Below are positions 1 through 64,000 of a stretch of 64,000 nt of DNA, piece after piece. The DNA is taken from positions 56,022 through 120,021 of the IMG/VR virus record IMGVR_UViG_3300044981_000204. One strand, 5' to 3'. The notes beneath the pieces were generated by a model. That model made no database searches, was not told the DNA's origin, and saw only the letters and a list, made by a program, of their open reading frames with translations. Both the position numbers and the translations under genes were made by a program. The DNA is from a virus. The stretch's first letter is position 1, and each line of letters opens with the position of its first letter.

Positions 1-795
1 GCTACGATCTCGCTGGGTGCGGGATCCTGCGCTGCATCCGGCCTGATGTGGCTCGGGGCGAAATCGGACGGATCGCTCCAACTGGATGCCAACAGCAGCG
101 TCACGTTCTCCAACGTCACTGTCTCAGGCATCACGAAGGTGTCTAACTCCGCGACCACAAACCCCCCCGACCTAAAAGCGCTGTACAAGATCGCGTGCGG
201 CAACAACGCCGTGCCAACCGCGGCCGACCACTTCGACGTTGCCCCATTCACTGATTTTAGGGCCTTCCTCAGCATGCGCAACATTGGCGGGGGAACCTAC
301 GTGATCGCGACCGAGGACGCCTTGGGTAAGGTGACCGTGGACCTAGACCCCACCAAGGCCACCAACCTCATCACCCAAACTTGCGTCATCCGCTTTGGTA
401 AGGACAACGGGTCGGCGCTCGTGACGGGGGACATCCAACCCCAGAAGTCCGACTGTCAAGCCGCTGTTCCGTCCACGGTGAACGTCATCATAGTTAAGGC
501 GAATGCGGGAGCTTCAACGGTCCAACTGGGATATAGGCACTCGACGGGCGGCTCCCCTTCTACTACTAGCTATACTTCTGCTGTGATGACGCCGACCACG
601 GTCACCAACGTAACAGACAAGGTTGTGTGCGCAAATGCGGGCGGCACCTCGATCACGATCGACGGAGTGTCGGTCACGTGCGGCACCCTCGCTACGCAGG
701 TTTGGAACGCTGGGGACTCCATAGAGACGGTCGGTGGTGCGGCGGACGCCACTACCGCAAGGCTCGTCATCTTTGTCCAGTATTCGGTGAACTAG
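1..795 (+). CDS. Virion/tail-associated or surface protein, 5'-truncated by the window edge
   Basis: Frame is open from base 1 to TAG at 793-795; T/S/G/A/V-rich beta-type composition. Confidence 0.55.
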   Translation, partial: ATISLGAGSCAASGLMWLGAKSDGSLQLDANSSVTFSNVTVSGITKVSNSATTNPPDLKALYKIACGNNAVPTAADHFDVAPFTDFRAFLSMRNIGGGTYVIATEDALGKVTVDLDPTKATNLITQTCVIRFGKDNGSALVTGDIQPQKSDCQAAVPSTVNVIIVKANAGASTVQLGYRHSTGGSPSTTSYTSAVMTPTTVTNVTDKVVCANAGGTSITIDGVSVTCGTLATQVWNAGDSIETVGGAADATTARLVIFVQYSVN

Positions 796-3700
796 GTGCA
801 CAAACTAATCCTTCTTATTGCTGTGACTGGGCCCCTTTGGGCGACTAGTCCTCGAAACGTACGCGGCAGTGCCACAGCTCAGCAGTATGTTCTGGACTTC
901 GACGTGGCTGTACCAACAGATGTGCTCACTTGCACTGTGGCGGTCTACGTAGATTCTGCAAGATCTACCATGATTGTTGATTCCAACGCGGCCGTAGAGA
1001 CCAACGCGCAGAAGTGCAACAGGGGGCTTTTGAGGTCCGATCTTTCGTCAATAGTCAGCGGCACGCACGTGCAGTTCATAGTCGGTCGACGGGCGACGAT
1101 GAAGAGCCAAGCAACAAACCTCCTAGCCTCGCTGTCGCTCTCACCCTCAACCCATTACTATGGCACGATTACGTCCGGAGGTGGTTCGGTGAACTTCGAG
1201 TTCGTCACGCTCAACATAGCGACGGGGCACAACTTCCCAGAGCAACCGCTATATGACTCGACGAACACCAACGTCCACGGTCTCCAATACCCTAACATGG
1301 TGGGTGGAGGACTTGTCACTGACCCTGTGACGGGACTGCAGGTTGCAATGGTTCCTAGCGCTCGCAACGACATGGCCAACTCGGGGCCCGTCGCCCTGGG
1401 TACCACGGCGATAGACGTCACGGGGGGCAAGTGGACCAACGTACAGAACTGCGGCACAAACAACTCCTCAACCTGCTCATCCACCGGGGCTGGTGCCACG
1501 GACTACTTGTTCGTGCCGCTTCCGAACATAGCCAATTATTCGGGGTGGAACCCTCAATATGTGGTGCAGGACATAGTCTTCTACATCTACTGCTCATCGC
1601 CCACAACTCAGCAGACTCTTAGGGTTTGGCTCACTCGCGACAGCAGTCAAACGGCAGATAGTGGCAATTTTTTCTCCGCCACGTGCCCCGTAGGATCTAC
1701 GTCAACGACGACGATGTCCGACACAACCAACGGTTACCCACACCCGTGGTTCAGTCAGTGGGCTCCGTCGACTAAGTGGATAAAGCCAGAGGTCGTTCCC
1801 GGGGCGGGGTCAGTCACTACGTCCAGCACCGCAGTAACGCGCGTGTCGGGAGATCCATTCATCACGTCGGTGCCGTCCGGCTCCAAGATCCTGATAAATG
1901 GCTCTTACTACACCATCTCTAGTTTTACCGATAGCTCTCACCTAACCCTGACAGGGTCAGCTGGCACGCAGTCGTCGCCTGTGGCATACCGCATGGCGGC
2001 CTCGGGGCTTCGCATCGCCAACGTGACTGGGACAGACAACGTCACCCTTAGCATCGGCTACAACGCCGCTACCACCACTCAGCCTGGCTACAGCACGTAC
2101 AACGCGGACAAGCCAACCTGCAACCTTAATAGCACTTCGATCACCCACGACGCGTCAGGAGCCCCGATACCTGCTACCCCCGGGTACCTATGCTCGGACC
2201 TCGAAGGTTCCGTGTACCTGTACGTGCCGCAGAACGCAGACGGAACGGCGCGCCTCGAGATGCGGCCCCTCTCGCGCCTGACGTTCACGCCCGGGAGCCA
2301 CGTCGATATGAATGGCGACGGAGCAAACCCGTTTGGGAACGGCACCAACGTGCTGTTTGGCGGGTGGGATTCGACCGACCCCCTAACGCTGTACGGTTGG
2401 GTAGCTTACTACGGAGGTCGGCCAATAGTGAGGGCCCACTACGACACTACGATCAGTTCGGACTGCGCGAACTTCAAGGCTTATTCCAGTGGTCCTGCCA
2501 ACGGATTCTCCGTCGGGTTGATCAACCCAGACTGCTTCTTGTACACGGTCATTACGCCAGCTCTTTCCATCCCTAGCAAGGCCGGCCGCTCCCAGGTGAT
2601 AGCCGCCTATCCCACCGGCATCAACCAGTTGGGCCAGCAGGTTGGTGCCGCCCACCCGATCATGGGGGACGTTGGTTGGTTCCTCTACTTCGGCGACGGG
2701 TCGGGACTTGGCGTGGTTGGTTCCGCGGGGTGCATGCCGATGTTTTCGGAGACCGAGGGATTCAGCCTCAACGCGTGCTTCGACCTCAACACAGGGGTGC
2801 TCAAATCCTTGGTAGATAGCTTCAGCACGTGGCCGGCGATCGGCGGGGGTTCGCACGGGTGGAACGCACTAGCGGTCGGGGGGCTCACTTGGACCGAGGG
2901 AGGAGACCCTCCGGTGTTCGACGGATACAACCCCCTCATCCCGTTCAATCGACCCTTTCAAGCTGCCGTCTCACAGGTGAACCTAGCCGGCTTCGGCAGC
3001 CCCCCGAGCTGGACGTCCACCACCACGCTCCCATCCACCACTCAGCTAACATGCCCCCCGTTCACCGACCCAAAGGTCGCCACCTACTTTGGTGCGTACT
3101 CCGGCACCAACAACTGCGTACAGGTCCGCCTCAGCAGTCCCCTGTGCTCCCACGTTCCAGCGCCTAATGCTTCAGGTGGGGGGTATGACTTCGCGGGCGG
3201 AAAGTCAGAATCGCAAGCTTACCCGTGCAGCACTCCCGGGTTCGGGGTGTCCTCCTCGTCCCCTGACGCTACTGGGTGGTCCAAGTTGTGGGACATCTTC
3301 CCAGGCATGTGGCTTTGGGACATGGTTGGGACTCCCACCACCGGCGATAAGTATGGTGAAAACTTCGTCGTGGCAGCGGCGCCAACGTATAACGCAGCTA
3401 ACAGCATCGACGTGTGGCTTCTGCGGTCGGTGAAGGCGAAGTACATGGTGCCTCGCAACGGGCCCACTCAGACTGATCCAGTCTGCGACGACTCGGGCGC
3501 GTCCTACGCCAACCACGCCAACGGTTGGACCCTGTCAGTCTTTCCGCCGTTCGCCTGCGGCTTCGTGGGTTACTGGTACGACGTAAACGATCCAACAGCT
3601 CAGATGTTCTGGGGAAATACCCAAACTGGGCACGGGGTCATAGGCAATGGGTCCGTAGCCAACACGTTCACGGCCATAAGCTATGGCAATAACGGGTACT

Positions 3701-4881
3701 ACTACGAGGTCCCGAACCAACCAGCGGGGGCGGACCCGAACGGGTTCATCAACGCCATCCCTGGCACGTTCATACCTACGGTGGTGAAGTTTTCTAACTA
3801 CTCGGGAACGTTCAATGGGTCGAGCATAGGCGGCACACAGTCCTATGGCAACATGACCTCGGCCACCACAGTGGCGGGGCCAAACGACAGGAAGTTCATC
3901 GACAATCGCGCGATCAACCCGACCCTAGGCATACTTGCTGAGGTTACTTCGGCTTCGGGTTGCTTCACCCCCCCGGGAGCGGCGGCACTACCAGCACCGC
4001 TTGCCGGAACGTCTCAGACGTACCTCTTGGCCGACGCCACGTCGACGGTGGCCCCCACCGACCCGCACAAGAGCACATTGACGGGTTGGGCTGGGTCGCA
4101 CTACCTCAAGGACTACTCCAGCCCGGCGACGGGAAACGTTTTTGGCGACGCTCAGTCGTTCGGTTACTGCTTAGCTTGGCAGGCGGGGGAGTGTAGGTCC
4201 GGTTCGTCTGCTGGCAGCGCATATGTCAGCGTGCCCCTAGCCGAGAGTCCGAACTCGTGCATGCAGTCGGACCAAAACTCGATGGCGGTGCCGGGGTTGT
4301 TCAACCTTGCGTCGATCGCCGGACAAACCCTTCAAGCTGACCCGTATGCGTTCGACCCAAACCAGTTATTTGCTAGGAAGCTCGGGTTCGGGCTCAGGGC
4401 TCCCGGGATGCAGTACTCGTATCAGCACACGTGGGGCATGCCCGATGGCAAGGCCATAATGGGGAGGGTGGACTGGGCCGATGGCGTGGTGTCGGGACTA
4501 TATTTGGCCGGAATACCTTCGTGGCCGAACCCGAGCAGTTCTACCTCTGGAGACTACCAAAAATATGAGATCTCCCTAGGACCTGGTCCGTCGGGATCTA
4601 ACGCTAGAGCCTTGTTGGGGTACGACGAGGATGGTTCGACGCCCTCTGCTCTGTACTGCGCGTCGAGGAAGGATGCTTGCTCAACTGAGGCGACAGGATC
4701 CAACCCCTTCGCCTTCATTGGTACGTCGGGGGAAAGAACACTCGAGGCGTGCGCCGGAGGGTGCACGCTCACCGTGCCCATCATACCGGGTAGGGTGGCA
4801 TACTATCAGGTCCAGAGACTGGATGCCTCCGGGGTTTTGGTACTTTCCTCGGGCCCCATCACGGCCGTTGCCGCGCCGTAG
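796..4881 (+). CDS. Large Cys/Gly/Ser/Thr-rich beta protein with N-terminal signal peptide (tail fibre/adhesin-like or secreted)
   Basis: 1361 aa; MHKLILLIAVTGPLWA resembles a Sec signal; internal tail-fibre-like segment (GSVTTSSTAVT...ILINGSYYTISSFTDSSHLTLT); many Cys. Confidence 0.6.
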   Translation: MHKLILLIAVTGPLWATSPRNVRGSATAQQYVLDFDVAVPTDVLTCTVAVYVDSARSTMIVDSNAAVETNAQKCNRGLLRSDLSSIVSGTHVQFIVGRRATMKSQATNLLASLSLSPSTHYYGTITSGGGSVNFEFVTLNIATGHNFPEQPLYDSTNTNVHGLQYPNMVGGGLVTDPVTGLQVAMVPSARNDMANSGPVALGTTAIDVTGGKWTNVQNCGTNNSSTCSSTGAGATDYLFVPLPNIANYSGWNPQYVVQDIVFYIYCSSPTTQQTLRVWLTRDSSQTADSGNFFSATCPVGSTSTTTMSDTTNGYPHPWFSQWAPSTKWIKPEVVPGAGSVTTSSTAVTRVSGDPFITSVPSGSKILINGSYYTISSFTDSSHLTLTGSAGTQSSPVAYRMAASGLRIANVTGTDNVTLSIGYNAATTTQPGYSTYNADKPTCNLNSTSITHDASGAPIPATPGYLCSDLEGSVYLYVPQNADGTARLEMRPLSRLTFTPGSHVDMNGDGANPFGNGTNVLFGGWDSTDPLTLYGWVAYYGGRPIVRAHYDTTISSDCANFKAYSSGPANGFSVGLINPDCFLYTVITPALSIPSKAGRSQVIAAYPTGINQLGQQVGAAHPIMGDVGWFLYFGDGSGLGVVGSAGCMPMFSETEGFSLNACFDLNTGVLKSLVDSFSTWPAIGGGSHGWNALAVGGLTWTEGGDPPVFDGYNPLIPFNRPFQAAVSQVNLAGFGSPPSWTSTTTLPSTTQLTCPPFTDPKVATYFGAYSGTNNCVQVRLSSPLCSHVPAPNASGGGYDFAGGKSESQAYPCSTPGFGVSSSSPDATGWSKLWDIFPGMWLWDMVGTPTTGDKYGENFVVAAAPTYNAANSIDVWLLRSVKAKYMVPRNGPTQTDPVCDDSGASYANHANGWTLSVFPPFACGFVGYWYDVNDPTAQMFWGNTQTGHGVIGNGSVANTFTAISYGNNGYYYEVPNQPAGADPNGFINAIPGTFIPTVVKFSNYSGTFNGSSIGGTQSYGNMTSATTVAGPNDRKFIDNRAINPTLGILAEVTSASGCFTPPGAAALPAPLAGTSQTYLLADATSTVAPTDPHKSTLTGWAGSHYLKDYSSPATGNVFGDAQSFGYCLAWQAGECRSGSSAGSAYVSVPLAESPNSCMQSDQNSMAVPGLFNLASIAGQTLQADPYAFDPNQLFARKLGFGLRAPGMQYSYQHTWGMPDGKAIMGRVDWADGVVSGLYLAGIPSWPNPSSSTSGDYQKYEISLGPGPSGSNARALLGYDEDGSTPSALYCASRKDACSTEATGSNPFAFIGTSGERTLEACAGGCTLTVPIIPGRVAYYQVQRLDASGVLVLSSGPITAVAAP

Positions 4882-4915
4882 TTTGCCGTATGTTGCCGCG
4901 CGCCCCAATGGCCCG

Positions 4916-4944
4916 TTCACTTCCCACAAACTTTGCGCTATAAT
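4916..4944 (+). promoter_or_regulatory. Sigma70-type promoter
   Basis: TTCACT-17 nt-TATAAT, followed by GGAGG and the GTG start at 4963. Confidence 0.65.
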
Positions 4945-4962
4945 GGTGCTGGAGGAACCTAA

Positions 4963-5778
4963 GTGTCGACCCAATCTCCAACGCTAAGTACAAAAGACCC
5001 GCAACTACTCAACAAGGTGTTGGCGCTGTACCCAGCGCCGCAGCTCCCAGACCTATCGCAGACCATCAAGGTCTCAAACCCCAAGGAGGGAGGCGAACTA
5101 ACCCCCGAGATGTCCCAGTTCGTGGACTCAAACGGGCCTGGTTCTGCCATATTCAACCAGAACTTCAACCAGGCTGTGGAGTACGAGATGCGGGTCCCCA
5201 ACTCACAAGCTTACGACGACTTCAACAATAGGCTGCACCAGTGGTGGTCGTCCTTGAACACCGACCACTCGCAGTTCTTCCCGAATCCCCCGCGGTACAA
5301 GGTGCTTGATCCCGCCCAGTACGTGCAGTGGTGGTCGCTGCTGCTCAGCAACATCACGCAGAACTTCATGGGGGCCGGGATACCCGACGTGAATCCGCCG
5401 CACTTCTACCTAGTCGATGCTCCCACGCCTGTTGTTCCCACTATTTCCGATTCTCCTGCTGTTCCAGCCGCCTCGGCGTCATCGCCGGTAGGAAATTACA
5501 TCGGCTCCGGACTCTGGGCGGCCACGGACATGGCCCGCCTATTTCCCGACGGCGAGCCGTGGCCGGCCCCTGACCAGAACTCACCCACTGGCTGGTTGAA
5601 GCTAGTCTCGTACGTGTCGCCGTTTACCTTAGCCGTCGGCGTCCAGTACTGGGAGGTGGGGCCCGCGCCAGCATCAGCGACCACGGCCGCTAGCCTACAG
5701 GCGGCGCTGCAGAACGTGTTGAATACCGCGCCAAAATCGGCTCCGGACGCCGTCAAGTCGGCTTTGACGACCACTTAG
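4963..5778 (+). CDS. Hypothetical protein
   Basis: 271-aa ORF with own promoter and SD. Confidence 0.7.
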   Translation: MSTQSPTLSTKDPQLLNKVLALYPAPQLPDLSQTIKVSNPKEGGELTPEMSQFVDSNGPGSAIFNQNFNQAVEYEMRVPNSQAYDDFNNRLHQWWSSLNTDHSQFFPNPPRYKVLDPAQYVQWWSLLLSNITQNFMGAGIPDVNPPHFYLVDAPTPVVPTISDSPAVPAASASSPVGNYIGSGLWAATDMARLFPDGEPWPAPDQNSPTGWLKLVSYVSPFTLAVGVQYWEVGPAPASATTAASLQAALQNVLNTAPKSAPDAVKSALTTT

Positions 5779-5798
5779 TCGGCGCAGAGGAATCCTGC

Positions 5799-6476
5799 AT
5801 GATTAGGCCAATGATCTTGTTGCTTGCGCCGTTGGCCCTAGCGGTGTCGCAGCCCACGGTGCAGCCCGGTGGCGTTCGCCATGTGACCGTCTCATTCAGC
5901 GCCCAGGGGGCGTTGGGGTCCTCCCTCACCGGGTTGAGCTTCACGGGCTATAGTGCCACGGTGTGCAGTGCAGATGGCCAGGGCATCGACGTGGGCGGTG
6001 GGAGGGTTTGGCAGGCGGCTGAGTCCTTGGGGTTGAGGCTCGTCACGCCCCACGTTGCCTCTCTAGCCGCAACACAAGCTAAGGCCAGATCAAAGTGGCA
6101 GATAATGGCCGTGTTGGGTGCTGAGCTGATGTTCGACATGGCCGTAGTAGCTGGCGCAGACATCGTTCACGTGAACCCTGCTAAGGTCGTTGGCAAGGTT
6201 TGGCGAATCACCCCAATCATCCTCAATAAGAAGCTGGGGGATTGGAACGCTCAGCAGGCCCTGGTCCACCCGGACCTGGTCTCATCCTTCGGAGACCTTG
6301 CCCTGTACCCGGACCACATCATCAGCGTGTCGTCCGGCGGAAACTGCCCACAGAGGCTGTTCCTCGCATCTTCGGGAGGACCGGATGGTGGCTCGGTGGA
6401 TCTGCAGATAGCTGTGCTGCCACCAGCAGTGGTGTTCGCCCCCACCCCACAAGCTGCTCCCGTTCTCGGGAAATAG
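5799..6476 (+). CDS. Hypothetical exported protein
   Basis: SD GAGG; MIRPMILLLAPLALA signal-peptide-like N-terminus. Confidence 0.6.
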   Translation: MIRPMILLLAPLALAVSQPTVQPGGVRHVTVSFSAQGALGSSLTGLSFTGYSATVCSADGQGIDVGGGRVWQAAESLGLRLVTPHVASLAATQAKARSKWQIMAVLGAELMFDMAVVAGADIVHVNPAKVVGKVWRITPIILNKKLGDWNAQQALVHPDLVSSFGDLALYPDHIISVSSGGNCPQRLFLASSGGPDGGSVDLQIAVLPPAVVFAPTPQAAPVLGK

Positions 6477-6600
6477 TTCGCCGAGATTTCTCAACAAAAA
6501 TTGACATAGTATATATCAATTTCAATTGGTTGGTTTCGGAAGGATATTCCTCTCATTCGGAGGGAATGGCCCAAGTTGACGTCCCTTGTCACCCGGCCCG

Positions 6601-8088
6601 TCAATTTTGGGTGCCCTGGGCCGACACCCCCAGCAACCACTGCCAGTTAGAAGCCACCACATCGTCGGACAGCTTCTTCTTTGCCTTGAGCACCCGGATT
6701 ATCTTATCATCGACTGTGCCCCGGCAGCGTAGGTCGACGTAGACGACCGACTTAGTTTGCCCGATTCGGTGCGACCGATCCTCGCTCTGAGACCTGTGCT
6801 CTAGGTTGTAGCTATTAGAGTAGTACACCACTAGCTCTGGCTCGATCCACGTGTTTCCGAATTTTCCGGTGTCGGGGTTGGCGACTATCCACCGCACTGG
6901 TGAGCTAGGATCTTGGATGTTTCGCGTGGCCTCGCGCCTCTCGTCCTTGGTGGTCTCGCCGTAGTAGTGGGAGACCGAATCTGCCCCAAATTTTTCTGAT
7001 ATTGCTGCAACTATCTGCCTGATGTTGTACCTGTAGGTCGCCCATATGATGGCCTTTCCACGGCATTGTGTGAGCAGTTCCATCAGTTGCTCCATCCGGT
7101 CGTTCGGTTCCCCGAACGGCACCTCGTCCATGTGGTCCGGCTTTATGAAGCCGCAGCTAATTTGATGGAGCCTCAGCAACTGCGTCATGACCATGTTGGC
7201 GGTCACGTTCTGGGACTCGCTCAGCTGGATGAAGGCGTCCTCGCGCATCCTGCAGTAGGCTTCAGCCTGACGTGGGCCCATCTCGACGTCGATGCTCTGG
7301 TAGATCTTTGGGGGGAGGTCGAGGCAGTCCTCCTTCTTTACGATGAATGAGAACTGACCCATAAGCCGCTTCAATGTGTCGAGGTCGCGATACCCGACGA
7401 CGTGCTTGAATGATCGATTGCCGAACTTTTGGTCTTGCATCACCGCGAAGCGGTTGCGGAACGAGAAGTAGTTTCCGTACCCCAGTATGTTGTGCCTGAG
7501 GAACTCGGCCTGACTATATAGGTCGAGCGGGCCATTTGGCATCGGGTTGCCGGAGCACACTCGACGGTACTCAGCATACTTTCCCACGTTCGTGAGGATC
7601 TTAGTGCGCTTGGCGCTGGGGTTCTTGATGGTCGTCGACTCATCCACCGTGAGCATGCATGGGTACCGCTTCATGAAGGCCACGACCTCGTCCACGGCCC
7701 TCTCGCTGTTCATGGCCTCGACGTTGACGACGAGGGTCCTGAGGAAGTCGCCCTCCTCGTGGAGGTTCTTTAGGGATTTCTGCTCCTCCTTGTTGGCGTA
7801 CGAGGACCAGTACGCCACCTTGGTTGGCACGGCCTCGGAGGTGTGGGCGGGAATCTGTTCTTCGGGCCAGCATAGGTACATACCCTTCGGGGCAACAACC
7901 ACGCTCCCCCTGATCTTCCTGTTTAGGTAGAGGTGGCCAGCCGTGTCGATGACGACCTTCGACTTCCCCGTCCCCTGGTCCATGAACAGAGCAAATGCAA
8001 GCCTGTCCCTGGATAGCCTCCAGGCATCGAGCTGGTGCTTGTAGGGTTTGGTCTTGAACGGGTACTCGGTGTAGGTTACCTCACCCAT
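6601..8088 (-). CDS. SNF2-family helicase
   Basis: MDQGTGKS Walker A, VDEST motif II, SGNP motif III, QSEDRSHRIGQ motif VI. Confidence 0.92.
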   Translation of the reverse strand: MGEVTYTEYPFKTKPYKHQLDAWRLSRDRLAFALFMDQGTGKSKVVIDTAGHLYLNRKIRGSVVVAPKGMYLCWPEEQIPAHTSEAVPTKVAYWSSYANKEEQKSLKNLHEEGDFLRTLVVNVEAMNSERAVDEVVAFMKRYPCMLTVDESTTIKNPSAKRTKILTNVGKYAEYRRVCSGNPMPNGPLDLYSQAEFLRHNILGYGNYFSFRNRFAVMQDQKFGNRSFKHVVGYRDLDTLKRLMGQFSFIVKKEDCLDLPPKIYQSIDVEMGPRQAEAYCRMREDAFIQLSESQNVTANMVMTQLLRLHQISCGFIKPDHMDEVPFGEPNDRMEQLMELLTQCRGKAIIWATYRYNIRQIVAAISEKFGADSVSHYYGETTKDERREATRNIQDPSSPVRWIVANPDTGKFGNTWIEPELVVYYSNSYNLEHRSQSEDRSHRIGQTKSVVYVDLRCRGTVDDKIIRVLKAKKKLSDDVVASNWQWLLGVSAQGTQN

Positions 8089-8089
8089 G

Positions 8090-8311
8090 CTACTCGATAC
8101 TCCTCGTGAACTCCTCCACGAATTCTTCCAGCAGCACGTCCTCTATGAGCTGTCCACGCGTCATTCCCCTTAGTTCGCGATAGACCGACGATCGTGTCAT
8201 TGAGTCTCCCTCGGCCAAGCATAGGCGGAGCTCGTACATGGTGCTGTCGCCCAACTCCTTAGCGCGTTCGGCGATGGCGTAGACTAGGGAGTTGGAGTCA
8301 GTGTGCTTCAT
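8090..8311 (-). CDS. Hypothetical protein
   Basis: Tightly packed ORF; likely start MKHTDS. Confidence 0.55.
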   Translation of the reverse strand: MKHTDSNSLVYAIAERAKELGDSTMYELRLCLAEGDSMTRSSVYRELRGMTRGQLIEDVLLEEFVEEFTRSIE

Positions 8312-8594
8312 GTTGGTACTTGAGCCTCCTAACATGCTGCTCAAGCGTTTCACCTTCCGACAAGCGGTCGAAGCAGTCGTCCAATAGTTCCACCACCCCG
8401 TGCCTAATGGCTAGGTGCGTGAGGCCTACCGAGGTGGTGACCTTAGTCTTCTTCATGAGGTTGAACTTGTGTGCCTCGGCGGTCTTGATGGAGCAACCAA
8501 TGATGGCCGATATCTCCTTCACGGTGTGGCCGAGGGCGGTATATGCCAACACCTCTAATTCGCGCGCTGTCAAGGTAATCGACTTATGGCCCAT
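8298..8594 (-). CDS. LuxR/GerE-type HTH regulator
   Basis: LTARELEVL...GHTVKEIS...SIKTAEAHKFNLMKK signature. Confidence 0.88.
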   Translation of the reverse strand: MGHKSITLTARELEVLAYTALGHTVKEISAIIGCSIKTAEAHKFNLMKKTKVTTSVGLTHLAIRHGVVELLDDCFDRLSEGETLEQHVRRLKYQHEAH

Positions 8595-8613
8595 GGTCTA
8601 ATTGTACCTCCCA

Positions 8614-10122
8614 CTACAGCTCGAAGTGCAGGTCCGTCCTCGGAGAAACAACTTGGAGGGTCTCTATGCAGCGAGTGGTCCCCACATACCAGACCCTTAA
8701 CTCATCGTCCAGGGACTGCTCCATGTTCTTGAAGCACCGTAGCGACATATCAGTAAGTAGTAGGACATTTTCTGCTTGTCCACCCTTGGCGCTATGGATG
8801 GTGGATATCGATATTCGGGGGGTGGATAGTAGCTTTTCGCCCCTTCGCCTAACAGCTAAGAAGTAGTCCCTTTCTACGGGCGAGATTTTGGAGAGGGACT
8901 CATGCCATATGGCGGTGGTCCCAAGGCCCAGCCCCTGGAGCTCCACTATTCCGTACTGCCTAGACTCCTCGTCCGACCTTAGCTTTGACACTAGTGCAGG
9001 AGTAACCCACCTTCCGTCCACATACTTGAGGCACGCCAGCACCTGCTCGGCCGAGCAGTCCCTGCCCCGCCTAAGATCCTCCCACGTCCTTATGGCCTTG
9101 AGGGTAGGCGACTTGAGGGGATCTCGGTTGATCGAGTTGAAGCTAAATCCTTGTTGGAGGCAATAGTTTTCTAGTTCAGTCAGTAGGTAGCCGTTGCGCG
9201 CAAGCAACATCCAGGTTCCGGACGACAGGTCCACGTCCCCCACGTCACTGTGCCAGTGGATCGCCCCCTCCTCGGGCCTCGGCTTGAACGACTGGGGGCG
9301 CTTGTGCTGCATCTTGGCTGCTATCGACTCGGCTAGTCGGTGCACTGACGCTGGTATCCTCCAGCTCTGATCGAGTTGGATCTGCTCCCCCTTCAGGTAT
9401 ATGAACGCGTCGACGTTCGCACCACTCCATGAGTATATGGCCTGTCTATCGTCTCCCCCCACAATCGTATGTGCCGAGTTGGAGGCCAACATTTCCACCG
9501 CCCTCCACTGCAGGGAGCTCGTGTCTTGAACCTCGTCGACCACTAGTAGGTCTAGCTTGGGCAGCGAACTTAGGGGAGACATGATGAACTGCTCAATCAT
9601 GTCCGTGTAGTCCCTAACCCCCCTCGACCTCTTATACGCAACCAGCGACCTAGAGAACCTCTCCAACTCGAACCAATCTATGTCCTCGCTGGCCCTCTCC
9701 CATGTCGTTCTTAGCGGCTCTAGGCGATTTCTCGCTAAACCGTCCAAGAACATCATGCGGTCGGCCGCTCCCATGCCGTAAACCTCGTCGTCCGAGGCCC
9801 CCTTCCCGTGGAACTCCATCCCTAGCATCTTACCCAACTCGTTGGTGTGCTGCCACGAGAAAGTCCTGTCCCGCGACATCCCAAGGTGTCGGAACGCAAA
9901 CGAGTGCCAGGTCCTGAAGTGCGGGAAGTCGTCCTCCGGAAGGGAGAACCTAACAGATGCACGCTGGCGGGCTTCCTCAACTGCCTTCTTGGTGAATGAT
10001 GTGTAGCCTATCCTGTGGGGCTTGATCCCGGAGGCCAGGGCCTGCTCCACGTATCCCAGCAGCCTAGTGGTTTTACCGGACCCAGGTCCCCCCACCACGA
10101 CGGTCGTCCTACTTGGGTCCAC
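8614..10122 (-). CDS. UvrD/Rep-like SF1 helicase
   Basis: GGPGSGKTT, RTWHSF, VVDEVQD, GDDRQAIY, STIHSAKGGQ, YVGTTR. Confidence 0.92.
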   Translation of the reverse strand: MDPSRTTVVVGGPGSGKTTRLLGYVEQALASGIKPHRIGYTSFTKKAVEEARQRASVRFSLPEDDFPHFRTWHSFAFRHLGMSRDRTFSWQHTNELGKMLGMEFHGKGASDDEVYGMGAADRMMFLDGLARNRLEPLRTTWERASEDIDWFELERFSRSLVAYKRSRGVRDYTDMIEQFIMSPLSSLPKLDLLVVDEVQDTSSLQWRAVEMLASNSAHTIVGGDDRQAIYSWSGANVDAFIYLKGEQIQLDQSWRIPASVHRLAESIAAKMQHKRPQSFKPRPEEGAIHWHSDVGDVDLSSGTWMLLARNGYLLTELENYCLQQGFSFNSINRDPLKSPTLKAIRTWEDLRRGRDCSAEQVLACLKYVDGRWVTPALVSKLRSDEESRQYGIVELQGLGLGTTAIWHESLSKISPVERDYFLAVRRRGEKLLSTPRISISTIHSAKGGQAENVLLLTDMSLRCFKNMEQSLDDELRVWYVGTTRCIETLQVVSPRTDLHFEL

Positions 10123-10315
10123 GGTCCTTTTCCTTCCTAGACGCGTTCCACTCGCCGTTGACTATCTTGCATATGGTAGACTTGCAAACGTCGAAGTGCC
10201 TCGCCGTGCTGGCCAAGCCGTGCTTCTTCCTGTATTGCTTTATGAGGTCGCGGAGGCCGCGGGTCTTGCCGTAGGTCCTCATGTGTGGCTTGCGCTCGTA
10301 TATGCCCCTGGGCAT
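10109..10315 (-). CDS. Small basic HTH DNA-binding protein
   Basis: LASTARHFDVCKSTICKIVNG helix-turn-helix pattern. Confidence 0.6.
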   Translation of the reverse strand: MPRGIYERKPHMRTYGKTRGLRDLIKQYRKKHGLASTARHFDVCKSTICKIVNGEWNASRKEKDRGPK

Positions 10316-11841
10316 TAGAACGGCTCCACCTTCCCAACTACCTCCTTGGGCACGTCGAACGGCTGTGTTTGCTTATTGAAGGACCTCAGAGACCAGAGGT
10401 TGGTGCCGCGTCCCTTAAGGTTCTTGAATGTGTGGTCTGCCCCCACGTCCCGGAGCATGGACGCTATCTTCTGCCTCTTGAAGTCGGTCAGCTTCATGTG
10501 CGTCAGGAATGTTTGCAGGTCCTGCAACCTGAAGTACGTCCTGCTGCCCTCGGTATACGGCTTGCCGAGCACCACCTCCTCAAGGGATATGGCCTGCGCG
10601 CGCCCAGTGCAGAACTTCTCCACGGCCTCCCAGAACTGGCCCTCCGGCGAGGAGTCCTCCGACGCCTCTATGATGGTTATCCCGTCCATAGCGTGCTGGA
10701 CAGCCGCCTGCCAGTTCACGGCAGAAGGCATCGGCGGCATCAAGTTGAGGGACTCCATGCACTTCCTCTGGAAGCGCCTTGGGTCCTGCAGGTCCTCGGT
10801 GGCTAGCTCCATCCTGGTGCCGTCTATCTCCCAAAACCAGACCGGGGGCCTGGTGTTCAGCTTGCTTAATCCACCCAGCGTGGGGAACTTGCCGTTTGCC
10901 CCGCTACCTACGCCGAACTTCCTCGTCCTGCAAAGCGTCGCGTTGCAGTGGCTGCATATTGGTTCCCTAGAACAGCTATAGGTGTAGTCCTTCTTCCTGA
11001 GCGACTTTGAGACCCCCTGGACCTCGGAGGCGAGGAGCGGGGGACTCATATACTTATAGTTGTACTGGTCGAGGGCCCGCTCCCAGTCGTCAGGTTGAGA
11101 CAGCTTAAGGTAGACGCCAATGTTGTAGAGGCCGTTGTTGCGCGACCCCGTCGGGTAGCCAACCTGCGACAGGGCCTGCAGGCACGGGGGACCATCCTCG
11201 AACTCCGACTCGAGGACTAATTTGGAGTTGAACCACTCGGGCGACTGCCTGCACTCGTCGGCATACCTTAAGAACTGTTCGGGAGTTAGGGCGTTTCCCT
11301 CCATGTCCACGGCGTAGCGCATACCGCGGACTCCGCTGAAGTAGGGCACATTGATCCAGCTCCCAACGTCTGACTGCTCGACCAGGATGTGGGACTGCTT
11401 CGGGAAGATCTCCTGTTTACCGTAGCCGAGCAAAGACGCTACCTCACCAAGCTTTATCCTCATGGCCGAGGCAGGGATCGGCTGTCTGGAGAAGCAGTAG
11501 AGGTGGGCTCCCCCCGACTTGGTGCGGCAGACGACCAAAGGGATGTTGCTCCGCTTTAGCTTAACAACCAGGGTTCGATGGTCGAGGTTATAGATGTCGA
11601 CGTCTATGGCGCCAAAGACGCACGTGCTGTCCTCACGTATGGGAACTATGCCCAGGCCGTGGCCTCCCGCCAGGTGATCCTCCCACAGAGCCAAAGTGAC
11701 CGGGGCCCGCTTGGTCTGAGCGACGCCGACTTTTTTGCCGTCATCCCGTGAGCTGTTCACATCGTAGGTGCCGTAGGCGGTGCTCATGCCAGCAAATAGC
11801 TGGTTGAACTGTTCAGCTAACGATGTAGTGGTGCTACTCAT
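10315..11841 (-). CDS. Phage DNA primase (AEP-like with PriCT-like C-terminal region)
   Basis: FGAIDVD, RTKSGGAHLY, GSWINVPY, PPCL...GSRNNGLY motifs. Confidence 0.82.
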   Translation of the reverse strand: MSSTTTSLAEQFNQLFAGMSTAYGTYDVNSSRDDGKKVGVAQTKRAPVTLALWEDHLAGGHGLGIVPIREDSTCVFGAIDVDIYNLDHRTLVVKLKRSNIPLVVCRTKSGGAHLYCFSRQPIPASAMRIKLGEVASLLGYGKQEIFPKQSHILVEQSDVGSWINVPYFSGVRGMRYAVDMEGNALTPEQFLRYADECRQSPEWFNSKLVLESEFEDGPPCLQALSQVGYPTGSRNNGLYNIGVYLKLSQPDDWERALDQYNYKYMSPPLLASEVQGVSKSLRKKDYTYSCSREPICSHCNATLCRTRKFGVGSGANGKFPTLGGLSKLNTRPPVWFWEIDGTRMELATEDLQDPRRFQRKCMESLNLMPPMPSAVNWQAAVQHAMDGITIIEASEDSSPEGQFWEAVEKFCTGRAQAISLEEVVLGKPYTEGSRTYFRLQDLQTFLTHMKLTDFKRQKIASMLRDVGADHTFKNLKGRGTNLWSLRSFNKQTQPFDVPKEVVGKVEPF

Positions 11842-11853
11842 CGTTGCTTACTT

Positions 11854-12513
11854 TCACCTTTCCTCGTATCTTTTCAACCTGTTGGGAAGATTTTTTCCAT
11901 GGTTAATATACCAGCAGGTCCAGCAAGCACATCTACCGCTACTTGGATTTACATAGGTGTTTATTTCATCAAGTTGGTGGCCGTGTTTACATTGCTGTTT
12001 TCGTACAATTTGCTTGTGAATAGGAAGGGGTGTTGTTAATATGGCGTATGGTTTTAGCTTATCTGGAAGATTGAGGCCTTTGCTAATATAATGACAAGTT
12101 AAACACACCCGCATATTGTCTGATGGACGAATGTAGGTGTTTACCTCGTTAAATGGATGGCCTCGTCGGCAGGATTGCTTCTTTACGCGCCTATAGCCAC
12201 TTGCGCCACCTCCGCCAAGGGTCATGTTGTAACCCCCCGGAACAAACGTATTTAGTTCCAAAATCCATCGAACTTCTTTAGTGTTTAGTTCTTCACGTGA
12301 ACTTGCTTCATCAATGATCCGCAAAATGAAGGCCTCTTTTCCATATTTGCAGATAACATGGCAAAGAATCTCTGTAGCACCTATTCGAGCACGACGGCGA
12401 TGATGCTTCCACCTTTTTTTAAGCGAACCAACAGTCTGTCCAATGTACTGTTCTCCAGTAATCGTGTTCAATATGGCGTAGATGATTCCAAAGGGTTTTG
12501 AAATTTGACCCAT
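11854..12513 (-). CDS. GIY-YIG homing endonuclease with two C-terminal Cys/His repeats
   Basis: GIIYAI...YIGQT...RW..H, GYNMTLGG; two CxxGH...NTY...CxxC modules; AT-richer than flanks; true start is probably ATG 12513, not 13086. Confidence 0.85.
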   Translation of the reverse strand: MGQISKPFGIIYAILNTITGEQYIGQTVGSLKKRWKHHRRRARIGATEILCHVICKYGKEAFILRIIDEASSREELNTKEVRWILELNTFVPGGYNMTLGGGGASGYRRVKKQSCRRGHPFNEVNTYIRPSDNMRVCLTCHYISKGLNLPDKLKPYAILTTPLPIHKQIVRKQQCKHGHQLDEINTYVNPSSGRCACWTCWYINHGKNLPNRLKRYEER

Positions 12514-12575
12514 TTGCGCCCTTTTTTCAAGGCGCCGCACTAGTCGACTTAGCTGCGGCGCCAATTCGGCCGGGG

Positions 12576-13445
12576 CTAGAACGGCACCTCCTCCTTGTCG
12601 GTGGGGGCTTCTTCGAAGTCCTGTGGGGGAGCGGACACGCGGATGCGGCCGGCGACCGCGTCGACCGAGAACGCCTTGGCCATCTTGTACAGGTCCACGG
12701 ACTGGACCTCGCCCTCGGAGACTATCCTCCACCCAAACCAGTCGTAGCTGTCCTTGGTTTGTCCGACCGTGGTCAACCGGTAGACGTGGCTGTACGACGG
12801 GGGGTTGTACGCCCGACCCTGCGCGTCCTTCTTCATGATAGTGCGCATGGTCGTGTTCCAGGTCCTGGACGCCTTGAGCTGGGTCGAGTACATGGAGATG
12901 ATCCCGTACTCCGGGAACCCCTCGTCGTGCACGTGCAGTATGAAGTGGTACGCCGTGTCCACGACGATGTCTCGGGTTGCCTCGTCGAACATGCGGCCGC
13001 GGGGGTCGACCTTGAACGTCTTTAGGATGGGGTCCGTCTCCTTGTAGGAGCACACCAACCCGCCGCCGTCGTCGCGGTTCTTCCACCTTACGGCCAACTT
13101 GTTGTAGGCGCAGGGGACAACTGGGATGCCCTCCTCGCCGGGGTACAGGGCCCCAGTGACCGTGTTCATGATCATGCCGGCCTCGGCTCCCTTGATGAAC
13201 TTGGAGTTGGCCCTGCTGACCTGGGGGCTTCCCTTCTGCAGGATGGTGAGGAAGGGCACCGCGAAGTCGTTGGCGCCCAGGTTCTGGAGACCGCCTCCGG
13301 CGTCCTCCATGAACAGTTCTGATAGTGGCCGGTCGACCTGGCCGTTGCCAGCGGCCGTCTGGAGCGCGGTACCTTGGTTGGCCGGCTCCGCCGCGACTGG
13401 CGGCGGGGGCGCGGCGGTTTCTGCCGTGGTCTGGTGCTTTGCCAT
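12576..13445 (-). CDS. ssDNA-binding protein-like phage replication protein
   Basis: PFLTILQKGSPQ, MYSTQLKASRTWNT motifs; acidic C-tail ending EEVPF. Confidence 0.7.
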   Translation of the reverse strand: MAKHQTTAETAAPPPPVAAEPANQGTALQTAAGNGQVDRPLSELFMEDAGGGLQNLGANDFAVPFLTILQKGSPQVSRANSKFIKGAEAGMIMNTVTGALYPGEEGIPVVPCAYNKLAVRWKNRDDGGGLVCSYKETDPILKTFKVDPRGRMFDEATRDIVVDTAYHFILHVHDEGFPEYGIISMYSTQLKASRTWNTTMRTIMKKDAQGRAYNPPSYSHVYRLTTVGQTKDSYDWFGWRIVSEGEVQSVDLYKMAKAFSVDAVAGRIRVSAPPQDFEEAPTDKEEVPF

Positions 13446-13490
13446 GCTGTTCTACTTTCTCCTTCTGCTTTGTTTTAATTCTAAGAAATG

Positions 13491-13823
13491 TTAACTACCA
13501 CTGAGCAATCTTCTGCTCAATATTGAGAGTGCTTGCTTCTCCTGCTTTGTTAAGCCCTCTTCTGGAACAACGTCTTGTACGAATCCAGCCACGCGTCCAG
13601 GCTGGTATGGGGCCAACAGACCACATATTTCTGCAAATCTAGACCTAATTATGCCAGCAACACACTGTTGACATAGGTCGGAGTGCTGCCACTTTGAAGG
13701 AAACTTGATGTGTATGGAGATATCCGAAGAATCTCCGATGGTAGTCCCGTAGGCGCGGTTGGCGACTGGATTTTGCGGCGTAGTCAATGCTCCGCAGCTA
13801 TCGCACTTTTGAACATGAGCCAT
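13491..13823 (-). CDS. Hypothetical Zn-finger protein
   Basis: CDSC...CQQC; SD present. Confidence 0.55.
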   Translation of the reverse strand: MAHVQKCDSCGALTTPQNPVANRAYGTTIGDSSDISIHIKFPSKWQHSDLCQQCVAGIIRSRFAEICGLLAPYQPGRVAGFVQDVVPEEGLTKQEKQALSILSRRLLSGS

Positions 13824-13826
13824 CGA

Positions 13827-14069
13827 TTACTCCTTCTCCTCGAAATATCCAGCGTAGACCCTTCGCATCATTCGCTTGTCCTTGCCGTGGACGTGGACTA
13901 GATTGTCCGTAGAATACCAATGGCGGTCGTCGCCGGCGAATTGAACTAGGCCCTCATCCCTGTCAAGCTTAACTACCACGTGCTTGAATCGAGAGTCTCG
14001 CTCCCCTGGGGAGTTTAGCACGTCACCAACCTTCACTTTCTTATTTAGCAATGATCTGATCCTGGCCAT
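13827..14069 (-). CDS. Hypothetical protein
   Basis: SD GGAG, packed ORF. Confidence 0.55.
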   Translation of the reverse strand: MARIRSLLNKKVKVGDVLNSPGERDSRFKHVVVKLDRDEGLVQFAGDDRHWYSTDNLVHVHGKDKRMMRRVYAGYFEEKE

Positions 14070-14072
14070 CGA

Positions 14073-14234
14073 CTACTCCAGTCCTACCCACCGCCTAGGT
14101 AGGTCCCTAGGCTCCCCTGGCCATGCTCTCGGGAGAGTCCAGTCGTGAAATCTCCAAGCCCACAGTCTGCCAAAGGATAGGCCGATTAGGGGATGGGCCA
14201 CGAGGTGGTGCACAAGCTGCCAGAATAGTCGCAT
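14073..14234 (-). CDS. Small phage protein (not in ORF track)
   Basis: 53 aa MRLFWQLVHHLVAHPL...FHDWT; fills the gap between neighbours. Confidence 0.55.
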   Translation of the reverse strand: MRLFWQLVHHLVAHPLIGLSFGRLWAWRFHDWTLPRAWPGEPRDLPRRWVGLE

Positions 14235-14247
14235 TTCAGCTAATCCC

Positions 14248-14835
14248 TTACTTAGGTAGTGAGATCGTCGCGACCTTCTCGACGTAGATCGAGAAGACGT
14301 CGGTCGGCGTCGGTAGGCCGTCCTCTAGCCTCCGCTTCACGAAGGCCTTGAGGGTCGACGGGTGGACCGACCTGCTGTTGCTGTAGCTGTACCCGTGCTT
14401 CTTGAGCACCTCCATCAGGGCAGAGGCCTCGTCGTCCTGGCCTTTGCCAAATGGCACCTCCACCTTGTTCTTTATGATCCCATCGTTGTCCGTCTCCTTG
14501 AGCCACTCGAACGCCCTCTCCTGGTTCTCCTGGGTGATCCCGGCGTGGATCTTCTCCTCGATCGAGACGACGAACCCATTTGTTAGTACGAATTTCCGCA
14601 TGCCCATGGACTCGACCAAGGTGGGTAGGTCGCCTTTCTGCACCTTGGCTAGCTGGGACCTGGCGTCCTCCAGCTCCCTCTCCTTGTCCGAGACCAGCTT
14701 CAGGAGCCTGAGCTGCTCGTTCGCCAGCTGGGCCACCGTGGCCAGCTCCTGGTCGCTGGGGACCCGCGACCTTGCTTCTTCTGCGTCCGCCGCCATCAGC
14801 GCGGAAAGGTCCTCGCCCATGTTGTCTGCCTCCAT
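14248..14835 (-). CDS. Conserved phage replication-module protein
   Basis: AFEWL...DGIIKNKVEVPFGKG...VHPSTLKAFVK, a pattern typically adjacent to this SSB type. Confidence 0.7.
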   Translation of the reverse strand: MEADNMGEDLSALMAADAEEARSRVPSDQELATVAQLANEQLRLLKLVSDKERELEDARSQLAKVQKGDLPTLVESMGMRKFVLTNGFVVSIEEKIHAGITQENQERAFEWLKETDNDGIIKNKVEVPFGKGQDDEASALMEVLKKHGYSYSNSRSVHPSTLKAFVKRRLEDGLPTPTDVFSIYVEKVATISLPK

Positions 14836-14885
14836 ATGGTTGATTGCATTACAATATTAACACGGGGTTTGTCGGGGGGCTCGGG

Positions 14886-15326
14886 TTAGCCCACACCAGG
14901 GCGGTTGAAGATTGCCAAACTAAGCTCGAACCAGTTGAACGGCTTCCTACAGCTGTAGAGGGGTAGCGGGAGGTCGTCGGCATCCACGTGGAACGATTTT
15001 CCCTCCTTCACCACCGAGTGGGGGGCTAGGACCACGTCCACTGCTCGGTAGAGCATCGCCTGATCGTCCCTGCGAGCTAGGACTAGGACCCTCCCCCCAA
15101 CCCTGTCCCTCTCCACCACCCACGACCTTTGGCTGGACCTGAAGTAAAGCCTCCTACCGTGGAAGATCTTCAGCTCGATCCAGACCTCCTGGCCCCGTCG
15201 ACAGCCGTTCACGTCGCTGATGCCCGTTCCCGCGACGTTCTCTATGCGGCACAAGTGGGTTAGGTCGTCCGAGAGGCCCGTTCGGACCTGTTGCCAGAAA
15301 TAGGACTCGGTCACCTGTTGACGCAT
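14886..15326 (-). CDS. PD-(D/E)XK nuclease, Holliday-junction resolvase-like
   Basis: RIEN...GISDV...WIELK...Q..W. Confidence 0.78.
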   Translation of the reverse strand: MRQQVTESYFWQQVRTGLSDDLTHLCRIENVAGTGISDVNGCRRGQEVWIELKIFHGRRLYFRSSQRSWVVERDRVGGRVLVLARRDDQAMLYRAVDVVLAPHSVVKEGKSFHVDADDLPLPLYSCRKPFNWFELSLAIFNRPGVG

Positions 15327-15620
15327 CTTATGGTCCCCAAGCCATGATAGCTCTTATTTCTTGGTCCTCGTACCTAGCCACGCCATAGCTTAGTTCAGTC
15401 AAACCCACCAACCGTCCATGAGAGAGCTGGTTCCAGTGCTTGAACAACCTACCTCCAGGCGGGACCAGGCACCGGCCGACCGGTCGGGGAGGTGGGAACG
15501 GCTCCACCTGGCTCATCATACCGGCGACCCGCCGACGCCAGTCGTACTCGTGGCGGCAGGACCCTGACCCAGAGCAGACTGAAGCTAGCTCTTGGGGAGG
15601 TAGGTTGCAGGTGACACAGT

Positions 15621-16424
15621 TCATATTGCTACCTCCGCAACTGCTAAAATCTTTTCTGCGATAAGCCTTTTTCTTTCGAGGGAAGGCCCTTTTCTTCCCC
15701 AAACAGTTTTAATGAGCTTTAAGGCATTCTTATGGTGGACCGCACATTGGAATGTCGTAGTGCAGCTGCTGCTCGATACGATGTTAGGCCTAAACCCAGT
15801 CACGTTATCGACGTACTCCGTAAAAGCATACACTACTGCGCGAGTGCCACAGGTTTGAACCAATGGATGACGCCAGTCGTGTCCTCTGATGCCGATAGCC
15901 CCATCTCCATCGAGCTGTCCTCGCCAGAAATCAGCATTGAAGCTTAATTCCGGTGGAACTGTTGCATCATATGACTTCTTGGGGGTGAAACCTAATTCAG
16001 TTAAACGGGCACCTAGTTTGTGGGCAACTATCATTATGCCCGTTACTTCACCTTTTTGACCCCATCCATTGTTAGGCTTCGTGCGGATCGAATCTTCGTC
16101 CGCCCCTATGAACCTAACGAAGTTTACTACTTGATCAGAATCTTTTGACGCAAGCCAAAGTGACAGAAGGTGGGCACCATCTCGCCTATATGACAACGAG
16201 CCGTCAGCAAGTAAAAACCCCACCCAATAAGCTGCTTCATCACTTATTGGAGAATTGAAGGTGTCGTGCCGCACATTCTTGTGCTTCCAAGCAATCCTAA
16301 TAGTAGGGGTCTTGTGCAAATTACAACGCTTCGGTCCTCCTGGGTGTGTCTTCTCTAGAGAGTTGCTCCAGTATCTAAAGAATTTCTCACCACAAATATT
16401 GCAGAAGAACTCTAAATTAGGCAA
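15621..16424 (-). CDS. LAGLIDADG homing endonuclease
   Basis: AYWVGFLLADGSL and FWRGQLDGDGAI; AT-richer; probable TTG start at 16424 overlapping the polymerase stop. Confidence 0.85.
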   Translation of the reverse strand: MPNLEFFCNICGEKFFRYWSNSLEKTHPGGPKRCNLHKTPTIRIAWKHKNVRHDTFNSPISDEAAYWVGFLLADGSLSYRRDGAHLLSLWLASKDSDQVVNFVRFIGADEDSIRTKPNNGWGQKGEVTGIMIVAHKLGARLTELGFTPKKSYDATVPPELSFNADFWRGQLDGDGAIGIRGHDWRHPLVQTCGTRAVVYAFTEYVDNVTGFRPNIVSSSSCTTTFQCAVHHKNALKLIKTVWGRKGPSLERKRLIAEKILAVAEVAI

Positions 16425-18444
16425 GTTCCACCGCCTCTTTTGCGGAGCCCCAACTGTCCCCAATCGCCGCGTCAGCCACCACAGGTATCTCTAACTGCAC
16501 GCAGGTCTCCATCACTTGCTTATACAGCCTAACCTCATTAGCGTCAGTCACGGAAGCACAAGCTTCATCATGAACGATTAGCCCCGGAACATGCCCATGG
16601 TCGTAGTACAGCACGTGAAGAGCCTGCTTCAACTGATCTGAAGCGGATCCTTGTATCAGCGAATTGCCGGCCTTATGGGTCCCGAACCTTTGGAGCCTGC
16701 GCCCCGGCCATTGCTGTTCTGCTTGCAGTCTCGGCAACCCCCTATACGCATGGTTTCTATCTTCCTTTGACTCTGGGACTGGTTCAAACAGGTTGAATCG
16801 CCGCCTTCTGCCTAAGATCGTGGTGATGTAGCCGCGCTCCTGCGCCACGGTCATGGCCTTCGTGGCAAGTCCCTTCACGAAGGGAAGGGCTGCATGGTAC
16901 ACTGACAAGATCTCCTGTCCCTCAGGGATTGAGACATTGAGCTGCCTGCACAGTTTTTGCAGACCCATCCCGTAAGAAATCCCGAGCGAGATACTCTTGA
17001 TCTGCTTCCTCTTGAAGGTCCTTCCCGAAGCCTTGTTGACGATGTCCGTAGTGAATTGGTGGTAGTCCAACTTAGGGTTGGCCCGAAATGCTTCAACAGT
17101 TGCATCAGCTCCAGGCAAGTGGCATAGGCTGGCAAAGTGAACGTTGAGGCGAACCTCTTGTTGTGAGTAATCGAGTTTCCCGAACAGTTTCCCCTCATCG
17201 GCAATGAACAGTTTACGAACCTCTTCTGCCCACACCGGGCTGTCCTTCCCCCACAGGTCGTCGTCGTGACGAGCTGGTACTTGTTGGAGATTTATATGAC
17301 TAGAGGAGAATCGCCCGCTCCTCGTTCCTTGCCCATCCTGGCGGAGTTGATGAAACTGGCAGTGTATCCTACCGTTGATGTTCTCCTTGATGATGTCGCC
17401 CACGAGGAACTCGTCCCGAAGAGTGCAAAGCTTCTTCTTCTTGAGGATGATCCTGGACAGGGGGTCCTTCTGCAGGCCGAACCACTCCGCGACGAAGGAA
17501 GCGTTCCCCAAAGCAGTGTACTTCAAATTGGCCGCGACGTTGAGCTCCGGCATCCTTGCTCCCAGCACCTCATACGCGCGCGTCAGGTCCTTACCCGAGT
17601 CCAAGTTCGGGTCGAATCCCACCAACTTCTTAATCTCGAGGGAGTACTTGTCTATCTCCTTGGTGAGGACCTTGCACAGTGCCTCGGCCTTCTCGAGGTC
17701 CACCCTAACTCCCTGTATGCGCATCCTAAGGAGGATTGGAACCAGCGAGGACTCGAGGTTGAAGATGCTGCGGAGGTTTTCGGCATCTATAAACTTTGAT
17801 TGCTTCTCGTAGATCCTTCTAGGCCTGTCCACGTCCCCCTCGGCATAGGCGCCGACGTACTCTGGGGGAAGCATCCAGAGGTCCTTCTTTGGGTCGAACG
17901 ATATGGGGCGCCTGCAGGCTCGGTCCTTGTACCCGCTGATGTACCTTGACGCAGCCTCCCGGAGCAACTCCTCCTCCTTGCCCTCGCCGAGGTACTTCTT
18001 GGAGAGGACCTCGAGGCTGTAGCCCTCGGCCGTCTCCTCGTCGAGGAGAGGCTCAGCTATTTGGACATCCCTCCTGACCACATCGTCGTGGAACTTGACG
18101 TCTTCGAACCACAAAGATTCTTCGTCGTAGAGCAAATTCGCTCCGTACAACTCTCCCCGAAAGTGCTTTACTTGATCGTGCAGCCAGTCAAAAACCGCAT
18201 TGGGTGCTAAGTTTTGGCCTTGTGCGTGCCTAACTGGGTAGTAGCCGGAGAAGCCCTCAACGTGGACCGCGACGCCGCAGATGAAGCTCTCCCCCCGAAG
18301 AAAACCTGGGCCTTTTTCTTGTAAGTGTGGGTCTCGAGTCTCGCAGTCCAGCGACCACCACTTAGCCTCGCTGATGTTGGGGAAGGAGTCCGGAGGCCTC
18401 CAGCTAGACTCCGGCATCAGCTCTGGAAAACAAGGTTGCAGCAC
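16417..18444 (-). CDS. polA: DNA polymerase family A with 3'-5' exonuclease
   Basis: LDCET exo I, TRSGRFSSSHINLQQVP, DYSQQEVR (motif A), RKQIKSISLGISYGMG (B), IVHDE (C). Confidence 0.95.
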   Translation of the reverse strand: MLQPCFPELMPESSWRPPDSFPNISEAKWWSLDCETRDPHLQEKGPGFLRGESFICGVAVHVEGFSGYYPVRHAQGQNLAPNAVFDWLHDQVKHFRGELYGANLLYDEESLWFEDVKFHDDVVRRDVQIAEPLLDEETAEGYSLEVLSKKYLGEGKEEELLREAASRYISGYKDRACRRPISFDPKKDLWMLPPEYVGAYAEGDVDRPRRIYEKQSKFIDAENLRSIFNLESSLVPILLRMRIQGVRVDLEKAEALCKVLTKEIDKYSLEIKKLVGFDPNLDSGKDLTRAYEVLGARMPELNVAANLKYTALGNASFVAEWFGLQKDPLSRIILKKKKLCTLRDEFLVGDIIKENINGRIHCQFHQLRQDGQGTRSGRFSSSHINLQQVPARHDDDLWGKDSPVWAEEVRKLFIADEGKLFGKLDYSQQEVRLNVHFASLCHLPGADATVEAFRANPKLDYHQFTTDIVNKASGRTFKRKQIKSISLGISYGMGLQKLCRQLNVSIPEGQEILSVYHAALPFVKGLATKAMTVAQERGYITTILGRRRRFNLFEPVPESKEDRNHAYRGLPRLQAEQQWPGRRLQRFGTHKAGNSLIQGSASDQLKQALHVLYYDHGHVPGLIVHDEACASVTDANEVRLYKQVMETCVQLEIPVVADAAIGDSWGSAKEAVELA

Positions 18445-18807
18445 CTATAGCCTCGGGTGCTCGGGAGGGTCGCCATCTTCGCGTGGATCTTCTTCACGTT
18501 TCGGAGCACCGCACGCTGAACAAGGATAACTGAGACAGGCCTTGCCGCACATCCAGCATGTTGGCGGCTCGTCACAGAAGTCAGAAGTCTTCTTGAAGCT
18601 TTCCTCATCAACCTCGCGTCCTGAGCTTTTTAAGGTGGACCTTTGCATCGTCTCGGGATTTCTTGGTGGTTCGCTAGACAAGTAGCTTTCCTCATGGTGC
18701 CTGAAGTTGTTTGCCCCGTCGTTCGCCGCGAAAGTTTCGTGCGGGCAGATGGTCCACCTGTAAGCATCGTCGAAGTACACTAGGCAGTCGGCACATTGCA
18801 CTATCAC
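18445..18807 (-). CDS. Hypothetical Cys-rich protein
   Basis: Several CxxC pairs; SD GAGGT. Confidence 0.5.
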   Translation of the reverse strand: MIVQCADCLVYFDDAYRWTICPHETFAANDGANNFRHHEESYLSSEPPRNPETMQRSTLKSSGREVDEESFKKTSDFCDEPPTCWMCGKACLSYPCSACGAPKREEDPREDGDPPEHPRL

Positions 18808-18813
18808 GGTTGT

Positions 18814-19389
18814 CTACCTCACCCCGCTTGACCCCAGCACCAGTGTGCTGCCGTCGGGTTGAATCTGTTCCCATGTTCGAAACCAGCTCCTGACCAGCGT
18901 CCCTACCCTGTCGCGCTCTGGCAGGTGGTGCCTTGTCCAAAGCTCCTTTGCCTCTGGGTGCGGGTACTCCTCCAGGAACACGATCCTAAGCGCCGAGGTG
19001 CTGAGGAGCATCTTGGTGCAAGAGGTGCAGGGGGACGTCGTGGTGTAGACGGTGTTGATCTTGGAGGTGTCGGGGCAGCGAAGGATCGCTGAAACTTCGG
19101 AATGGACCGCCAGGCAGCCGTCTAAGTCGGTTCCTGAAATGGCATGGGCTGCGGGGCACTCGTTCGCGGCATCTTCGCGGCAATGGGGCCAACCGCTGCT
19201 TGTACCATTGTGTCCTGTTGAGAGTATGAATTTGTGGTCGTCAATCAAAACTACGCCAACTTGGCGCCTGATGCAAGTGCCGCGGGTGGCGACTTCGCAA
19301 GCGATGTTCATAAAGAATTTGTCCCAGCTAGGCCGAAACATATGATTTAAACTTTTAAATTTTCGTTGAATCGCTCCAGGGTCATTCAT
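18814..19389 (-). CDS. dCMP deaminase family protein
   Basis: RGTCIRRQVG, GHNG, HSE, SPCTSC Zn motifs. Confidence 0.9.
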   Translation of the reverse strand: MNDPGAIQRKFKSLNHMFRPSWDKFFMNIACEVATRGTCIRRQVGVVLIDDHKFILSTGHNGTSSGWPHCREDAANECPAAHAISGTDLDGCLAVHSEVSAILRCPDTSKINTVYTTTSPCTSCTKMLLSTSALRIVFLEEYPHPEAKELWTRHHLPERDRVGTLVRSWFRTWEQIQPDGSTLVLGSSGVR

Positions 19390-20357
19390 TTAGCACCATT
19401 AGCAAATTCATCCTTCTGCCACGGCCCGACCCAAAGCTGCCCCTCCAGCTCCTTGCTCCAAGCCCCTAGCCCCTCGGGGCTGATCCCGTCCTTGAGCACC
19501 CTGTCGCAGATGGCCATCTTCGAGTCGATCATGTCGCATAGGTGGAACGCTATAGCCTCCCTCATGAGTGGAACCCTCGGGCTACCCCACGCGAGTGCCC
19601 CGTGATGCGAGGCGATCAAGTGTAGTATAGCTATGCGCAGTTCGCCGGGAAACTCGCCTAGGTCGTCCATGGCCGTTGCAACCTCCACCATACCTATGGA
19701 TATATGGCCCAGGAGCGACCCCTCGATCGTGTATCCTATACCCATGGAGTACGACATCTCCTTTACCTTGCCTATGTCGTGCAGGATGCAGGCCGCAACC
19801 ATCAGGTCTCTGTTGAGGTTGTATCGGTCACTGAGCATTAGTGAGGTCTTGCACAGTGAAAGCGAGTGCTCCAGTAGGCCGCCGAGGTAGTTGTGGTGGA
19901 TTGACTTGGCGGCGGGAGCTAGGCAGAACTTCTCCTTGTTCTTTTTGAGTATGTTAAACAGCAGCGTCCTGATGTAACCGCCCTCAACTCCGCCAACTAT
20001 CTGCATTAGTTCGGAGAACATCTCCTCCGGCTCCCTCTCCGACCTCTGGAAGAAGTCCACCGGGTCCACGGGATCGTCCGCGCCGACCTGGCGAATTTGG
20101 GACACTGCGACTTGCTTTTGCCCAGCCCACTCCGAGACCTGGCCCCTCACCTTTACGAAGGTCTTCTGGAACGTCGATGGCTCGAGGCCCTGGGGGACCT
20201 CCCAGAGCCTTGCGTCGACCTCCCCCGTCTTATCAACCAGTTTGAAGCACCAGTAGTCGGTATCCTTCTTCGACTTGCGTACCTGCGGTAGGTCGACTAC
20301 TAGGAAGTATGAAACGACCTCGGAGTTCACCTCAAGGTCCTTTACGTAGGTCTTCAT
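19386..20357 (-). CDS. yhaM: YhaM/Cbf1-like 3'-5' exoribonuclease (OB + HD)
   Basis: N-terminal OB fold; APAAKSIHHNYLGGLLEH, LHDIGK, GHI, SHHG. Confidence 0.9.
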   Translation of the reverse strand: MKTYVKDLEVNSEVVSYFLVVDLPQVRKSKKDTDYWCFKLVDKTGEVDARLWEVPQGLEPSTFQKTFVKVRGQVSEWAGQKQVAVSQIRQVGADDPVDPVDFFQRSEREPEEMFSELMQIVGGVEGGYIRTLLFNILKKNKEKFCLAPAAKSIHHNYLGGLLEHSLSLCKTSLMLSDRYNLNRDLMVAACILHDIGKVKEMSYSMGIGYTIEGSLLGHISIGMVEVATAMDDLGEFPGELRIAILHLIASHHGALAWGSPRVPLMREAIAFHLCDMIDSKMAICDRVLKDGISPEGLGAWSKELEGQLWVGPWQKDEFANGAK

Positions 20358-21256
20358 GGCTCATTTCCTATGCTTGGCCACGTAAGGGTGAACGCGTTCT
20401 CGTTGAACGTGGGCGCGTAGCAAGAGGGAGTCGACTCGATTAGGTCGGTCAACCACCCATACCCCGTGTAGTTCTTCTTGTCCTTTAGTCCCTCGAGGTG
20501 AAGCAGGAGGTTGTCGGGACTCCTGAACTCGTCCACGTCTAGTGGTGAGTACTTGTCAGCCCTGGTCATGGGCTGATTTTTGAGCACCGCCCAAGCCTGG
20601 TCCTTGTTGGACTCGTACAGGTGTTGGCTTCCTGCGGTCAGCCTAAGGCTGCCAAGCCCCACGTCGTTGAGGTCTCGGCACCTCTGCCTGATTGTGAGTA
20701 GTATGTAGGCCGACAGCATTGAGATGTTGAACCAATCGTACACGATGCCCAGCCACGCGTCGCTGGACCGCATTGTGGCGACGCAGTGCATCCTTCTGCG
20801 ACTCCCATCATCAGACCTCCTGATCAAGAACTGGTACGACAGTGTGCACGGGACGTCCTTGCTGGGCCTTGGGTTCTCCCTCCAGACGCTTATAACCGCT
20901 TGCCTAGTGTCGTTGTCAGCGACTAAGCAGTCGCACGCGTACCTCAGCTGCTCCACGACCTTGACCCCGTACGCCCCGTCGAACCTTCGACCGTCGTCCG
21001 AGAAATTGGCTATGGTCTTGCTGTAGGGTGCTATGGACGCAACGTCGTTGCGGCCCGAGAGTATCCACCAGGCTTCTGCACATAGGAACCTCCTCCCCAG
21101 CTTGCGATCGGCGACCGTCACCACTGGTCGGAGCATGTCGACCTCGGTAGTGTGGGCAAGGAGCTCGAGGCACGGCACGCCCCTAGGGGCCACCAGATCC
21201 CCTGAGTCCAGCAATTTGGCTAGAAGACGGAGCCAGGCGGAGTTTGCGTCTGTCAT
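20354..21256 (-). CDS. Thymidylate-synthase-superfamily enzyme, dCMP-type (putative dCMP hydroxymethylase/methylase)
   Basis: TRQA, DVPCT, MRSSDAWLGIVYD, SQHLYE; ATG 21256 overlaps the upstream stop. Confidence 0.82.
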   Translation of the reverse strand: MTDANSAWLRLLAKLLDSGDLVAPRGVPCLELLAHTTEVDMLRPVVTVADRKLGRRFLCAEAWWILSGRNDVASIAPYSKTIANFSDDGRRFDGAYGVKVVEQLRYACDCLVADNDTRQAVISVWRENPRPSKDVPCTLSYQFLIRRSDDGSRRRMHCVATMRSSDAWLGIVYDWFNISMLSAYILLTIRQRCRDLNDVGLGSLRLTAGSQHLYESNKDQAWAVLKNQPMTRADKYSPLDVDEFRSPDNLLLHLEGLKDKKNYTGYGWLTDLIESTPSCYAPTFNENAFTLTWPSIGNEP

Positions 21257-21924
21257 GGCCCAACTCCTTCTTTTGCCTGCGGCCAAGATGGCCGGCACAT
21301 CTCCCTCAGTAGGAGGTCCTTTACTTCTGACCAGACCTGGTCTATGGACAAGTCGTCGACGAGGATCGGGGACCACCCCGGCCTGTGCTGGTATAGCTCG
21401 AAGTACGCGCATATGACCCTCGACTGAGCGTCTACCTTGTTCCAGTCTTTCTGCTTTTGGTGTGATCCTGAATCAGGCCTCGCGTTGGCTCTTCCGAGGA
21501 GGACCGCCGGGTCCCCGTACAAAAAGATCGTTAGATTCGGCCAAGCTCCCTTCTTCTTGTCGTACAGCTCCATGGCGTCGTCGTCGTGCTCGCGGCCACG
21601 AGCGTAGGCGAATTGGCTCAACCACCAGCGGTCCGACACGACAACCTTTCCTTCGTCCATGGCCGGCTTAACTAGCTTGTGCCAGTTCTGGACGTGGCCG
21701 GCGAGGAATACCAGGTCTAGTACGCACGGCGCCATGTCGCGCGGCGGGACGACCTCGTACATGATCTTCTTCAGCGATTCGCCCAGGGGCGAGCCCCCGA
21801 GGTCCTGGGTCCTTACCACCTTATCATCCCCCAGCAACTGGCAAAGGTAGTCCACGACCCTTGCGACCTGGGTGGTCTTGCCGGCGCCGTCTATGCCCTC
21901 CAACACCACTAGTTTTCCGCTCAA
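21253..21924 (-). CDS. tmk: dTMP (dNMP) kinase
   Basis: LEGIDGAGKTTQ P-loop, VVSDRW..S..AY. Confidence 0.9.
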   Translation of the reverse strand: MSGKLVVLEGIDGAGKTTQVARVVDYLCQLLGDDKVVRTQDLGGSPLGESLKKIMYEVVPPRDMAPCVLDLVFLAGHVQNWHKLVKPAMDEGKVVVSDRWWLSQFAYARGREHDDDAMELYDKKKGAWPNLTIFLYGDPAVLLGRANARPDSGSHQKQKDWNKVDAQSRVICAYFELYQHRPGWSPILVDDLSIDQVWSEVKDLLLREMCRPSWPQAKEGVGP

Positions 21925-22127
21925 AGCAAGACCTCCCCCACGAATGCCACGTTGATCTTGAACACGGACAGCTCACCGTGCTCGGGGAGCATGGAGTCTC
22001 GGACCTTTACCGCTAGGTCGAGGTCCTCGAAGAGGGAGATCGCGTCCTCCTCGTTTCCTATGGGCCGCCCCGGCGTGCCGTCCGGCAACTTCTTAGCGAT
22101 GAAGTATCCACTGTTCATGTGGTCCAA
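21921..22127 (-). CDS. Hypothetical protein
   Basis: Packed ORF overlapping the tmk start. Confidence 0.5.
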   Translation of the reverse strand: MDHMNSGYFIAKKLPDGTPGRPIGNEEDAISLFEDLDLAVKVRDSMLPEHGELSVFKINVAFVGEVLL

Positions 22128-22398
22128 TTATCATAGTACATCGGGCGCGGCGGTCGGGGTCGGGGAAGTCTTGAGCTGGTTTCGTCTCTCGGCTATGAGC
22201 AGACCAAGCTTGATCCCAGTCTCGCATCCTGCGGAAATTTTTGGGTCTTGGTTGGTGTACTTCCCCATGACCGTTATGATCCTATTCCATCGAGGCCAGG
22301 TATAGTCAATGTTGGTGAGTTCTAACTCACGGAACTTTTTGAAGGCCCACTCGAGCTCTTCGGGAGTTATTGTCGCTTGCTCTGGGGTCATGTTGACC

Positions 22399-23283
22399 TT
22401 ATATCTTGCTGAACTCCGGCACGTACTCACTGAGCCCGTCTCCCGTGTCGACCTTCTTAAAGTCCTGGAAGAGCTTCGGCCACCGGCGCATGGCGTCCTC
22501 CGCCACCATCCCGAACACGATCCGAATCTCCTCCTCGGCGTGCTTACTGGTCCTCTGCTCGATGATCCACCTGAGGGAACGAAGGTTGAAACTCATGCCG
22601 ATGCCGGTGGCGAGGCCCAGCGGCGCGACGCGCCGGAAGGCACTGGTCAAGCGCTTCTTTAGGTCGAAGTCCTTGATGTTGTCGATGTCGTAGTACTTCG
22701 CTAAGAAGTGCTGCGTCCACTCCATGACGTATATTGCGTACTCAAAGGCATCCTTTGGGGTCAGTTCGACTGACCTTGGGTTCTCTTGCTCAAGGATCCC
22801 AATTGGAAGGGGACCAAACGTCCTATAGGGCCTCGTCTCCTTGGAGATTATAGGAGGAATCCAAAACTGAATATCTGTTAGGCGAACGTAGCGCAGGGAC
22901 TCCTGGCTCCTCTCGTTCCCCACCCAGTTGCGTACCATCTCATGCGTGAACACCCTACTCACGTCCTCGAACGCGTAGTGCACGTGCCCGTGCGCAGTCA
23001 CGGACCCGTGGCGGCTCTTGATTATGTTGAGGTGGTACTGCTCGCTGTCCTTGCGGACCTTAGTGACGTTGGGGTTGAGGCCAGGAGCATATGACTTATA
23101 GCAGCGGCGCGCCAGCAACTCAATGAGTCGCTCGATATCGGAGCCGTCGACGTGCTCCATACACGAGAGGGCCTCCTCGCCGCCGATGTGGCGGAGCCAC
23201 TGCGTGACGCCGGGATCGTCGTCGGAGCCTAAGTGCATCTTGGGCTGGCCGAGGAAGAATACCTTGGGTGTCACTGCAGTCAT
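22399..23283 (-). CDS. thyX: Flavin-dependent thymidylate synthase
   Basis: ARRCYKS, HGSV, SRVFTHEMVR...SQESLRYV, NLRSLR, HAEEEIR; the RHR motif is altered to RNW. Confidence 0.85.
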   Translation of the reverse strand: MTAVTPKVFFLGQPKMHLGSDDDPGVTQWLRHIGGEEALSCMEHVDGSDIERLIELLARRCYKSYAPGLNPNVTKVRKDSEQYHLNIIKSRHGSVTAHGHVHYAFEDVSRVFTHEMVRNWVGNERSQESLRYVRLTDIQFWIPPIISKETRPYRTFGPLPIGILEQENPRSVELTPKDAFEYAIYVMEWTQHFLAKYYDIDNIKDFDLKKRLTSAFRRVAPLGLATGIGMSFNLRSLRWIIEQRTSKHAEEEIRIVFGMVAEDAMRRWPKLFQDFKKVDTGDGLSEYVPEFSKI

Positions 23284-23642
23284 TCGTCCGTCCTCCTCTT
23301 GTTGAACTTACCATATTTACTCAATATCAAGTACATTCGGAGCCTTCCTTCTGCATTCGACGAGTGTATAGCTACCCCTAGCTTTGGCCACGAGTTGTTT
23401 TGCTCCATCCACAGAACGACGGCTAAGCCAGTCCTCCTCCGCTCCCAGTCGTCGTCGGCGGTCGCGTCGCCGTCCGCGTCCCAAATCACATCGTGGTCGA
23501 GGGAAGCCTCATCCACCTCACCGGTCTTGAGAAGTGCAACCGCCTCGCCAACTGTCTTGGCAGGAGTCCAACCAAGGGGAGCAGGACGAAGGTCGTCGAG
23601 CCAGAGCTTCACAACAAGTCCACTAAACTTGCTGGTTCCCAC
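23280..23642 (-). CDS. Cyclic-phosphate-processing receiver-like domain protein
   Basis: LWLDDLRP...SLDHD...TG...IHSSN. Confidence 0.75.
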   Translation of the reverse strand: MGTSKFSGLVVKLWLDDLRPAPLGWTPAKTVGEAVALLKTGEVDEASLDHDVIWDADGDATADDDWERRRTGLAVVLWMEQNNSWPKLGVAIHSSNAEGRLRMYLILSKYGKFNKRRTDE

Positions 23643-24226
23643 CCCTCCGGCTTAACCACGTCGATCTTGTGCTTCCTGATCGACCTCGGGTCGTCTGCCG
23701 ACTCGGCGCGGACCTTCTTCATGTTGGCGCCCTGCACCCGAGCCCAACCAGCGTCGAACGGGAATCGATGTAGATAGGCGGTGCCAAGAGCCACATACGC
23801 TAGGTCTATCAGCGCGTCGAAGGCCTTCTCCACGTTGAAAGGTGTTTCTACCTCCCGGTATATCTTGGGATCATTTGCTTGAGACTTACCATATGACATA
23901 CCCAGAGCTTCCACGTACTCATGTAGTTCTTCCAGCATGAACTTGATCCTGAACTTGAGCACGTCGTCCGGGAGCGCGTGCCCCGGGTCAGTCGTCGCCT
24001 CTAGCCCGAACTTCTCGTGGAACCTCGAAACGTCCCTGAACAGCTGCCCAGGAACTTCCTCCTGCGCCAACTCGATCATCTTCTGCAGCATCCTCCTGAC
24101 CTGGTCTTGGGTCTGCTTAGACGAGTCCTCGACCATCTTGCGCAGGATGGCCGCCTCGTGGGAGTTGGGGTCCCTGGCCCGGCGAACGAACTCATCGTGC
24201 TGGGGTGAGCCGGGAAGCGGTATCAT
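23609..24226 (-). CDS. MazG/PRA-PH-like NTP pyrophosphohydrolase
   Basis: DV..FHEKFG, FMLEELHE, DALIDLAYV, V..ANM.K, KPEGW. Confidence 0.85.
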   Translation of the reverse strand: MIPLPGSPQHDEFVRRARDPNSHEAAILRKMVEDSSKQTQDQVRRMLQKMIELAQEEVPGQLFRDVSRFHEKFGLEATTDPGHALPDDVLKFRIKFMLEELHEYVEALGMSYGKSQANDPKIYREVETPFNVEKAFDALIDLAYVALGTAYLHRFPFDAGWARVQGANMKKVRAESADDPRSIRKHKIDVVKPEGWEPASLVDLL

Positions 24227-24374
24227 TCGGGATCCCCCAGACCGTCCGGAACTTCCTCGTCGGTTGCGGGGCACTTAGGGACCTTGTCCCAGTACTCCTC
24301 GGCCAAGCCGCAGTTGTTGCAGTAAAAATCGCCCGGGGTGGGTCGCTCATGGGTTGTGTTCATGGACTTCCTCC

Positions 24375-24808
24375 TCAGTACTTCTTACCAGACTTCCTTT
24401 CGGTGCTCTCGACCGCGGCCATGGCTAGTGCCGCCACCTTGACCATCCTCGACCTGAAGTCGGCAAGGTTCGTGCCCTTCCGCATGGCGCTATCGAGCTC
24501 TTCACGCGATCCCGGAAGCACTAGCACCGACCCCAGCTGCCTCCTGATGAACCCAAGGAACTCCACGTACGTGTGCTCGTCGTTGTGGCGAGGACCTCCC
24601 CACTGTTGGTCCTGGGCCTTCCTCTCCCTCATGACCTCGACGATGAACCTCCTTTTGGCAGCATCGATGGGAGCAGGGCTTGGAGGAAGTTTCGGTACTC
24701 CCGAACCCCCAGCTGGGGGAACCGCGAACCGCTCATCTTCTTCATCCACGATTGGTCGGTGGCCTCTAGCGGTTGATATTCGAACGTGCTCGTCGCGGGC
24801 CTCACCCA
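24375..24808 (-). CDS. All-alpha NTP-PPase-like phage protein
   Basis: EVMRERKAQDQQWG...MVKVAALAMAAVES; SD AGGAGG upstream of ATG 24808. Confidence 0.55.
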
Positions 24809-25134
24809 TTCCCTCGGTCCCTCCTATTTTTAAGCGCCGACGATATGGCACTTAGGAAGTCGTCCACCGCCGAGTCGATCGCCTCAACCAGCGAGGGCTT
24901 AGTGGCTGAACGCACGACCACCTTTCCCCTGCCGTACTTCTCCTCATACCTCACGAGGGAGCAGTAGTACTGGTCGCCCGGGACCATCGACAGCACTATG
25001 CCCGGCGACGTGTCGTCGGTGGGGTACATCTTGGTGAGGACCCCTAGGGACTTCTGGAGTCGCAGTAGAGGGGCGTCTGACGGTAGCTTGCCGTCGACCT
25101 TCTTACTAACTAGCTTTTTCTTCGTCTTTAGCAT
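24802..25134 (-). CDS. Hypothetical protein
   Basis: Packed ORF; its 3' end holds the 28-nt site matched at 57529-57556. Confidence 0.6.
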   Translation of the reverse strand: MLKTKKKLVSKKVDGKLPSDAPLLRLQKSLGVLTKMYPTDDTSPGIVLSMVPGDQYYCSLVRYEEKYGRGKVVVRSATKPSLVEAIDSAVDDFLSAISSALKNRRDRGNG

Positions 25135-25433
25135 AAGTCCATCATGAACCTGATCGCCATCGCCGCCACCTGCGCGGCCTCGACGCGCATCTTGGGCTTA
25201 GTCGAGTTCTTCGGAAAAGCCTTGACCTCGTCCCAGAGTTCGTCCAACTCCTCGAGTATCACGGCCCACCCCTCATGGACCGAGTTGAACCTCTCCCACC
25301 TCAAGGCTTTTTGCAGCTCCAAGACCACCTCAGCTAGGCACGGCTCGATGGTTAGGTCGTCGACGAGGGACCGCCTATTGGAGCTGCTCCTCGCCGAGCA
25401 CTCGGCGCAAGAACCACAGCTGCAGGAAGCCAT
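25128..25433 (-). CDS. MazG-like NTP-PPase
   Basis: FNSVHEGWAVILEELDELWDEVK...EAAQVAAMAIRF. Confidence 0.68.
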   Translation of the reverse strand: MASCSCGSCAECSARSSSNRRSLVDDLTIEPCLAEVVLELQKALRWERFNSVHEGWAVILEELDELWDEVKAFPKNSTKPKMRVEAAQVAAMAIRFMMDLC

Positions 25434-26095
25434 TAGAACGGGACCTCGTCGATTGGGTCAGCAGCCGGAGTCATTCCAAGTTGGACCAGCTCCGGTTCCG
25501 CCTGCATCCTTAGGTCCATGTTCCCCGTCGGGGTGGCCAAACCGGGGTTGAAGACCTCTTGCAGCTTACTAACGGGAGGTGGAGGAAGGTCAACTTGCCC
25601 GTGCTCCGTGCACCCGAGCCACTCAACCAACCCCTCCAGCTTGGAGGCGTACCTCACTTCCTTGGTCCAAAAGAAGACGTTCGGCCTCCCGCCAACCGCG
25701 ACCACGTTGACGCCCCTCCCTATAGCTATCCCGAGCTCCACGTGATAGCCACCACTAGACGAGGGCTCGTCCGAGAGGAGCACGACTGTGTCGGACCTTA
25801 GCACGTCCTCAACATCCACGTTGCCCCAGTGAGACTCATACTCGATCCACGGTCCCGATAGTTCGCTGGTCGGCTTGTCTGAGAAGTCCTTCCTGAGCCA
25901 TGAGCTAGTCACCGTGAACCCAGCGTCCTGCAGCTGCAGGGCGAACCTAGCGGCCTTCCCCTGGTTGGGGAGGGGAGCGGCCACGTAGATGTTCTTGGGC
26001 GGGACTGGGAACAGCCAGAGGCGGTCGTCCTCCTTCGCTTGTAGGGACAAGGGAAGGGGGCTTGACAGGAGCTTTAGCGGGAGTCTGTTAGCCAT
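25433..26095 (-). CDS. Nucleoside 2-deoxyribosyltransferase-like protein
   Basis: IYVAAP, TSSWL, DVEDVLRSD, GGYHVELGIA. Confidence 0.72.
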   Translation of the reverse strand: MANRLPLKLLSSPLPLSLQAKEDDRLWLFPVPPKNIYVAAPLPNQGKAARFALQLQDAGFTVTSSWLRKDFSDKPTSELSGPWIEYESHWGNVDVEDVLRSDTVVLLSDEPSSSGGYHVELGIAIGRGVNVVAVGGRPNVFFWTKEVRYASKLEGLVEWLGCTEHGQVDLPPPPVSKLQEVFNPGLATPTGNMDLRMQAEPELVQLGMTPAADPIDEVPF

Positions 26096-27102
26096 ATTCC
26101 TTCTTTTTTGCAAGAGTACAGTGGACCGTTCTCAAGCCTCGGGAGGCAGGAGTCGGTGTGCTGGTGTGAGTACCCCGAGAGCTGAAACCAGTCCTTGTGC
26201 TGGGACCAGGGGGTGGGGGCTTGCTCAAGCTTTGAGAATATACGCTCTTGGGCTTGGTCGTCCGAACTTAATTTCTTTTTAGTCAGGTGCCAGAGGCAGT
26301 TCCTGGCATGGGCGGGGAACAGCGGGGCGAAGACCACAGACAGCACGTTCGTGTCGTAGTAGTTCCTTAGCGCGGAGAAGATCGGTCGAAGGTCAGTGTC
26401 TGCAATCTTTTTTCCGGAGTCCTTGTCGTAGGTGGTGACGCAGGACAGTTGGTCTTGATAATCGGAAATTGAAGCAAACGTACCGTAGACTCCCTCGATC
26501 TTGTAGTTGAGGTCTTCAAGCAAGGAGCCAAGGGCATTGAATGTGCATTCAGACAAATGGTTGGCAGCCGCCGACCCGTTGTAACAAGGGGTCGAGATGA
26601 AGTAGTGGCAGTCGGGGGAAGTGGTAGCTTGGAAGTGCTGGAGCATCCGGCGACAGTGGGACGGAGTGACGTGCTCTAGGACCTCGAAGCAAACGAGTAC
26701 GTTGGGTAAAGCAAGAATGCCGCCTGTTCCCCCAACATATCCATCTTCCCTAATGCCGACATCTTCGGGCTCAAGATCACAGAAGTCGGTCTCCCACCAC
26801 ATCTTGATTGGGATCTTCTTATCTTGTAGCATCTCGGGGATGCTAACCCTATTGGCGTCGACCCCAACGTACTGCCTTGGGGTCATCTTATTGACGTACA
26901 GCAACTTAGCGAGAGGGAGTTCCTTTCCACACCCAACGTCAAGAACCAGGGCGTCCCTGTACCTATGGCCCTGGTTGAGGTACTTGGCCACGTGGGACCA
27001 CCTAAATGAGTGAGCAATGTAGTCCCTGTGGAGTAGTCCTCGCTCTTCGGCAGAGTCTAGGGACAAATACGTCTTATCTATTTCCCTGTTAGGATTCCTC
27101 AT
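26074..27102 (-). CDS. SAM-dependent methyltransferase
   Basis: RDYIAHSFRW, VLDVGCG, CFEVLEH, FISTPCY. Confidence 0.85.
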   Translation of the reverse strand: MRNPNREIDKTYLSLDSAEERGLLHRDYIAHSFRWSHVAKYLNQGHRYRDALVLDVGCGKELPLAKLLYVNKMTPRQYVGVDANRVSIPEMLQDKKIPIKMWWETDFCDLEPEDVGIREDGYVGGTGGILALPNVLVCFEVLEHVTPSHCRRMLQHFQATTSPDCHYFISTPCYNGSAAANHLSECTFNALGSLLEDLNYKIEGVYGTFASISDYQDQLSCVTTYDKDSGKKIADTDLRPIFSALRNYYDTNVLSVVFAPLFPAHARNCLWHLTKKKLSSDDQAQERIFSKLEQAPTPWSQHKDWFQLSGYSHQHTDSCLPRLENGPLYSCKKEGIWLTDSR

Positions 27103-27242
27103 GAAGTTTTAGCTATCCGTAATTTAGTGGTGAAAGTCATCGACTACTTTTCGTTTCTTTTTCTGCGTTGGCTTGTGGAGTTTCCACAAACAGGGCGTGA
27201 ATTTTCATTATATGTCGGAAAATGGGCCGTGGTCCAGGGGTG

Positions 27243-27707
27243 TTACTGTTGTGTTGCTAGTTCCCGAAGAAACTTTGACACGATGTCCCGATTTTCACGT
27301 CGATTGTACCAACGATTGATGCCGGAGGGATGCGGCACTACGCACATCTTCTGCGAGAGCACGTCCGCGTAGTTCTCCGGGTTCAGCAGTCGATAGAACT
27401 GCAAGTACTGGAAGTTCTTGGCCCCGAACGCCCTCGCCACGTTGGCGCCTAGCAGGACTACGGTCCTCCCGCGGAGTTGGGGAACCTTGCGTCGCGCGGC
27501 GGCCATCGCCACCAAGATGGGAAATCGGTCGCCACCTACGCCCTTGCCTGGCCACTCGTCCAGGACGTTGAGGAAGTCGTGCTGCTCCAGCATGTCCTCC
27601 TGGGTGGTATCGAGCAGCTCCGCTAGGAACTTGCCGCAGCGGCCGGAGAAGGGTCGGAGGGGGTCGGAGTCCCTGCTCGGTGCTTGACCAATGAAAAGGA
27701 TCTTCAC
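27243..27707 (-). CDS. Uracil-DNA glycosylase superfamily protein (minimal)
   Basis: FIGQAPS...PFSGRCG, FLNVL, VLLG..VA, VPHPSG. Confidence 0.8.
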   Translation of the reverse strand: MKILFIGQAPSRDSDPLRPFSGRCGKFLAELLDTTQEDMLEQHDFLNVLDEWPGKGVGGDRFPILVAMAAARRKVPQLRGRTVVLLGANVARAFGAKNFQYLQFYRLLNPENYADVLSQKMCVVPHPSGINRWYNRRENRDIVSKFLRELATQQ

Positions 27708-28267
27708 CTTAGGTCCAATTCCCAGGAAGCCCTCTGCTCAAGTATCGAGCGCGTGTTCGCATCGACCCTGAGGACCCACGGTTGCGGGTGTAACCGCATT
27801 AGCTCGTTGGTCTCCGGGTGCCTCTCCTCGTGGTAGGTCCACCGCTTTATGAAGAACTCAACCACCTCGTCCTTGGTCGCGGCCCTGTCGTCGAAGAGGT
27901 TGATCTCACGCAGCGGGAAGTCACCGGGCGCGTCCCAGAGCCTGTCAACGTATGCCACGGCTCGTGGCCTTACCAACTTCGGCGTGGCATTGACGAAGAT
28001 CCTTGAGCCAACGGCGGGGATGTACAGGGGGTTGTAGGTATCCTCACGCCAGTCCGAGTGGAGCAGATCCTGGTCATCGTCGCCTAACCCGGTGTCTTCA
28101 TCCTTTGGGCCTATGCTGAATGGCGTCACGCCGTCCCGCGAGTTCCATAGGTACTCCACGACCTTAGCATCCTTGCTCTGGTACTTCATCAGGCAGTAGG
28201 CCTCGAGGTGGTTGTGCTCGGGGATGCGAGAAACTGGCCCCACATCTGGAGGTCTTTTGTGCGGCAT
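27704..28267 (-). CDS. Hypothetical phage protein
   Basis: EAYCLMKY...LWNSRDGVTPF motif. Confidence 0.6.
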   Translation of the reverse strand: MPHKRPPDVGPVSRIPEHNHLEAYCLMKYQSKDAKVVEYLWNSRDGVTPFSIGPKDEDTGLGDDDQDLLHSDWREDTYNPLYIPAVGSRIFVNATPKLVRPRAVAYVDRLWDAPGDFPLREINLFDDRAATKDEVVEFFIKRWTYHEERHPETNELMRLHPQPWVLRVDANTRSILEQRASWELDLR

Positions 28268-28269
28268 AT

Positions 28270-28310
28270 AAAAAGCTCCGGTCCCCCGACCCCTAGGTCG
28301 GCGGACCGGA
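28270..28310 (-). terminator. Intrinsic terminator
   Basis: UCCGGUCC-GCCGAC...GUCGG-GGGACCGGA hairpin followed by GCUUUUU. Confidence 0.65.
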
Positions 28311-28331
28311 ACAGTCTTGAAGGATCCCGAC

Positions 28332-28760
28332 CTAGGCGGCCTTCTCCTTCTCCTTGCCCTTGGCCGACTCCTTCTTGCCCTCGGTCTGTGGAGCGGCCGG
28401 AGCGGCCGGAGCCGTCTTGCTGCCGTCCTTGGCCGGCGCGGCCTTGGCCTCGGCCTTGGGCTTGTCCGGCACTTCGACCTCGACCTCGGTCGTCACCTTG
28501 TCCTCCTTGAGGATGCCGGCCTGCATGAGCTTGGGACGATAGAACCCGAGGATGCGCTCAGCTGTCTGATTGGTCTTGAGGCCCCCCTGCTCCGGAGGAC
28601 GCTTCAGCTGCGCCAAGAGCGCCTCGCGCTCCATCTTGCCCCCGGCCGCAGTGATCGTGTCGATGATCAGCTTGGACTGCGGGGGGCACTTCGTGTTTTC
28701 CTCCAGCTTCTTCAAGATGCTGTAGTACGTCTTAGTTTCTTTTCGTTTCTCAATCGCCAT
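28332..28760 (-). CDS. Winged-helix-like paralog 1 with A/K/P-rich tail
   Basis: PPQSKLII...LKTNQTAERILGFYRPKLMQAG; SD AAGGAG and promoter upstream of ATG 28760. Confidence 0.7.
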   Translation of the reverse strand: MAIEKRKETKTYYSILKKLEENTKCPPQSKLIIDTITAAGGKMEREALLAQLKRPPEQGGLKTNQTAERILGFYRPKLMQAGILKEDKVTTEVEVEVPDKPKAEAKAAPAKDGSKTAPAAPAAPQTEGKKESAKGKEKEKAA

Positions 28761-29298
28761 GTTGTTGGCTCTCCTTGTGCTGAAATTGGGCTTTCCCCTA
28801 CACTCCCATAGTAGCATACTTCTGTTCGTCGCGAACGGGGAGTTGGTTGAAACCACCATATTCCCGATTCTTAGGTTGTTGGCCAACCTCTCAACGAGGA
28901 GAAGGTTGGGTCGACCGCCAACCTGGGCAATCCCCAGTGGTCGGGGGGTGTCGGGAGTAACACCTAGGACCAACCAAAGGGGCCTAACTTGGCCAAACCT
29001 TGTTGGTCGCTCTCGGCGAGGTCGGGGCGTCGTCGGACCTTGGGTCGCGCGGACGACCCGGGGCGTAGGTGGGAGCGGCCGGCAGCCGCCCCTCTCGCTT
29101 CACCTTGGCCATCTTCAGCCGGTGCTGCCTTGACAGCTTATCCTTCCTGAGGTCGCGGTCGTCGTTTGTCATGTCTTTGCGAAGGTGGCCCCGACCGCCT
29201 AGGATCGGGGCCCGCACAAGTTGGAAGGAGTCGGGGCCCCGCCGAGCACCGACGGCTCCATTGTACCATCGATAGTTGTGGCGCGGTCGGGGATTGTG

Positions 29299-30381
29299 CT
29301 AGCTCGTGGCTTCCACTAGCTGGAGTGCCCTACCAAGGGCCTCCTTCTTTTGGGCCGCCTTGGGGCCGAACCAAGAGCTATAGAGGGCGTTGTCCCTGTC
29401 CCTTCCCGACAAGTGGTCGAGGTAGTAGCTCACCGCGTTGTAGGCTCCCCAGGCAGTCCCCCTGGAACTTTCCAGGTCCGCGCCGGGTTGGCTGGATACG
29501 GCCCTGTACGTGTCGAACGCCACGCGCTTCAGCTTCTGGGGATCCAGCTTCGGGGCATTCGCCGCGACCAGCTGCGTCGCTTGGTCGCGCTCGGGCTGTC
29601 GGTAGAAGCCCTTGCCGAACTGCTCCGTTACCAGGTCCTTCTGGAAGATGTCCGCTATGTACCTAACCACGACCTCGTCGCTGATCTTGGTAGACGCTAG
29701 GGTCTTCGCCTTCTCCTCGAAGGCCTCGAACAGCTCGGTCGCGATGCCTAGGGTGGTCAAGGCCTCTTGCTCAACCTCCTCGTCGAACGCGCGGATGTGT
29801 GGCATCCGGAAGCCTCGGCCATACGTAGATTCGTTCATGGCCATCGCGAAGGTATTGCTGCAGATGACGCGCACGGTGACGAACTTGATCACCAGCGCTT
29901 TGCCCCAGACGTGGGGCAGCGAGAACAAGAGGTAGCCCCATACCTCGTCCCCTCCGGGAAGGACGAACGACGACATCAGCTTGGCGAGGACCCAGACCTG
30001 CCTACCTCCCTGCAAGGCCCCGGCGGTCTCCATCACCATCTTGCCGGCGTCCGTGAACTTCTTGAAGAAGTCGAACGCGGTCGAGTTCTGGGTGACGACG
30101 TAGTCCTTCCCCGCTGGACCGAAGATGCGGTTGTCGAGGTCCCTGACCAAGGAGAAATGCTCGGTGACGGGGATAACCTTGCCGCCCAACCTGACATAGT
30201 CCTCCAACGTAGGAGATTCCCCGATGCCCCCCATGGTGTCGGGGCACCACTGAGGCCTCTTGCTCACGGTCCATCCAAGCTTTGAGGCGATGATCATTTC
30301 CTCAGGCGTCGAGTTGTGGTCTATGGGGTGCCCGAGTCCCTGCCAAGGGGTGCGTTGGGCGAAAGTTTCTGGTAAAGACAT
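29299..30381 (-). CDS. DUF932-family phage/plasmid protein
   Basis: PWQGLG, YVVTQN..AFDFF, ETAGALQGGRQVWVLAK, VRVICSNT, GTAWGAYNAV. Confidence 0.85.
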   Translation of the reverse strand: MSLPETFAQRTPWQGLGHPIDHNSTPEEMIIASKLGWTVSKRPQWCPDTMGGIGESPTLEDYVRLGGKVIPVTEHFSLVRDLDNRIFGPAGKDYVVTQNSTAFDFFKKFTDAGKMVMETAGALQGGRQVWVLAKLMSSFVLPGGDEVWGYLLFSLPHVWGKALVIKFVTVRVICSNTFAMAMNESTYGRGFRMPHIRAFDEEVEQEALTTLGIATELFEAFEEKAKTLASTKISDEVVVRYIADIFQKDLVTEQFGKGFYRQPERDQATQLVAANAPKLDPQKLKRVAFDTYRAVSSQPGADLESSRGTAWGAYNAVSYYLDHLSGRDRDNALYSSWFGPKAAQKKEALGRALQLVEATS

Positions 30382-31654
30382 GTTGATGTTTTCTCCTAGG
30401 TACCACATTATGACGGAAAAAACAAACTAGTTCGGGGAATTTTCCCCGGTTTTATGGGCCGTCATTTTACTAATTCAGACTGAACCAGAACATCGCCCTC
30501 CATCCCCGACCAACCGCGAACTGGCCAGCGCAATAGCCCCTGCAGAACTTGCACCCGCATGGAAGGAGCCAGTTGATTAGGACGTATGGCCTTGCCCTAG
30601 ATAGGCTAATTGCTTGGCGGTCGGTCATGAGTGGCACGCGCAGTGGCACCCGGGAACAACGCCTTGGTAGAATTTCTCATAGGGGCAGCCTCAAGCCTCA
30701 CAACCTTCCCCGATCTTGCAGGTTGGCCTCTGCTCGGGCGGCGCGTTGCCGAGGGACCAACAGACGCGTCCCCACCACCCCAAGAACAACCCAACGATAA
30801 GCCACATAACGTACGGCACTATGCTCACCTCCTTGCGCTAATTCTTGCCACGGCATCGATGCAGACGTCGGACCACTTGAGGTGCCCGACCATGCTAGCT
30901 AATTTAATGCGAACCGCTCTCCTTACCTCCTCGATCCTTTGGGCGGAGGTGCCGTATGAGTAGCTCGTGCAGTAACTGCAGTTGTAACCCTTGTCGGCTG
31001 CCGAACTAAGGACGTCGTCCAACCCCCTTGACTCTTGGGTTACCTGCAGAGTGGGGGACACCAGGAAGAGGAACTTCTCCCCCGAAAGCTCGGAGCACCT
31101 GTGGGCGTCTTCCACCTCGACAGCTAGCCACGTGGCTAGCAACCGACTTCCTTCTCCTGCTCTAAGTAGGCGGCATAGACCGCCTCGTCGTCCTTTTTCT
31201 GCTGCTCCAAGTACTCCGCGTGCTTCACCTGGTCTATCCCCGTGAACTCACATCCTTCGCACCCCTCGCCGCCGCATCCTTCGTGGTACAAGTCCTCCGG
31301 CAGTTCTCCCTTGAATTGATCTTCACCGTAGTTGCCGGTGATGTACCTGTCGAGGGCGTGGGACATGGTCCTATCCATGAGGTTCCTCCTAGACCAAAGT
31401 GGCGATGAAGCGCCAAGCTGACGTGGTGACTGGAAAAGCACGAGCGGTCCGGATCACCTTTCTTCCTCGGCTTTCTCAGTTATCGATCGGTTCCCTTCGC
31501 ATGTACTCCTCAAACGGCGGTGGAACTTCCCCGCGCTGGTGGAAGCAGCACATGCTCGACTCCGGCCAGTTTGACTTGTACTCGCAGTCTGGCACCGCGC
31601 AGTTGGGCCACGAGTCGCTCAACCCATCCGTGAAGACCTTAAGTTCTTCTTGGG

Positions 31655-32257
31655 TCATACCTCGTACCTATCGGCCATCAGCCCCTCCACGTCCCCCCAC
31701 GAGTCGCAGTACCCCCTCACCATGAGGGGTGTCTGCTTGGGGCTCAGCTGGGCGTGGTGGTGCCTCCCGCCCGGCGTCCATCCGCTATTCTTGTAGGCGT
31801 GGTAAAGTCCCACGCGCTGGCACGCCTCCACCACGGAGGCCATGAGCGAACCCTCCCACACCAGGCGACCCCGCACGACCGGGCACAGGTCCACCGCCTC
31901 CCCGTGCTGGTGCCAGTCCTGGCCGGGCAGGTGGGCAGCCCCGCGAGGCCCAAGCCCCGCCCACTCGTCCCTCAACATGGCGGCTAGCCGGGGCGCGCCT
32001 GCCATCATCTTCCTAGCGTCGGCTAGCTCAACGAGGGACCTAGGTCTGCACCAGGCCCTCGCCTGGGCCAGTGGTCCCCTGACCGTGGTACTGACCCATA
32101 CCTCGACCTTGTTGGGGTCGGTCCTTAGCCGCTCGATCAACTCCTCCAGCTTCTCCTGGAGCTCAGGAAGTAGGAGCAGCGTGTCGCGGGACTCAACGTC
32201 CGGTGGAAGCTTCAAGCAGCGGGTTATCCTCCCCCGGCCCCACGTTGACCGACTCAA
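31655..32257 (-). CDS. M15-family (L-Ala-D-Glu/D,D) peptidase-like protein; start uncertain
   Basis: TVRGPLAQ, PGQDWHQHGEAVD, HAQ. Confidence 0.68.
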   Translation of the reverse strand: MSRSTWGRGRITRCLKLPPDVESRDTLLLLPELQEKLEELIERLRTDPNKVEVWVSTTVRGPLAQARAWCRPRSLVELADARKMMAGAPRLAAMLRDEWAGLGPRGAAHLPGQDWHQHGEAVDLCPVVRGRLVWEGSLMASVVEACQRVGLYHAYKNSGWTPGGRHHHAQLSPKQTPLMVRGYCDSWGDVEGLMADRYEV

Positions 32258-32540
32258 GCTGCCGCTGGCTCACGGCGAACTGCCTCAGGAGTGCCTCTAT
32301 CTTTGGATCTATCTCAGACCACTCGAACAGGTCCCCCTTGGTGGCCATGAGGAGGTACGGAAACACGTGCACCTGCACAACCCCCCTGACCTCGAGCACC
32401 AACCGCCCAAAGGCCCCGACCTCGTCGACGTCGCCCCTGCCTCCCCTCTCGGGCCCGGACGAGAGCTCGAACCTTGTGTGGTACACCTTCACGTTGGGGT
32501 CGTGCGTTGCTTGGATCGCTATGTCTGCCATCGTGGACAT
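32193..32540 (-). CDS. Nfu/NifU N-terminal-like domain protein
   Basis: THDPNVKVY...LEVRGVVQV...ATK...W..I...I. Confidence 0.6.
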   Translation of the reverse strand: MSTMADIAIQATHDPNVKVYHTRFELSSGPERGGRGDVDEVGAFGRLVLEVRGVVQVHVFPYLLMATKGDLFEWSEIDPKIEALLRQFAVSQRQLESVNVGPGEDNPLLEASTGR

Positions 32541-32607
32541 GGGGGCTGGAGTCCTCCTCCACTCAATGACATTGTACCACGGAACAAATCTTGAGGGACC
32601 GGGAATT

Positions 32608-33201
32608 TTACCACGGGTGTCGGGGGTCCGGCTTCCGGACGACGAACTCTATCGCACATTCGGCGTTGGACTCAGCTGTTTGGTCCCTGCCCAACTTAGC
32701 GGGGTCCCATCCCTCGGTCAGGAGTTGGACCATCTCCACGTCCACTGGGAGCTTCCAAAGCATGTGGTGGACGTTTATCGACCCGGGTATCACCGGCATG
32801 GCCCTCATCGTGAACGAGTGCTTGTGGTCCGGGTTGAACCCGCTTGGCCATTGCCCCTGCTCATACAGTAGTTCTTCGGGGACCGTCACCACTACGAAGC
32901 CCCCGGGTCTGACTACCCGGACCCAGTTGACGAGCGCCGCCCTGGGGTCCCTGAGGTGCTCCAAACAATGGCTGCTGTGCAAGAAGTCGAACTCGTCGTT
33001 CTTGACCTCCGGCAAGAACTGCGCGTCCTTGTGGCCCAGCTCGATGTCGTAGGGGATCACCTCCTCGACCCATGGCCAGTCCTCTTTCCTCATAGGATCA
33101 GCCCCGCACCCCACGTCGATGCCTCGTCCCCTGAACCATCGGTAGCAGAACGTCCAGTCCGTCCTGCGCCTCGTCTTTGCCTTGCTTTGTTCTTGGCACA
33201 T
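32608..33201 (-). CDS. Class I SAM methyltransferase
   Basis: GIDVGCG, FDFLHSSHCLEH, VRPGG. Confidence 0.88.
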   Translation of the reverse strand: MCQEQSKAKTRRRTDWTFCYRWFRGRGIDVGCGADPMRKEDWPWVEEVIPYDIELGHKDAQFLPEVKNDEFDFLHSSHCLEHLRDPRAALVNWVRVVRPGGFVVVTVPEELLYEQGQWPSGFNPDHKHSFTMRAMPVIPGSINVHHMLWKLPVDVEMVQLLTEGWDPAKLGRDQTAESNAECAIEFVVRKPDPRHPW

Positions 33202-33206
33202 GTTAG

Positions 33207-33473
33207 CTATCCCACGACCTCGCCCGATGCTTCGGGCATCTCGTACCCCACAAATGTGAACCTCTCCACCGTGCGCCCGTCTACGACCTCGGGAGTTAGG
33301 AACCCCTTCTCACCCTCTAGCGGCCTCGCCCTGAGCCTCAGCCCCGCGCGGCCCTCGTTGCCGGTCAGGGGGACGTAGAGGACCAGCTTCTCGTCCCTCT
33401 CAGTGTGCTGTGCTATTCCTATGACCTGGTAGTATTCTCCCTTGTGGTGCCTATATATCCCTGTGACCACCAT
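33207..33473 (-). CDS. DUF1653-family protein
   Basis: GIYRHHKGEYYQVIGIAQHTE...LVLY...ARP...F. Confidence 0.8.
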   Translation of the reverse strand: MVVTGIYRHHKGEYYQVIGIAQHTERDEKLVLYVPLTGNEGRAGLRLRARPLEGEKGFLTPEVVDGRTVERFTFVGYEMPEASGEVVG

Positions 33474-33476
33474 GAT

Positions 33477-34172
33477 TCACCTCCTGTTCATCTTCCTTAC
33501 TAAGCTAAAACCCCTGGGACCATCCAAGTGGACCCGGTACTCCTCTTCGGCGTCCACCTCCGGCACTATCCAACCCTCCGCGCAGCTATCGTGGTACACG
33601 TACACCGCACCCGGCTTCACGAGGAACTTCTCCTGGGCCCTCGAGGCGTACGAGCTATCTATGAATACCAGGTCAGCCATAGGGAGCTCTCGCAGCTCCA
33701 ACGACGGGCAGCACCTTATCTCCACCGGGAAACCCGCACAAACCTTCTTGGCGTAGGCCACCATGGCCTCGTCCACGTCTGACGAGACCACCCGACCAAA
33801 GCCGTTGGTCCAGCACCCGGCGCCAAGGGCGCGAGCCATTAGTCCGACGTTAGTCCCGGTCTCCACGACGAGCCTTGGCTTGAGCTGCACGACCATGGTG
33901 AACATGTGCGCCAGAAGTTCCAGCTCTCCTTGGATCAGCTCTTGGGGCATTGGATAGGGTTCACCATTGAGGACTCCAATGTGCCAGGGGTTTGGGTGGT
34001 GTTCTGTCTTGGGGACGTCCGAGTATTGGAGGTTCACGAAGTGGGAGTTTCCGAATGTTGGGCACGGCTCCAACTGGTCTACAGCTATAGCGGCCGCGAA
34101 CCCAACCCTCAAGCGGCGTAGGAATTCAAGGCTCACCTTGGGAACTCCAGTTGGTGCTCGGGCAACATCCAA
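33477..34172 (-). CDS. Methyltransf_24-like SAM methyltransferase; start uncertain
   Basis: VVETGTNVG, DLVFIDS, VKPG...VYHDS. Confidence 0.78.
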   Translation of the reverse strand: MDVARAPTGVPKVSLEFLRRLRVGFAAAIAVDQLEPCPTFGNSHFVNLQYSDVPKTEHHPNPWHIGVLNGEPYPMPQELIQGELELLAHMFTMVVQLKPRLVVETGTNVGLMARALGAGCWTNGFGRVVSSDVDEAMVAYAKKVCAGFPVEIRCCPSLELRELPMADLVFIDSSYASRAQEKFLVKPGAVYVYHDSCAEGWIVPEVDAEEEYRVHLDGPRGFSLVRKMNRR

Positions 34173-34966
34173 TCGTCGAGCTTTGCTAGCTCCCCATCCT
34201 GGAGCCTTGCCACTATCCTGTAGCTCCCCGAGGACTTCCCGTCGCTATAGACGAGCCCAAGCTGGGTCTCGTCGAAAGATTCGGGACTCTCGTGGACGCC
34301 CCCCTCCCTCCCGATGTTTTGGCACCTCGAGAGGACCGGGTGGAGGGCCCTCCTTTGCTCGAGCCTCATGGCATATGATAGGGAGAAATCCCAACCCGTC
34401 GGGGCCACCCTCTTCCTGTGCCAGGAGGATTTTATGAACGGCCACTGCCACCTGGTCGCGCACCACGCGAAGGGGGAGGTGATTATGCCCGACTCGGCCA
34501 ACATCTCGGGGTCGTCCGGCATGCCCCCGGGGTTTGACCCACGACCGAACTCTCGGTGGTTGCACATCGACATCAGCGTGTAGTCAGACAGCGGACCGCC
34601 GTGGGACTCGTGGAACCACGAGGAGAGCCTCAGGGCGTCGGGCCTGAGGCAGGCGTCGTCCTCAAGGGCGAGGTTTAGGTCTGACCCGTGCTCCTCGAAC
34701 GCCCTCTGCATGGCTACTAGCGGGTTTCCCGCGACCCCGAACTTGCACGAGTTCTCATACACGTGGCACCCGGCTATCCCCTGGCTCGACGTGAAGTACG
34801 CCGCTTCGTCCGCGACCCTAAGGACGCTTGGGTTGCCCGGGTCCACGCAGATGATCACCTCTTCGAACATAGGAACGCTCTCAGAAACCAGCGCATCCAG
34901 GAGGGACTGCATCACCATGGATAGGTACTGGGGTCGGTTGTGGGCGACGACCGTCACGGTCCTCAT
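34133..34966 (-). CDS. GT-A fold glycosyltransferase
   Basis: VAHNRPQYL, ICVD, LEDD, GWD, SRCQNIG; ATG 34966 overlaps the upstream stop. Confidence 0.78.
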   Translation of the reverse strand: MRTVTVVAHNRPQYLSMVMQSLLDALVSESVPMFEEVIICVDPGNPSVLRVADEAAYFTSSQGIAGCHVYENSCKFGVAGNPLVAMQRAFEEHGSDLNLALEDDACLRPDALRLSSWFHESHGGPLSDYTLMSMCNHREFGRGSNPGGMPDDPEMLAESGIITSPFAWCATRWQWPFIKSSWHRKRVAPTGWDFSLSYAMRLEQRRALHPVLSRCQNIGREGGVHESPESFDETQLGLVYSDGKSSGSYRIVARLQDGELAKLDDWMLPEHQLEFPR

Positions 34967-35799
34967 CTGCTGATCAACCTTTTCGCCACTATCTGGGCCA
35001 CGGACCTGTCCATCGGGGCATCTAGTGGATAGGCGTCGTTCCACACTGGCGCGAACGTGAGCGAGTGTGCGACCGCAGAAGCGGCAAACCTCATAGAGAT
35101 ATCGAGGGACCTCGACACCCGGTCGCGGCCCTCGACGTCGAAGAGGGCACAATACGACGCAACGAACGAGGCGAACGCCGTGTCTCCCGCGCCGGCCACG
35201 TTCTTTACCTTGCCGGCGAATGACCTAACCGACGCTATGTGGATACCTAGTCCGTAGGCGCTAGCCCCGCCCTCACCTCGCTTGATGACGCACAACTTTG
35301 CAGTGCTGTAGGCATCCTTGTGGTTGTAGAATTCTGCATAATTCGGGAACATCCCGTCGACCCAGCCGCTCCAGTTCTCGGGACGCACCTTGCAATCCAC
35401 GAAGGTCGGAAGCTCCAACAGGCGCACGTGGTCTACGACGGACCTATCTATTGATCCCTTCCCATAGTCGGACACCAGAACAGCGCAGCACCCTTGAGCG
35501 GCGCCTATAAGCTCCGGTATTAGGAGAGGCTCCAACACCTCGTCGACGTCGAACCTCGCAACGACGCCGTCGTCGTCCACCAGCCTCGACTTCACGATCT
35601 TACCACTAGCTTGGGAGACCAGGCGGACTTCCGCCCCCATCGCCTCGAGGTTCTCCGCGACGTTGCCGGCGCCGCCGGGGAGGTCGATGGTCCTATTGAC
35701 GCTAAGGAGCGGGGACCTATGGCTTTCCGGGTTCAGCCTCTTAATGGACCCAACGTGGTACCTGTCCACCATCAGGTCTCCCACCACTAGGAACCTCAA
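34963..35799 (-). CDS. PfkB/RfaE-type sugar (heptose-7-phosphate) kinase
   Basis: VVGDLMVDRY..G.IKRLNPE, GGAGNVA.NL, SDYGKG, PN..E, VAGAGDT. Confidence 0.85.
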   Translation of the reverse strand: MRFLVVGDLMVDRYHVGSIKRLNPESHRSPLLSVNRTIDLPGGAGNVAENLEAMGAEVRLVSQASGKIVKSRLVDDDGVVARFDVDEVLEPLLIPELIGAAQGCCAVLVSDYGKGSIDRSVVDHVRLLELPTFVDCKVRPENWSGWVDGMFPNYAEFYNHKDAYSTAKLCVIKRGEGGASAYGLGIHIASVRSFAGKVKNVAGAGDTAFASFVASYCALFDVEGRDRVSRSLDISMRFAASAVAHSLTFAPVWNDAYPLDAPMDRSVAQIVAKRLISR

Positions 35800-36341
35800 G
35801 ACTTCTTCTCCTGGTCCGCTACGGCTAGAGCCGCCGCCAAAAAGTTCGGGAAGTATGAGTGCTCGAGGGGGCTAAGGTCGGACCTGACCTTCTTCCGGTT
35901 CAACTTCGGGATTCCGGCCGCCTCGGCGGCCAACGAGTCGGTCTCAGAGTCGCCGACCATATAACTGCGCCCTAGGTCTATGTTGAGGTCCCTAGCCGCA
36001 TCTAGTATCATCCCGGGCTTAGGCTTGCGGCACTCGCAGCCGAAATCTGGCCGATGTGGGCATAGGTAGGTTGCCGCAACGCGCACTCCGCAGGCCTCGA
36101 CCAATAGGTCGTTTAGGCGGTCTGTTTGTTCAGAAAAATCCTCAATGGAGATAAAGCCAAGGCCAATGCCGCCCTGGTTGGTCACCACTATCGGCACCAA
36201 CAATTGCGCCGCAAGGACGACCATGCCATCGGCCACGGTCGGGAGGAGCTCAACCTCGTCGGCGGTGTTGGCTGGCCTACCTCCATAGGCCCTGATTAGG
36301 GTTCCGTCCCTATCCAAGAAAACTGCCCTTATCTTGTCCAT
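35796..36341 (-). CDS. gmhB: GmhB-like D,D-heptose-1,7-bisphosphate phosphatase (HAD)
   Basis: AVFLDRDGTL, VTNQGGI, CPHRPDFGCECRKPKPGM, MVGD...D. Confidence 0.85.
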   Translation of the reverse strand: MDKIRAVFLDRDGTLIRAYGGRPANTADEVELLPTVADGMVVLAAQLLVPIVVTNQGGIGLGFISIEDFSEQTDRLNDLLVEACGVRVAATYLCPHRPDFGCECRKPKPGMILDAARDLNIDLGRSYMVGDSETDSLAAEAAGIPKLNRKKVRSDLSPLEHSYFPNFLAAALAVADQEKKS

Positions 36342-37798
36342 AGATTCGCCCCGCTCCTCGACCAATACTTCAGCTGAAACAGCACTGCCGACATCGGCTG
36401 GTCCCAGTTCCTGGGCTCTTTTTGCCTAAAGATGTTGACGCTGTCGTACCATTCGGTGGTGATCTTGTCCAGGCCCCACCGCCACTCTGGCGGATTCCCC
36501 ACCAACAAGCAAACTGGCAACCCTAGGCCCCCCGCAAGATGCGCGGCCGATGTGTCGCAGCTAACCAATAGGTCCATGTGGGTCAGCACAGCTGCAGTAT
36601 CGTCGTAGTTCCTCAGGTCCTCGCCTAGGTCGACTATCCTATCACATAGGTCCTCGGGAAGGGCCTTGAGCTGCTTGGATGGTTCCGCCACCTGCAGGGA
36701 GTACAGCTGCACGCCGTCCACCTGCAGGAGCTTTAAGAACTGGGCAAGCGGTAGGCTCCTAGCCGCGTCGTTGCCGTGCTTCGGGTCCCCGGCCCAGACC
36801 ATGGCTACCTTCCTACTTTTGCCATCCCACCGAGAATTTACGCGATATTTCCAGACCTCACTAAGTCTTCCCGGGTCGTTCGACGCGAGTATGTGGGGCT
36901 CCCTCCGGCAGTTCTCGGGGGAGATCTTCAGCACCCTCATTATGCCAAGGAGGGACGAGTGGTGGTCGTAGTCGACCTTCATCCTTTCGTTGAAGCCCAC
37001 GGCCTCATCGACGCCAGACACCCTCGACATCAACGAGGTCAGGTCTTGGGGAACTAAGAACACCAGCTTGCCGAACTTTCCTAGTTCCTTGGCTTCTGCT
37101 AGGTACCTAGAGAATTGGATAGCGTCTCCAGCTCCCTGGTCGGAGACGACCAACAGCGTCTTACCCTCGCACGTCTGGCCGGACCAGGAGTCCGACATCC
37201 CCAAACCGCGCATCTTCTCGTTGCGGTTGTAGCTTAGGCAGTACTCGTACTGGGGCCACCCTCCCGCCCAATCGCCGTACGTCATCCTTATTAGGGCTTG
37301 GTTGAGCAGCATATGCGTGTCGCTAGGACTGAGAGCTAGCCCGCGCTCGTTCCACTCGTTCGCCTCGGCGAGTCGACCCTGGTCGTAGCATAGGATGGCC
37401 ATGGACGACATGGCTGGGTAGTTCTGTGGATCTTCCTTGATGGCGTCGTTGAGGAGCTGCTTGGCTTCGTCCAACTTCCACAGTTTCCGAGCGACCTCCG
37501 CGAGCGCGATGCGCGACCGGATGTTCGAGGCGTCCATCCTCGAGACCTCCCTGAACATCCTGTATGCGCTGTCGAACTGACCCATTGACGAGTACAAGGC
37601 CCCGAGGTTGTACACGCTGGGATGGTTCTTCGGGTTTAGGTCTACTGACCTCTTGAAGCACTCGAACGCTCCTTCGGCGTTCTTCACCTGAACGAACTGA
37701 TTACCTACGGCGAAGAGGAAGTTGCTAACGTCCTCGAGCACTCCCCTCTCCATGCGGACGTACTTAGCCTTGTCCTCCGCCGACCTCTTCTTCCTCAT
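36329..37798 (-). CDS. TPR-repeat + GT9-like (heptosyltransferase-type) glycosyltransferase
   Basis: N-terminal TPRs; DQGAGDAIQFSRY, VWAG...H.ND..RS, YSLQ, DTSAAHLAG, EWRW, WY...IFRQ; the promoter at 37811 implies start ATG 37798. Confidence 0.88.
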   Translation of the reverse strand: MRKKRSAEDKAKYVRMERGVLEDVSNFLFAVGNQFVQVKNAEGAFECFKRSVDLNPKNHPSVYNLGALYSSMGQFDSAYRMFREVSRMDASNIRSRIALAEVARKLWKLDEAKQLLNDAIKEDPQNYPAMSSMAILCYDQGRLAEANEWNERGLALSPSDTHMLLNQALIRMTYGDWAGGWPQYEYCLSYNRNEKMRGLGMSDSWSGQTCEGKTLLVVSDQGAGDAIQFSRYLAEAKELGKFGKLVFLVPQDLTSLMSRVSGVDEAVGFNERMKVDYDHHSSLLGIMRVLKISPENCRREPHILASNDPGRLSEVWKYRVNSRWDGKSRKVAMVWAGDPKHGNDAARSLPLAQFLKLLQVDGVQLYSLQVAEPSKQLKALPEDLCDRIVDLGEDLRNYDDTAAVLTHMDLLVSCDTSAAHLAGGLGLPVCLLVGNPPEWRWGLDKITTEWYDSVNIFRQKEPRNWDQPMSAVLFQLKYWSRSGANLWTR

Positions 37799-38158
37799 CG
37801 TAGTGGTTCCATTGTACCACGGGGAGTGCTCGTTGTCTCGGGGTTTGGCAACTGACCCGTGTACTTGGAGCCAAACACGTGGTATGATATTCTTGGTGCC
37901 ACAAAGGCAGTCCCCACCACCGAGCACCGAACCAAGAAGCTGCAACATCTTCGCGCACCTAAGCCACGTATTGGCGTTGGCAAAGTCCATTTTCCTTTAT
38001 ATCCAAGGACTTAGGCGAGCTTGGTATCGGCGCGAATTGGTTCAAAATTGGCTCATGCAAGGAGCGTCGCGGTTAGGTATCAACCACCTAGTCATCAGTA
38101 TATTGGAAGATTGACGCCAATTTTGTGCAGCAATTTCAAGTAACCCACTCGAGTTGTG

Positions 38159-38274
38159 CCAATATCCCAATAACCCATAGAGCGCGCGTACACGTAAGGC
38201 GCACATTCTAAAACAACTTCAACTTTGCCCAACATCCAATATCCTTCCAATATCTTACCAATATCTCCAATAAC
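38159..38274. repeat. CCAATATC-type short repeats in a non-coding gap (candidate origin iterons)
   Basis: CCAATATC at 38159, 38236, 38247, 38258; variants at 38167, 38229, 38267. Confidence 0.55.
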
Positions 38275-38361
38275 AGGGGGCTAATCCCTCGCGCAAAGAA
38301 GAGTTCCTTTGATTTTACCTCCGTACGTAGCGTTACGCGTGCGCGCGGGCGCGGGAGGAGC

Positions 38362-39009
38362 TTATTCCCTCATCCTTAGGTTCTCGAACCTAGGGCTGTG
38401 CTCATATTCCTCGTACGAGACCTTTTCCATGATGCCCGCCTCCTGCAGCCTCTTCCTCAGGACCATGAAGAGCTTCGAGACACCCTGCTCAGTCCTGAGC
38501 TCACGCTCCCTGAGTTCTAGGGCCTGGGTCGCCTCGGCGAGGGTCCAGATCTCCCTTCCGTCGTCTACCAATATGCGGAGGATCGCCTTGGACTGGGGGC
38601 ACTGCCTCTTGACGACGGCGTCCATGGCCCGGTCCTCCCCAGGATGCCAGCACAAGTATAGCAGCTCTACCCTGCTGGACCACCTCTTCTTCTTGACCCT
38701 GGGTCGGTCCTGGGGTTGGGGCTCCGCAGATATGAGCAGGACCTGCCACAGCCGCCTCGCGGCATCGAGCACGTCGACGGAAGGAACGACGGAAGACCCA
38801 AGGAGCTTGGACCTGAGGTGGTCCAAGCTGCCGGAGTCCGACTGCCTAGCTAGCTCCTCCGGCGAGGAGAACGTCGCGGCGTCGCCTGGTGCCTCTTCCC
38901 TGCTGGGGTACGCCTTGAGCTCTCCGGAACTAAGCAGGGAGATGACTTGCCCCATTCCTAGGCCTCCTATTCGAGATGTTTGCTGATATGGTCCATGCGC
39001 AGATCTCAT
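38362..39009 (-). CDS. Winged-helix-like paralog 2; start uncertain
   Basis: CPQSKAILRIL...LRTEQGVSKLFMVLRKRLQEAG. Confidence 0.6.
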   Translation of the reverse strand: MRSAHGPYQQTSRIGGLGMGQVISLLSSGELKAYPSREEAPGDAATFSSPEELARQSDSGSLDHLRSKLLGSSVVPSVDVLDAARRLWQVLLISAEPQPQDRPRVKKKRWSSRVELLYLCWHPGEDRAMDAVVKRQCPQSKAILRILVDDGREIWTLAEATQALELRERELRTEQGVSKLFMVLRKRLQEAGIMEKVSYEEYEHSPRFENLRMRE

Positions 39010-39246
39010 CCCTCTTCCTTGGTCGGCGCACCACGGGCTCCACGACGACCTCCACCCTTCCCTCGGGAATTAGGTCTGCGGCAACTAGCCTCACCCTGGT
39101 GGCCATGGATGAGGCCCTCGTGGAGGTGGTCACTGCGCCGAACGACACGGACAGGTATCCTGGTCTCGGGGACAATAAGGGCCTCCTAGTCAGCCCAGAC
39201 TCGACCAACCAGTAGCACAACAAATCAGCCATTTCCCTAGTCCTCA

Positions 39247-39828
39247 TTAATTCTCCTGCAAGTTAGCGTCGACGACCGAACTCGACACGACCGCATCGGC
39301 CACGATCTCTTCCAACAACCCAAGGGACACCAGGTGCCTCCTCCACTTCCGGAAGTGGTGGTCGTACGGGTCTGCCCGAACCTGCCTCATCCTGAACGTG
39401 GCATAGTGCCGCCTCATCGCCATCCTTGCCTCGGCAGGAGTGAAGTCCCGGAGCCCCGCCGCGTATAGTGCTCGGACCACGGCGACCCCCTCGGGCTTGC
39501 ACACGTGGTCTATGTTCCAGGAACCGTCCCATGTGAGCTTGTACCTGACGACCTTCTTCCTGACCGAGCCCCCCAGGAAGCCAAAGACCTCAGGCCCAGA
39601 CGGCAGCGGTTCGCCGCGGAGCACCACGGGCGTCCGCGGGTGCAGCGAGAAGAACCCGTCACCCGGGGCAGATGAAGCGACCGATATGACCGTGCCGGGG
39701 GACTGTGCGAACACCTTGATGATGCGGTAGTCTGCGGTGTTGGGCATAGGTCGGTTGTTGAGGGACACCTGCTCAGGGTGTGCCGGCCGGAAGTGGGAGC
39801 CAACCGTCATGGTGCCGAGGAACCGCAT
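39247..39828 (-). CDS. Divergent winged-helix-like paralog 3
   Basis: PEGVAVVRAL...RQVRADPYDHHFRKWRRHLVSLGLLE. Confidence 0.5.
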   Translation of the reverse strand: MRFLGTMTVGSHFRPAHPEQVSLNNRPMPNTADYRIIKVFAQSPGTVISVASSAPGDGFFSLHPRTPVVLRGEPLPSGPEVFGFLGGSVRKKVVRYKLTWDGSWNIDHVCKPEGVAVVRALYAAGLRDFTPAEARMAMRRHYATFRMRQVRADPYDHHFRKWRRHLVSLGLLEEIVADAVVSSSVVDANLQEN

Positions 39829-39837
39829 AGTGCTACC

Positions 39838-40266
39838 CTATGGATCCTTGATCAAGATGGACACAGCCAACTGGACGTCGTGCCACTGCAACCCCACGTC
39901 GGGATCGGGCATAACAAGCTGCTTGGAGAACTCCCCCAAATCGGTTGGTTCGTCGTCCACCACCACGAACGCGCCAACCTCGTTGCGAGCGAGCCAGTAG
40001 CCGACCTCAGCTCCTCGGTCGTCGTCCTCAGACTCGCCCGACTTGTCGAGCACCATCCCCCTGTAGCCCCAGCCCTTAAGCAAGGACGTGAGCTGTTGAA
40101 CGGTTCGCCCGATCCTCCAGTTGCTGATCACTACCACGCTTGCCCCCGTTAGTTGAACTATGGCGTTGAGGTTTGAGATAGCGCCCGCGCTGGGGACCTT
40201 CGTTGGTTTGCAACCCGCATACGGTAGAAGAACACCGTCGAAGTCGAGGAACAGGACCTTAGTCAT
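39838..40266 (-). CDS. HAD phosphatase (Swiss-Army-knife RNA-repair type)
   Basis: LFLDFDGVL, VVISNWR, RGAEV..WL, VVVDD. Confidence 0.8.
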   Translation of the reverse strand: MTKVLFLDFDGVLLPYAGCKPTKVPSAGAISNLNAIVQLTGASVVVISNWRIGRTVQQLTSLLKGWGYRGMVLDKSGESEDDDRGAEVGYWLARNEVGAFVVVDDEPTDLGEFSKQLVMPDPDVGLQWHDVQLAVSILIKDP

Positions 40267-40717
40267 AACCAATCCTCAGTTTTTTGAGGGTCAACATCCT
40301 AATTACCTTGCTAGCGTCGGACCAGATCATCCCCCACGTCGGGTTGACCAGGACCAGCCTCTCCTCGAGTGGCCCCAAGCCCTTCGGGTCGTCGTCGACG
40401 ATCGCGTAGGATTCGACCTGAACCTTCGAGTCCACGAGCCATTCCGCTATCTCCCTCCCGCGGGAATGGTCCCCGTCTACGGGGGTAGCGCCAACTATTG
40501 AACCAGCGAACCCCCACCTCTTGAAGATCTCCGCGAGGTCTTCGTTAGATTTACCGATCCTCCAGTCGCTGGTGACCACCACCTGGGCTGGAACGACGTC
40601 GCAGATCAAGTTCAGCATCGCTATGGCTTCACCGCTCACCGTTGCCGGGCGCTGTTTCTTGTTGGGGCCAGAAAACTTAACAAGTACGCCGTCTATGTCG
40701 CAGAATATGATCTTCAT
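40259..40717 (-). CDS. HAD phosphatase, tandem paralog
   Basis: IFCDIDGVL, VVTSDWR, RGREIAEWL, AIVDDD. Confidence 0.8.
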   Translation of the reverse strand: MKIIFCDIDGVLVKFSGPNKKQRPATVSGEAIAMLNLICDVVPAQVVVTSDWRIGKSNEDLAEIFKRWGFAGSIVGATPVDGDHSRGREIAEWLVDSKVQVESYAIVDDDPKGLGPLEERLVLVNPTWGMIWSDASKVIRMLTLKKLRIGYD

Positions 40718-41487
40718 ACTTGTACGCACACCTTCGGCTCATCCTCGGTGCCACCCGCCTCCAGAAATAAGCAGCTCTCCCTTCCCTTGAGCCTGACGGG
40801 CCTTCCGGCTTCCTTCTCGGCCGCGACCACTTGCTTGACTTCCTCGAGCTTCTCCGGGGAGCGCCACTGCAGTGCCCTGACCATCGCCGCGGGGAGGTCT
40901 CTCCTAGCGTCGTCCTCGACCATCTCCACTATCTCTCGCGCGAGCTGCGTCTTCAGCTCTATTATGCCCTGGTCGGGCGCAAGTAGGACGACCTTGTCGA
41001 CCCAGGTCTCGAGCGCGCTCCAGACCAGGTACGGGACCCTTTTGTCTGCTTTTAAGGAATCCCTTAGCTTGCCCGCGAACACCCTGAGCTGCTTCACGGG
41101 GCACTTGAGGATGGGGTTCAGGCACTCCTCGACGGCCGCCTCGAACCTATCTGCCTCGTCCTTGTCGTGGGCCATTGCGAGCCCTACTATCAGCTCGTGC
41201 CACTTCCCGACGAACTCGTCCACGTCTATCGGCACTTTTTTCTTCCTTCCCGAGCGAAAGCACTCCTCGCTCCCGATCCATATCCAGCACCCGAGCTCCC
41301 TCGCCCACTTAACTGCGGAAAGGGACAGTCGGTGATGCGGCGGCGTGTTGCCCTCTGCGAAGTGGAGCCTACCTATTTCGTAGGTGGCCAACAGCCACGT
41401 GCGGAGACCGGTCGCCTTGAGTTTTTCTTCCGCGACTCTTTCTGCCTCTTCGGTCGTCGGGGTGTGCTCAAGCGTCCAGTCTACCAC
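40714..41487 (-). CDS. Hypothetical helical protein
   Basis: 257-aa packed ORF. Confidence 0.6.
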   Translation of the reverse strand: MVDWTLEHTPTTEEAERVAEEKLKATGLRTWLLATYEIGRLHFAEGNTPPHHRLSLSAVKWARELGCWIWIGSEECFRSGRKKKVPIDVDEFVGKWHELIVGLAMAHDKDEADRFEAAVEECLNPILKCPVKQLRVFAGKLRDSLKADKRVPYLVWSALETWVDKVVLLAPDQGIIELKTQLAREIVEMVEDDARRDLPAAMVRALQWRSPEKLEEVKQVVAAEKEAGRPVRLKGRESCLFLEAGGTEDEPKVCVQV

Positions 41488-41847
41488 CTACCACCCCCAA
41501 AGCTTCTTCCCTGGTTGGGTACCTCAACCCCGTGTCCACGAACCTGTTCCTTCTCTTGTCGCCCACTATCACAGAGAACTTCCGATCCACTCCGTCGAAC
41601 ATCACCATGTAGCAGTTGTCCGGGTCGGACCTCCACCTCATCAGCGGGTCTAGGGGAACTACGGCAACTTTTTCCTTCGCCGCAGAAGAAGCGGCCGAGA
41701 TGCTAGGCCAGGATCCGCACTCGGTGGCCTTGTTGTCGGGGGAGGTCAACACAGACGTGAACTCTTGCCCGTCCTCGGAAAAGATGCGGATCACCCAGAT
41801 CCCCTGGGAGGTGTGCGAGTACTCGGTGGTCCAGGGGGTGCCGCCCA

Positions 41848-42495
41848 TCACTCGCCCTCGCTGACGTGCCCCTCCTCGACCAACCGCTTCCTGTAGAAGT
41901 TCCAGATCTGCAACGGTTTTTGCTTGGTCTTTAGCTGCTCCTCGCCCTCGGTAAGCACCACTTCGATGCTCGCCTCCGTGAAGCTGTCTCGTCCCGTCGC
42001 AGCTAGTAGGTCGAGGACCACCCTCGCCTGCCTCGGCAAGTTTTCATACGCCCTTATCAAGGCGGCCCCCTCGTGGTAGTGGAGGTCGTACCGATTTTCT
42101 TGGGCCCTCTTGGTTGCCGCGTGCCCCGTGACGTTGGCGAATTGGGTCGTGTCCACGTAGTTTAGGATTTCTTCCTCCGTTGCCATGCGGTACTCCCCAA
42201 CCACGCCGTCGGGCCGACCGCGCCACCCCTCGTCTATCCGCTTCTCGTGTGTGAAGCACTCACCAGCTAGGAGCGCTTCCCTAACCCTTGCCGCTAGCCA
42301 GTTCTTCATCCATGGGTTCTGCGCGAGCTGGTCGCAGGCCTCCTCTAGGTCGAGCACCAGAGTCGGAGAACCCATGAGCGAGTAGGAGTCGGGCCACCTG
42401 TGGACCACCACCTTGTTCGACATCCTCCTGCGGTCCTCGCCAGGAGGCGACGTAGCCGGAGCGCCGTTCCCTATCGGGGACTCGTCCATATTCAT
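41848..42495 (-). CDS. Winged-helix-like paralog 4
   Basis: LPRQARVVLDLL...LKTKQKPLQIWNFYRKRLVEEG; TATAAT just upstream. Confidence 0.7.
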   Translation of the reverse strand: MNMDESPIGNGAPATSPPGEDRRRMSNKVVVHRWPDSYSLMGSPTLVLDLEEACDQLAQNPWMKNWLAARVREALLAGECFTHEKRIDEGWRGRPDGVVGEYRMATEEEILNYVDTTQFANVTGHAATKRAQENRYDLHYHEGAALIRAYENLPRQARVVLDLLAATGRDSFTEASIEVVLTEGEEQLKTKQKPLQIWNFYRKRLVEEGHVSEGE

Positions 42496-43922
42496 GAAGT
42501 TTTCCTGTACTTATTATACATCGGCCACACCACTTGTTCTCGGGAATCAAACAATGTGCTTGCTTCCTGATCTCGGAAGAGGTGACACAAAAAATTTGAC
42601 CATGTCATATATCAAATTAACAAATTTGGTTACACCTTGGAACGGACCCGTTGCGGAGTGGGTGACCAAATTGACTACCTTGGACAACAATTTGCCCAAA
42701 TTTTGGCCCCCAAAAACACTACCCAAGGGGCATTGAGCAGACGCTGAATATCCTGAGCCTTTCTCGGAACCACTCGGAGTAGTTGTGCGATTGGGCGTAC
42801 AGGTACGTCCTTACGCAGTAGTCGACCGCGACTGGGTATGTCGGAAAAACAGTCGCTCCCGAACCATACATCAGGACGTTGTCGTTGGCTGGCGACAGGG
42901 CTAGCGGCCGCAGGCCGCACACCACCCACCCGAGGAATCCCTTTTCTTGCTCCGCGCGGGAGACCGCGCCAACCACTAGGATGTTGCTGATCGCCTTGAC
43001 TGCGACCTCGTCGCGAGTGAAGGGCAGCCTCTCGTCGTCGGTGAACGGAACAACTTCTTCCATGGTCCTTAGCATTCTTTCCCCTTTTTCTCCGCTTTGT
43101 TTAGCTCGTTGACCTTCTTCTCGCCACATCGCCGGCAGAACTTGCCGCACGAGTTGTTGCGGTTGTTCACCACTTCCACGGTAGCCCTCGCCACGTTGCA
43201 TCGGGTGCAGCGCACTTCTATGTGCCTCAAGTATGCCATGCTACTAAAACAAGAACCCTTGCCCCTTCTCGTCGACCCACATCTTGGGCTCCTGCCTGGG
43301 GAGCTCTTTCCACATTGGACGCAGCAATTCTACGCACTCCTGTGGGCTTAACCCGCACATCTCCGATAGGTGCTTGGCCGTCAGTGGCGTCTGCTCCGGC
43401 GGCCAGGCCACGGGCCCAGGCTCCGGCCGAGGTCCCCCCGGAGGGGGCACCTCGGTTTGTTGCACTAGAGTAAACTCTCGCGCGCCCCGCTCGATCCTGA
43501 GCCTCTCCAGCGGGGAGTGGCAGTCGTCCGGGGCATGGCCCCACGCCCTCGCGACGCTAGGGTCGCGCATCGACTCCGACCACGACTCCCGAGTGAGCTC
43601 GACGTGGTCGTGGGTTCCGTCGAACAATACCTTGTGCAGAACTAGCGCCATGGCTACATCCCGTGCAGGTAGTCGTAGAGGCGGATCATTTCCGCGTCTT
43701 CAGGATCCGAGGAAAGGCCCAACGTCTCCGACTTCCCTGAGCACTCCAAAAAACCTAGCTCACAATCTCCGGCGCTAACGGCTTCTATGGTGGAGTCGGG
43801 CCAGTGCCTCTGCAGCGCGAGCCTGAAGTACCTCTCGACTAGCTGGTGAACTAGCTCGTTTGGGAAGATGACGGGAACTAGCTTTTCTATGCCGGCGATC
43901 CTCGCCTTGAACATGACGTACT

Positions 43923-44678
43923 TCACCGCTCGACCTGCCTTTGGTTCTGTCCTATCGGCAAATTTTCCGCGTCCCTTCTTCCGCGACGCCACCCCTCGTC
44001 GTTGCGGAGGCCTCTCCCGCCTAGTCCCGAAGCCTTGGTGGTGAAGTTCTTCATGTAGGTTCTGGTCGTTTCCAGCGCGTCGGTCAGCCTTACCATGGCA
44101 AGGTTGGTGGAGGCGTAGGTTCGTCGCGCCCTCTCCTCCTCTTCCCTGTACCGCTCCGCGAGCCTGTGCGTGAACCCCTCAAGGTACGAGGTGCGGAACC
44201 CTCTCGCTGCTTCCACGTCTCCCGCTCGCCTGCACTCGTGGAAGAACCTGACATATTCCCGGTCCGCCAGGTTGTCTGCCACTCGTACGAGGTACAGGAA
44301 GACCTGCTCAGCGGCGTCGAGGTCGGACCCTCGGCCGTAGAACCAGAGGTGGGAGCTTCCGCGGGTGACCGCGAACGTGCAAAAATACGCTCGACACGCT
44401 AGGTCTGCCAGCGTCTCCTGCCACCCCACCCTGCACCGCCGAACGGTTATGCCAGCAGAGTGGAAGTCGACCAACCTACGCGACATCGGGTCGACCTCAT
44501 CCTGCTCACGTTGCTGGATCTCGCTAAGCTCTATCTTGTGGATCGACAGGAGCTCCTTGATCTTGGCCGCGAAGGCCAGCGCCTCGGCCTCCGACCCGAT
44601 GAGTTCTGCAGACTTCTGCTTGGCGTAGGCCTTCTTGAGCTTGTCGAGGATCCTACCTCGTTCGGCCTGGTCCGTCAT
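43923..44678 (-). CDS. DUF2786-domain protein
   Basis: ILDKLKK...EAEALAFAAKIKELL..H; SYLEGF; GWRRG. Confidence 0.75.
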   Translation of the reverse strand: MTDQAERGRILDKLKKAYAKQKSAELIGSEAEALAFAAKIKELLSIHKIELSEIQQREQDEVDPMSRRLVDFHSAGITVRRCRVGWQETLADLACRAYFCTFAVTRGSSHLWFYGRGSDLDAAEQVFLYLVRVADNLADREYVRFFHECRRAGDVEAARGFRTSYLEGFTHRLAERYREEEERARRTYASTNLAMVRLTDALETTRTYMKNFTTKASGLGGRGLRNDEGWRRGRRDAENLPIGQNQRQVER

Positions 44679-45127
44679 TCCTCACACCTCTCTAGGAGCA
44701 GGACTGGCACCTGTAGGAAGCGGGCGTACCTCACAGTGGACCATGTGCCGGACCTAAGGACCTCGACCATCCACAGCGGGGCTACTATGAGTAGGTCCTT
44801 GCCCGATCGTACGACGTCTCGGTTCCTCTCCAGTGGTGGCAGCCCATCGGCGACGTGGTCGGCGTCCGGCGGGATGACTACTCGCGCGCTCGCGGTGGAC
44901 GGATGGACCGATATGAACAGCGAGCTTCCGCAAACCCGGCGGGCAATGGCGTGGCACTCGGCGTCGGCGCCGACACACCCGCCGTGGGAGAGCGAGAATA
45001 TGCTATTTTTGTGGTCTAGCAGGAACTGCTCCAGCTGGGCTTTTTGTGCCTCGGACATGCCTTCCCTGGTTCCGGAAAACGAGATCATGGCGTTTTGGGG
45101 AAGCAGCACGTTTGTTTCCTTACTCAC
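44675..45127 (-). CDS. SLOG (YspA/DprA-like) family protein
   Basis: SFSGTREGM, HGGCVGAD, LERN, RSGTWSTVRYA. Confidence 0.75.
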   Translation of the reverse strand: MSKETNVLLPQNAMISFSGTREGMSEAQKAQLEQFLLDHKNSIFSLSHGGCVGADAECHAIARRVCGSSLFISVHPSTASARVVIPPDADHVADGLPPLERNRDVVRSGKDLLIVAPLWMVEVLRSGTWSTVRYARFLQVPVLLLERCEE

Positions 45128-45609
45128 ATTGATGGATCGAACCTACCCATGATGTAGGTCGGACGCCTCTCGCTCATCGGGGGACAGACCGCCAAGATCC
45201 GCCAACCCTCGTCCAATTTAGCCTGCAGGTAGCTGGTGCAAGCATCTTCCAGCACCGCCACACTGTTGATGTTCAGCAGTGAGAAGTTCGGGACGTGGAC
45301 CTGGACCACGGAGCCACTCAACAGCTGTTGCTTGACCAGGTACCCGTCAGCCTCAAGGGCTTTCAGCCGCTCCTCCAACCCTAGCTTCGAGAAGAAGCCG
45401 CAGGCCTTGTAGGGACTTATGTCGGCAGTTAGCCCGGTGGCGTCCAGCAGGACGACGAGCTGATCCAGGTTTACCACTCCCTTGGCCCCGTACATGTACT
45501 CGCCGGACCTTTCGGCGCTGGGGAACAGCTCCTTGAGCATGTTGAGCTTCTCATCTGAGAGGTTCTTGGCAGCTTCCGTGAACCCCGAGATACTAGCAAT
45601 TATCAGCAC
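45124..45609 (-). CDS. Hypothetical phage protein
   Basis: DACTSYLQAKLDEGWRILAVCP...RRPTYIMG motif. Confidence 0.6.
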   Translation of the reverse strand: MLIIASISGFTEAAKNLSDEKLNMLKELFPSAERSGEYMYGAKGVVNLDQLVVLLDATGLTADISPYKACGFFSKLGLEERLKALEADGYLVKQQLLSGSVVQVHVPNFSLLNINSVAVLEDACTSYLQAKLDEGWRILAVCPPMSERRPTYIMGRFDPSM

Positions 45610-45794
45610 TAGGCGCCTCCTTGGGCAACTTCGCCTCTTCGACTAGGATCCGGTATATCTTCTTGCCATCGTGGAAGTCGGGGTCTCGCGCTGAAATGGC
45701 CTCGTCGAGGGTCTGGTACTCATAGTCGGCAGAATTGCCTGCCATCTCTAGCGCGTTGTCTTCGTCCCTAGCAAATATGTAGAATTCCACGTAC

Positions 45795-46370
45795 TCATCC
45801 TCCACCGCCCACCTCCTGCCCGAACTGTGCCAGCACCTTGGCAGCTTCGGTCCGCTCAAGGTACTGTTGCCGCACCTGGGGGTTGTTGAACGTCACTATG
45901 TGCGTCGCGGTTCCCCCGTCGAACTTCTTGAAGGGTTTTATGGGTCGCACGACCGCTATGAGGCTGCGAGCGTATAGCGTGTCCTTGATCAAGACGTGGG
46001 ACGCGGCGATGTTTTCCAATTGGGGACCCACCGCCAAGGCGGCTACCTCCGCCGGAAGCGTTGGCTGCATCGCCAGCGACCAGGGCTTTAGGTTAACCCC
46101 CCTGAAGAACACGGCCTGGCGCGGCTTGCCGAGGCTGCCCAACACCTGCCTAGACTCGCGCTTGAACTCGAAGACGTTCTCGAGTATGTCGTACATCCTA
46201 GCCGCGGACATCAATTCCCTGTCGTTGCACGGGAAGTGGCGGAAGTAGGCACTGCTGATCGTGGTTCCGCGCACCCCTAGGTCGTCGCCCTCGTCGCACT
46301 CCTCGACCAAGAAGCGCAGGACGCTCTGCTCCTGCCTCTTCTTTCTCTCGTCCCTCTCGGCCCTAACCAC
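45795..46370 (-). CDS. Protein with primase-D5-like C-terminal wHTH signature
   Basis: VLRFLVEEC...AY...FFRGVNLK. Confidence 0.45.
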   Translation of the reverse strand: MVRAERDERKKRQEQSVLRFLVEECDEGDDLGVRGTTISSAYFRHFPCNDRELMSAARMYDILENVFEFKRESRQVLGSLGKPRQAVFFRGVNLKPWSLAMQPTLPAEVAALAVGPQLENIAASHVLIKDTLYARSLIAVVRPIKPFKKFDGGTATHIVTFNNPQVRQQYLERTEAAKVLAQFGQEVGGGG

Positions 46371-47403
46371 CCCGAACCTCCACTAGTTTTTCTTCCTTAG
46401 CCAGTTCTCCGCACACCAGCGTGGGCTCTATCCACAGCTGCTTTCTTAGGGACTTGCCGGGGCCGTGGGGCTGGTTGGTGAAGTGCCCCCGCCTCCAGTG
46501 CATCCTTGGCGAGGCGTGGGTGCCCCCGCGTGGCTCGGACTTAGGCCGGTAGTGCTGCCCAACTATGTTCGGCGACCAGACCCTAGGCCACGGCTTGTTG
46601 TTTTTCTGCGGAACCTTGTGGTGCACCGACTCGGGCGTGAAGAGGGTCGGCCTCGAGGCCATGGCAAGCAGCGTCCCGAACAGGACCACGCCCAAGTCCT
46701 CGAGGAAGGAAGAATCCTCCGACGTTAGGTCGGAGTCGAGCAGGCATCCCGAAACGATGGAGGGGATGGTTTCCTCGTCACCTAGGTAGAACAGGTTCCG
46801 GAGCTTTAGGGTTGGTCGGTACTCGGTCGAGAGGTTCGAGTCGTACCACACGGGAACGTCGCCATACGGAAGGCACGCGACCATCGCGAACGCCCCCTTG
46901 GTGGTTATCTCCACGTCGCACATGCCCTTGGAAGGCACGTCCCACACGGGCTTCTTGTAGGTTCCCGCCACTATGCGGGACCAGATCATGAACGCGACCT
47001 CGCCGTCCTTAGGGTGCGTCAGGCCGCCGTGCGGCAGCACGAGCACGCCGTGCTCGTACGGCAGTCGCATGTTGACCCAATCGATGTCCCCGTCGAAGTC
47101 GGTCCTCTGCACAGCTCTCATCAGGTCCGGGGCCAAGAATAGCAGCGGCACCGACCTATCCTGCAGGTACCTCACGGCGGGGTACATTAGCTTGAACGCG
47201 TTCCCGGTCTTCTCTATGCCCCCCAGCGAGTGCGTTTGGTACAGCCCGGTGCAGAGCAAGGCGCCGATGTCCTTCGGCGAGATGTACCCTCGGCACTCCA
47301 CGTACCTGCGCGGGTAGAGGGACGCCATGGCGATCGGGAACTTCTCCCGCAGGTCCAACGAGAAGTTGTGGAACCACGGCGGGAGGCAAGGGGCAGGAAC
47401 CAC
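46363..47403 (-). CDS. Conserved phage hypothetical protein
   Basis: C-terminal HASPRMHWRRGH...WIEPTLV. Confidence 0.7.
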   Translation of the reverse strand: MVPAPCLPPWFHNFSLDLREKFPIAMASLYPRRYVECRGYISPKDIGALLCTGLYQTHSLGGIEKTGNAFKLMYPAVRYLQDRSVPLLFLAPDLMRAVQRTDFDGDIDWVNMRLPYEHGVLVLPHGGLTHPKDGEVAFMIWSRIVAGTYKKPVWDVPSKGMCDVEITTKGAFAMVACLPYGDVPVWYDSNLSTEYRPTLKLRNLFYLGDEETIPSIVSGCLLDSDLTSEDSSFLEDLGVVLFGTLLAMASRPTLFTPESVHHKVPQKNNKPWPRVWSPNIVGQHYRPKSEPRGGTHASPRMHWRRGHFTNQPHGPGKSLRKQLWIEPTLVCGELAKEEKLVEVRGG

Positions 47404-48290
47404 CTGACTACTGCTCCCTCATTAGGAGGTCTACCGCTCGCCTTATTGAGTTGGATAGCGATTGCGCCCCTGAATGGGCCGAGGATAGTTCCTCCAACAA
47501 CCGCTTATGCAGCACCTTCGCTGCGTTCCTGACCACCCGGCTGTCGCTACCTCTTCCGGAGGTGACGAAGTTCCAGCAACTTAGGCAAGCTGCTCCTACC
47601 AAGGACGCCCCGACCTCGTTCGCGCATCCGGGAACCACGCACCTACTTGTGCCTGCCATGTGGAACCTCCGTTCCGTCCGCAGCAACCGCCTTGTCACCG
47701 GCGCCCTTATAGGGAACGAGCTCCTCCTGCGCCTGGGCGACGGAGGTCGTTATGGACACGTCCCCGTCCGGTCCGGCGCTGACCCTAGCTTCGAGCTTGG
47801 TCACCTCGCCGCCGTGCATGAGGAGGTTCAACAGCTGCTTGTCGCGGGAGTTCTCGGGGACGAGCCTCACGACCGAGGTGCCGTTCTCGAACTTGAACTG
47901 GGCCCTCACCACCTCACGCCTCGTCCATCTGCGACGCCCTCACCTCGTAGCGGTGGCTGAACTCAGCGGACGCCTTGCAGGCGGGGCAAAAGACCTTCCC
48001 AGTCGCCATTATGCCGTAGTAGTGAACCTGGCGCTTTTTGCCGGGCGGGCGGAACTCGTCCCATCTCTCGAGGTCGTACTCGAGCTCGAGCTCTTCCGAG
48101 CACCCGTCTATGTGTTCGACGGGCGAGTCGAAGTCGACGTCGAAGGACGCGGTCTGGAGGTCGGTGCCGCACTCCGCGCAGGAGTTGACTATCTCTATCG
48201 TGCCCGAGACCTCGGCGCCCTCGATGGACAGGTCGCCCGTTGGCTCAGATCCTGAGTCAAGTCCCACGAACTTCTGACAGTCGCCGCACC

Positions 48291-48899
48291 TCATCCGGCC
48301 ACCGCGCCGACTGCGGGGGAGATCTTGATGAACCCGTTGTCTACCAACTTGGACCTGTAGTAGAGCATGATTCGGACTGGATCCTGGCGGGTTCGCAGTC
48401 TTTCTGCTGACTTGGGCTCCTTAAGCCTTGATTCGAGGAGTGTCGAGCTGAACGACGTCGCGCCGTTCTCCTTGGCGATCTCCGCCATCATGAGCAGGAG
48501 CTCCCTCGCCTGGGGCGCGAGGCTCCCGATGGCCTTCTCGTCGAGGACCGGGAGAAGCTCTATGGTCTCCGGGACCTTGGAGCGCCTCGCGCCCGCGGCA
48601 GGGCGCGAGGACGGCTCGGCGCTCGGCTTGACGGCGCCGCCGTACTCTGGCAGCTTGCCTATTTGATAGAACACGCTCTCCTTGGCGACCTCGCGGGCCT
48701 TGAACTTCTTCAGCGGCACCCCGGCCACGGCCGAGTACAGCTCGTTGAGTTCCTCGATGGGCATCACCTCTATCTGCTCTCGCGTCGCGAGCTCGCTGCC
48801 CTCGGGCAGCTTCGACGGGTCGCTCGTTCGGAAGTGCCTACCGTTTATCCTAGCCACGACGAGCGGCGCGGTAGGCGCCGCAGTTGGATTGTTGTCCAT
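48291..48899 (-). CDS. Winged-helix-like paralog 5
   Basis: LAPQARELL...LRTRQDPVRIMLYYRSKLVDNG; SD AAGGA. Confidence 0.72.
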   Translation of the reverse strand: MDNNPTAAPTAPLVVARINGRHFRTSDPSKLPEGSELATREQIEVMPIEELNELYSAVAGVPLKKFKAREVAKESVFYQIGKLPEYGGAVKPSAEPSSRPAAGARRSKVPETIELLPVLDEKAIGSLAPQARELLLMMAEIAKENGATSFSSTLLESRLKEPKSAERLRTRQDPVRIMLYYRSKLVDNGFIKISPAVGAVAG

Positions 48900-49387
48900 G
48901 TTCGTCCTTCTCCCTTGTGTTGTTCGCTACTTGCCCTGGTCTATCTGCGCGAAGGGGGGCTTGACGGTCCTGACCAAGACCTCCACCTGTTCCACCACCT
49001 CGACCGAGGCGGTAGCTAGTTGCACCTTGTTGAGGGCTCTGAACTCCTCGGCCGCCCAGCGGTCCACCCACCGGCCGTCCCCGGAAAACACCGCTTGCCT
49101 GGGCGGGTTTAGCTCAACCCCCCTCAGCTTCGCCACGTACTTTTTCAATGCTACCTCCGCCGTAGTTCCTACGTAACCATCTTCGCGACGTTGGCGTCGA
49201 GCTGGCATTTGGGGCAGACCTGCTCTACCAGGTGCTTGATCCTGGTCCCGGTCAGCGTCGGGAACGCGGCCGAGTGGGGAACCCCCTTCGACCTGGCCTC
49301 CAGGCCCGAGGCTGGCACCTCGAACTCGTCGATGTCGCCGCACTTGCGGCATTTTATCTGGACCCTGGTCGTTCGCTCGGCCACGAG

Positions 49388-49726
49388 CTAGTCCTCGTCC
49401 TCGTCGAAGTCTCCGTCATCCTGGACCTCGTCCTCGTCGAAGTCTCCGTCATCTTGGTCCTCGACCCCGTCCTTGGGCTCGCAAACCTCCATGAGGGCGC
49501 AGAGCAGGTTGTTGTAGTCGCCCGACGTGCACTTGTCGAGCACCGCGTCGACGTCTTCCTTGGGCCACCGCTCTCGCTGCGCTTGGCGCTTGAACGCGCC
49601 CATGAGGGCAAAGGCGTTGCCGTCCAGTCCCACTAGGTTTAGGTCCACCTTCTTGCCTGATGTGAGGACCTCCTCGAAGGTCCTCTTGGTCGCTACTTCT
49701 TGCATGGTTCGTCCTCCTTTACCCAT
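49388..49726 (-). CDS. Conserved phage protein with duplicated acidic tail
   Basis: LVGLDGNAFALMG...SGDYNNLL; QDDGDFDEDE x2 (30-bp tandem). Confidence 0.7.
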   Translation of the reverse strand: MGKGGRTMQEVATKRTFEEVLTSGKKVDLNLVGLDGNAFALMGAFKRQAQRERWPKEDVDAVLDKCTSGDYNNLLCALMEVCEPKDGVEDQDDGDFDEDEVQDDGDFDEDED

Positions 49727-49976
49727 CTTTGGACCGCAGGTCGATCCCGAGGTCGCACAGCTCGGACCACTCGGTCGAGTCCATCAGGCTCGCCCCGGAT
49801 AGGAACTTGTTCCTGAGTTCCCCCAGGAGGCGGTCGACCCTTCCCAGGCATGCCAACCTAACGACGGCCTTTTCTTTCTCAAGGAGCGGCTGGGCCTTCT
49901 GCGACCCCAGCTTCTTCGCCAGGGCCAAGAACGAGCCGCCCGCTTCTTCGAGCTGCTGGATGTAGCGGTGCATGCC

Positions 49977-50444
49977 CTAGGCCCACCTCAGGCAGTCGGC
50001 GTTCAGGAGCGTGGACCGGTAGTACTGAAGTAGGCGCACCGGGCTCTGCCTCGTGCGGATAGCCCCGCGAGCTGCGCCGGCGGCGACCAGGTCGAAGACG
50101 TCGGGCTCGGGGATCTCGGCCACCCTAGTGATCTTCCCGGTCTTGGGGTCTTTCTTGTCGACCCCGTACTTCTGCATCACCGCTGGGTCGAAGAGGACCT
50201 GCTGCAGTTGCGCCACCTGGGGTGTGCTGTGCCACCGCGGCGGCTGCTTCAGCAGCGTGTACACCACGTTTGGCCTAGGCTTGCTTCCGGACGCCACCCG
50301 CCTGGACTCTCGACCGGCCTTGGCTGCCTCCAGCTTCTCTGTTAGCTCGTCCACCATCGACATCGGCGCGGCTGCCGCAGCCGGAGCGCCGAGGACGGGT
50401 TCTTTCGCGACGGCGGCGGCCGCCGACTTTTGCTTCCTTGCCAT
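49977..50444 (-). CDS. Winged-helix-like paralog 6
   Basis: TPQVAQLQQVL...IRTRQSPVRLLQYYRSTLLNAD; SD AAGGAG, promoter at 50491. Confidence 0.72.
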   Translation of the reverse strand: MARKQKSAAAAVAKEPVLGAPAAAAAPMSMVDELTEKLEAAKAGRESRRVASGSKPRPNVVYTLLKQPPRWHSTPQVAQLQQVLFDPAVMQKYGVDKKDPKTGKITRVAEIPEPDVFDLVAAGAARGAIRTRQSPVRLLQYYRSTLLNADCLRWA

Positions 50445-51114
50445 AGTGCTTTTCTCCTTTGTGCCGGGCACCGCCCGGCCTCATACTACCATTGTACCAC
50501 GGTCCTGTGCCCTAGGGTGCGGATATGTGTGTTCCGGGTTGCCCGAGGGCATATTCCCGATCAAAATTTCCTCAATCGCTATGGGTTGGGGCCCTTGGGC
50601 AGGACGCGTCGAGACAACTCCCCTATCTTATCGTCGAGATGGTCGAGCAGCCCAACCCACCGCAGGTACACCTTCGCGGGCACAAGCACAGCTAGCGGAG
50701 GCCCCACGTCCCCGTCCACGAGCTCGACGGCGTCCCCCATCATCCCTAGGTCGAGGGCCGACATCTCCCTGAGGTCGTCCAGGCGGAGCCGGACCATCGG
50801 CTTATCCCAAGGGTTCATTTGACCCAGATAGCGGTGAACCTAACCCCGTTGTTGAGGGCGGTGACCGTGAACCCGAAGGGGGCGGCCAATAGCTGGTACC
50901 CTAGCTCGTAGAGCTTGTTCAGCTCAACCTCCAGCGTCGAGGCAAGCTCGCACGAGACGACCTTGAACTCGTGCATCCTACTTACCTCTCCTGATCAGGG
51001 TAACGCTGTTCCCGTTCGGCTTGACCCCGCACTTGGAGCACCTAAGGGTCTTGTTGGACACGATGCGCCCGCATCGGTCGTGTATGAGCCATTTCTTCCT
51101 CATGGTCTTGACGA

Positions 51115-51224
51115 TCCTCCCGACTCCAGGCCCAATGACCCAGTAACCGCCAGCTAGGAGAATTCATCCACCGACGTGGAAATAGCGGTTTGATTCCCTG
51201 CTATTGAGCCTGGGGTCCGGAGGA
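51115..51224 (-). repeat. Intergenic hairpin family, copy H1
   Basis: UCCUCCGGACCCCAGGCUCAAU pairs with AUUGGGCCUGGAGUCGGGAGGA. Confidence 0.75.
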
Positions 51225-51225
51225 C

Positions 51226-51408
51226 CTATTGCGGATCCATCTCGAACATGTTCTTTGCCCTTACCTCCGAAATGTCGAGGAACAACGCAGCCGATTTTAC
51301 GGCATGATCCGGGTATGGGGCCGTGCTCTTCCAGTATACTTCCGCCAGTACCTTCAACAGTCGCTTGTGGCGGGCCTCCTGCGCCTTGTACTCGCTGGGC
51401 TTCATCAT
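51226..51408 (-). CDS. Small hypothetical protein between H1 and H2
   Basis: 60 aa, strong SD. Confidence 0.65.
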   Translation of the reverse strand: MMKPSEYKAQEARHKRLLKVLAEVYWKSTAPYPDHAVKSAALFLDISEVRAKNMFEMDPQ

Positions 51409-51414
51409 GGTGAT

Positions 51415-51503
51415 TCCTCCCGACTCCCGCCTCCCGGGTCCGGCCCCGCGAGCTGTGTCGCGGTGCGAGTTCGGCCTTGTCCTGGAGGCGGGGGTCCGGG
51501 GGA
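51415..51503 (-). repeat. Intergenic hairpin family, copy H2
   Basis: UCCCCCGGACCCCCGCCUCC pairs with GGAGGCGGGAGUCGGGAGGA. Confidence 0.75.
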
Positions 51504-51504
51504 C

Positions 51505-51651
51505 CTACCGCAGGCTCTTGTTGAGTACCTTCAGCACCCCTCGCGCCGTAGTGGCTTCCTGCAACTCCTTCGCCAAGCCTGGCTTTCCTTGGAGCTTGAG
51601 GGCCTCGATGGCCCTCATTCGCATCGGGGCGTCTTTCTTGATTTTGATCAT
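51505..51651 (-). CDS. Small basic protein between H2 and H3 (not in ORF track)
   Basis: 48 aa MIKIKKDAPMR...NKSLR; SD GGAGG. Confidence 0.65.
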   Translation of the reverse strand: MIKIKKDAPMRMRAIEALKLQGKPGLAKELQEATTARGVLKVLNKSLR

Positions 51652-51654
51652 GAA

Positions 51655-51731
51655 TCCTCCCGACTCCCGACCCAGGCGCCCCAACAGCTGCAGCAGGTCA
51701 ACTGCTGCTAGGAACCGGGGTCGGGGGTCCG
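51655..51731 (-). repeat. Intergenic hairpin family, copy H3
   Basis: CGGACCCCCGACCC pairs with GGGUCGGGAGUCGG; inner GCAGCAG/CUGCUGC stem. Confidence 0.7.
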
Positions 51732-52624
51732 AAGTTCGATCCAGCGCTACCGGACCGACGTGTCGGACGGGGACTTATCTGGGCCCCCTGCCAGCATCTG
51801 TTATGGTGACGATGTCCAACCCTCCGTTTTTGTCGTGCGCCCTGATGTTCATCCTGCAGAGATGAAGGAGTGCAGGGTCTTGCCGAAAATCACGAAGAAA
51901 AAGTCGCGGGGGCCGGGTCGCCGCAATGGCTGCTAGTTGACCGCCTGAAACCTCGGCCCCCAATCCGTCAAACTGACGGAATATCGATCACGTTGAAGCC
52001 CAAACTCGGTTCTCGTCGAACCAGTCCCACAGCCGCTCCAGCGACGCGTTGAACCAGTCCAATTCGTTCGCCGTGGCGGCGTTGTCCAGCTTGTCGAGGA
52101 GCGGCTTCGCCCCGAGCGCGAGGCCCCCGGGCAACTTCGCGACCTCCCCGCGTATCCCCTTGGCTGCCCTGACCATGTCCTCCTGCGACTCGCCGTCGAC
52201 GTCGAGGTACCGCCTTATGCTGACCTTGTATAGCCACCTTGCCATGGTGTTCCTCCTCCACTATAAAATCACCTAGCGCTGATCCATTGCCAGCTCCCGA
52301 GGACGTCCATCCTGTAGCTGCCCAGCATGTCGTGCTTGCGCAGGTGGTGCTCCCACGAGCCCCGAGGAGGCTTGCTGGGCCAGAGGTGGAAGATCCTCAG
52401 GCCCACTTCTTCAGCTATCTGCAGAGCGTGGTTCCTGTCCCCCACCTCGCGCTCTAACCCCTTGTACCTCATCCACATGGGCCTGGAGCTCAGTGACCGG
52501 AGTCGGAGACCAGCAGCAGCCAGACTATCCCGACCCCGATAGCGATGATCAGGAGTTCCACCAGCGCGCGACCGACCTTCCTCAACTTCCCACCTCATCA
52601 AATACCTTTACGAGCCATCGAATT

Positions 52625-53002
52625 TTCGGGGATTCTGTTGCCAGGCTCCCCTAGGGCCCCGCTACGCGCGGCCTATTAGGCCGCGTACGCCAGGACCAGG
52701 GGTTGAACCCGGGGCCTGACTGGCATGGTGACTACCTTTTTGGCGGCACCTGTGGTTTGCTACGTTCCAGGGCAACCTGATGCTAGGTCGACCCGCGGCG
52801 TTCGCCTGCCGATTGCCTCCAGCGCCCCTCACTGCCACGTCGAAACCAATTCGCCCCCACCGAGGGAGTGATGGCACACGTCTTGATGTCCTGCAAGATA
52901 ATTGCGCTCATGCATAGTGTGTTGCCCCATCACTGCCCTGGTGGAGGCGCCGGGGATCGAACCCGGGTCCGCGATAGCTACTCACGCCTTCATCAGCAAA
53001 AT
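52625..53002 (-). ncRNA. ssrA: tmRNA, circularly permuted two-piece form
   Basis: T arm and acceptor 3' end GGACCCGGGUUCGAUCCCCGGCGCCUCCACCA (CCA ends at 52939) come before the 5' end GGGGGCGAAUUGGUUUCGAC (starts 52858); G3.U70 pair; tag ORF 52747-52676 AAKKVVTMPVRPRVQPLVLAYAA followed by two stops; outer boundaries approximate. Confidence 0.9.
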
Positions 53003-53634
53003 CAATCCCTCACTCAATCTATTGTACATCGGAGATTTGGCGGTGCACAGGAATGTTGCTGAGTTGTTCCCGATACTCTTGCGGGTGCAGCAGGCAAAAC
53101 GCCGGGAGTCCCGCGAACGTTCCTGGCAGAGTAGTGGCGCACACGTTGCCCTCATAAGTGATACTCCTGCTGTCACCAACGAAGTAGCCGAACTGATCGC
53201 GGATCCGCCCCGGGACCACGATCCCGTCCCAGGTACCTAGTTCGAACTCATGGCTGAGTTTACATCGAAACAGGACCCGGTCTCTGTGCTTGAGCCAGAG
53301 CATAGACCTTACCTCGGCACCCTGCGCACGTGCTCGTGCGGCCGCTGCTTCCCGTCCTTCCCCTTCCGCCCCATGTGGTGGGTCGTCACGTTCTCACCAC
53401 GCCCTCTACCGTGCAGGTGTTCTTGAACTTGGTCCGCGGCCTGCGGCCGAGGTCTCGGATCCTGCTATTTGCCCTTGCCACTATTGCCTCCCTTTTCCAC
53501 GGCCTCGAGGAGCTTCAAGGCCTCGTCGGCCCTATCGGCTGCCTCGGCAACCGTCAAGTTCTTCCTATCGATGTGGAAGAAGAACACGTCCACCCAAAAA
53601 CTGACCTGTTTCTCTTTTCTCAATCTAATGAACC

Positions 53635-53842
53635 TCCCTAGGTAGCCCGCCGAGGGACGTCAGGTATGGGCGGGCTGGGTTTGAACCAGCGTAGGACGCA
53701 GGAACATTGGAAGGTCCCTCCCCACCCTGCAAAGTGGGGTTTAAGATACGCCCCGGGGATGAATCGCCGTGGCGCCGCGTGCACCACCACAGTACGACGA
53801 ACCTCTTCCCAACCGCACAGCACTCAGCGGGCTGCCTAGGGA
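53635..53842 (-). ncRNA. Candidate structured RNA with tRNA-like T arm
   Basis: Terminal stem 19/20 bp; internal hairpins; GCUGG-UUCAAAC-CCAGC. Confidence 0.55.
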
Positions 53843-55168
53843 CAGGGGGTTGCGGGAACCCCCTGGTTGGTTGCCTCAGTTCCTCCGCGGCCTGGCCGCG
53901 TGCTCCCGAAGCTGCCACGCCTTGACCAGAAGCAGGCGGTCGGCCTGGTCGCCCTCGAGGAACATGAGGAGTCCCTCCTCACCGGTGAACCCGAAGACGT
54001 CCTCGCCGCTGTAGTCGCCGCGGCCGCCCCACAGCCTCAGGTACCCCGACCCGTCGGGGCCCACGTTGATCCGAACCTCCTCGCCGCTGCCGGGTCGGCA
54101 GACCTGCGAGTTGAACTCCCTCAGGAGCCGTATCGCTCGCTCGTGGGCGTTCTCGCCGACGGGGCGTTTGACCGCGTCGTCGTGGTGCTTTTTGCTTCCG
54201 TTCTCAGCCATCAATTTTCTCCCTATGCTTACCATACCTCGGAACAACACGTTTTTTACCTGATTTGAACAGTTAGTTGTTCTTCGCTCCCGCCGCCTTC
54301 CTCACGGCGGCCAGCTCACTCCTCAGTGACCCTAGCAGAGCGTCGAACTTCGGGTCCGACTCCCGCAGGACCCAACCCAGGGTGCTGTAGATGATCGCGG
54401 TCAGCGCATTGCGCTCCTGCGGCTCGCCGCCTAGCGCTGAGGCGGCCAGCAGGAAGCCGACGTCGGAGCGGGCAGAGCGGAGCTCCTCCTCGGGCCTCAC
54501 GGCGGGAGTTTGCTGGCACCTGGCAACTTCTACTAGGTTGCCGAGGACCGACTCTAGTTCGGCGATCATGCCCTCGTTGCGGTCGAAGTTCTTGGAGCAA
54601 GTGGTGGCGCCCTTGAGTGCCTCCAACCGATTGCGTAGGTTCTGCACCAGTTCGGGAAGCGTCGCCACTGCCTCACTCATAGTCCGCCAGGCACCCGTAG
54701 CCGTCCTCGACGTCGGGTGTATTTTGCTCCCAGTATTCGTAGCGGCGCTCCAGGAGGCTGAAGAGCCACTGGAACGGCTTGATCAGGCGGTCGTTCTCGA
54801 AGAACTTCTTGCCGCCCCAACTGCGGAAGTGGACCGTCGCCCACCACGCTATGCAGGTCCCCACCTTGATGGTCAGGCGCCCGCAGCAAATCTGCCAGGT
54901 CTCGCCAGCGTACGAGTCGACGGGCTCGCCGGTCGGCCAGCGGCCCATCGGCTCCGCGTGGGTCCGCTCCCTAGTGCAGCAGATCGGCCCCAACCTCACC
55001 GAGCGGCCGCGGTACGGGGCGAACCAGGGCCGCTTGGCCGTGGTGGCCTCGACGTAGGCGGCCTGGCAGCGCAGGCACGTTGTGTCGACGTAGCCGGAGT
55101 CGTAGTCCACTGGGGGGTTTACTATCAACTTCTTGCAGCCCTGGCAGTTGAACTCCTTCATAATCCTC

Positions 55169-55465
55169 CTAACCCAAGCACCCGCAGCCAATCAACTGTC
55201 CCCCGCACCTCGGGCACCGCTCCGCGTCGCAGCCGAGGTGGTGCGCGGCGCCGACCCTTACGTTGCAGTCGTGGCACGCGGGCGGGGGGTCCTCGCCGAC
55301 CTTCCAGCCCTCCTTGGGGTTGCCGTAGCCGACCCGGACGAAGTCCTCGCCGCGGATGGTCAGCAGCTCGACTCCGCACGAGCCGCCCGGCGACATCAGC
55401 CCAAAGCAGGCGGAGCACAGCGCATGTTGGACCTCCCTAGCACAAGGATTTCCTCCTTCAATCAT
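55169..55465 (-). CDS. Cys/His-rich Zn-binding phage protein
   Basis: CHDC...HHLGCDAERCPRCGGQLIGCGC. Confidence 0.7.
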   Translation of the reverse strand: MIEGGNPCAREVQHALCSACFGLMSPGGSCGVELLTIRGEDFVRVGYGNPKEGWKVGEDPPPACHDCNVRVGAAHHLGCDAERCPRCGGQLIGCGCLG

Positions 55466-56207
55466 GGGCGCCGCACTTGGAGCACCTTCCCGCGGGGAAG
55501 ACCCCGTAGGAGTACTCGTGGTCGCAAGGCACCTTCCCCACCGGCGCGATAGACGCTAAATTGGCCGCGTCCTCTGCTCCTGTTGGATCGTTGGTCCAGA
55601 AGAATTTTCGGACCATCGCCTCTAACGCTTGTCTGGTGCCGACATACTCGACCTGCTCATAGTTGCCGAAGTTGCCTCGGATGGCCCTGTGGATGTTCGA
55701 CGCGTCCAGCCACCCCTGGAAGTACTCCTCCTTGAGGTCCGCGGTGTCGAGCTCGACCCTGCAAAGGGTCGCGCCGACGGCGGCGAGGCCCTGGTCGTGA
55801 AGGACCGATTTGCAGAAGTCGACGACGGCAGGCTCGCAGGATTGATCCCTCAGGGCGTTGATGCAGTAAGCGGTGTGCTCCGGGACCATCATGCCGATCT
55901 CCTCGGCGTAGGACTCCAGCTGCTCGTCCTTCTCAGGCGCCGACATCATTCCTCCTCCTAACTCGTTCGGCCCAGGCAGCAACGTCCTCGTCCCACGCCC
56001 TGAGCGCGGCTCGGTAGTGCTCGGGCTCCACCCTGACCGACGTGTCGTCGATGACGTAGGACCCATGGGGGACGACCCTTTTAACGGCGGTGATGAGCGC
56101 CTTGCAGGCAGCGATGAGCGCCTGCGCAGGGACGCCATTGGAGGGGATGGTCAGCCTCGGCCAGTCCCTCGAGTGGTCACCCCAGCAGCCCGGGGTAGCA
56201 GTCGCAG

Positions 56208-56259
56208 GTCAGTGGCATTCAGCAGTCCTCCCATGTCAGTGGCATTCAGCAGTCCTCCC
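56208..56259. repeat. 25-bp direct repeat x2 containing SD and ATG
   Basis: GTCAGTGGCATTCAGCAGTCCTCCC at 56208 and 56235. Confidence 0.85.
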
Positions 56260-56350
56260 GCTCCCTCGGGTTGGTCGGGTCCGACCCCTCCCAGTACTCC
56301 TTGGCTAGCGAGGCGAGCTTCCCCGTCGGCGGAGAAGGGTTCCAAGAACG

Positions 56351-56968
56351 TCACCCTGGCCCCCTCAGGGAGAGCACAGAGCACCCGAACTCGACCACCA
56401 GCGCTATGGCGGCTCGGTAGGTCGACCAGGGTTGACACTCGGTATGTTCGGCCAACTCGTCTGGGTCCTCGGACCTGAGCCAGTAGCCTATGTCTCGGAC
56501 GAGGCACCCGACCCCCACCTTCGTGGGGGAGTTTGGGTAGACCGGGTAGGGGTGGCACTGGACCTGGAGGGGGGTTCGGGTGCAGGTGACCAGGTCGCCG
56601 AGCTGGACCCCGTTGCCGAGCACGACCCCGTCGCCGACCACAGCCCCGTTGCCGAGCACGGCCCGGTCTCCGACCACGGCCCCGTCTCCGACCACGGCCC
56701 GGTCGCCGACCACGGCCCCGTTGCCGAGCTCGGCCCAGTTGCCGAGCTCGACCCAGTTGCCGAGCTCGGCCCCGTTGCCGACCACAGCCCCGTTGCCGAG
56801 CACGGCCCAGTTGCCGAGCACGGCCCGGTCGCCGACCACGGCCCCGTTGCCGAGCTTAACTTTGAACCCTATCTTGATCGTCCTACCGTTTGTCAGCTTT
56901 CGCCAGCCTAAGTTATCCTGAGCAGCCGCCATGATCTCATCTACCGTCATGTGTTCATTGGCCTCCAT
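56351..56968 (-). CDS. Hexapeptide-repeat (left-handed beta-helix) protein
   Basis: Long run of [LV]G[ND]xA[VE] repeats. Confidence 0.85.
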   Translation of the reverse strand: MEANEHMTVDEIMAAAQDNLGWRKLTNGRTIKIGFKVKLGNGAVVGDRAVLGNWAVLGNGAVVGNGAELGNWVELGNWAELGNGAVVGDRAVVGDGAVVGDRAVLGNGAVVGDGVVLGNGVQLGDLVTCTRTPLQVQCHPYPVYPNSPTKVGVGCLVRDIGYWLRSEDPDELAEHTECQPWSTYRAAIALVVEFGCSVLSLRGPG

Positions 56969-57369
56969 GTGCCGCCATGTGTTCGTTGTACTTCATATGA
57001 TGGAATATGTTCGTTTGACTCCCTAGTTCGACATCCCATCCCATCCCAAGTCAGTGTCCCTCCGCTTTGACCACCACGGCTGCCCATCGCTCATATTTCT
57101 CGCTCTGATTGTCGGGTTCGAACGGGTTGAATTGATGTTCGGCGGCCTCTTTGAGCGCTTTGAGAAGTTCAGGCGCGGCTCGATGCAGCGGACAGTGTCG
57201 CACGAAATACCGCATAGCCGCGTCACATTCGACAGAACACGTGCAACTCACGACCGCACCGCCCTTGCGCCGCTCACCAAGCCATGGTTCCAGAAGGCCT
57301 TAACTTGCGCCATATGTTCGTTGCACGCCATATGCCACCATGTGTTCGTTGGACTTCCCTAGTTCGACA
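56948..57369. repeat. Two clusters of 28-nt-period repeats
   Basis: CATRTGTTCRTTG at 56948, 56976, (57004), 57311, 57339; each cluster ends in CCCTAGTTCGACA. Confidence 0.75.
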
Positions 57370-57528
57370 AAACCGCGCCCGGGCCTCGACCATCTCTAAC
57401 ATGACGTGGAGGGCGGGCGCGGGGGCGGGGGCCTTTTTCAGATGTATCAGATTACATTTGCCTGAAGCAGAGACGCTACCGCCCAACCAGTTACATGGCG
57501 CTACCATCTAACAGATGTGGCCGCAACC

Positions 57529-57734
57529 ACGACTTCCTAAGTGCCATATCGTCGGCTGACGAAACAGCGATGGGTTCCGGACTCGGGGAACCGGCGAACC
57601 CGCGAACTTCGTGAGGCGGCAAGCACTCGCTAGATCGGCAGGTTTGCTGGAGCGGATTCGCGCGGAACCCCGACTCAGGAACCCATCTTAAAGCAGCCGA
57701 CGCCAGCGAGGTAGGCTTGCCAACTACCTCACAA
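57529..57734 (-). ncRNA. Candidate bistable RNA with 28-nt antisense tail
   Basis: Two long alternative helices, G.U wobbles favouring the minus strand, TACAAT at 57739-57744, exact reverse complement of 24836-24863. Confidence 0.68.
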
Positions 57735-58711
57735 GACCATTGTATGTCGGGTTTTGCCTGCGGTAAACGGGAAAGATCCCGCGCTGGTCAGGGGGTTTGG
57801 GGTGGGGGCGCCGACAGTAGGACAGGGGCAGGCGACCCGGCCTTGAGCAGGTCGACCAACTGCTCCCTTAGCCTCGAGTCCTCCTCGCGCAGGGTGCCGT
57901 GGTATCCAAAGAGCAGCTCTGCGAACCTGTCGTAGGTGTCCGACGACGTCGCCCCGCTCGCGTAATCCGCGGCGACGCCCATGGCGCGGTCTATTGCCGC
58001 GTGCAGCAGGCCGTCGGACATTGGTATGGTCGTTAAGGTAGTTCTCCAAAAAACCTCTTACGTTTTCCGCGTCAGTCGAGTCCTCCACGTTGACCCGCAC
58101 CTCGATTATGGCCGTAGTGCTGGCTGTTTTTTCGGACATAGTGTTTTTCTAAGTAACGCTAGTGAGGGGAATCACGACCTCGCACACCTTCTTGCCGTCA
58201 TTGAGTCGATACTGGTATATGGCTCCCTCGGAGGAGTAACAGAAAATCTCCAACTTGAGCTCTCTTGGTATAGTCACATCCTCGCAATCGTTTTCAAGAA
58301 TAAGTACAAGCTCAATTTTTTGGGGGTCCACGAGATCGCGGCACATCACGTTGTAGGAGACCTCTAAGCCGTTGAACCTGACCTCTTCGACGGTTCCTAC
58401 CCTATCTGGGCACGAAACCTGTCGGACGACGTCGTTCTTCATGAAGCGGTACTGTATTTGTGGCATAATACCTCGCTTTGGGATTAATACTACCTCGGGT
58501 TTTGGATCCTAGACCGGGGAACTTACGTCGTCCACTTTTGGGTGGACTGAGACCCTCGATCCCAACCCAACGACTCGAGCGCCGCCCTCGCGGCCGATCT
58601 CGCCAGACTTAAAGCCGGGGTGGTCGGAGCAAATGATTCTGTAGTATTTTGCCATTTAAATTGGATCCCGGAATTTCGGGGATCTGGCGAGCTGGGAGTC
58701 TGGAGGCCGGG

Positions 58712-58759
58712 CCGGGGCCGGGGCCGGGGCCGGGGCCGGGGCCGGGGCCGGGGCCGGGG
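58712..58759 (+). repeat. (CCGGGG)8 microsatellite, G-quadruplex-prone
   Basis: 8 perfect hexamers in intergenic DNA. Confidence 0.95.
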
Positions 58760-59095
58760 TCCCTCACCTTACCTCGATCCCACGCTCGAGTGCGACCTTT
58801 AACTCCTCGAGGGAGTAGCTGGTGACTTTGGCCGTGGTGCGGTCCTCGGACAGGTCTACTCGGTAGGCCCCCTCTATCATGCTGTTCTCAATCATGTAGT
58901 TCAGGACCTCCAAATCATCGACCTTCCCCAACGACCTCGCCACGAGGGCCGATCCCCTCAGGTCTTTTTGGCGGAGTTCTATCTTCATAATGTGGTTCAA
59001 TCCTCGGACCATCCTAGCACGGGGTCTGGGGTGGGGGGTCCACAAAATGTAACACTTTGCCGCCCGCGGCGACTCCCGCCTCCCGATTCCAGCCC

Positions 59096-59809
59096 CTAGA
59101 AATCCACGTGCCCGTACTTGTCGTGGGAGACCGGAACCCCGACCAGGTCCGAGGCAACTTCGAGGCACTTCGCCTCGGCCCGGTGTAGGGAGTCCCAGGC
59201 GATGCCGCGGTACTGCTCCATCATCCTCCGGATCCCGGCCTCCAGCTCCCCGATCCTGGCGCCCTGCGCCTTGAGCATGTCGTCGAGGAACGACCAAGCG
59301 GACTCCAGCTCCCCGATCCTTTGATCCCGCTCCTGGACCAGGGCTATCTTCCCCCTAGCACTTTGAGCCCAAGCGTCCCTCTGCTTGATCGCCTGATCCA
59401 GGCTCCCCTCCAACTCCCTGATCCTTTCCGCCTGGGCCTCCACCATCGCCGCCTTGGCGTCCCTCGACTCCACCAGTTGCCGCGACTGGGACCTCTCGAC
59501 TTCGAGGTGTAGCTCCAGCTCCCCGACCTTAGTCTTCAATTCCAAGTGCCTCACCCGCTCGCGCACAATGAGGTCCTCAAGTTCCCTGATCCTGGAGCCA
59601 AGGACTCCGCCCCTTGCCGCATCAGCCGCAAGGCTCAGGTCAAGTCGAACATTGTTGTTGATCGCCTCCGCCGCGGGACGGAGGAAGGCTTTGCTCAAGT
59701 CGTCAACACTTAGCGGCTCGCTAGATCCTGCTGGTTCCTGACTTGGCTTGTGTTCTATGGCGTCCTTGTGCCGACGCAACCTATCGAGGCTCCGGTATTC
59801 TTCATCCAT
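59096..59809 (-). CDS. Coiled-coil protein
   Basis: Repeated RIxELE heptads; SD GGAGGAG. Confidence 0.7.
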   Translation of the reverse strand: MDEEYRSLDRLRRHKDAIEHKPSQEPAGSSEPLSVDDLSKAFLRPAAEAINNNVRLDLSLAADAARGGVLGSRIRELEDLIVRERVRHLELKTKVGELELHLEVERSQSRQLVESRDAKAAMVEAQAERIRELEGSLDQAIKQRDAWAQSARGKIALVQERDQRIGELESAWSFLDDMLKAQGARIGELEAGIRRMMEQYRGIAWDSLHRAEAKCLEVASDLVGVPVSHDKYGHVDF

Positions 59810-59834
59810 GCGAACTCCTCCCGGGCTCCGCGCC

Positions 59835-59849
59835 CTATTCAGTTGTCAA
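59835..59849 (-). promoter_or_regulatory. rrn-type boxA-like element, copy 2
   Basis: TTGACAACTGAATAG, identical to 60175-60189; no -10 hexamer at 17 nt. Confidence 0.55.
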
Positions 59850-60174
59850 TGGTCTGCCGCATCTGCCGCGAGGGCTAGTTTTAAGTCCACGCTCATGCCC
59901 GCCCTCCTGCCGCCTTCTTCAGCGGCTCGATCATCCTGAACCCGTCCCCGTCGACCGCGAGCTTGGCGCCCATGCGGTTGTCGACGAGCCGGACATCGAA
60001 GATCTCGGGCGCCCTCGCCAGGACCTTGGCGACCGCAGCAGCAAGCTGCAGGTTTCGACCCTGGCACGGTGGACCTTGCCGCCGGCCCACGTCGAGTACT
60101 CCACGTCGTAGGCCCACTGGACTTCTTCAGCCACGTTGACGCCTCCTAGTTGGGGACTTGGGTCCCGGGTTGAA

Positions 60175-60428
60175 CTATTCAGTTGTCAAAGGTCTCGCAG
60201 GTTCCCGCCAATTCGAGACCTTGCAAGGTTCCGGCGCGCGGGATGGGTGGCTGCAGAGACAAGTATGGGTCCCTTCAACCCGAGGTCCAGCGAACCGTTC
60301 TCCCTAAGGGTTTGCCAGCCGAAGGAGGAGCGCTTCGATGAATGGTCCGTACTGGACCTTGGGTTCAAGAGACCCACTTCAACAAACTCCTCTAAATCCA
60401 GGCGACTGGCAATTCGCCCTACGAGACC
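60175..60428 (-). ncRNA. Structured leader RNA ending in a hairpin plus boxA-like element
   Basis: 22/24-bp stem 60267-60290 with 60352-60375; 10-bp pseudoknot 60312-60321 with 60403-60412; CUUUGACAACUGAAUAG. Confidence 0.58.
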
Positions 60429-61109
60429 ATACTACCACATGTTCCCCACTCGGGGAACGCGCTAGGTTGCCTCCTCGGCAACATTTATTTCCTGTACCCG
60501 CTCCTGGTCCACCCGGGCCTGCCCCTCTTGCTCCACCGCCGCTTGAGGGCCTTCCTGCACCTCTCGCAAGTGACCTGCCGCCGCGACGAGGTCACGACGC
60601 GGACCTTGGTGCCGCAGTCGGCGAACGCGTAATGGATCTTGTGCTTCCTCGCCATCACTCCTCGATCACCGCGTGTAGTTTGCTAGTCGGACACGCGCAC
60701 TCCACGCCCGTCTCGTGCTTGAAGAACAGGTTCCGACTCCCGTTGTAGCGCCACCTGCCGCCCTTGTCCAGCGACAGCGCGATCTTCTTGCACGACCACC
60801 TCAGGTTCGGGTGGTCCTCGCACGTGAGTGGCACGTGGGTGCCGTCGATGCCGTCGTCGAACTCCTGCTGCGTCATGCCTTTCTCCGACGCCAAGTATCG
60901 GGGCCAACTTCATCATAGCCCCGCTCATCCATAGAGAACATCTCTAAGCGTTCCCCTATGGGCTCGAGCAACTTGCATAGCTGATCATATGCCCGATCAT
61001 AGGTTTCCACGTTGGGCGCATCGACCATTGTTCCAGTGAGCAGGTGCAGCTCGTGCGCTCTACCGCGGAGTGCAGCAAATCTTTCTAAAGTTGACAGCTC
61101 TGCCATGAT

Positions 61110-61204
61110 TCCTCCCGACCCCGGACTCCAGCCGCCATATCCAGGCGTAGCTCCCCTGTCTACGGGAGCATCGCCAATGCTGCTGGAGTCCGGGCTCGGG
61201 ACGA
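61110..61204 (-). repeat. Intergenic hairpin family, copy H4
   Basis: CCCGAGCCCGGACUCCAGC pairs with GCUGGAGUCCGGGGUCGGG, followed by AGGAAUC-AUG. Confidence 0.72.
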
Positions 61205-61491
61205 GCCCTACCGCGCCAGCGCCTTCTCCCTCCGCACCCGCTCCAGGTGCTTTTCGCGCTCCTCAGCCGTCTGCGGCAGGTGTCCCCGCCTCAGGAACCT
61301 GCCAACGCTGCCCCTTGGCTCGGCGCCGCAGCAGCATTTCTTCAACTTCTTCAAGAGCATTTTAACTTCCTCCTTCTCCAGACTCCCTACCCAGGACTTC
61401 CCCGAAGTGGGTCTCATGCACTTTGCGGCATGAGCGAGACCTCGGAACCAGTCCTGAGTAGGGACTCTGGAGACCAGAGTCCAGGACTACT

Positions 61492-62001
61492 TCAGTCCCA
61501 CTTGATGTTGCCGGCGGCCATCAAGTGATTACGATAATACGAAAAGATTCTCGCCGGGTCTTGCTTCGTCTGCAGGAGCCCCGCGGCCGCTCCGGCACGG
61601 ACCACGCCAAAGATCTCCTCCTCGGGCATGTCCCGCTTCGGCTGACCGAACAGGATCCGCTGCAAAGCGGAAACTTGTTTGGTTTTATGGAAGGTAATCG
61701 GAGCTTGTAGAAGGTGGTACAAGGGCCTTCCTTTTCCACTTGTCGGCTTAACAACTGGTACCGCGACCGGAGCCTGGGTTGTTGCGGCGAGCGCCGCAGC
61801 TTCCTTCTTGAGTTCCTCGAGCTCCGCGAGCAGCTCCTCGGTCGTCTTCTGCTCCGGCTCCCGGACCTCGGTCTCCCTCACGATGTCCTCGATCGCGGCG
61901 CCAACCATGGCGTCACCGATGGTAGCTTGGATGTCCATCTTCTTCTCCTTTTCGTTGTTACCGCCAACGCGCGCGGCCTTCTTGCCAAATTTTTTGGCCA
62001 T
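61492..62001 (-). CDS. Winged-helix-like paralog 7
   Basis: TKQVSALQRIL...LQTKQDPARIFSYYRNHLMAAGNI; promoter at 62024, SD GAGGTG. Confidence 0.72.
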   Translation of the reverse strand: MAKKFGKKAARVGGNNEKEKKMDIQATIGDAMVGAAIEDIVRETEVREPEQKTTEELLAELEELKKEAAALAATTQAPVAVPVVKPTSGKGRPLYHLLQAPITFHKTKQVSALQRILFGQPKRDMPEEEIFGVVRAGAAAGLLQTKQDPARIFSYYRNHLMAAGNIKWD

Positions 62002-63088
62002 GTGCAAATCACCTCACAAGACCATTGTAGCACAGTTTGGTGCGGAGTTTGCTTGTTTGTGTTCTCCCGCACCATGAATTTGCGGGGTCCTGGTCTTACG
62101 TACTTAGGCCGAGGACCCAGCGAAGCTCCTCGATTCGAGAGGAAAGCTCCGCCATCTTGGGCTCGGATCCAACCGGTACCCGTAGTTCTCGAGGCGCTCG
62201 AGCTTGCGGTACTGCGTGACGTAGACCTGCAGCCGAGCGTCGATCTCTTGTTGAGTCCTCATACGCCTCCTACCTCGGGTTCCACACTATCACCACCCCC
62301 AGCGACTCAAGCTGCCGGACCTCGGCGTCCGTTATCGGGACCCATTCGCTCGACCCGGGCACCCGACACTCGCGGCCGGAGCCGGGGATCGGGGTACGCC
62401 AACGTATCTCGTACATGTTCGACCTCCGCTTAGTTTTGCTCACAGAACCATCTTAGTGCGGAATTGGCTCCCGCGGCTCGGTTGTTCCAACAACCAGCAG
62501 GTTCCTGGTCACAAGGACTCCTGCCCACGGCAGCGGAGTCCCGGCTCGCAGTTTGCTGTTGTACTCACAGACCCATCATATTACAGATTTGGGTCTAGGA
62601 TTCCGGAATTTACTGCTCGACTTCCTCCTCCGGCAACGAGTCGATTAGGTCCTGGACCTTCTGCGCAGCAGTCTGGGTCATGCGAGCGGTCCACGGGACC
62701 GCGACCTCGCCGATCCCGTCTACCTCGACGCGGATCATCGTAATACACTTTGGTTTGTTCATACTACGATCATACGTCGGATGTGGTGCCTGGTTTCCGG
62801 AATGTTGTTTCCTGGTTCGGGCTTCCGGGCTGGGGAGGCGGGGGGCGGGGGGCGGGGGTCCCGAAAGAGTTCACCCTCCTCGGGCGACCTGCTCTCAGGT
62901 GTTAGTCTAATAGTTCAGCCTAGGCGGCGGACGAGCGTACTCTCGGGCGGTCATCTTGGGTTTGTTTAACATAGTTAGTCCCATTTTTATTTTCCTAGTT
63001 CACCTAGGATATTCGATCCGTTCGGAGCATATGGCCCAAATTGGTCATGTGGACCACATTGGGCCACGATTTGGTCGACCACCAATCC

Positions 63089-63520
63089 CTACCTCAGTCG
63101 CTCAGCGCCGAACACCCGGACGAGGTCCTCGATCGCGTGCTGCTTCCTCTCCTCGGCGCGCCTGCGGCGCTCGAGGACACCCATCAGCTCCTCGATCCTC
63201 AGCTCCAGGCGCCGGACCTCGGCATCGGCACCGGTCCTCCCCTCGTACGCCGCGATGGCCGCGCCGCAGTCGACCGGCTGGCTGATCTTGACCACCTTGA
63301 CGGTCTCGACCGGCCTCGCCATCCTGGCCGCGGTCTGCTTGCGAGGCGGCCGCGAGGCGATCCTCTGCCTGTGCAGCTCCTCGTTGGTTGTCTCCACCAC
63401 CTCGGCGACGCTGCCGTCATTGTTCAGCTTGGTTAGCTTCGCCGAGAGGCGGATCCTCGCGCCGCGGAGCTTGTAGTTGGACGTGAAGCCATTGTGGCGG
63501 CTTATGTTTATCGGGTTCAT
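63089..63520 (-). CDS. Hypothetical protein with C-terminal coiled coil
   Basis: 143 aa; SD AAGGAG. Confidence 0.65.
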   Translation of the reverse strand: MNPINISRHNGFTSNYKLRGARIRLSAKLTKLNNDGSVAEVVETTNEELHRQRIASRPPRKQTAARMARPVETVKVVKISQPVDCGAAIAAYEGRTGADAEVRRLELRIEELMGVLERRRRAEERKQHAIEDLVRVFGAERLR

Positions 63521-64000
63521 CTAGTTCTCCTTCGCCTTCTTCTTCAACTTCCGCAGCAACCTAATTAACTGCTTTGCTTCCTCTATCGCCGCATCAATCT
63601 GCACCTTGGTTGTTTCTACGGAAAAAGAGCCAATCGTTTGATATAGCTCCTTCGCCCCATAGTACACGGTCATCGCATCCATGCTAATTGCCTCCCCTTA
63701 TTTTTATCTCCAACTGCCTGATCTTCTCGCTGAGCGCCGCGACCTCCGCGGCCCTCGTGCCTACCACCGGGGCAGTCGCCCTGGCGGCCATCCTCACCAG
63801 CTCCTTCCTCAGCTGGTACTTGCGCCCAGCCTTGACCGAGCGGACCCCCTGGACAGGGGGTTTGCCTAGCTCGGCTTCGACGAGGCCCAACGCGTCCGGC
63901 GCCCAGCAGGCGAGGTCCTTGGCGCCGCAATCGTAACACCACCACGTGAAGCCGCTAAACTGTGGGTCATAGGCTCGATAGATATTTAGCCCGGTGAGGT

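What the first reader, a model, noticed from the sequence alone, without database searches (positions are those of the whole stretch)
24836..24863. Perfect 28-nt inverted match between this site and an ncRNA tail 33 kb away
Seen: GCCGACGATATGGCACTTAGGAAGTCGT (24836-24863, +) is the exact reverse complement of 57529-57556; the flanks diverge. A chance 28-mer match in 64 kb is about 1e-7 by simple counting. Both loci are read on the minus strand, so the 57.5-kb RNA tail is fully antisense to this mRNA. The site is the 3' end of ORF 24802-25134, about 10 nt upstream of the SD of the NTP-PPase-like gene. Inference: a trans-encoded, perfectly complementary antisense or guide RNA (scaffold plus 3' guide, reminiscent of omega-RNA layouts) that controls the nucleotide-modification operon. 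No TnpB/Cas-like effector is visible in the window.
Basis: partly seen in the sequence, partly recalled or inferred. Interest (0 to 1): 0.88.

Follow-up and report, generated by a model that had tools for sequence, protein, structure and literature searches.

The report
Phage RNA antisense to distant gene
A soil phage carries a promoter-driven, folded non-coding RNA gene holding 28 bases that are the exact complement of one of its own messages 33 kb away, at a hairpin that hides the next gene's ribosome-binding site. It is probably a small regulatory RNA, but nothing yet shows that it is made or conserved.

Summary
The 28-nt perfect inverted match (24836-24863 / 57529-57556) is real. It is the only inverted match of 18 nt or more between two distinct sites in the 120-kb genome, and it is far beyond chance. 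Both copies also stand in a second assembly of the likely source run.

The 57.5-kb copy lies in a 207-nt stretch free of ORFs of 50 aa or more (57511-57717), inside a roughly 570-nt gap between credible genes. A sigma-70-like promoter on the minus strand precedes it, and the RNA folds well (z -4.9). It is antisense to the operon mRNA.

The 28-mer is not a proven 3' tail. The only terminator-like hairpin I found lies about 160 nt further on, so the segment sits mid-RNA, and its first 7 nt pair in a stem.

The target covers the anti-SD arm of a 43-nt hairpin that sequesters the SD of the next gene (p144). Blocking the 28-mer in silico frees that SD.

No TnpB, reverse transcriptase, IS110, serine or tyrosine recombinase, or RNase III was found in the genome, so the guide-RNA reading has no support.

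There are no usable relatives and no RNA data. All five proteins I searched in the large protein collections are ORFans: four flank the two sites, and the fifth is ORF110, which holds the target itself. Covariation and expression therefore remain untested.

This scan has already noted similar phage trans-sRNA candidates on other DNA.

Best reading: a trans-acting antisense sRNA (about 0.45). Main rival: a non-functional patch duplication.

The parts
57739..57767 (-). Sigma-70-like promoter TTTACC-17 nt-TACAAT; inferred transcription start near 57733
   Evidence: 9 of 12 consensus matches, and the only promoter-like site in 56900-58200 (shuffles average 0.3). TACAAT also precedes the phage tmRNA gene at 53026-53021.
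57367..57733 (-). Predicted non-coding RNA of about 365 nt (both ends inferred, not shown)
   Evidence: -148.3 kcal/mol against -120.2 +/- 5.8 for shuffles, z -4.86, 0 of 100 shuffles as stable. No ORF of 50 aa or more in any frame across 57511-57717. No Rfam family at E up to 10 other than two chance-level hits.
57569..57687 (-). Long imperfect helix ('helix B') forming the 5' domain of the RNA
   Evidence: present in every fold computed. A 151-nt unitig from a second soil run (X2) is identical over 57556-57706.
57529..57556 (-). 28-nt antisense segment, RNA nt 178-205. The first 7 nt (GCCGACG) can pair with 57699-57693; the central ACUUAGG is mostly unpaired.
   Evidence: the match; unpaired probabilities 0.6-0.9 for ACUUAGG and 0.00-0.06 for GACG.
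57369..57422 (-). GC-rich 50-nt hairpin followed by UUUUGU; candidate terminator
   Evidence: Seen only in my own fold. The consensus terminator scan did NOT call it.
24836..24863 (-). Target segment in the operon mRNA, covering codons 91-100 of ORF110
24818..24860 (-). 43-nt mRNA hairpin in which CUUCCU (24859-54) pairs with the SD AGGAGG (24825-20)
   Evidence: -16.7 kcal/mol against -6.9 +/- 2.4 for shuffles (1 of 1000 as stable). SD unpaired probability is 0.013-0.065 in six sequence contexts, and 0.50-0.73 when the 28-mer is blocked. Against: in a 73-nt fold it appears only in the centroid, z -0.85.
24802..25134 (-). ORF110, a lineage-specific ORFan that holds the target
   Evidence: Codon-position GC 0.55/0.41/0.76. 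Only itself among 5.8 billion proteins. Absent from L001 and L002. Weak HPF-like fold, TM 0.55.
24375..24809 (-). p144, the gene whose SD is sequestered. Its start overlaps the ORF110 stop (ATGGGTGA).
   Evidence: The core is conserved in L001 and L002 at 40-43% identity (alignment). PHROG 2831, function unknown. Predicted all-helical, with no significant PDB fold match.
62011..62029 (-). Second exact copy of the 19 nt TACAATGGTCTTGTGAGGT, here the -10 box plus SD leader of ORF 61492-62007
   Evidence: E 1.5e-4.

Best explanation
A trans-encoded, base-pairing regulatory RNA of a lytic soil phage.

How I think it works:
- Host RNA polymerase transcribes a structured RNA of about 200-365 nt from the promoter at 57767-57739 (minus strand).
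- Its nt 178-205 pair perfectly with the polycistronic nucleotide-metabolism mRNA at 24863-24836.
- In the free mRNA this segment is the 5' arm and loop of a hairpin whose anti-SD (CUUCCU) masks the SD of p144. Without the RNA, p144 would therefore be translated mainly when ribosomes finishing ORF110 open the hairpin (translational coupling).
- Binding of the RNA occupies the anti-SD and frees the SD. This is 'anti-antisense' activation, as DsrA does for rpoS.
- The 28-bp duplex would also be a substrate for host RNase III. Cleavage there would cut the message between ORF110 and p144. I give roughly 60:40 for activation over repression or cleavage.

Shown: the match, its uniqueness, the strand geometry, a promoter-like site, a stable fold, and the computed masking and unmasking of the SD.

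Inferred: transcription, the RNA ends, pairing in vivo, and the direction of the effect.
For: - The match is unique and far beyond chance.
- There is a minus-strand promoter-like site directly upstream, and none on the plus strand in 56900-58200. The same -10 plus leader 19-mer heads a protein gene at 62 kb, and TACAAT heads the tmRNA gene.
- Fold z-score is -4.86.
- The site lies in a 207-nt stretch with no ORF of 50 aa or more (57511-57717), inside a roughly 570-nt gap between credible genes. That gap runs from p77, which ends at 57788, to a 54-aa ORF starting at 57215.
- Duplex energy is -54.8 kcal/mol, against 15.4 kcal/mol to free the segment in the RNA.
- The target hairpin is -16.7 against -6.9 +/- 2.4 kcal/mol, matched by 1 of 1000 shuffles. 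SD unpaired probability is 0.013-0.065 free and 0.50-0.73 with the 28-mer blocked.
- This SD ranks 4th most buried of 51 GGAGG-type sites in the genome.
- The homologous starts in 2 of 2 relatives are not buried in this way (unpaired about 0.4-0.6).
- Both copies are present in an independent assembly.
- The mechanism has a precedent: the DsrA-rpoS interaction relieves a structure that blocks the RBS and creates an RNase III site (abstract of PMC2831331, listing).
Against: - No transcript evidence. No RNA run is listed for this phage.
- No covariation test is possible. The five related loci found (L001-L005, from contigs of about 2.0-18.2 kb) do not reach the RNA locus. The five proteins searched (ORF110, p226, p105, p77 and, by tblastn only, p144) have no homologue beyond the phage itself.
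- ORF110, and so the target, is missing from 2 of 2 relatives. The pair may be young and unselected.
- The terminator is my own reading; the scan did not call it.
- In a 73-nt context the MFE is a different fold, with z only -0.85; 34 of 200 shuffles are as stable.
- The SD burial is strong but not unique (4th of 51).
- The exposed nucleotides of the two partners do not face each other. The mRNA loop AUAUCGUC (unpaired 0.97-1.0) pairs with RNA nucleotides that are mostly paired: seven of the eight have unpaired probability 0.00-0.26, and one U has 0.95.
- Trans-encoded sRNAs normally have short, imperfect pairing (passage of PMC12197685). A perfect 28-mer may instead mark a recent copy event.
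Confidence: 0.45

Rival explanations
1. A non-functional patch duplication. A 28-nt piece of ORF110 was copied in inverted orientation into a tolerant non-coding region, for example by template switching or filler synthesis during recombination-dependent replication or break repair. It has simply not yet decayed, and any antisense effect is incidental.
For: - Identity drops abruptly from 100% to background in the flanks. Perfect identity is what a recent copy looks like.
- The phage shows another short exact patch, the 19-mer at 57726-57744 / 62011-62029. The RNA locus therefore looks like a mosaic of copied pieces.
- ORF110 is a recent, lineage-specific gene.
- 28 nt is not a multiple of 3, so the copy most simply went from the ORF into non-coding DNA (sequence logic).
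Against: - Only one such inverted patch of 18 nt or more exists in 120 kb, so this is not a general property of the genome.
- Three coincidences must all hold. The patch lands just downstream of a promoter inside a strongly folded RNA. Its orientation gives antisense rather than sense. The source segment is exactly the anti-SD arm of an SD-masking hairpin.
Confidence: 0.25
2. A DNA-level element. The two 28-bp copies would be crossover sites for inversion of the 32.7-kb segment between them, or two binding sites for one DNA-binding protein.
For: Two perfect inverted copies is the layout of invertase systems such as Hin/hix and Gin/gix (recalled, not from a call). Iteron-like repeats lie 160-590 bp from the 57.5-kb copy, at 57368-57305 and 57030-56943, so DNA-binding proteins probably act in this region.
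Against: - No serine recombinase, tyrosine recombinase or IS110-type transposase in six-frame searches of the 92%-complete genome.
- The 28-mer has no internal dyad beyond 4 bp (read directly from the sequence).
- An inversion would break both ORF110 and the RNA locus, and would turn about 33 kb of co-oriented replication genes round.
- Operators are rarely identical over 28 bp.
Confidence: 0.1
3. A guide RNA for a protein effector of an unrecognised family (omega-RNA or crRNA-like), directing it to the 24.8-kb DNA or RNA.
For: - A large scaffold is followed by a perfectly matching segment of spacer-like length, 28 nt.
- Many genes here are ORFans, so an unknown effector cannot be excluded.
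- TnpB uses one long RNA with a guide (abstracts of PMC10097598 and PMC8612924, listing). Domesticated TnpB relatives act as RNA-guided transcription factors (abstract of 10.1101/2023.11.30.569447).
Against: - No TnpB by PF07282 or NF040570, and no reverse transcriptase or IS110.
- The neighbouring ORFs are small: 54, 77, 105, 205 and 226 aa.
- There are no repeats flanking the 28-mer and no second scaffold copy in the genome.
- 7 nt of the 'guide' are inside a stem, and the RNA continues past it.
- Self-targeting of an intact, essential-looking operon by a nuclease would be harmful to the phage.
Confidence: 0.07
4. The folded RNA is mainly a cis-acting leader or attenuator for the genes downstream of it (the 54-aa ORF 57215-57051 and the hexapeptide-repeat gene 56351-56968). 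The operon mRNA would then be the regulator: by pairing with nt 178-205 it refolds the leader and changes read-through.
For: - A terminator-like hairpin sits between the RNA and the downstream genes.
- Blocking the 28-mer re-pairs the 5' region of the RNA; 86 of 126 base pairs are kept.
Against: - The alternative 'helix A' conformer is 13.3 kcal/mol less stable than the MFE.
- The terminator hairpin itself is unchanged in the free and the blocked folds.
- There is no evidence that the downstream genes lack their own promoter.
Confidence: 0.08

Closest known systems
DsrA/RprA-type 'anti-antisense' activators of rpoS translation (E. coli)
   Same: A trans-encoded sRNA pairs with the arm of an mRNA hairpin that masks the ribosome-binding site and so frees it. 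The resulting duplex is also an RNase III site (abstract of PMC2831331). Here, blocking the 28-mer raises the SD unpaired probability from 0.06 or less to at least 0.5.
   Different: DsrA pairing is imperfect and helped by Hfq, and it acts on a 5' leader. Here the pairing is a perfect 28 nt, lies inside the preceding ORF of a polycistronic phage message, and is encoded by the phage itself. No sequence or Rfam relationship was found.
c4 antisense RNA of phages P1/P7 (and the CI RNA of satellite P4, recalled)
   Same: A phage-encoded RNA acts in trans on the phage's own mRNA near a ribosome-binding site, with the complementary sequences presented by the RNA's structure (passage of PMC12197685).
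   Different: c4 blocks the RBS and represses; it serves immunity in a temperate phage-plasmid; and its complementary blocks are short. Here the target lies upstream of the SD and unmasking is predicted. The phage has no integrase, ParA or ParB. No Rfam family other than the tmRNA reached its gathering score in the window, so c4 (RF01695, accession recalled) did not match. The permissive scan of 57200-57900 also found nothing credible.
Trans-encoded type I antitoxin sRNAs (IstR-1/tisB, OhsC/shoB, RalA/ralR; recalled)
   Same: A short stretch (about 16-30 nt) of perfect complementarity between an sRNA and a distinct site in an mRNA, with RNase III cleavage of the duplex.
   Different: Those pairs are adjacent genes, and the targets encode small toxins. 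Here the partners are 32.7 kb apart, and ORF110 is a hydrophilic 110-aa protein with no toxin-like feature.
TnpB omega-RNA / reRNA
   Same: A long structured scaffold with a target-matching segment on its 3' side (abstracts of PMC10097598 and PMC8612924).
   Different: There is no TnpB or other known effector in the genome and no IS element. The matching segment overlaps a stem and is not at a predicted 3' end.

Membership tests
Trans-encoded base-pairing sRNA (functional class) | Own promoter, separate from the target locus | tested here: met
   TTTACC-17-TACAAT at 57767-57739 on the minus strand, 32.7 kb from the target. This is a consensus match only, not a mapped transcription start.
Trans-encoded base-pairing sRNA (functional class) | Defined 3' end (terminator or processing site) | tested here: inconclusive
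   A hairpin plus UUUUGU at 57422-57367 appears in my folds, but the terminator scan did not call it.
Trans-encoded base-pairing sRNA (functional class) | Non-coding | tested here: met
   No ORF of 50 aa or more in any frame over 57511-57717. The overlapping ORFs 57274-57507 and 57729-58139 lack coding-like GC3. There is no SD before the ATG at 57507.
Trans-encoded base-pairing sRNA (functional class) | Complementarity to an mRNA transcribed elsewhere, in antisense orientation | tested here: met
   28 of 28 nt, duplex energy -54.8 kcal/mol. The operon is on the minus strand.
Trans-encoded base-pairing sRNA (functional class) | The RNA is expressed and changes target expression | not testable with these tools
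   No RNA run is listed. The host is unknown.
Trans-encoded base-pairing sRNA (functional class) | Pairing conserved or co-varying in relatives | not testable with these tools
   No relative covers the RNA locus.
c4 antisense RNA family (Rfam RF01695, accession recalled) | Match to the covariance model | tested here: not met
   In the Rfam scan of the whole window only the tmRNA reached a gathering score. The permissive scan of 57200-57900 gave two chance-level hits, mir-84 and UCA1.
TnpB/IscB omega-RNA | Cognate effector gene in the element | tested here: not met
   PF07282 and NF040570 gave 0 matches in the six-frame genome search, while the controls were positive.
TnpB/IscB omega-RNA | Guide is a free segment at the RNA end, next to the scaffold | tested here: not met
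   7 of the 28 nt are paired in the basal stem. The predicted RNA continues about 160 nt further.
CRISPR array or mini-array | Spacer flanked by direct repeats | tested here: not met
   No repeat family flanks 57529-57556. The nearest repeats are iteron-like units starting about 160 nt away.
Site-specific DNA inversion system (Hin/Gin/Cin type) | Recombinase gene | tested here: not met
   PF00239 and PF00589 gave 0 matches.
Site-specific DNA inversion system (Hin/Gin/Cin type) | Both orientations present in the population | tested here: inconclusive
   Only contigs could be laid. They showed no joints, but contigs drop rare forms.
Type I toxin-antitoxin pair | Adjacent genes; small, usually hydrophobic toxin | tested here: not met
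   The partners are 32.7 kb apart. ORF110 is 110 aa and hydrophilic.

The most novel reading that the evidence does not exclude
The phage may build programmable riboregulators by copying spacer-sized patches of its own genes into a promoter-equipped RNA scaffold. The locus already looks like a mosaic of a copied 19-nt promoter-leader and a copied 28-nt antisense patch. The resulting perfect guide might then work with an as yet unrecognised ORFan protein, or as a toehold switch in which target binding strand-invades the basal stem and refolds the RNA. That would be an RNA-guided self-regulation system with no relation to CRISPR or OMEGA.
Probability: 0.06. Interest if true: 0.85.

Novelty: new member of a known kind. 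Interest (0 to 1): 0.5.

Why it matters
Regulatory RNAs of lytic, uncultivated phages are almost unknown. The textbook rule is that trans-encoded sRNAs pair imperfectly, while perfect pairing belongs to cis-antisense RNAs (PMC12197685).

A trans RNA with a perfect 28-nt match would be a clean, easily tested case of RNA-controlled translational uncoupling inside a phage nucleotide-metabolism operon. It is aimed at the arm of an SD-masking hairpin.

It might also show how new sRNA-target pairs are born: by copying a piece of the target.

If it is only a repair scar, it serves as a caution that perfect short matches can mimic regulatory design.

Tried and rejected
Relatives
- Close-protein scans of viral contigs with p136, ORF110 and the 226-aa deoxyribosyltransferase-like protein found no relative.
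- PolA found 2 viral and 3 metagenome contigs (63-71% identity; loci of about 2.0-18.2 kb). None reaches the RNA locus.
- In GenBank phages the best PolA identity is below 40%. There was no hit for the RNA region, ORF110 or p144.
- Exact-pattern scans gave nothing: a 22-mer of the match in viral contigs and in genome contigs, and the 19-mer promoter-leader in viral contigs.
- A two-arm helix pattern gave one hit, L006. It lies in what looks like coding sequence and I judged it chance; I expected a few chance hits.
- The big protein searches returned only the phage's own proteins.
I could therefore not see the gene caller's start for p144.

Sequencing runs
- No RNA holder is listed.
- Only contigs of two DNA runs could be laid. 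They showed no joints and no variants, and there is no cover of the 28-mer in X2 beyond its first base. This says nothing on expression, inversion or population variation.
- Only one stretch could be laid, so I did not examine the target locus in the runs.

Extended homology
- Flank alignments were not significant, with one exception: a same-sense 17/19 match (24727-24709 against about 57600-57582; 0 of 300 shuffles, 8 comparisons made). I leave it unexplained and treat it as probably chance.
- An apparent likeness between the 5' arm of the RNA and the sequence after the target is largely forced by the stem and is not significant.

Secondary targets
- The next best antisense matches in the genome are 12 nt or shorter.
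- A 10-nt match at 24270-24279 first seemed to cover a start codon. It in fact lies inside a 46-aa Zn-ribbon ORF. Rejected as chance.

'Bistable RNA' (e1-6166828)
- The forced helix A conformer is 13.3 kcal/mol above the MFE. Not supported as an equilibrium switch.

p144 as an NTP pyrophosphatase
- No Pfam, NCBIfam or PDB sequence hit.
- The AF2 model is helical, with pLDDT 64. The best Foldseek E-value is 1.8, and MazG-like chains appear only at E 4.6-7.8. Not established.

Phage-plasmid or immunity reading
- No ParA, ParB or integrase.

Supplementary files of papers were not consulted.
Full report
1. THE OBSERVATION

- The 28-mer GCCGACGATATGGCACTTAGGAAGTCGT is at 24836-24863 (+). Its exact reverse complement is at 57529-57556. 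No third site exists with up to 3 mismatches, and 0 of 100 dinucleotide shuffles gave two sites.
- It is the longest inverted repeat in the window. In the whole genome it is the only inverted exact match of 18 nt or more between two distinct sites; the one other inverted hit is an 18-nt palindrome pairing with itself.
- The genome is 120,021 bp, 58% GC, with a 200-bp end overlap, and is an IMG/VR virus record rated 92% complete.
- Simple counting gives about 6e-8 for the window (my arithmetic). The pair is therefore a copy, not a coincidence.
- The flanks are unrelated. Co-linear flank alignments score like shuffles: 65 of 300 on the left and 296 of 300 on the right.
- Logan's assembly of run X1, probably the source sample, has one copy inside a 117,753-nt contig and the other inside a 1,912-nt contig, both at about 24x. 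A second soil run, X2, holds an identical 151-nt unitig over 57556-57706.
- An assembly chimera is therefore not a credible explanation.

2. THE 57.5-kb LOCUS

- Nearly all genes run on the minus strand.
- The 28-mer lies in a 207-nt stretch with no ORF of 50 aa or more in any frame, 57511-57717. That stretch sits inside a roughly 570-nt gap between credible genes:
  - Upstream is the 77-aa gene 57788-58021, with GC3 0.83. It is present as a called protein in the representative library.
  - Downstream is a 54-aa ORF at 57215-57051.
- The ORFs listed as overlapping the edges of this stretch lack coding-like GC3.
- The only promoter-like site in 56900-58200 is TTTACC-17-TACAAT at 57767-57739 on the minus strand.
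- The 19 nt TACAATGGTCTTGTGAGGT recur exactly at 62029-62011. There they form the -10 box plus SD leader of ORF 61492-62007.
- TACAAT also stands just upstream of the phage's permuted tmRNA, which scores 82 bits in Rfam.
- From about 57733 the RNA folds into a 5' hairpin and a long imperfect helix. Energy is -148.3 kcal/mol against -120.2 +/- 5.8 for shuffles (z -4.86, 0 of 100 as stable).
- The first 7 nt of the 28-mer (GCCGACG) can close that helix. The centre (ACUUAGG) is mostly unpaired, with probabilities of 0.6-0.9.
- No 3' end is predicted right after the 28-mer. A 50-nt GC-rich hairpin plus UUUUGU lies at 57422-57367, but the consensus terminator scan did not call it.
- On this model the RNA is about 365 nt and the antisense segment is nt 178-205. 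That makes it central, not a tail.
- Rfam gives nothing credible here.

3. THE 24.8-kb LOCUS

- The operon appears to start from a TGGTACAAT promoter-like site at about 27308.
- The gene order is: methyltransferase, deoxyribosyltransferase-like protein, p101, ORF110, p144, a 46-aa Zn-ribbon ORF, a PRA-PH/MazG-like protein, ThyX, ThyA-like protein, HD protein, PolA.
- The 28-mer covers codons 91-100 of ORF110, encoding DDFLSAISSA. It ends 10 nt before AGGAGG (24825-20). The p144 ATG (24809) overlaps the ORF110 stop.
- ORF110 has coding-like GC3 of 0.76, but it has no homologue among 5.8 billion proteins.
- ORF110 is absent from both related contigs that cover this block. In L001 and L002 the p144-like gene follows a different gene: the deoxyribosyltransferase-like gene in L001 and a MazG-domain gene in L002.
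- p144 is conserved there at 40-43% identity (alignment), but its function is unknown.

4. A MECHANISTIC CLUE

- In the mRNA, the target segment forms the 5' arm and loop of a 43-nt hairpin (24860-24818). CUUCCU (24859-54) pairs with the p144 SD, and AAGUGCC pairs with GGCGCUU.
- The hairpin energy is -16.7 kcal/mol against -6.9 +/- 2.4 for shuffles (1 of 1000 as stable).
- The SD unpaired probability is 0.013-0.065 in six sequence contexts. It rises to 0.50-0.73 when the 28 nt are made unavailable.
- Among 51 GGAGG-type sites in the genome, this SD is the 4th most buried.
- The p144-like starts of L001 and L002 are not buried in this way, at about 0.4-0.6 (n = 2).
- Caveats:
  - In a 73-nt fold the MFE is a different structure. 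The hairpin shows only in the centroid, with z -0.85.
  - The exposed nucleotides of the two RNAs are not mutually complementary.
- Energetically, pairing is strongly favoured: -54.8 kcal/mol for the duplex against 15.4 kcal/mol to free the segment in the RNA.

5. WHAT IT IS NOT

Six-frame family searches of the genome, all with positive controls, found none of the following:
- serine recombinase;
- TnpB, by two models;
- tyrosine recombinase;
- reverse transcriptase;
- IS110 transposase;
- ParB or ParA;
- RNase III.

In addition:
- No repeats flank the 28-mer, and no second scaffold copy exists.
- The neighbouring ORFs are small ORFans.
- The guide-RNA, CRISPR-like, retron-like, invertase and phage-plasmid immunity readings therefore all lack their defining partner.

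6. LIMITS

- No RNA run is listed, and only contigs could be laid.
- No relative covers the RNA locus.
- Expression, RNA ends, conservation and covariation are therefore untested.

7. READING

- Most likely (0.45) this is a trans-acting antisense sRNA that acts at the ORF110/p144 junction.
  - It would free the masked SD, as DsrA does at rpoS (PMC2831331 abstract).
  - Alternatively or additionally, it would create an RNase III site.
- The main rival (0.25) is a recent, unselected 28-nt patch copy. Both the perfect identity and the youth of ORF110 fit that reading.
- Against the rival stand three coincidences: the promoter, fold and antisense orientation at one end, and the anti-SD arm at the other.
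- A perfect 28-nt match is atypical for trans-encoded sRNAs (PMC12197685).
- The kind itself is known: c4 of P1/P7 is a phage RNA that pairs in trans with the phage's own mRNA near a ribosome-binding site.
- This scan has already recorded several such candidates on other DNA, some with covariation support (e1-5360809, e1-3753264, e1-5842810; I did not check them).
- I therefore rate this a new member of a known kind, with moderate interest.

Noticed in passing
57368-57305 and 57030-56943 (minus strand): Two clusters of iteron-like units (AACGAACAYATGG), each opening with GTCGAACTAGGGA. They flank a 54-aa ORF (57215-57051). The second cluster overlaps the start of the hexapeptide-repeat gene. 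They could be an origin or an operator array.
   Followed up: partly
62011-62029 and 57726-57744: An exact 19-nt duplication of a -10 box plus leader. At 62 kb the GAGGT serves as the SD of ORF 61492-62007. RNA nt 118-127 (CCUCACGAAG) are complementary, with one bulge, to this shared leader, so that mRNA could be a second, imperfect target.
   Followed up: partly
52676-53000 (minus strand): A phage-encoded permuted (two-piece) tmRNA: Rfam RF04321 at 82 bits, with an ARAGORN tag peptide ending in LAYAA. TACAAT lies at 53026-53021.
   Followed up: partly
6228-6324 (minus strand): ARAGORN reports a 97-nt tRNA-like gene with a four-base anticodon (aagg). It may be a frameshift-suppressor-like tRNA or a false call.
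   Followed up: no
24363-24223 (minus strand): An unlisted 46-aa CxxC...C Zn-ribbon ORF with a good SD lies between p144 and the MazG-like gene. The MazG-like gene probably starts at ATG 24226 (an ATGA overlap) rather than GTG 24274.
   Followed up: partly
L002 4244-6124: In this related contig, ThyX matches in two pieces (aa 1-94 and 94-294) separated by about 1 kb. This suggests an intron, intein or homing-endonuclease insertion that is absent from this phage.
   Followed up: no
56558-56899 and 58702-58753: An 18-nt-period tandem repeat (13 copies) encodes the hexapeptide-repeat protein. There is also a GGGCCG microsatellite-like run. Logan's contig breaks fall at these two repeats.
   Followed up: no
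Genome 2256-2290, 2521-2550 and 3771-3793 (outside the window): A three-copy direct repeat family of 19-30 exact nt, CACCCATGGTCTCCCATCG..., of unknown role.
   Followed up: no
24709-24727 and about 57582-57600 (both minus-strand sense): A same-sense 17/19 match (GGTTCGCGGTTCCCCCAG against GGTTCGCCGGTTCCCCGAG) between the p144 coding region and the 3' arm of the RNA's long helix. It beat 300 of 300 shuffles, but it was one of 8 comparisons.
   Followed up: partly

Follow-up and report, generated by a model that had tools for sequence, protein, structure and literature searches.

A structured non-coding locus of a soil phage with 28 nt fully complementary to the mRNA of a remote operon: a candidate trans-acting RNA

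We analysed a locus in the early region of a phage, within a 64,000-nt stretch of DNA (hereafter the window; all positions are counted from its first letter). At this locus we observed two long crossing helices of high calculated stability, no coding signal, promoter- and terminator-like motifs, and a 28-nt segment exactly complementary to the mRNA of an operon elsewhere in the same genome. The reading we favour, held tentatively and at slightly under an even chance, is that the locus encodes a trans-acting antisense RNA of the phage. It draws on the 28/28 match and its orientation, an accessible seed, the non-coding nature of the unit, its promoter- and terminator-like signals, and its strong structure. 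What would be new here is that a separate early non-coding unit of a large, uncultured soil phage matches, over 28 nt and without a mismatch, a distant operon in its own genome. The features concerned are as follows.

57739-57767, minus strand: sigma-70-like promoter, with -35 TTTACC (57767-57762), a 17-nt spacer and -10 TACAAT (57744-57739)
57706-57732, minus strand: 5' hairpin GUGAGGUAG...CUACCUCGC, covering a GAGG ribosome-binding-like sequence
57696-57734, minus strand: 5' arm of helix A (leader), forming a duplex of about -46 to -47 kcal/mol with 57609-57639
57652-57702, minus strand: 5' arm of helix B, duplex energy -77.3 kcal/mol, present in the minimum-energy folds
57609-57639, minus strand: 3' arm of helix A, within the apical region (57604-57651) of hairpin B
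57550-57603, minus strand: 3' arm of helix B, pairing with 57652-57702 in the minimum-energy folds
57529-57556, minus strand: 28-nt antisense segment GCCGACGAUAUGGCACUUAGGAAGUCGU, an exact match to 24836-24863 (plus strand)
57423-57528, minus strand: 3' domain of the predicted transcript, moderately structured and without coding signal
57367-57422, minus strand: terminator-like element, a GC-rich branched hairpin (57422-57373) followed by UUUUGU (57372-57367)
62003-62029, minus strand: second copy of the -10 element and leader, TACAATGGTCTTGTGAGGT (match E 3e-4)
24802-25134, minus strand: 110-aa gene containing the target, with coding signal (log-likelihood 0.448 per codon, GC3 0.76)
24836-24863, minus strand: target site ACGACUUCCUAAGUGCCAUAUCGUCGGC in the minus-strand mRNA, codons 91-100 of the 110-aa gene
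24375-24809, minus strand: downstream 144-aa gene, phrog_2831-like, with homologues in G001 and G002

The transcription unit, the antisense segment and its target

The start of transcription is expected at about 57732. The first-pass annotation had placed the RNA downstream of TACAAT, which is indeed found at 57744-57739, and TTTACC lies 17 nt upstream of it. This combination was the sole minus-strand consensus match within 47-64 kb, although the regional count was not above that in shuffles. It agrees with the consensus at 9 of 12 positions, the consensus being that of sigma-70, which may not be the host's type. The copy at 62003-62029 has an extended -10 (TGc) and is followed by GAGGTGA, 7 nt and the ATG of a 171-aa gene.

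At the other end, the antisense segment had been described as the tail of the RNA, which it does not appear to be. No 3' end was predicted at 57529, and the sole terminator-like hairpin (57422-57373; -33.4 kcal/mol, z -3.4) lies about 160 nt past the 28-mer, so the latter is probably internal to an RNA of roughly 366 nt, predicted to run from about 57732 to about 57367. The U-tract of this element (UUUUGU) is short, and a simple terminator scan passes over the hairpin because its loop exceeds 8 nt. The unit is non-coding: ORFs 57491-57622 and 57274-57507 scored -0.02 and -0.04 per codon, compared to 0.39-0.42 for the flanking genes. The gene upstream of the unit codes for 77 aa only, and ARAGORN detected no tRNA-like element at the locus.

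The antisense match between 57529-57556 (minus strand) and 24836-24863 (plus strand) was reproduced at 28 of 28 positions. Complementarity of this extent cannot be chance; no match to the 28-mer arose in 100 shuffles. Within the ~120-kb genome, terminal overlap aside, the 28-mer is the sole exact repeat of at least 20 nt with copies more than 2 kb apart. It is antisense to a minus-strand, co-directionally transcribed operon 32.7 kb away, and the runner-up antisense match to such co-directional transcripts measures 12 nt. The identity ends sharply at both sides, with flanks lacking homology. Since the version in the 110-aa gene is read in frame as part of a conserved protein domain, the non-coding copy is the derived one. 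We looked for extended homology around the 28-mer, as in an inverted target duplication in the style of plant microRNA genes, and found none; one 17/19 direct match scored no better than the best shuffle.

The duplex of the 28-mer with its target was calculated at -54.8 kcal/mol, with opening costs of 11-15 kcal/mol for the RNA and 17.1 kcal/mol for the target, giving a favourable net pairing energy in the model. The central CUUAGGAAG is predicted to sit in the loop of a small hairpin and to be single-stranded for the most part (probability of being unpaired 0.8-0.96 for the 204-nt RNA), which makes for an accessible seed. The apical loop was also considered as a second seed against the 62-kb mRNA leader and was dismissed, its energy (-32.5 kcal/mol) being unexceptional relative to the background (-22.9 +/- 6.1).

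The AGGAGG (24825-24820) that precedes the next gene lies 10 nt downstream of the end of the target site. Since the target lies off the ribosome-binding site, translational repression would need cleavage or a coupling effect. The ATG of the 144-aa gene (24809) precedes the stop codon of the 110-aa gene (24804-24802), an overlap of a pattern typical of translational coupling. The family to which the 110-aa protein belongs is uncharacterised and consists of proteins of ~100 aa (122 representatives at E<=1e-3); the 110-aa protein had no match in Pfam, PHROG or PDB sequences, and a word-index search returned the protein itself alone. In a structure search of the Atlas, a resemblance to ribosome hibernation factors stayed below the threshold (TM 0.55) and is to be taken as a lead only.

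The locus had been put forward as an undescribed system and, in keeping with this, Rfam 15, its C4 antisense RNA, 6S, Y RNA-like, tracrRNA and omega-RNA families included, yielded no known family for it. In the search of the whole window at gathering score the locus was without match, the sole match being a permuted tmRNA at 52676-53000. Over 56900-58300 at E<=10, only mir-84 was reported (16 bits against a gathering score of 60, E 1.6), due to UGAGGUAGU. Homologues of the RNA were found neither in the scans of viral contigs, metagenomes and genome contigs nor in the DNA searches of phage records. By blastn against 50,697 phage records, the locus had no match and 7 kb of the early region had a single, chance match of 53 nt. 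Viral contigs contained no relatives of the neighbouring 105-aa, 77-aa and 226-aa proteins or of the C-terminal part of the hexapeptide protein, and no matches to either the 28-mer or the 19-nt promoter/leader. Scanning them with the DNA polymerase retrieved two fragments (66-71% identity), both without the RNA locus and without the 110-aa gene at its position. With the 112-aa protein, two distant contigs were retrieved, in which no RNA match was better than E 0.15, Rfam matches were tRNAs only, and no comparable long-range inverted repeat was present. The metagenome scan with the 28-mer made degenerate at codon third positions gave 15 loci, which we treated as chance matches because none was BLAST-similar to the phage. 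Neither a 22-mer taken from the 28-mer nor a 21-mer taken from helix B had a match in genome contigs (0 for each). The closest cultured phages share <40% DNA polymerase identity. Of the sequencing runs listed for this stretch, one was a DNA run (a soil metagenome that is possibly the source) and none was an RNA run; contigs of the DNA run reproduced 56827-58200 with no differences or joints.

Two crossing helices and the question of a switch

Both long helices of the first-pass annotation were recovered, with duplex energies of -46.1 kcal/mol for helix A (57696-57734 with 57609-57639) and -77.3 kcal/mol for helix B (57652-57702 with 57550-57603). Their interleaving was likewise confirmed: all A pairs cross all B pairs, and CGUCGGC (57702-57696) is the sole sequence common to the two. 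Helix B is a near-perfect hairpin of ~150 nt with about 45 pairs, in runs of 9, 10, 6 and 10 bp separated by small internal loops. The last 7 nt of its 3' arm, GCCGACG (57556-57550), are the first 7 nt of the antisense segment. Helix B together with the GAGGUAG/CUACCUC 5' hairpin, as had been proposed, makes up the minimum-energy fold of the 206 nt at -101 kcal/mol, compared to -74.4 +/- 4.3 for shuffles (z -6.16; 0 of 200 as stable). Taken by itself, the 5' hairpin (57706-57732) reached -12.5 kcal/mol (z -3.8), and 0 of 200 shuffles folded as well; it is the leader's alternative partner once helix B has formed. The structure z-score of the 366-nt predicted RNA was -7.0, segment 57551-57750 ranked fifth among 2397 genome windows, and 57732-57529 is among the most structured stretches of the genome.

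Helix A is stronger than chance, yet less extreme than helix B. Its energy of -46.9 kcal/mol compares with -26.3 +/- 3.8 for 1000 leader shuffles (best -46.7) and -20.4 +/- 5.5 for 1237 genomic 39-mers (best -40.2); in a comparison based on 48-nt windows, roughly 10 of 9598 genomic windows reached -44 or lower. Folding is more stable for the minus strand than for the plus strand (-101 vs. -94.6 kcal/mol), helix A is weaker on the plus strand (-36.8 vs. -45.6 kcal/mol), and G-U pairs favour RNA from the minus strand.

The early region contains comparable long hairpins, of ~100 nt, at 61473-61375, 61204-61110 and 60376-60266, and windows at 61.3-61.55 kb are more structured than the 57.5-kb locus. 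Helix B may be one of a general class of hairpins, unconnected with the 28-mer. Other local duplications were seen near the locus. The GAGTCGGG motif, common to sites in 51-61 kb, turned out to mark ribosome-binding contexts of small genes, not related RNAs.

The first-pass annotation read the two helices as a timed or translation-sensing RNA switch, in which A exposes the antisense seed and B hides it. We consider a two-state switch of this kind, whether kinetic or translation-sensing, improbable. What speaks for it is the order of folding: in the nascent chain, helix A was the minimum-energy fold at the tested lengths of 120-155 nt and helix B from about 160 nt, with the leader's own hairpin as a compensating partner. 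Because all A pairs cross all B pairs, A would have to melt fully before any B pair forms in the nested model, for which the barrier of the direct path was 50-65 kcal/mol as an upper bound. A transient or trapped helix A state is possible on these calculations, at most as a kinetic trap. At equilibrium B wins by ~15 kcal/mol, and structures containing A make up ~1e-11 of the ensemble (-88.0 vs. -103.4 kcal/mol); the modelled RNA is without thermodynamic bistability. The timed element of the earlier claim is supported in part, bistability at equilibrium is not.

By a geometric estimate, steric constraints would make it hard for complete A and complete B helices to form together. In this estimate the leader joins the base of B within about 2 nt and its partner lies ~45 bp off at the apex. 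Partial coexistence may occur, since for a pseudoknot in which only leader positions 1-29 pair with the apical loop and B stays formed, the naive energy sum was -110 kcal/mol.

The calculations do not bear out the claim that the antisense segment has its first 7 nt released in A. Opening GCCGACG costs 8.9 kcal/mol in B vs. 8.0-8.6 with A enforced; in the A state the freed 3' arm of B refolds over it. Opening the whole 28-mer costs 11.0 (B) vs. 11.2 kcal/mol (A) in the 204-nt RNA and 14.9 vs. 14.6 kcal/mol in the 361-nt RNA. With costs equal in both states, gating of the antisense segment is unsupported; the seed loop, which takes 2.0 kcal/mol to open with B formed and 4.3 with A, would if anything be the more exposed with B in the model. 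The proposed mini-ORF of 11 codons exists and is implausible as a translated frame, given a TTG start only 2 nt past GAGGU; the leader ahead of this ribosome-binding sequence measures only about 2 nt. The start codon, the 2-nt spacing and the absence of coding signal from the ORFs of the unit together make translation sensing unlikely.

Proposed mode of action and alternative explanations

In the antisense reading, the early, minus-strand region of the ~120-kb soil phage would contain a non-coding transcription unit of its own, giving rise to a mature RNA composed of the 5' hairpin, the ~150-nt hairpin of helix B and the 3' domain. The 28 nt at the 3' foot of helix B would recognise their perfect complement in the mRNA of a nucleotide-metabolism operon 32.7 kb distant. 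Pairing would begin at the loop-exposed CUUAGGAAG and zip to a 28-bp RNA duplex within the last codons of the 110-aa gene, 10 nt before the next ribosome-binding site. Such a duplex would act as a substrate for a double-strand RNase (RNase III-type) or as a block to coupled translation, and expression of the 110-aa and 144-aa genes would be lowered or uncoupled after the early RNA builds up. Helix A would be a transient structure of the nascent RNA that is replaced by helix B, not a second, seed-gating state. We infer that the locus is transcribed, where its RNA starts and stops, that it pairs with the target in the cell and what follows from this. If the RNA acts in this way, phages can evolve RNA-based timing control fast, through capture of a short antisense copy of a newly gained gene. 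The crossing long helices would also offer a natural system for the study of co-transcriptional kinetic traps.

A more elaborate possibility, which we regard as a long shot, is an antisense RNA that times itself, in a phage of lytic type, by a logic like that of microRNAs (trapping in A, refolding to B, cleavage, and guided cutting of mRNA). Slow refolding from A to B would make a ~45-bp substrate for a double-strand RNase, and cleavage of helix B would release a 3' fragment starting beside the 28-nt guide. Directed by this guide, the mRNA of the nucleotide-metabolism operon would be cut at the junction that follows the recently acquired 110-aa gene, and folding kinetics would serve as the clock between early and middle gene expression.

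The 28-mer could instead be a neutral relic, i.e., a recent inverted copy of gene sequence made by illegitimate recombination or template switching and devoid of function, inserted into a structured early leader or a region between cistrons, with helix B as one of several RNase III-type processing or stabilising hairpins of early transcripts. The locus would in that case be an ordinary structured early leader. We judge this unlikely, although it is an explanation to be reckoned with: the perfect, sharply bounded identity fits a young copy, the two nearest relatives lack the 110-aa gene at the corresponding position, which implies a young relationship, similar long hairpins and other local duplications lie nearby, non-coding DNA would tolerate such a copy, and the prior for antisense orientation is one in two. 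A relic would not account for the 28-mer being the sole dispersed repeat of its kind in 120 kb, nor for its place exactly at the foot of a hairpin with its centre in a loop, in antisense orientation within a unit that has promoter- and terminator-like signals of its own. Helix A, moreover, adds further complementarity, for which an ordinary processing hairpin has no use.

The exact inverted 28-bp pair and the strong inverted-repeat character of the DNA, the plus strand of which also folds (-94.6 kcal/mol), could alternatively point to a function at the DNA level. The 28-bp copies would then be sites of recombination or inversion, replication, or packaging, and the palindrome at 57.55-57.70 kb a cruciform or origin-like element. 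This is very improbable in our estimate. No integrase, invertase or resolvase family was detected by Pfam among 117 ORF translations, inversion would reverse the replication module over 32.7 kb, no turning point of the cumulative GC skew falls at the locus, and the G-U pairs favour a minus-strand RNA. Independent contigs (run X1) contained no joint or alternative arrangement over 56800-58200, a weak argument as it comes from contigs only. The explanation to which we give the least credence takes the locus for a guide RNA, consisting of a scaffold and a 28-nt guide, for an unrecognised RNA-guided protein of the phage or host; it would resemble the guide RNAs of TnpB/Cas12-type proteins or of nuclease-dead derivatives acting as transcriptional repressors. 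A long structured scaffold does directly precede an exact, sharply bounded 28-nt match, and many phage ORFs are without a known family. On the other side, no Cas, TnpB/OrfB, IscB or IS110-type family was found among the 117 ORFs (Pfam) and no Rfam guide-RNA family matched, the 28-mer has no flanking repeat, the upstream gene encodes only 77 aa, and the predicted transcript runs about 160 nt past the supposed guide.

Comparison with known systems

To our knowledge, most of the regulatory RNAs described for phages are from temperate coliphages and prophages, and they either overlap their targets or rely on seeds that are short and imperfect. The CI RNA of P4, like c4, acts through loop-displayed antisense sequences on phage mRNA and shuts off downstream genes. 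Both c4 and CI are ~70-80 nt long, are processed from the operon they control and serve the immunity of temperate elements, and their complementarities are short, split, and located at or near the ribosome-binding site. For c4 of P1/P7, the part of PMC12197685 devoted to it describes a structured phage antisense RNA with loop-displayed complements that pair with phage mRNA and shut off downstream genes. Our candidate is similar in being a structured, phage-encoded antisense RNA with a loop-displayed complement. It differs in forming a separate predicted unit of ~366 nt with one perfect 28-nt match, situated in a coding region 32.7 kb off, in a phage in which no integrase was found (117 ORFs, Pfam), and in having no Rfam match. 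It does not derive from the leader of the operon it would repress, its target lying elsewhere in the minus-strand gene array, and complementarity within the unit itself is confined to helices A and B.

Another phage RNA acting on the same phage is 24B_1 of the Stx phage Phi24B, a hairpin-derived RNA of microRNA size directed at d_ant; in the relevant part of PMC12197685 it is given as ~20 nt, cut from a ~80-nt precursor, in a temperate phage in which it promotes lysogeny. The two share a hairpin-bearing RNA aimed at another gene of the same phage, which is a prediction in our case. The complementary 28 nt are here outside the hairpin, at its foot.

Successive mutually exclusive helices are known from hok/sok, in which later refolding sets activity or the meeting with the antisense RNA. 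Type I toxin mRNAs of this sort encode small toxic peptides and have a nearby or overlapping antisense RNA. Metastable co-transcriptional structures are described for toxin mRNAs such as aapA3/IsoA3 (PMC6733600, PMC11228461). A comparable sequence of exclusive helices was obtained here in silico (A at 120-155 nt, B from 160 nt). Unlike the toxin mRNAs, the unit has no credible peptide ORF, the only candidate frame being the 11-codon TTG ORF; its partner lies at a distance of 32.7 kb, and by calculation the pairing segment is equally accessible in both states.

T7-like phages have long, imperfect RNase III processing hairpins between early genes. Helix B resembles these, being long and mostly double-stranded in the predicted fold, and this phage has several such hairpins between early genes. 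What sets helix B apart is its place in a non-coding unit that carries a promoter-like signal, together with the pairing between its apical loop and the leader and the perfectly matching antisense segment next to it. In TnpB omega-RNAs and type V crRNAs, a structured scaffold is followed by an exact, bounded segment of about 16-28 nt; here, neither an associated nuclease gene nor a repeat or transposon end was found, the match is to the phage's own genome, and no family belonging to CRISPR, omega-RNA or IS110 bridge RNA systems was identified by Pfam in 69 + 48 ORFs. A leader-peptide attenuator is not indicated, since helix B is followed by GAUAUGGCAC and not by a U-run, and the sole terminator-like element lies about 130 nt past helix B. 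With trans-encoded small RNAs, the locus has in common complementarity to an mRNA transcribed elsewhere, predicted here at 28/28 nt and -54.8 kcal/mol.

Genome context and the antisense match

The window covers bases 56022–120021 of a virus record of 120,021 nt. The two 200-nt ends of this record (genome 1–200 and 119822–120021, the latter at window 63801–64000) are identical over 72 + 127 nt on either side of a single mismatch. Although labelled linear, the record thus represents an essentially complete genome, circularly assembled or terminally redundant. Structural genes (terminase, scaffold, P22-type coat, and lysozyme) lie on the plus strand of its first ~60 kb. The minus strand of the window carries replication genes, including a family A DNA polymerase (<40% identical to the closest cultured phages), a UvrD-type helicase and an AEP primase, and nucleotide-metabolism genes, including ThyX, a thymidylate-synthase-like protein, dCMP deaminase, and thymidylate kinase. 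Methyltransferases and a Pam3 gp33-like protein are also encoded there, and ~17 kb of small orphan genes follow the replication and nucleotide-metabolism genes. Because the minus-strand genes are read inwards from the record's right end, 47–64 kb looks like the early region. The locus studied here, a predicted non-coding minus-strand RNA (~57732 to ~57367), was reproduced without differences by contigs of the sole DNA run containing this stretch, a soil metagenome from which the record may derive; no RNA run contained the phage. The following features were observed elsewhere in the window.

52585–53031, minus strand: permuted (two-piece) tmRNA (Rfam RF04321, 82 bits at 52676–53000); ARAGORN tag peptide AAKKVVTMPVRPRVQPLVLAYAA
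6228–6324, minus strand: 97-nt tRNA-like gene (ARAGORN), four-base anticodon aagg, amino acid unassigned; may be spurious
23280–23642, minus strand: cyclic-phosphate-processing receiver domain
39838–40729, minus strand: two tandem HAD_SAK_2 genes
10315–11841, minus strand: AEP-TOTE primase domain
61375–61473, 61110–61204, and 60266–60376, minus strand: three long near-perfect hairpins, 24–26-nt arms, 88–92% complementary
57299–57369 and 56936–57033, minus strand: local duplication ahead of, and over the start of, a hexapeptide-repeat gene, with TGTCGAACTAGGGA and repeated CAACGAACAYATGG units
56558–56899, minus strand: 13 tandem copies, 18-nt period, inside that 205-aa hexapeptide-repeat (left-handed beta-helix) gene
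58702–58753: GGGGCC-type hexanucleotide tandem repeat; a Gly-Pro run if ORF 58609–58767 (minus strand) is translated
51126, 51426, 51666, and 61128, minus strand: motif GGGAGTCGGGAGGA(A/T)TCA, a few nucleotides ahead of an ATG

The receiver, HAD_SAK_2, and AEP-TOTE domains are elsewhere described from RNA-repair and conflict systems. The three hairpins sit between or over small early genes and may be processing sites or more RNAs; windows at 61.3–61.55 kb are the most structured of the genome (z −5.3). The upstream copy of the local duplication heads only a short ORF, whose N-terminus is similar (M..NEHM), and the independent assembly of the soil run breaks at the 18-nt-period repeat. The GGGAGTCGGGAGGA(A/T)TCA motif appears to be a ribosome-binding context common to several small early genes, which occupy stretches left empty in long-ORF lists.

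The antisense segment of the locus, a 28-mer at 57529–57556 (minus strand), is identical to 24836–24863 (plus strand), in line with the 28-nt antisense tail of the first-pass annotation; no match occurred in 100 shuffles. Genome-wide, no other exact repeat of at least 20 nt has copies more than 2 kb apart, except for the terminal overlap. Identity stops sharply at both edges, with no detectable homology flanking the two copies. Against co-directional (minus-strand) transcripts, the whole locus has a second-best antisense match of 12 nt; against the opposite strand, excluding the locus, its longest is 13 nt.

On the mRNA, the target site covers codons 91–100 (DDFLSAISSA) of a 110-aa gene (24802–25134, minus strand). 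The AGGAGG of the next gene (144 aa; 24375–24809, minus strand) begins 10 nt downstream of the end of the site. The ATG of the 144-aa gene (24809) comes before the stop codon of the 110-aa gene (24804–24802), an overlap of the kind usually seen with translational coupling. Coding signal is clear in the 110-aa gene (0.448 per codon, GC3 0.76). Its product is a member of a widespread, uncharacterised family of proteins ~100 aa in length (E ≤ 1e-3, 122 representatives; consensus YPxDPxxPGxVxS...YYxSxVRY...GKxVV), and the 28-mer falls within the C-terminal portion of the aligned domain. This coding signal and the position in a conserved domain suggest that the gene copy is older and constrained, and that the non-coding copy derives from it. 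The downstream gene is present in two related phage fragments, but the 110-aa gene is missing from its place there, which argues for an evolutionarily young antisense relationship. In an Atlas structure search, the 110-aa protein resembled ribosome hibernation factors, though below threshold (TM 0.55).

Extent and folding of the predicted RNA

Coding signal is absent from ORFs within the locus (−0.04 and −0.02 per codon; GC uniform across codon positions) but present in both neighbouring genes (77-aa gene, 0.39; hexapeptide-repeat gene, 0.42 per codon). A promoter-like TTTACC-17-TACAAT stands directly past the upstream stop codon. The motif TACAATGGTCTTGTGAGGT is repeated at 62029–62011, there with an extended −10, and leads into GAGGTGA and, after 7 nt, the ATG of a 171-aa gene. 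Given this recurrence, TACAATGGTCTTGTGAGGT may act like a promoter plus 5′ leader, with a putative start near 57732. No terminator directly follows the 28-mer; a GC-rich branched hairpin at 57422–57373 (minus strand; −33.4 kcal/mol, z −3.4) is followed by UUUUGU. For the predicted 366-nt RNA, the folding energy is −172.4 kcal/mol (z −7.0; 0/100 shuffles as stable). The 28-mer, previously taken for its tail, is internal (nt 177–204) unless the RNA is processed.

The segment 57734–57529 (minus strand) folds at −101 kcal/mol, compared with a shuffle mean of −74.4 ± 4.3 (z −6.16; none of 200 as stable). In a GC-corrected scan, 57551–57750 ranked fifth among 2397 windows of 200 nt, below only 61.05–61.55 kb and the tandem-repeat gene at 56.65–56.85 kb. 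Both long helices described in the first-pass annotation are present: helix A (57696–57734 with 57609–57639; −46.1 kcal/mol) and helix B (57652–57702 with 57550–57603; −77.3 kcal/mol). The minimum-energy fold consists of helix B and the 5′ hairpin GAGGUAG/CUACCUC, as had been proposed. In stability, helix A surpasses 1000 leader shuffles (−26.3 ± 3.8, best −46.7) as well as 1237 genomic 39-mers (−20.4 ± 5.5, best −40.2), while ~10 of 9598 genomic 48-nt windows approach its strength; it is thus probably real, yet far less secure than helix B. Folding is stronger on the minus than on the plus strand (−101 versus −94.6 kcal/mol; helix A, −45.6 versus −36.8), which is consistent with transcription of the RNA from the minus strand.

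Every pair of helix A crosses every pair of helix B, so a nested model needs complete melting of A. In stepwise folding, the nascent chain favoured helix A at the tested lengths of 120–155 nt and helix B from 160 nt. At full length, the A-enforced ensemble reached −88.0 kcal/mol versus −103.4 overall. Direct-path barriers from A to B were 50–65 kcal/mol, upper bounds that ignore pseudoknotted intermediates. The naive energy sum of leader nt 1–29 with the apical loop, plus helix B, is −110 kcal/mol; by our own estimate, full A and full B together look geometrically hard, because the leader joins the base of B within ~2 nt and its partner is ~45 bp off at the apex. The proposed bistable RNA thus stands as to crossing helices and the early formation of A, a possible kinetic trap in these models, but not as to thermodynamic bistability, the equilibrium fraction of A being ~1e-11.

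Proposed mechanism and alternative explanations

The energy of the duplex between the 28-mer and its target (−54.8 kcal/mol) exceeds the costs of opening the RNA (11–15) and the target (17), and the centre of the 28-mer is exposed in a loop. On these grounds, we read the locus as a candidate antisense RNA of the early region that acts in trans, a plausible interpretation. Such an RNA would pair in trans with the operon mRNA over 28 bp; the duplex might be a substrate for an RNase specific for double strands, or might interfere with coupled translation where the 110-aa and 144-aa genes meet. Helix A would then be a transient co-transcriptional fold.

The 28-mer could instead be a young neutral relic within a structured leader. 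We consider this less likely, with the other ~100-nt hairpins between early genes (61473–61375, 61204–61110, and 60376–60266) in its favour. A timed or translation-sensing switch, in which the two helices gate the 28-mer to control a distant operon, seems improbable. Helix B was said to hide the first 7 nt of the 28-mer and helix A to free them, but opening these costs nearly the same in both states (8.9 kcal/mol in B versus 8.0–8.6 in A), because the freed 3′ arm refolds onto GCCGACG in the A state. The whole 28-mer costs 11.0 (B) versus 11.2 (A) in a 204-nt RNA and 14.9 versus 14.6 in a 361-nt RNA; for the CACUUAGGAA loop, the costs are 2.0 versus 4.3. The mini-ORF suggested for the 5′ end would use a TTG 2 nt past GAGGU, at the extreme end of the RNA, making translation unlikely. 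The bistable gate as stated is not supported; the underlying observation was largely right. A site acting at the DNA level is very improbable, and least probable of all is a guide RNA serving an unrecognised protein. Pfam searches of 117 ORF translations gave no match to integrase, reverse transcriptase, Cas, TnpB, or RNase III families.

Comparison with known RNAs

A match to a known Rfam family, named beforehand as evidence against a new system, was looked for at the locus: none reached gathering score in the search across the window. At E ≤ 10 over 1.4 kb around the locus there was again no family, the sole weak match, mir-84 (16 bits), reflecting UGAGGUAGU. No RNA homologues were found in the viral contigs, metagenome and genome contigs, and phage records scanned. 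The nearest RNAs by function are P1/P7 c4 and Phi24B 24B_1 (PMC12197685); in folding, metastable type I toxin mRNAs (PMC6733600, PMC11228461) come closest. The locus differs from all of these in being a separate unit with two long crossing helices and in having a single perfect 28-nt match, distant and inside a coding region.
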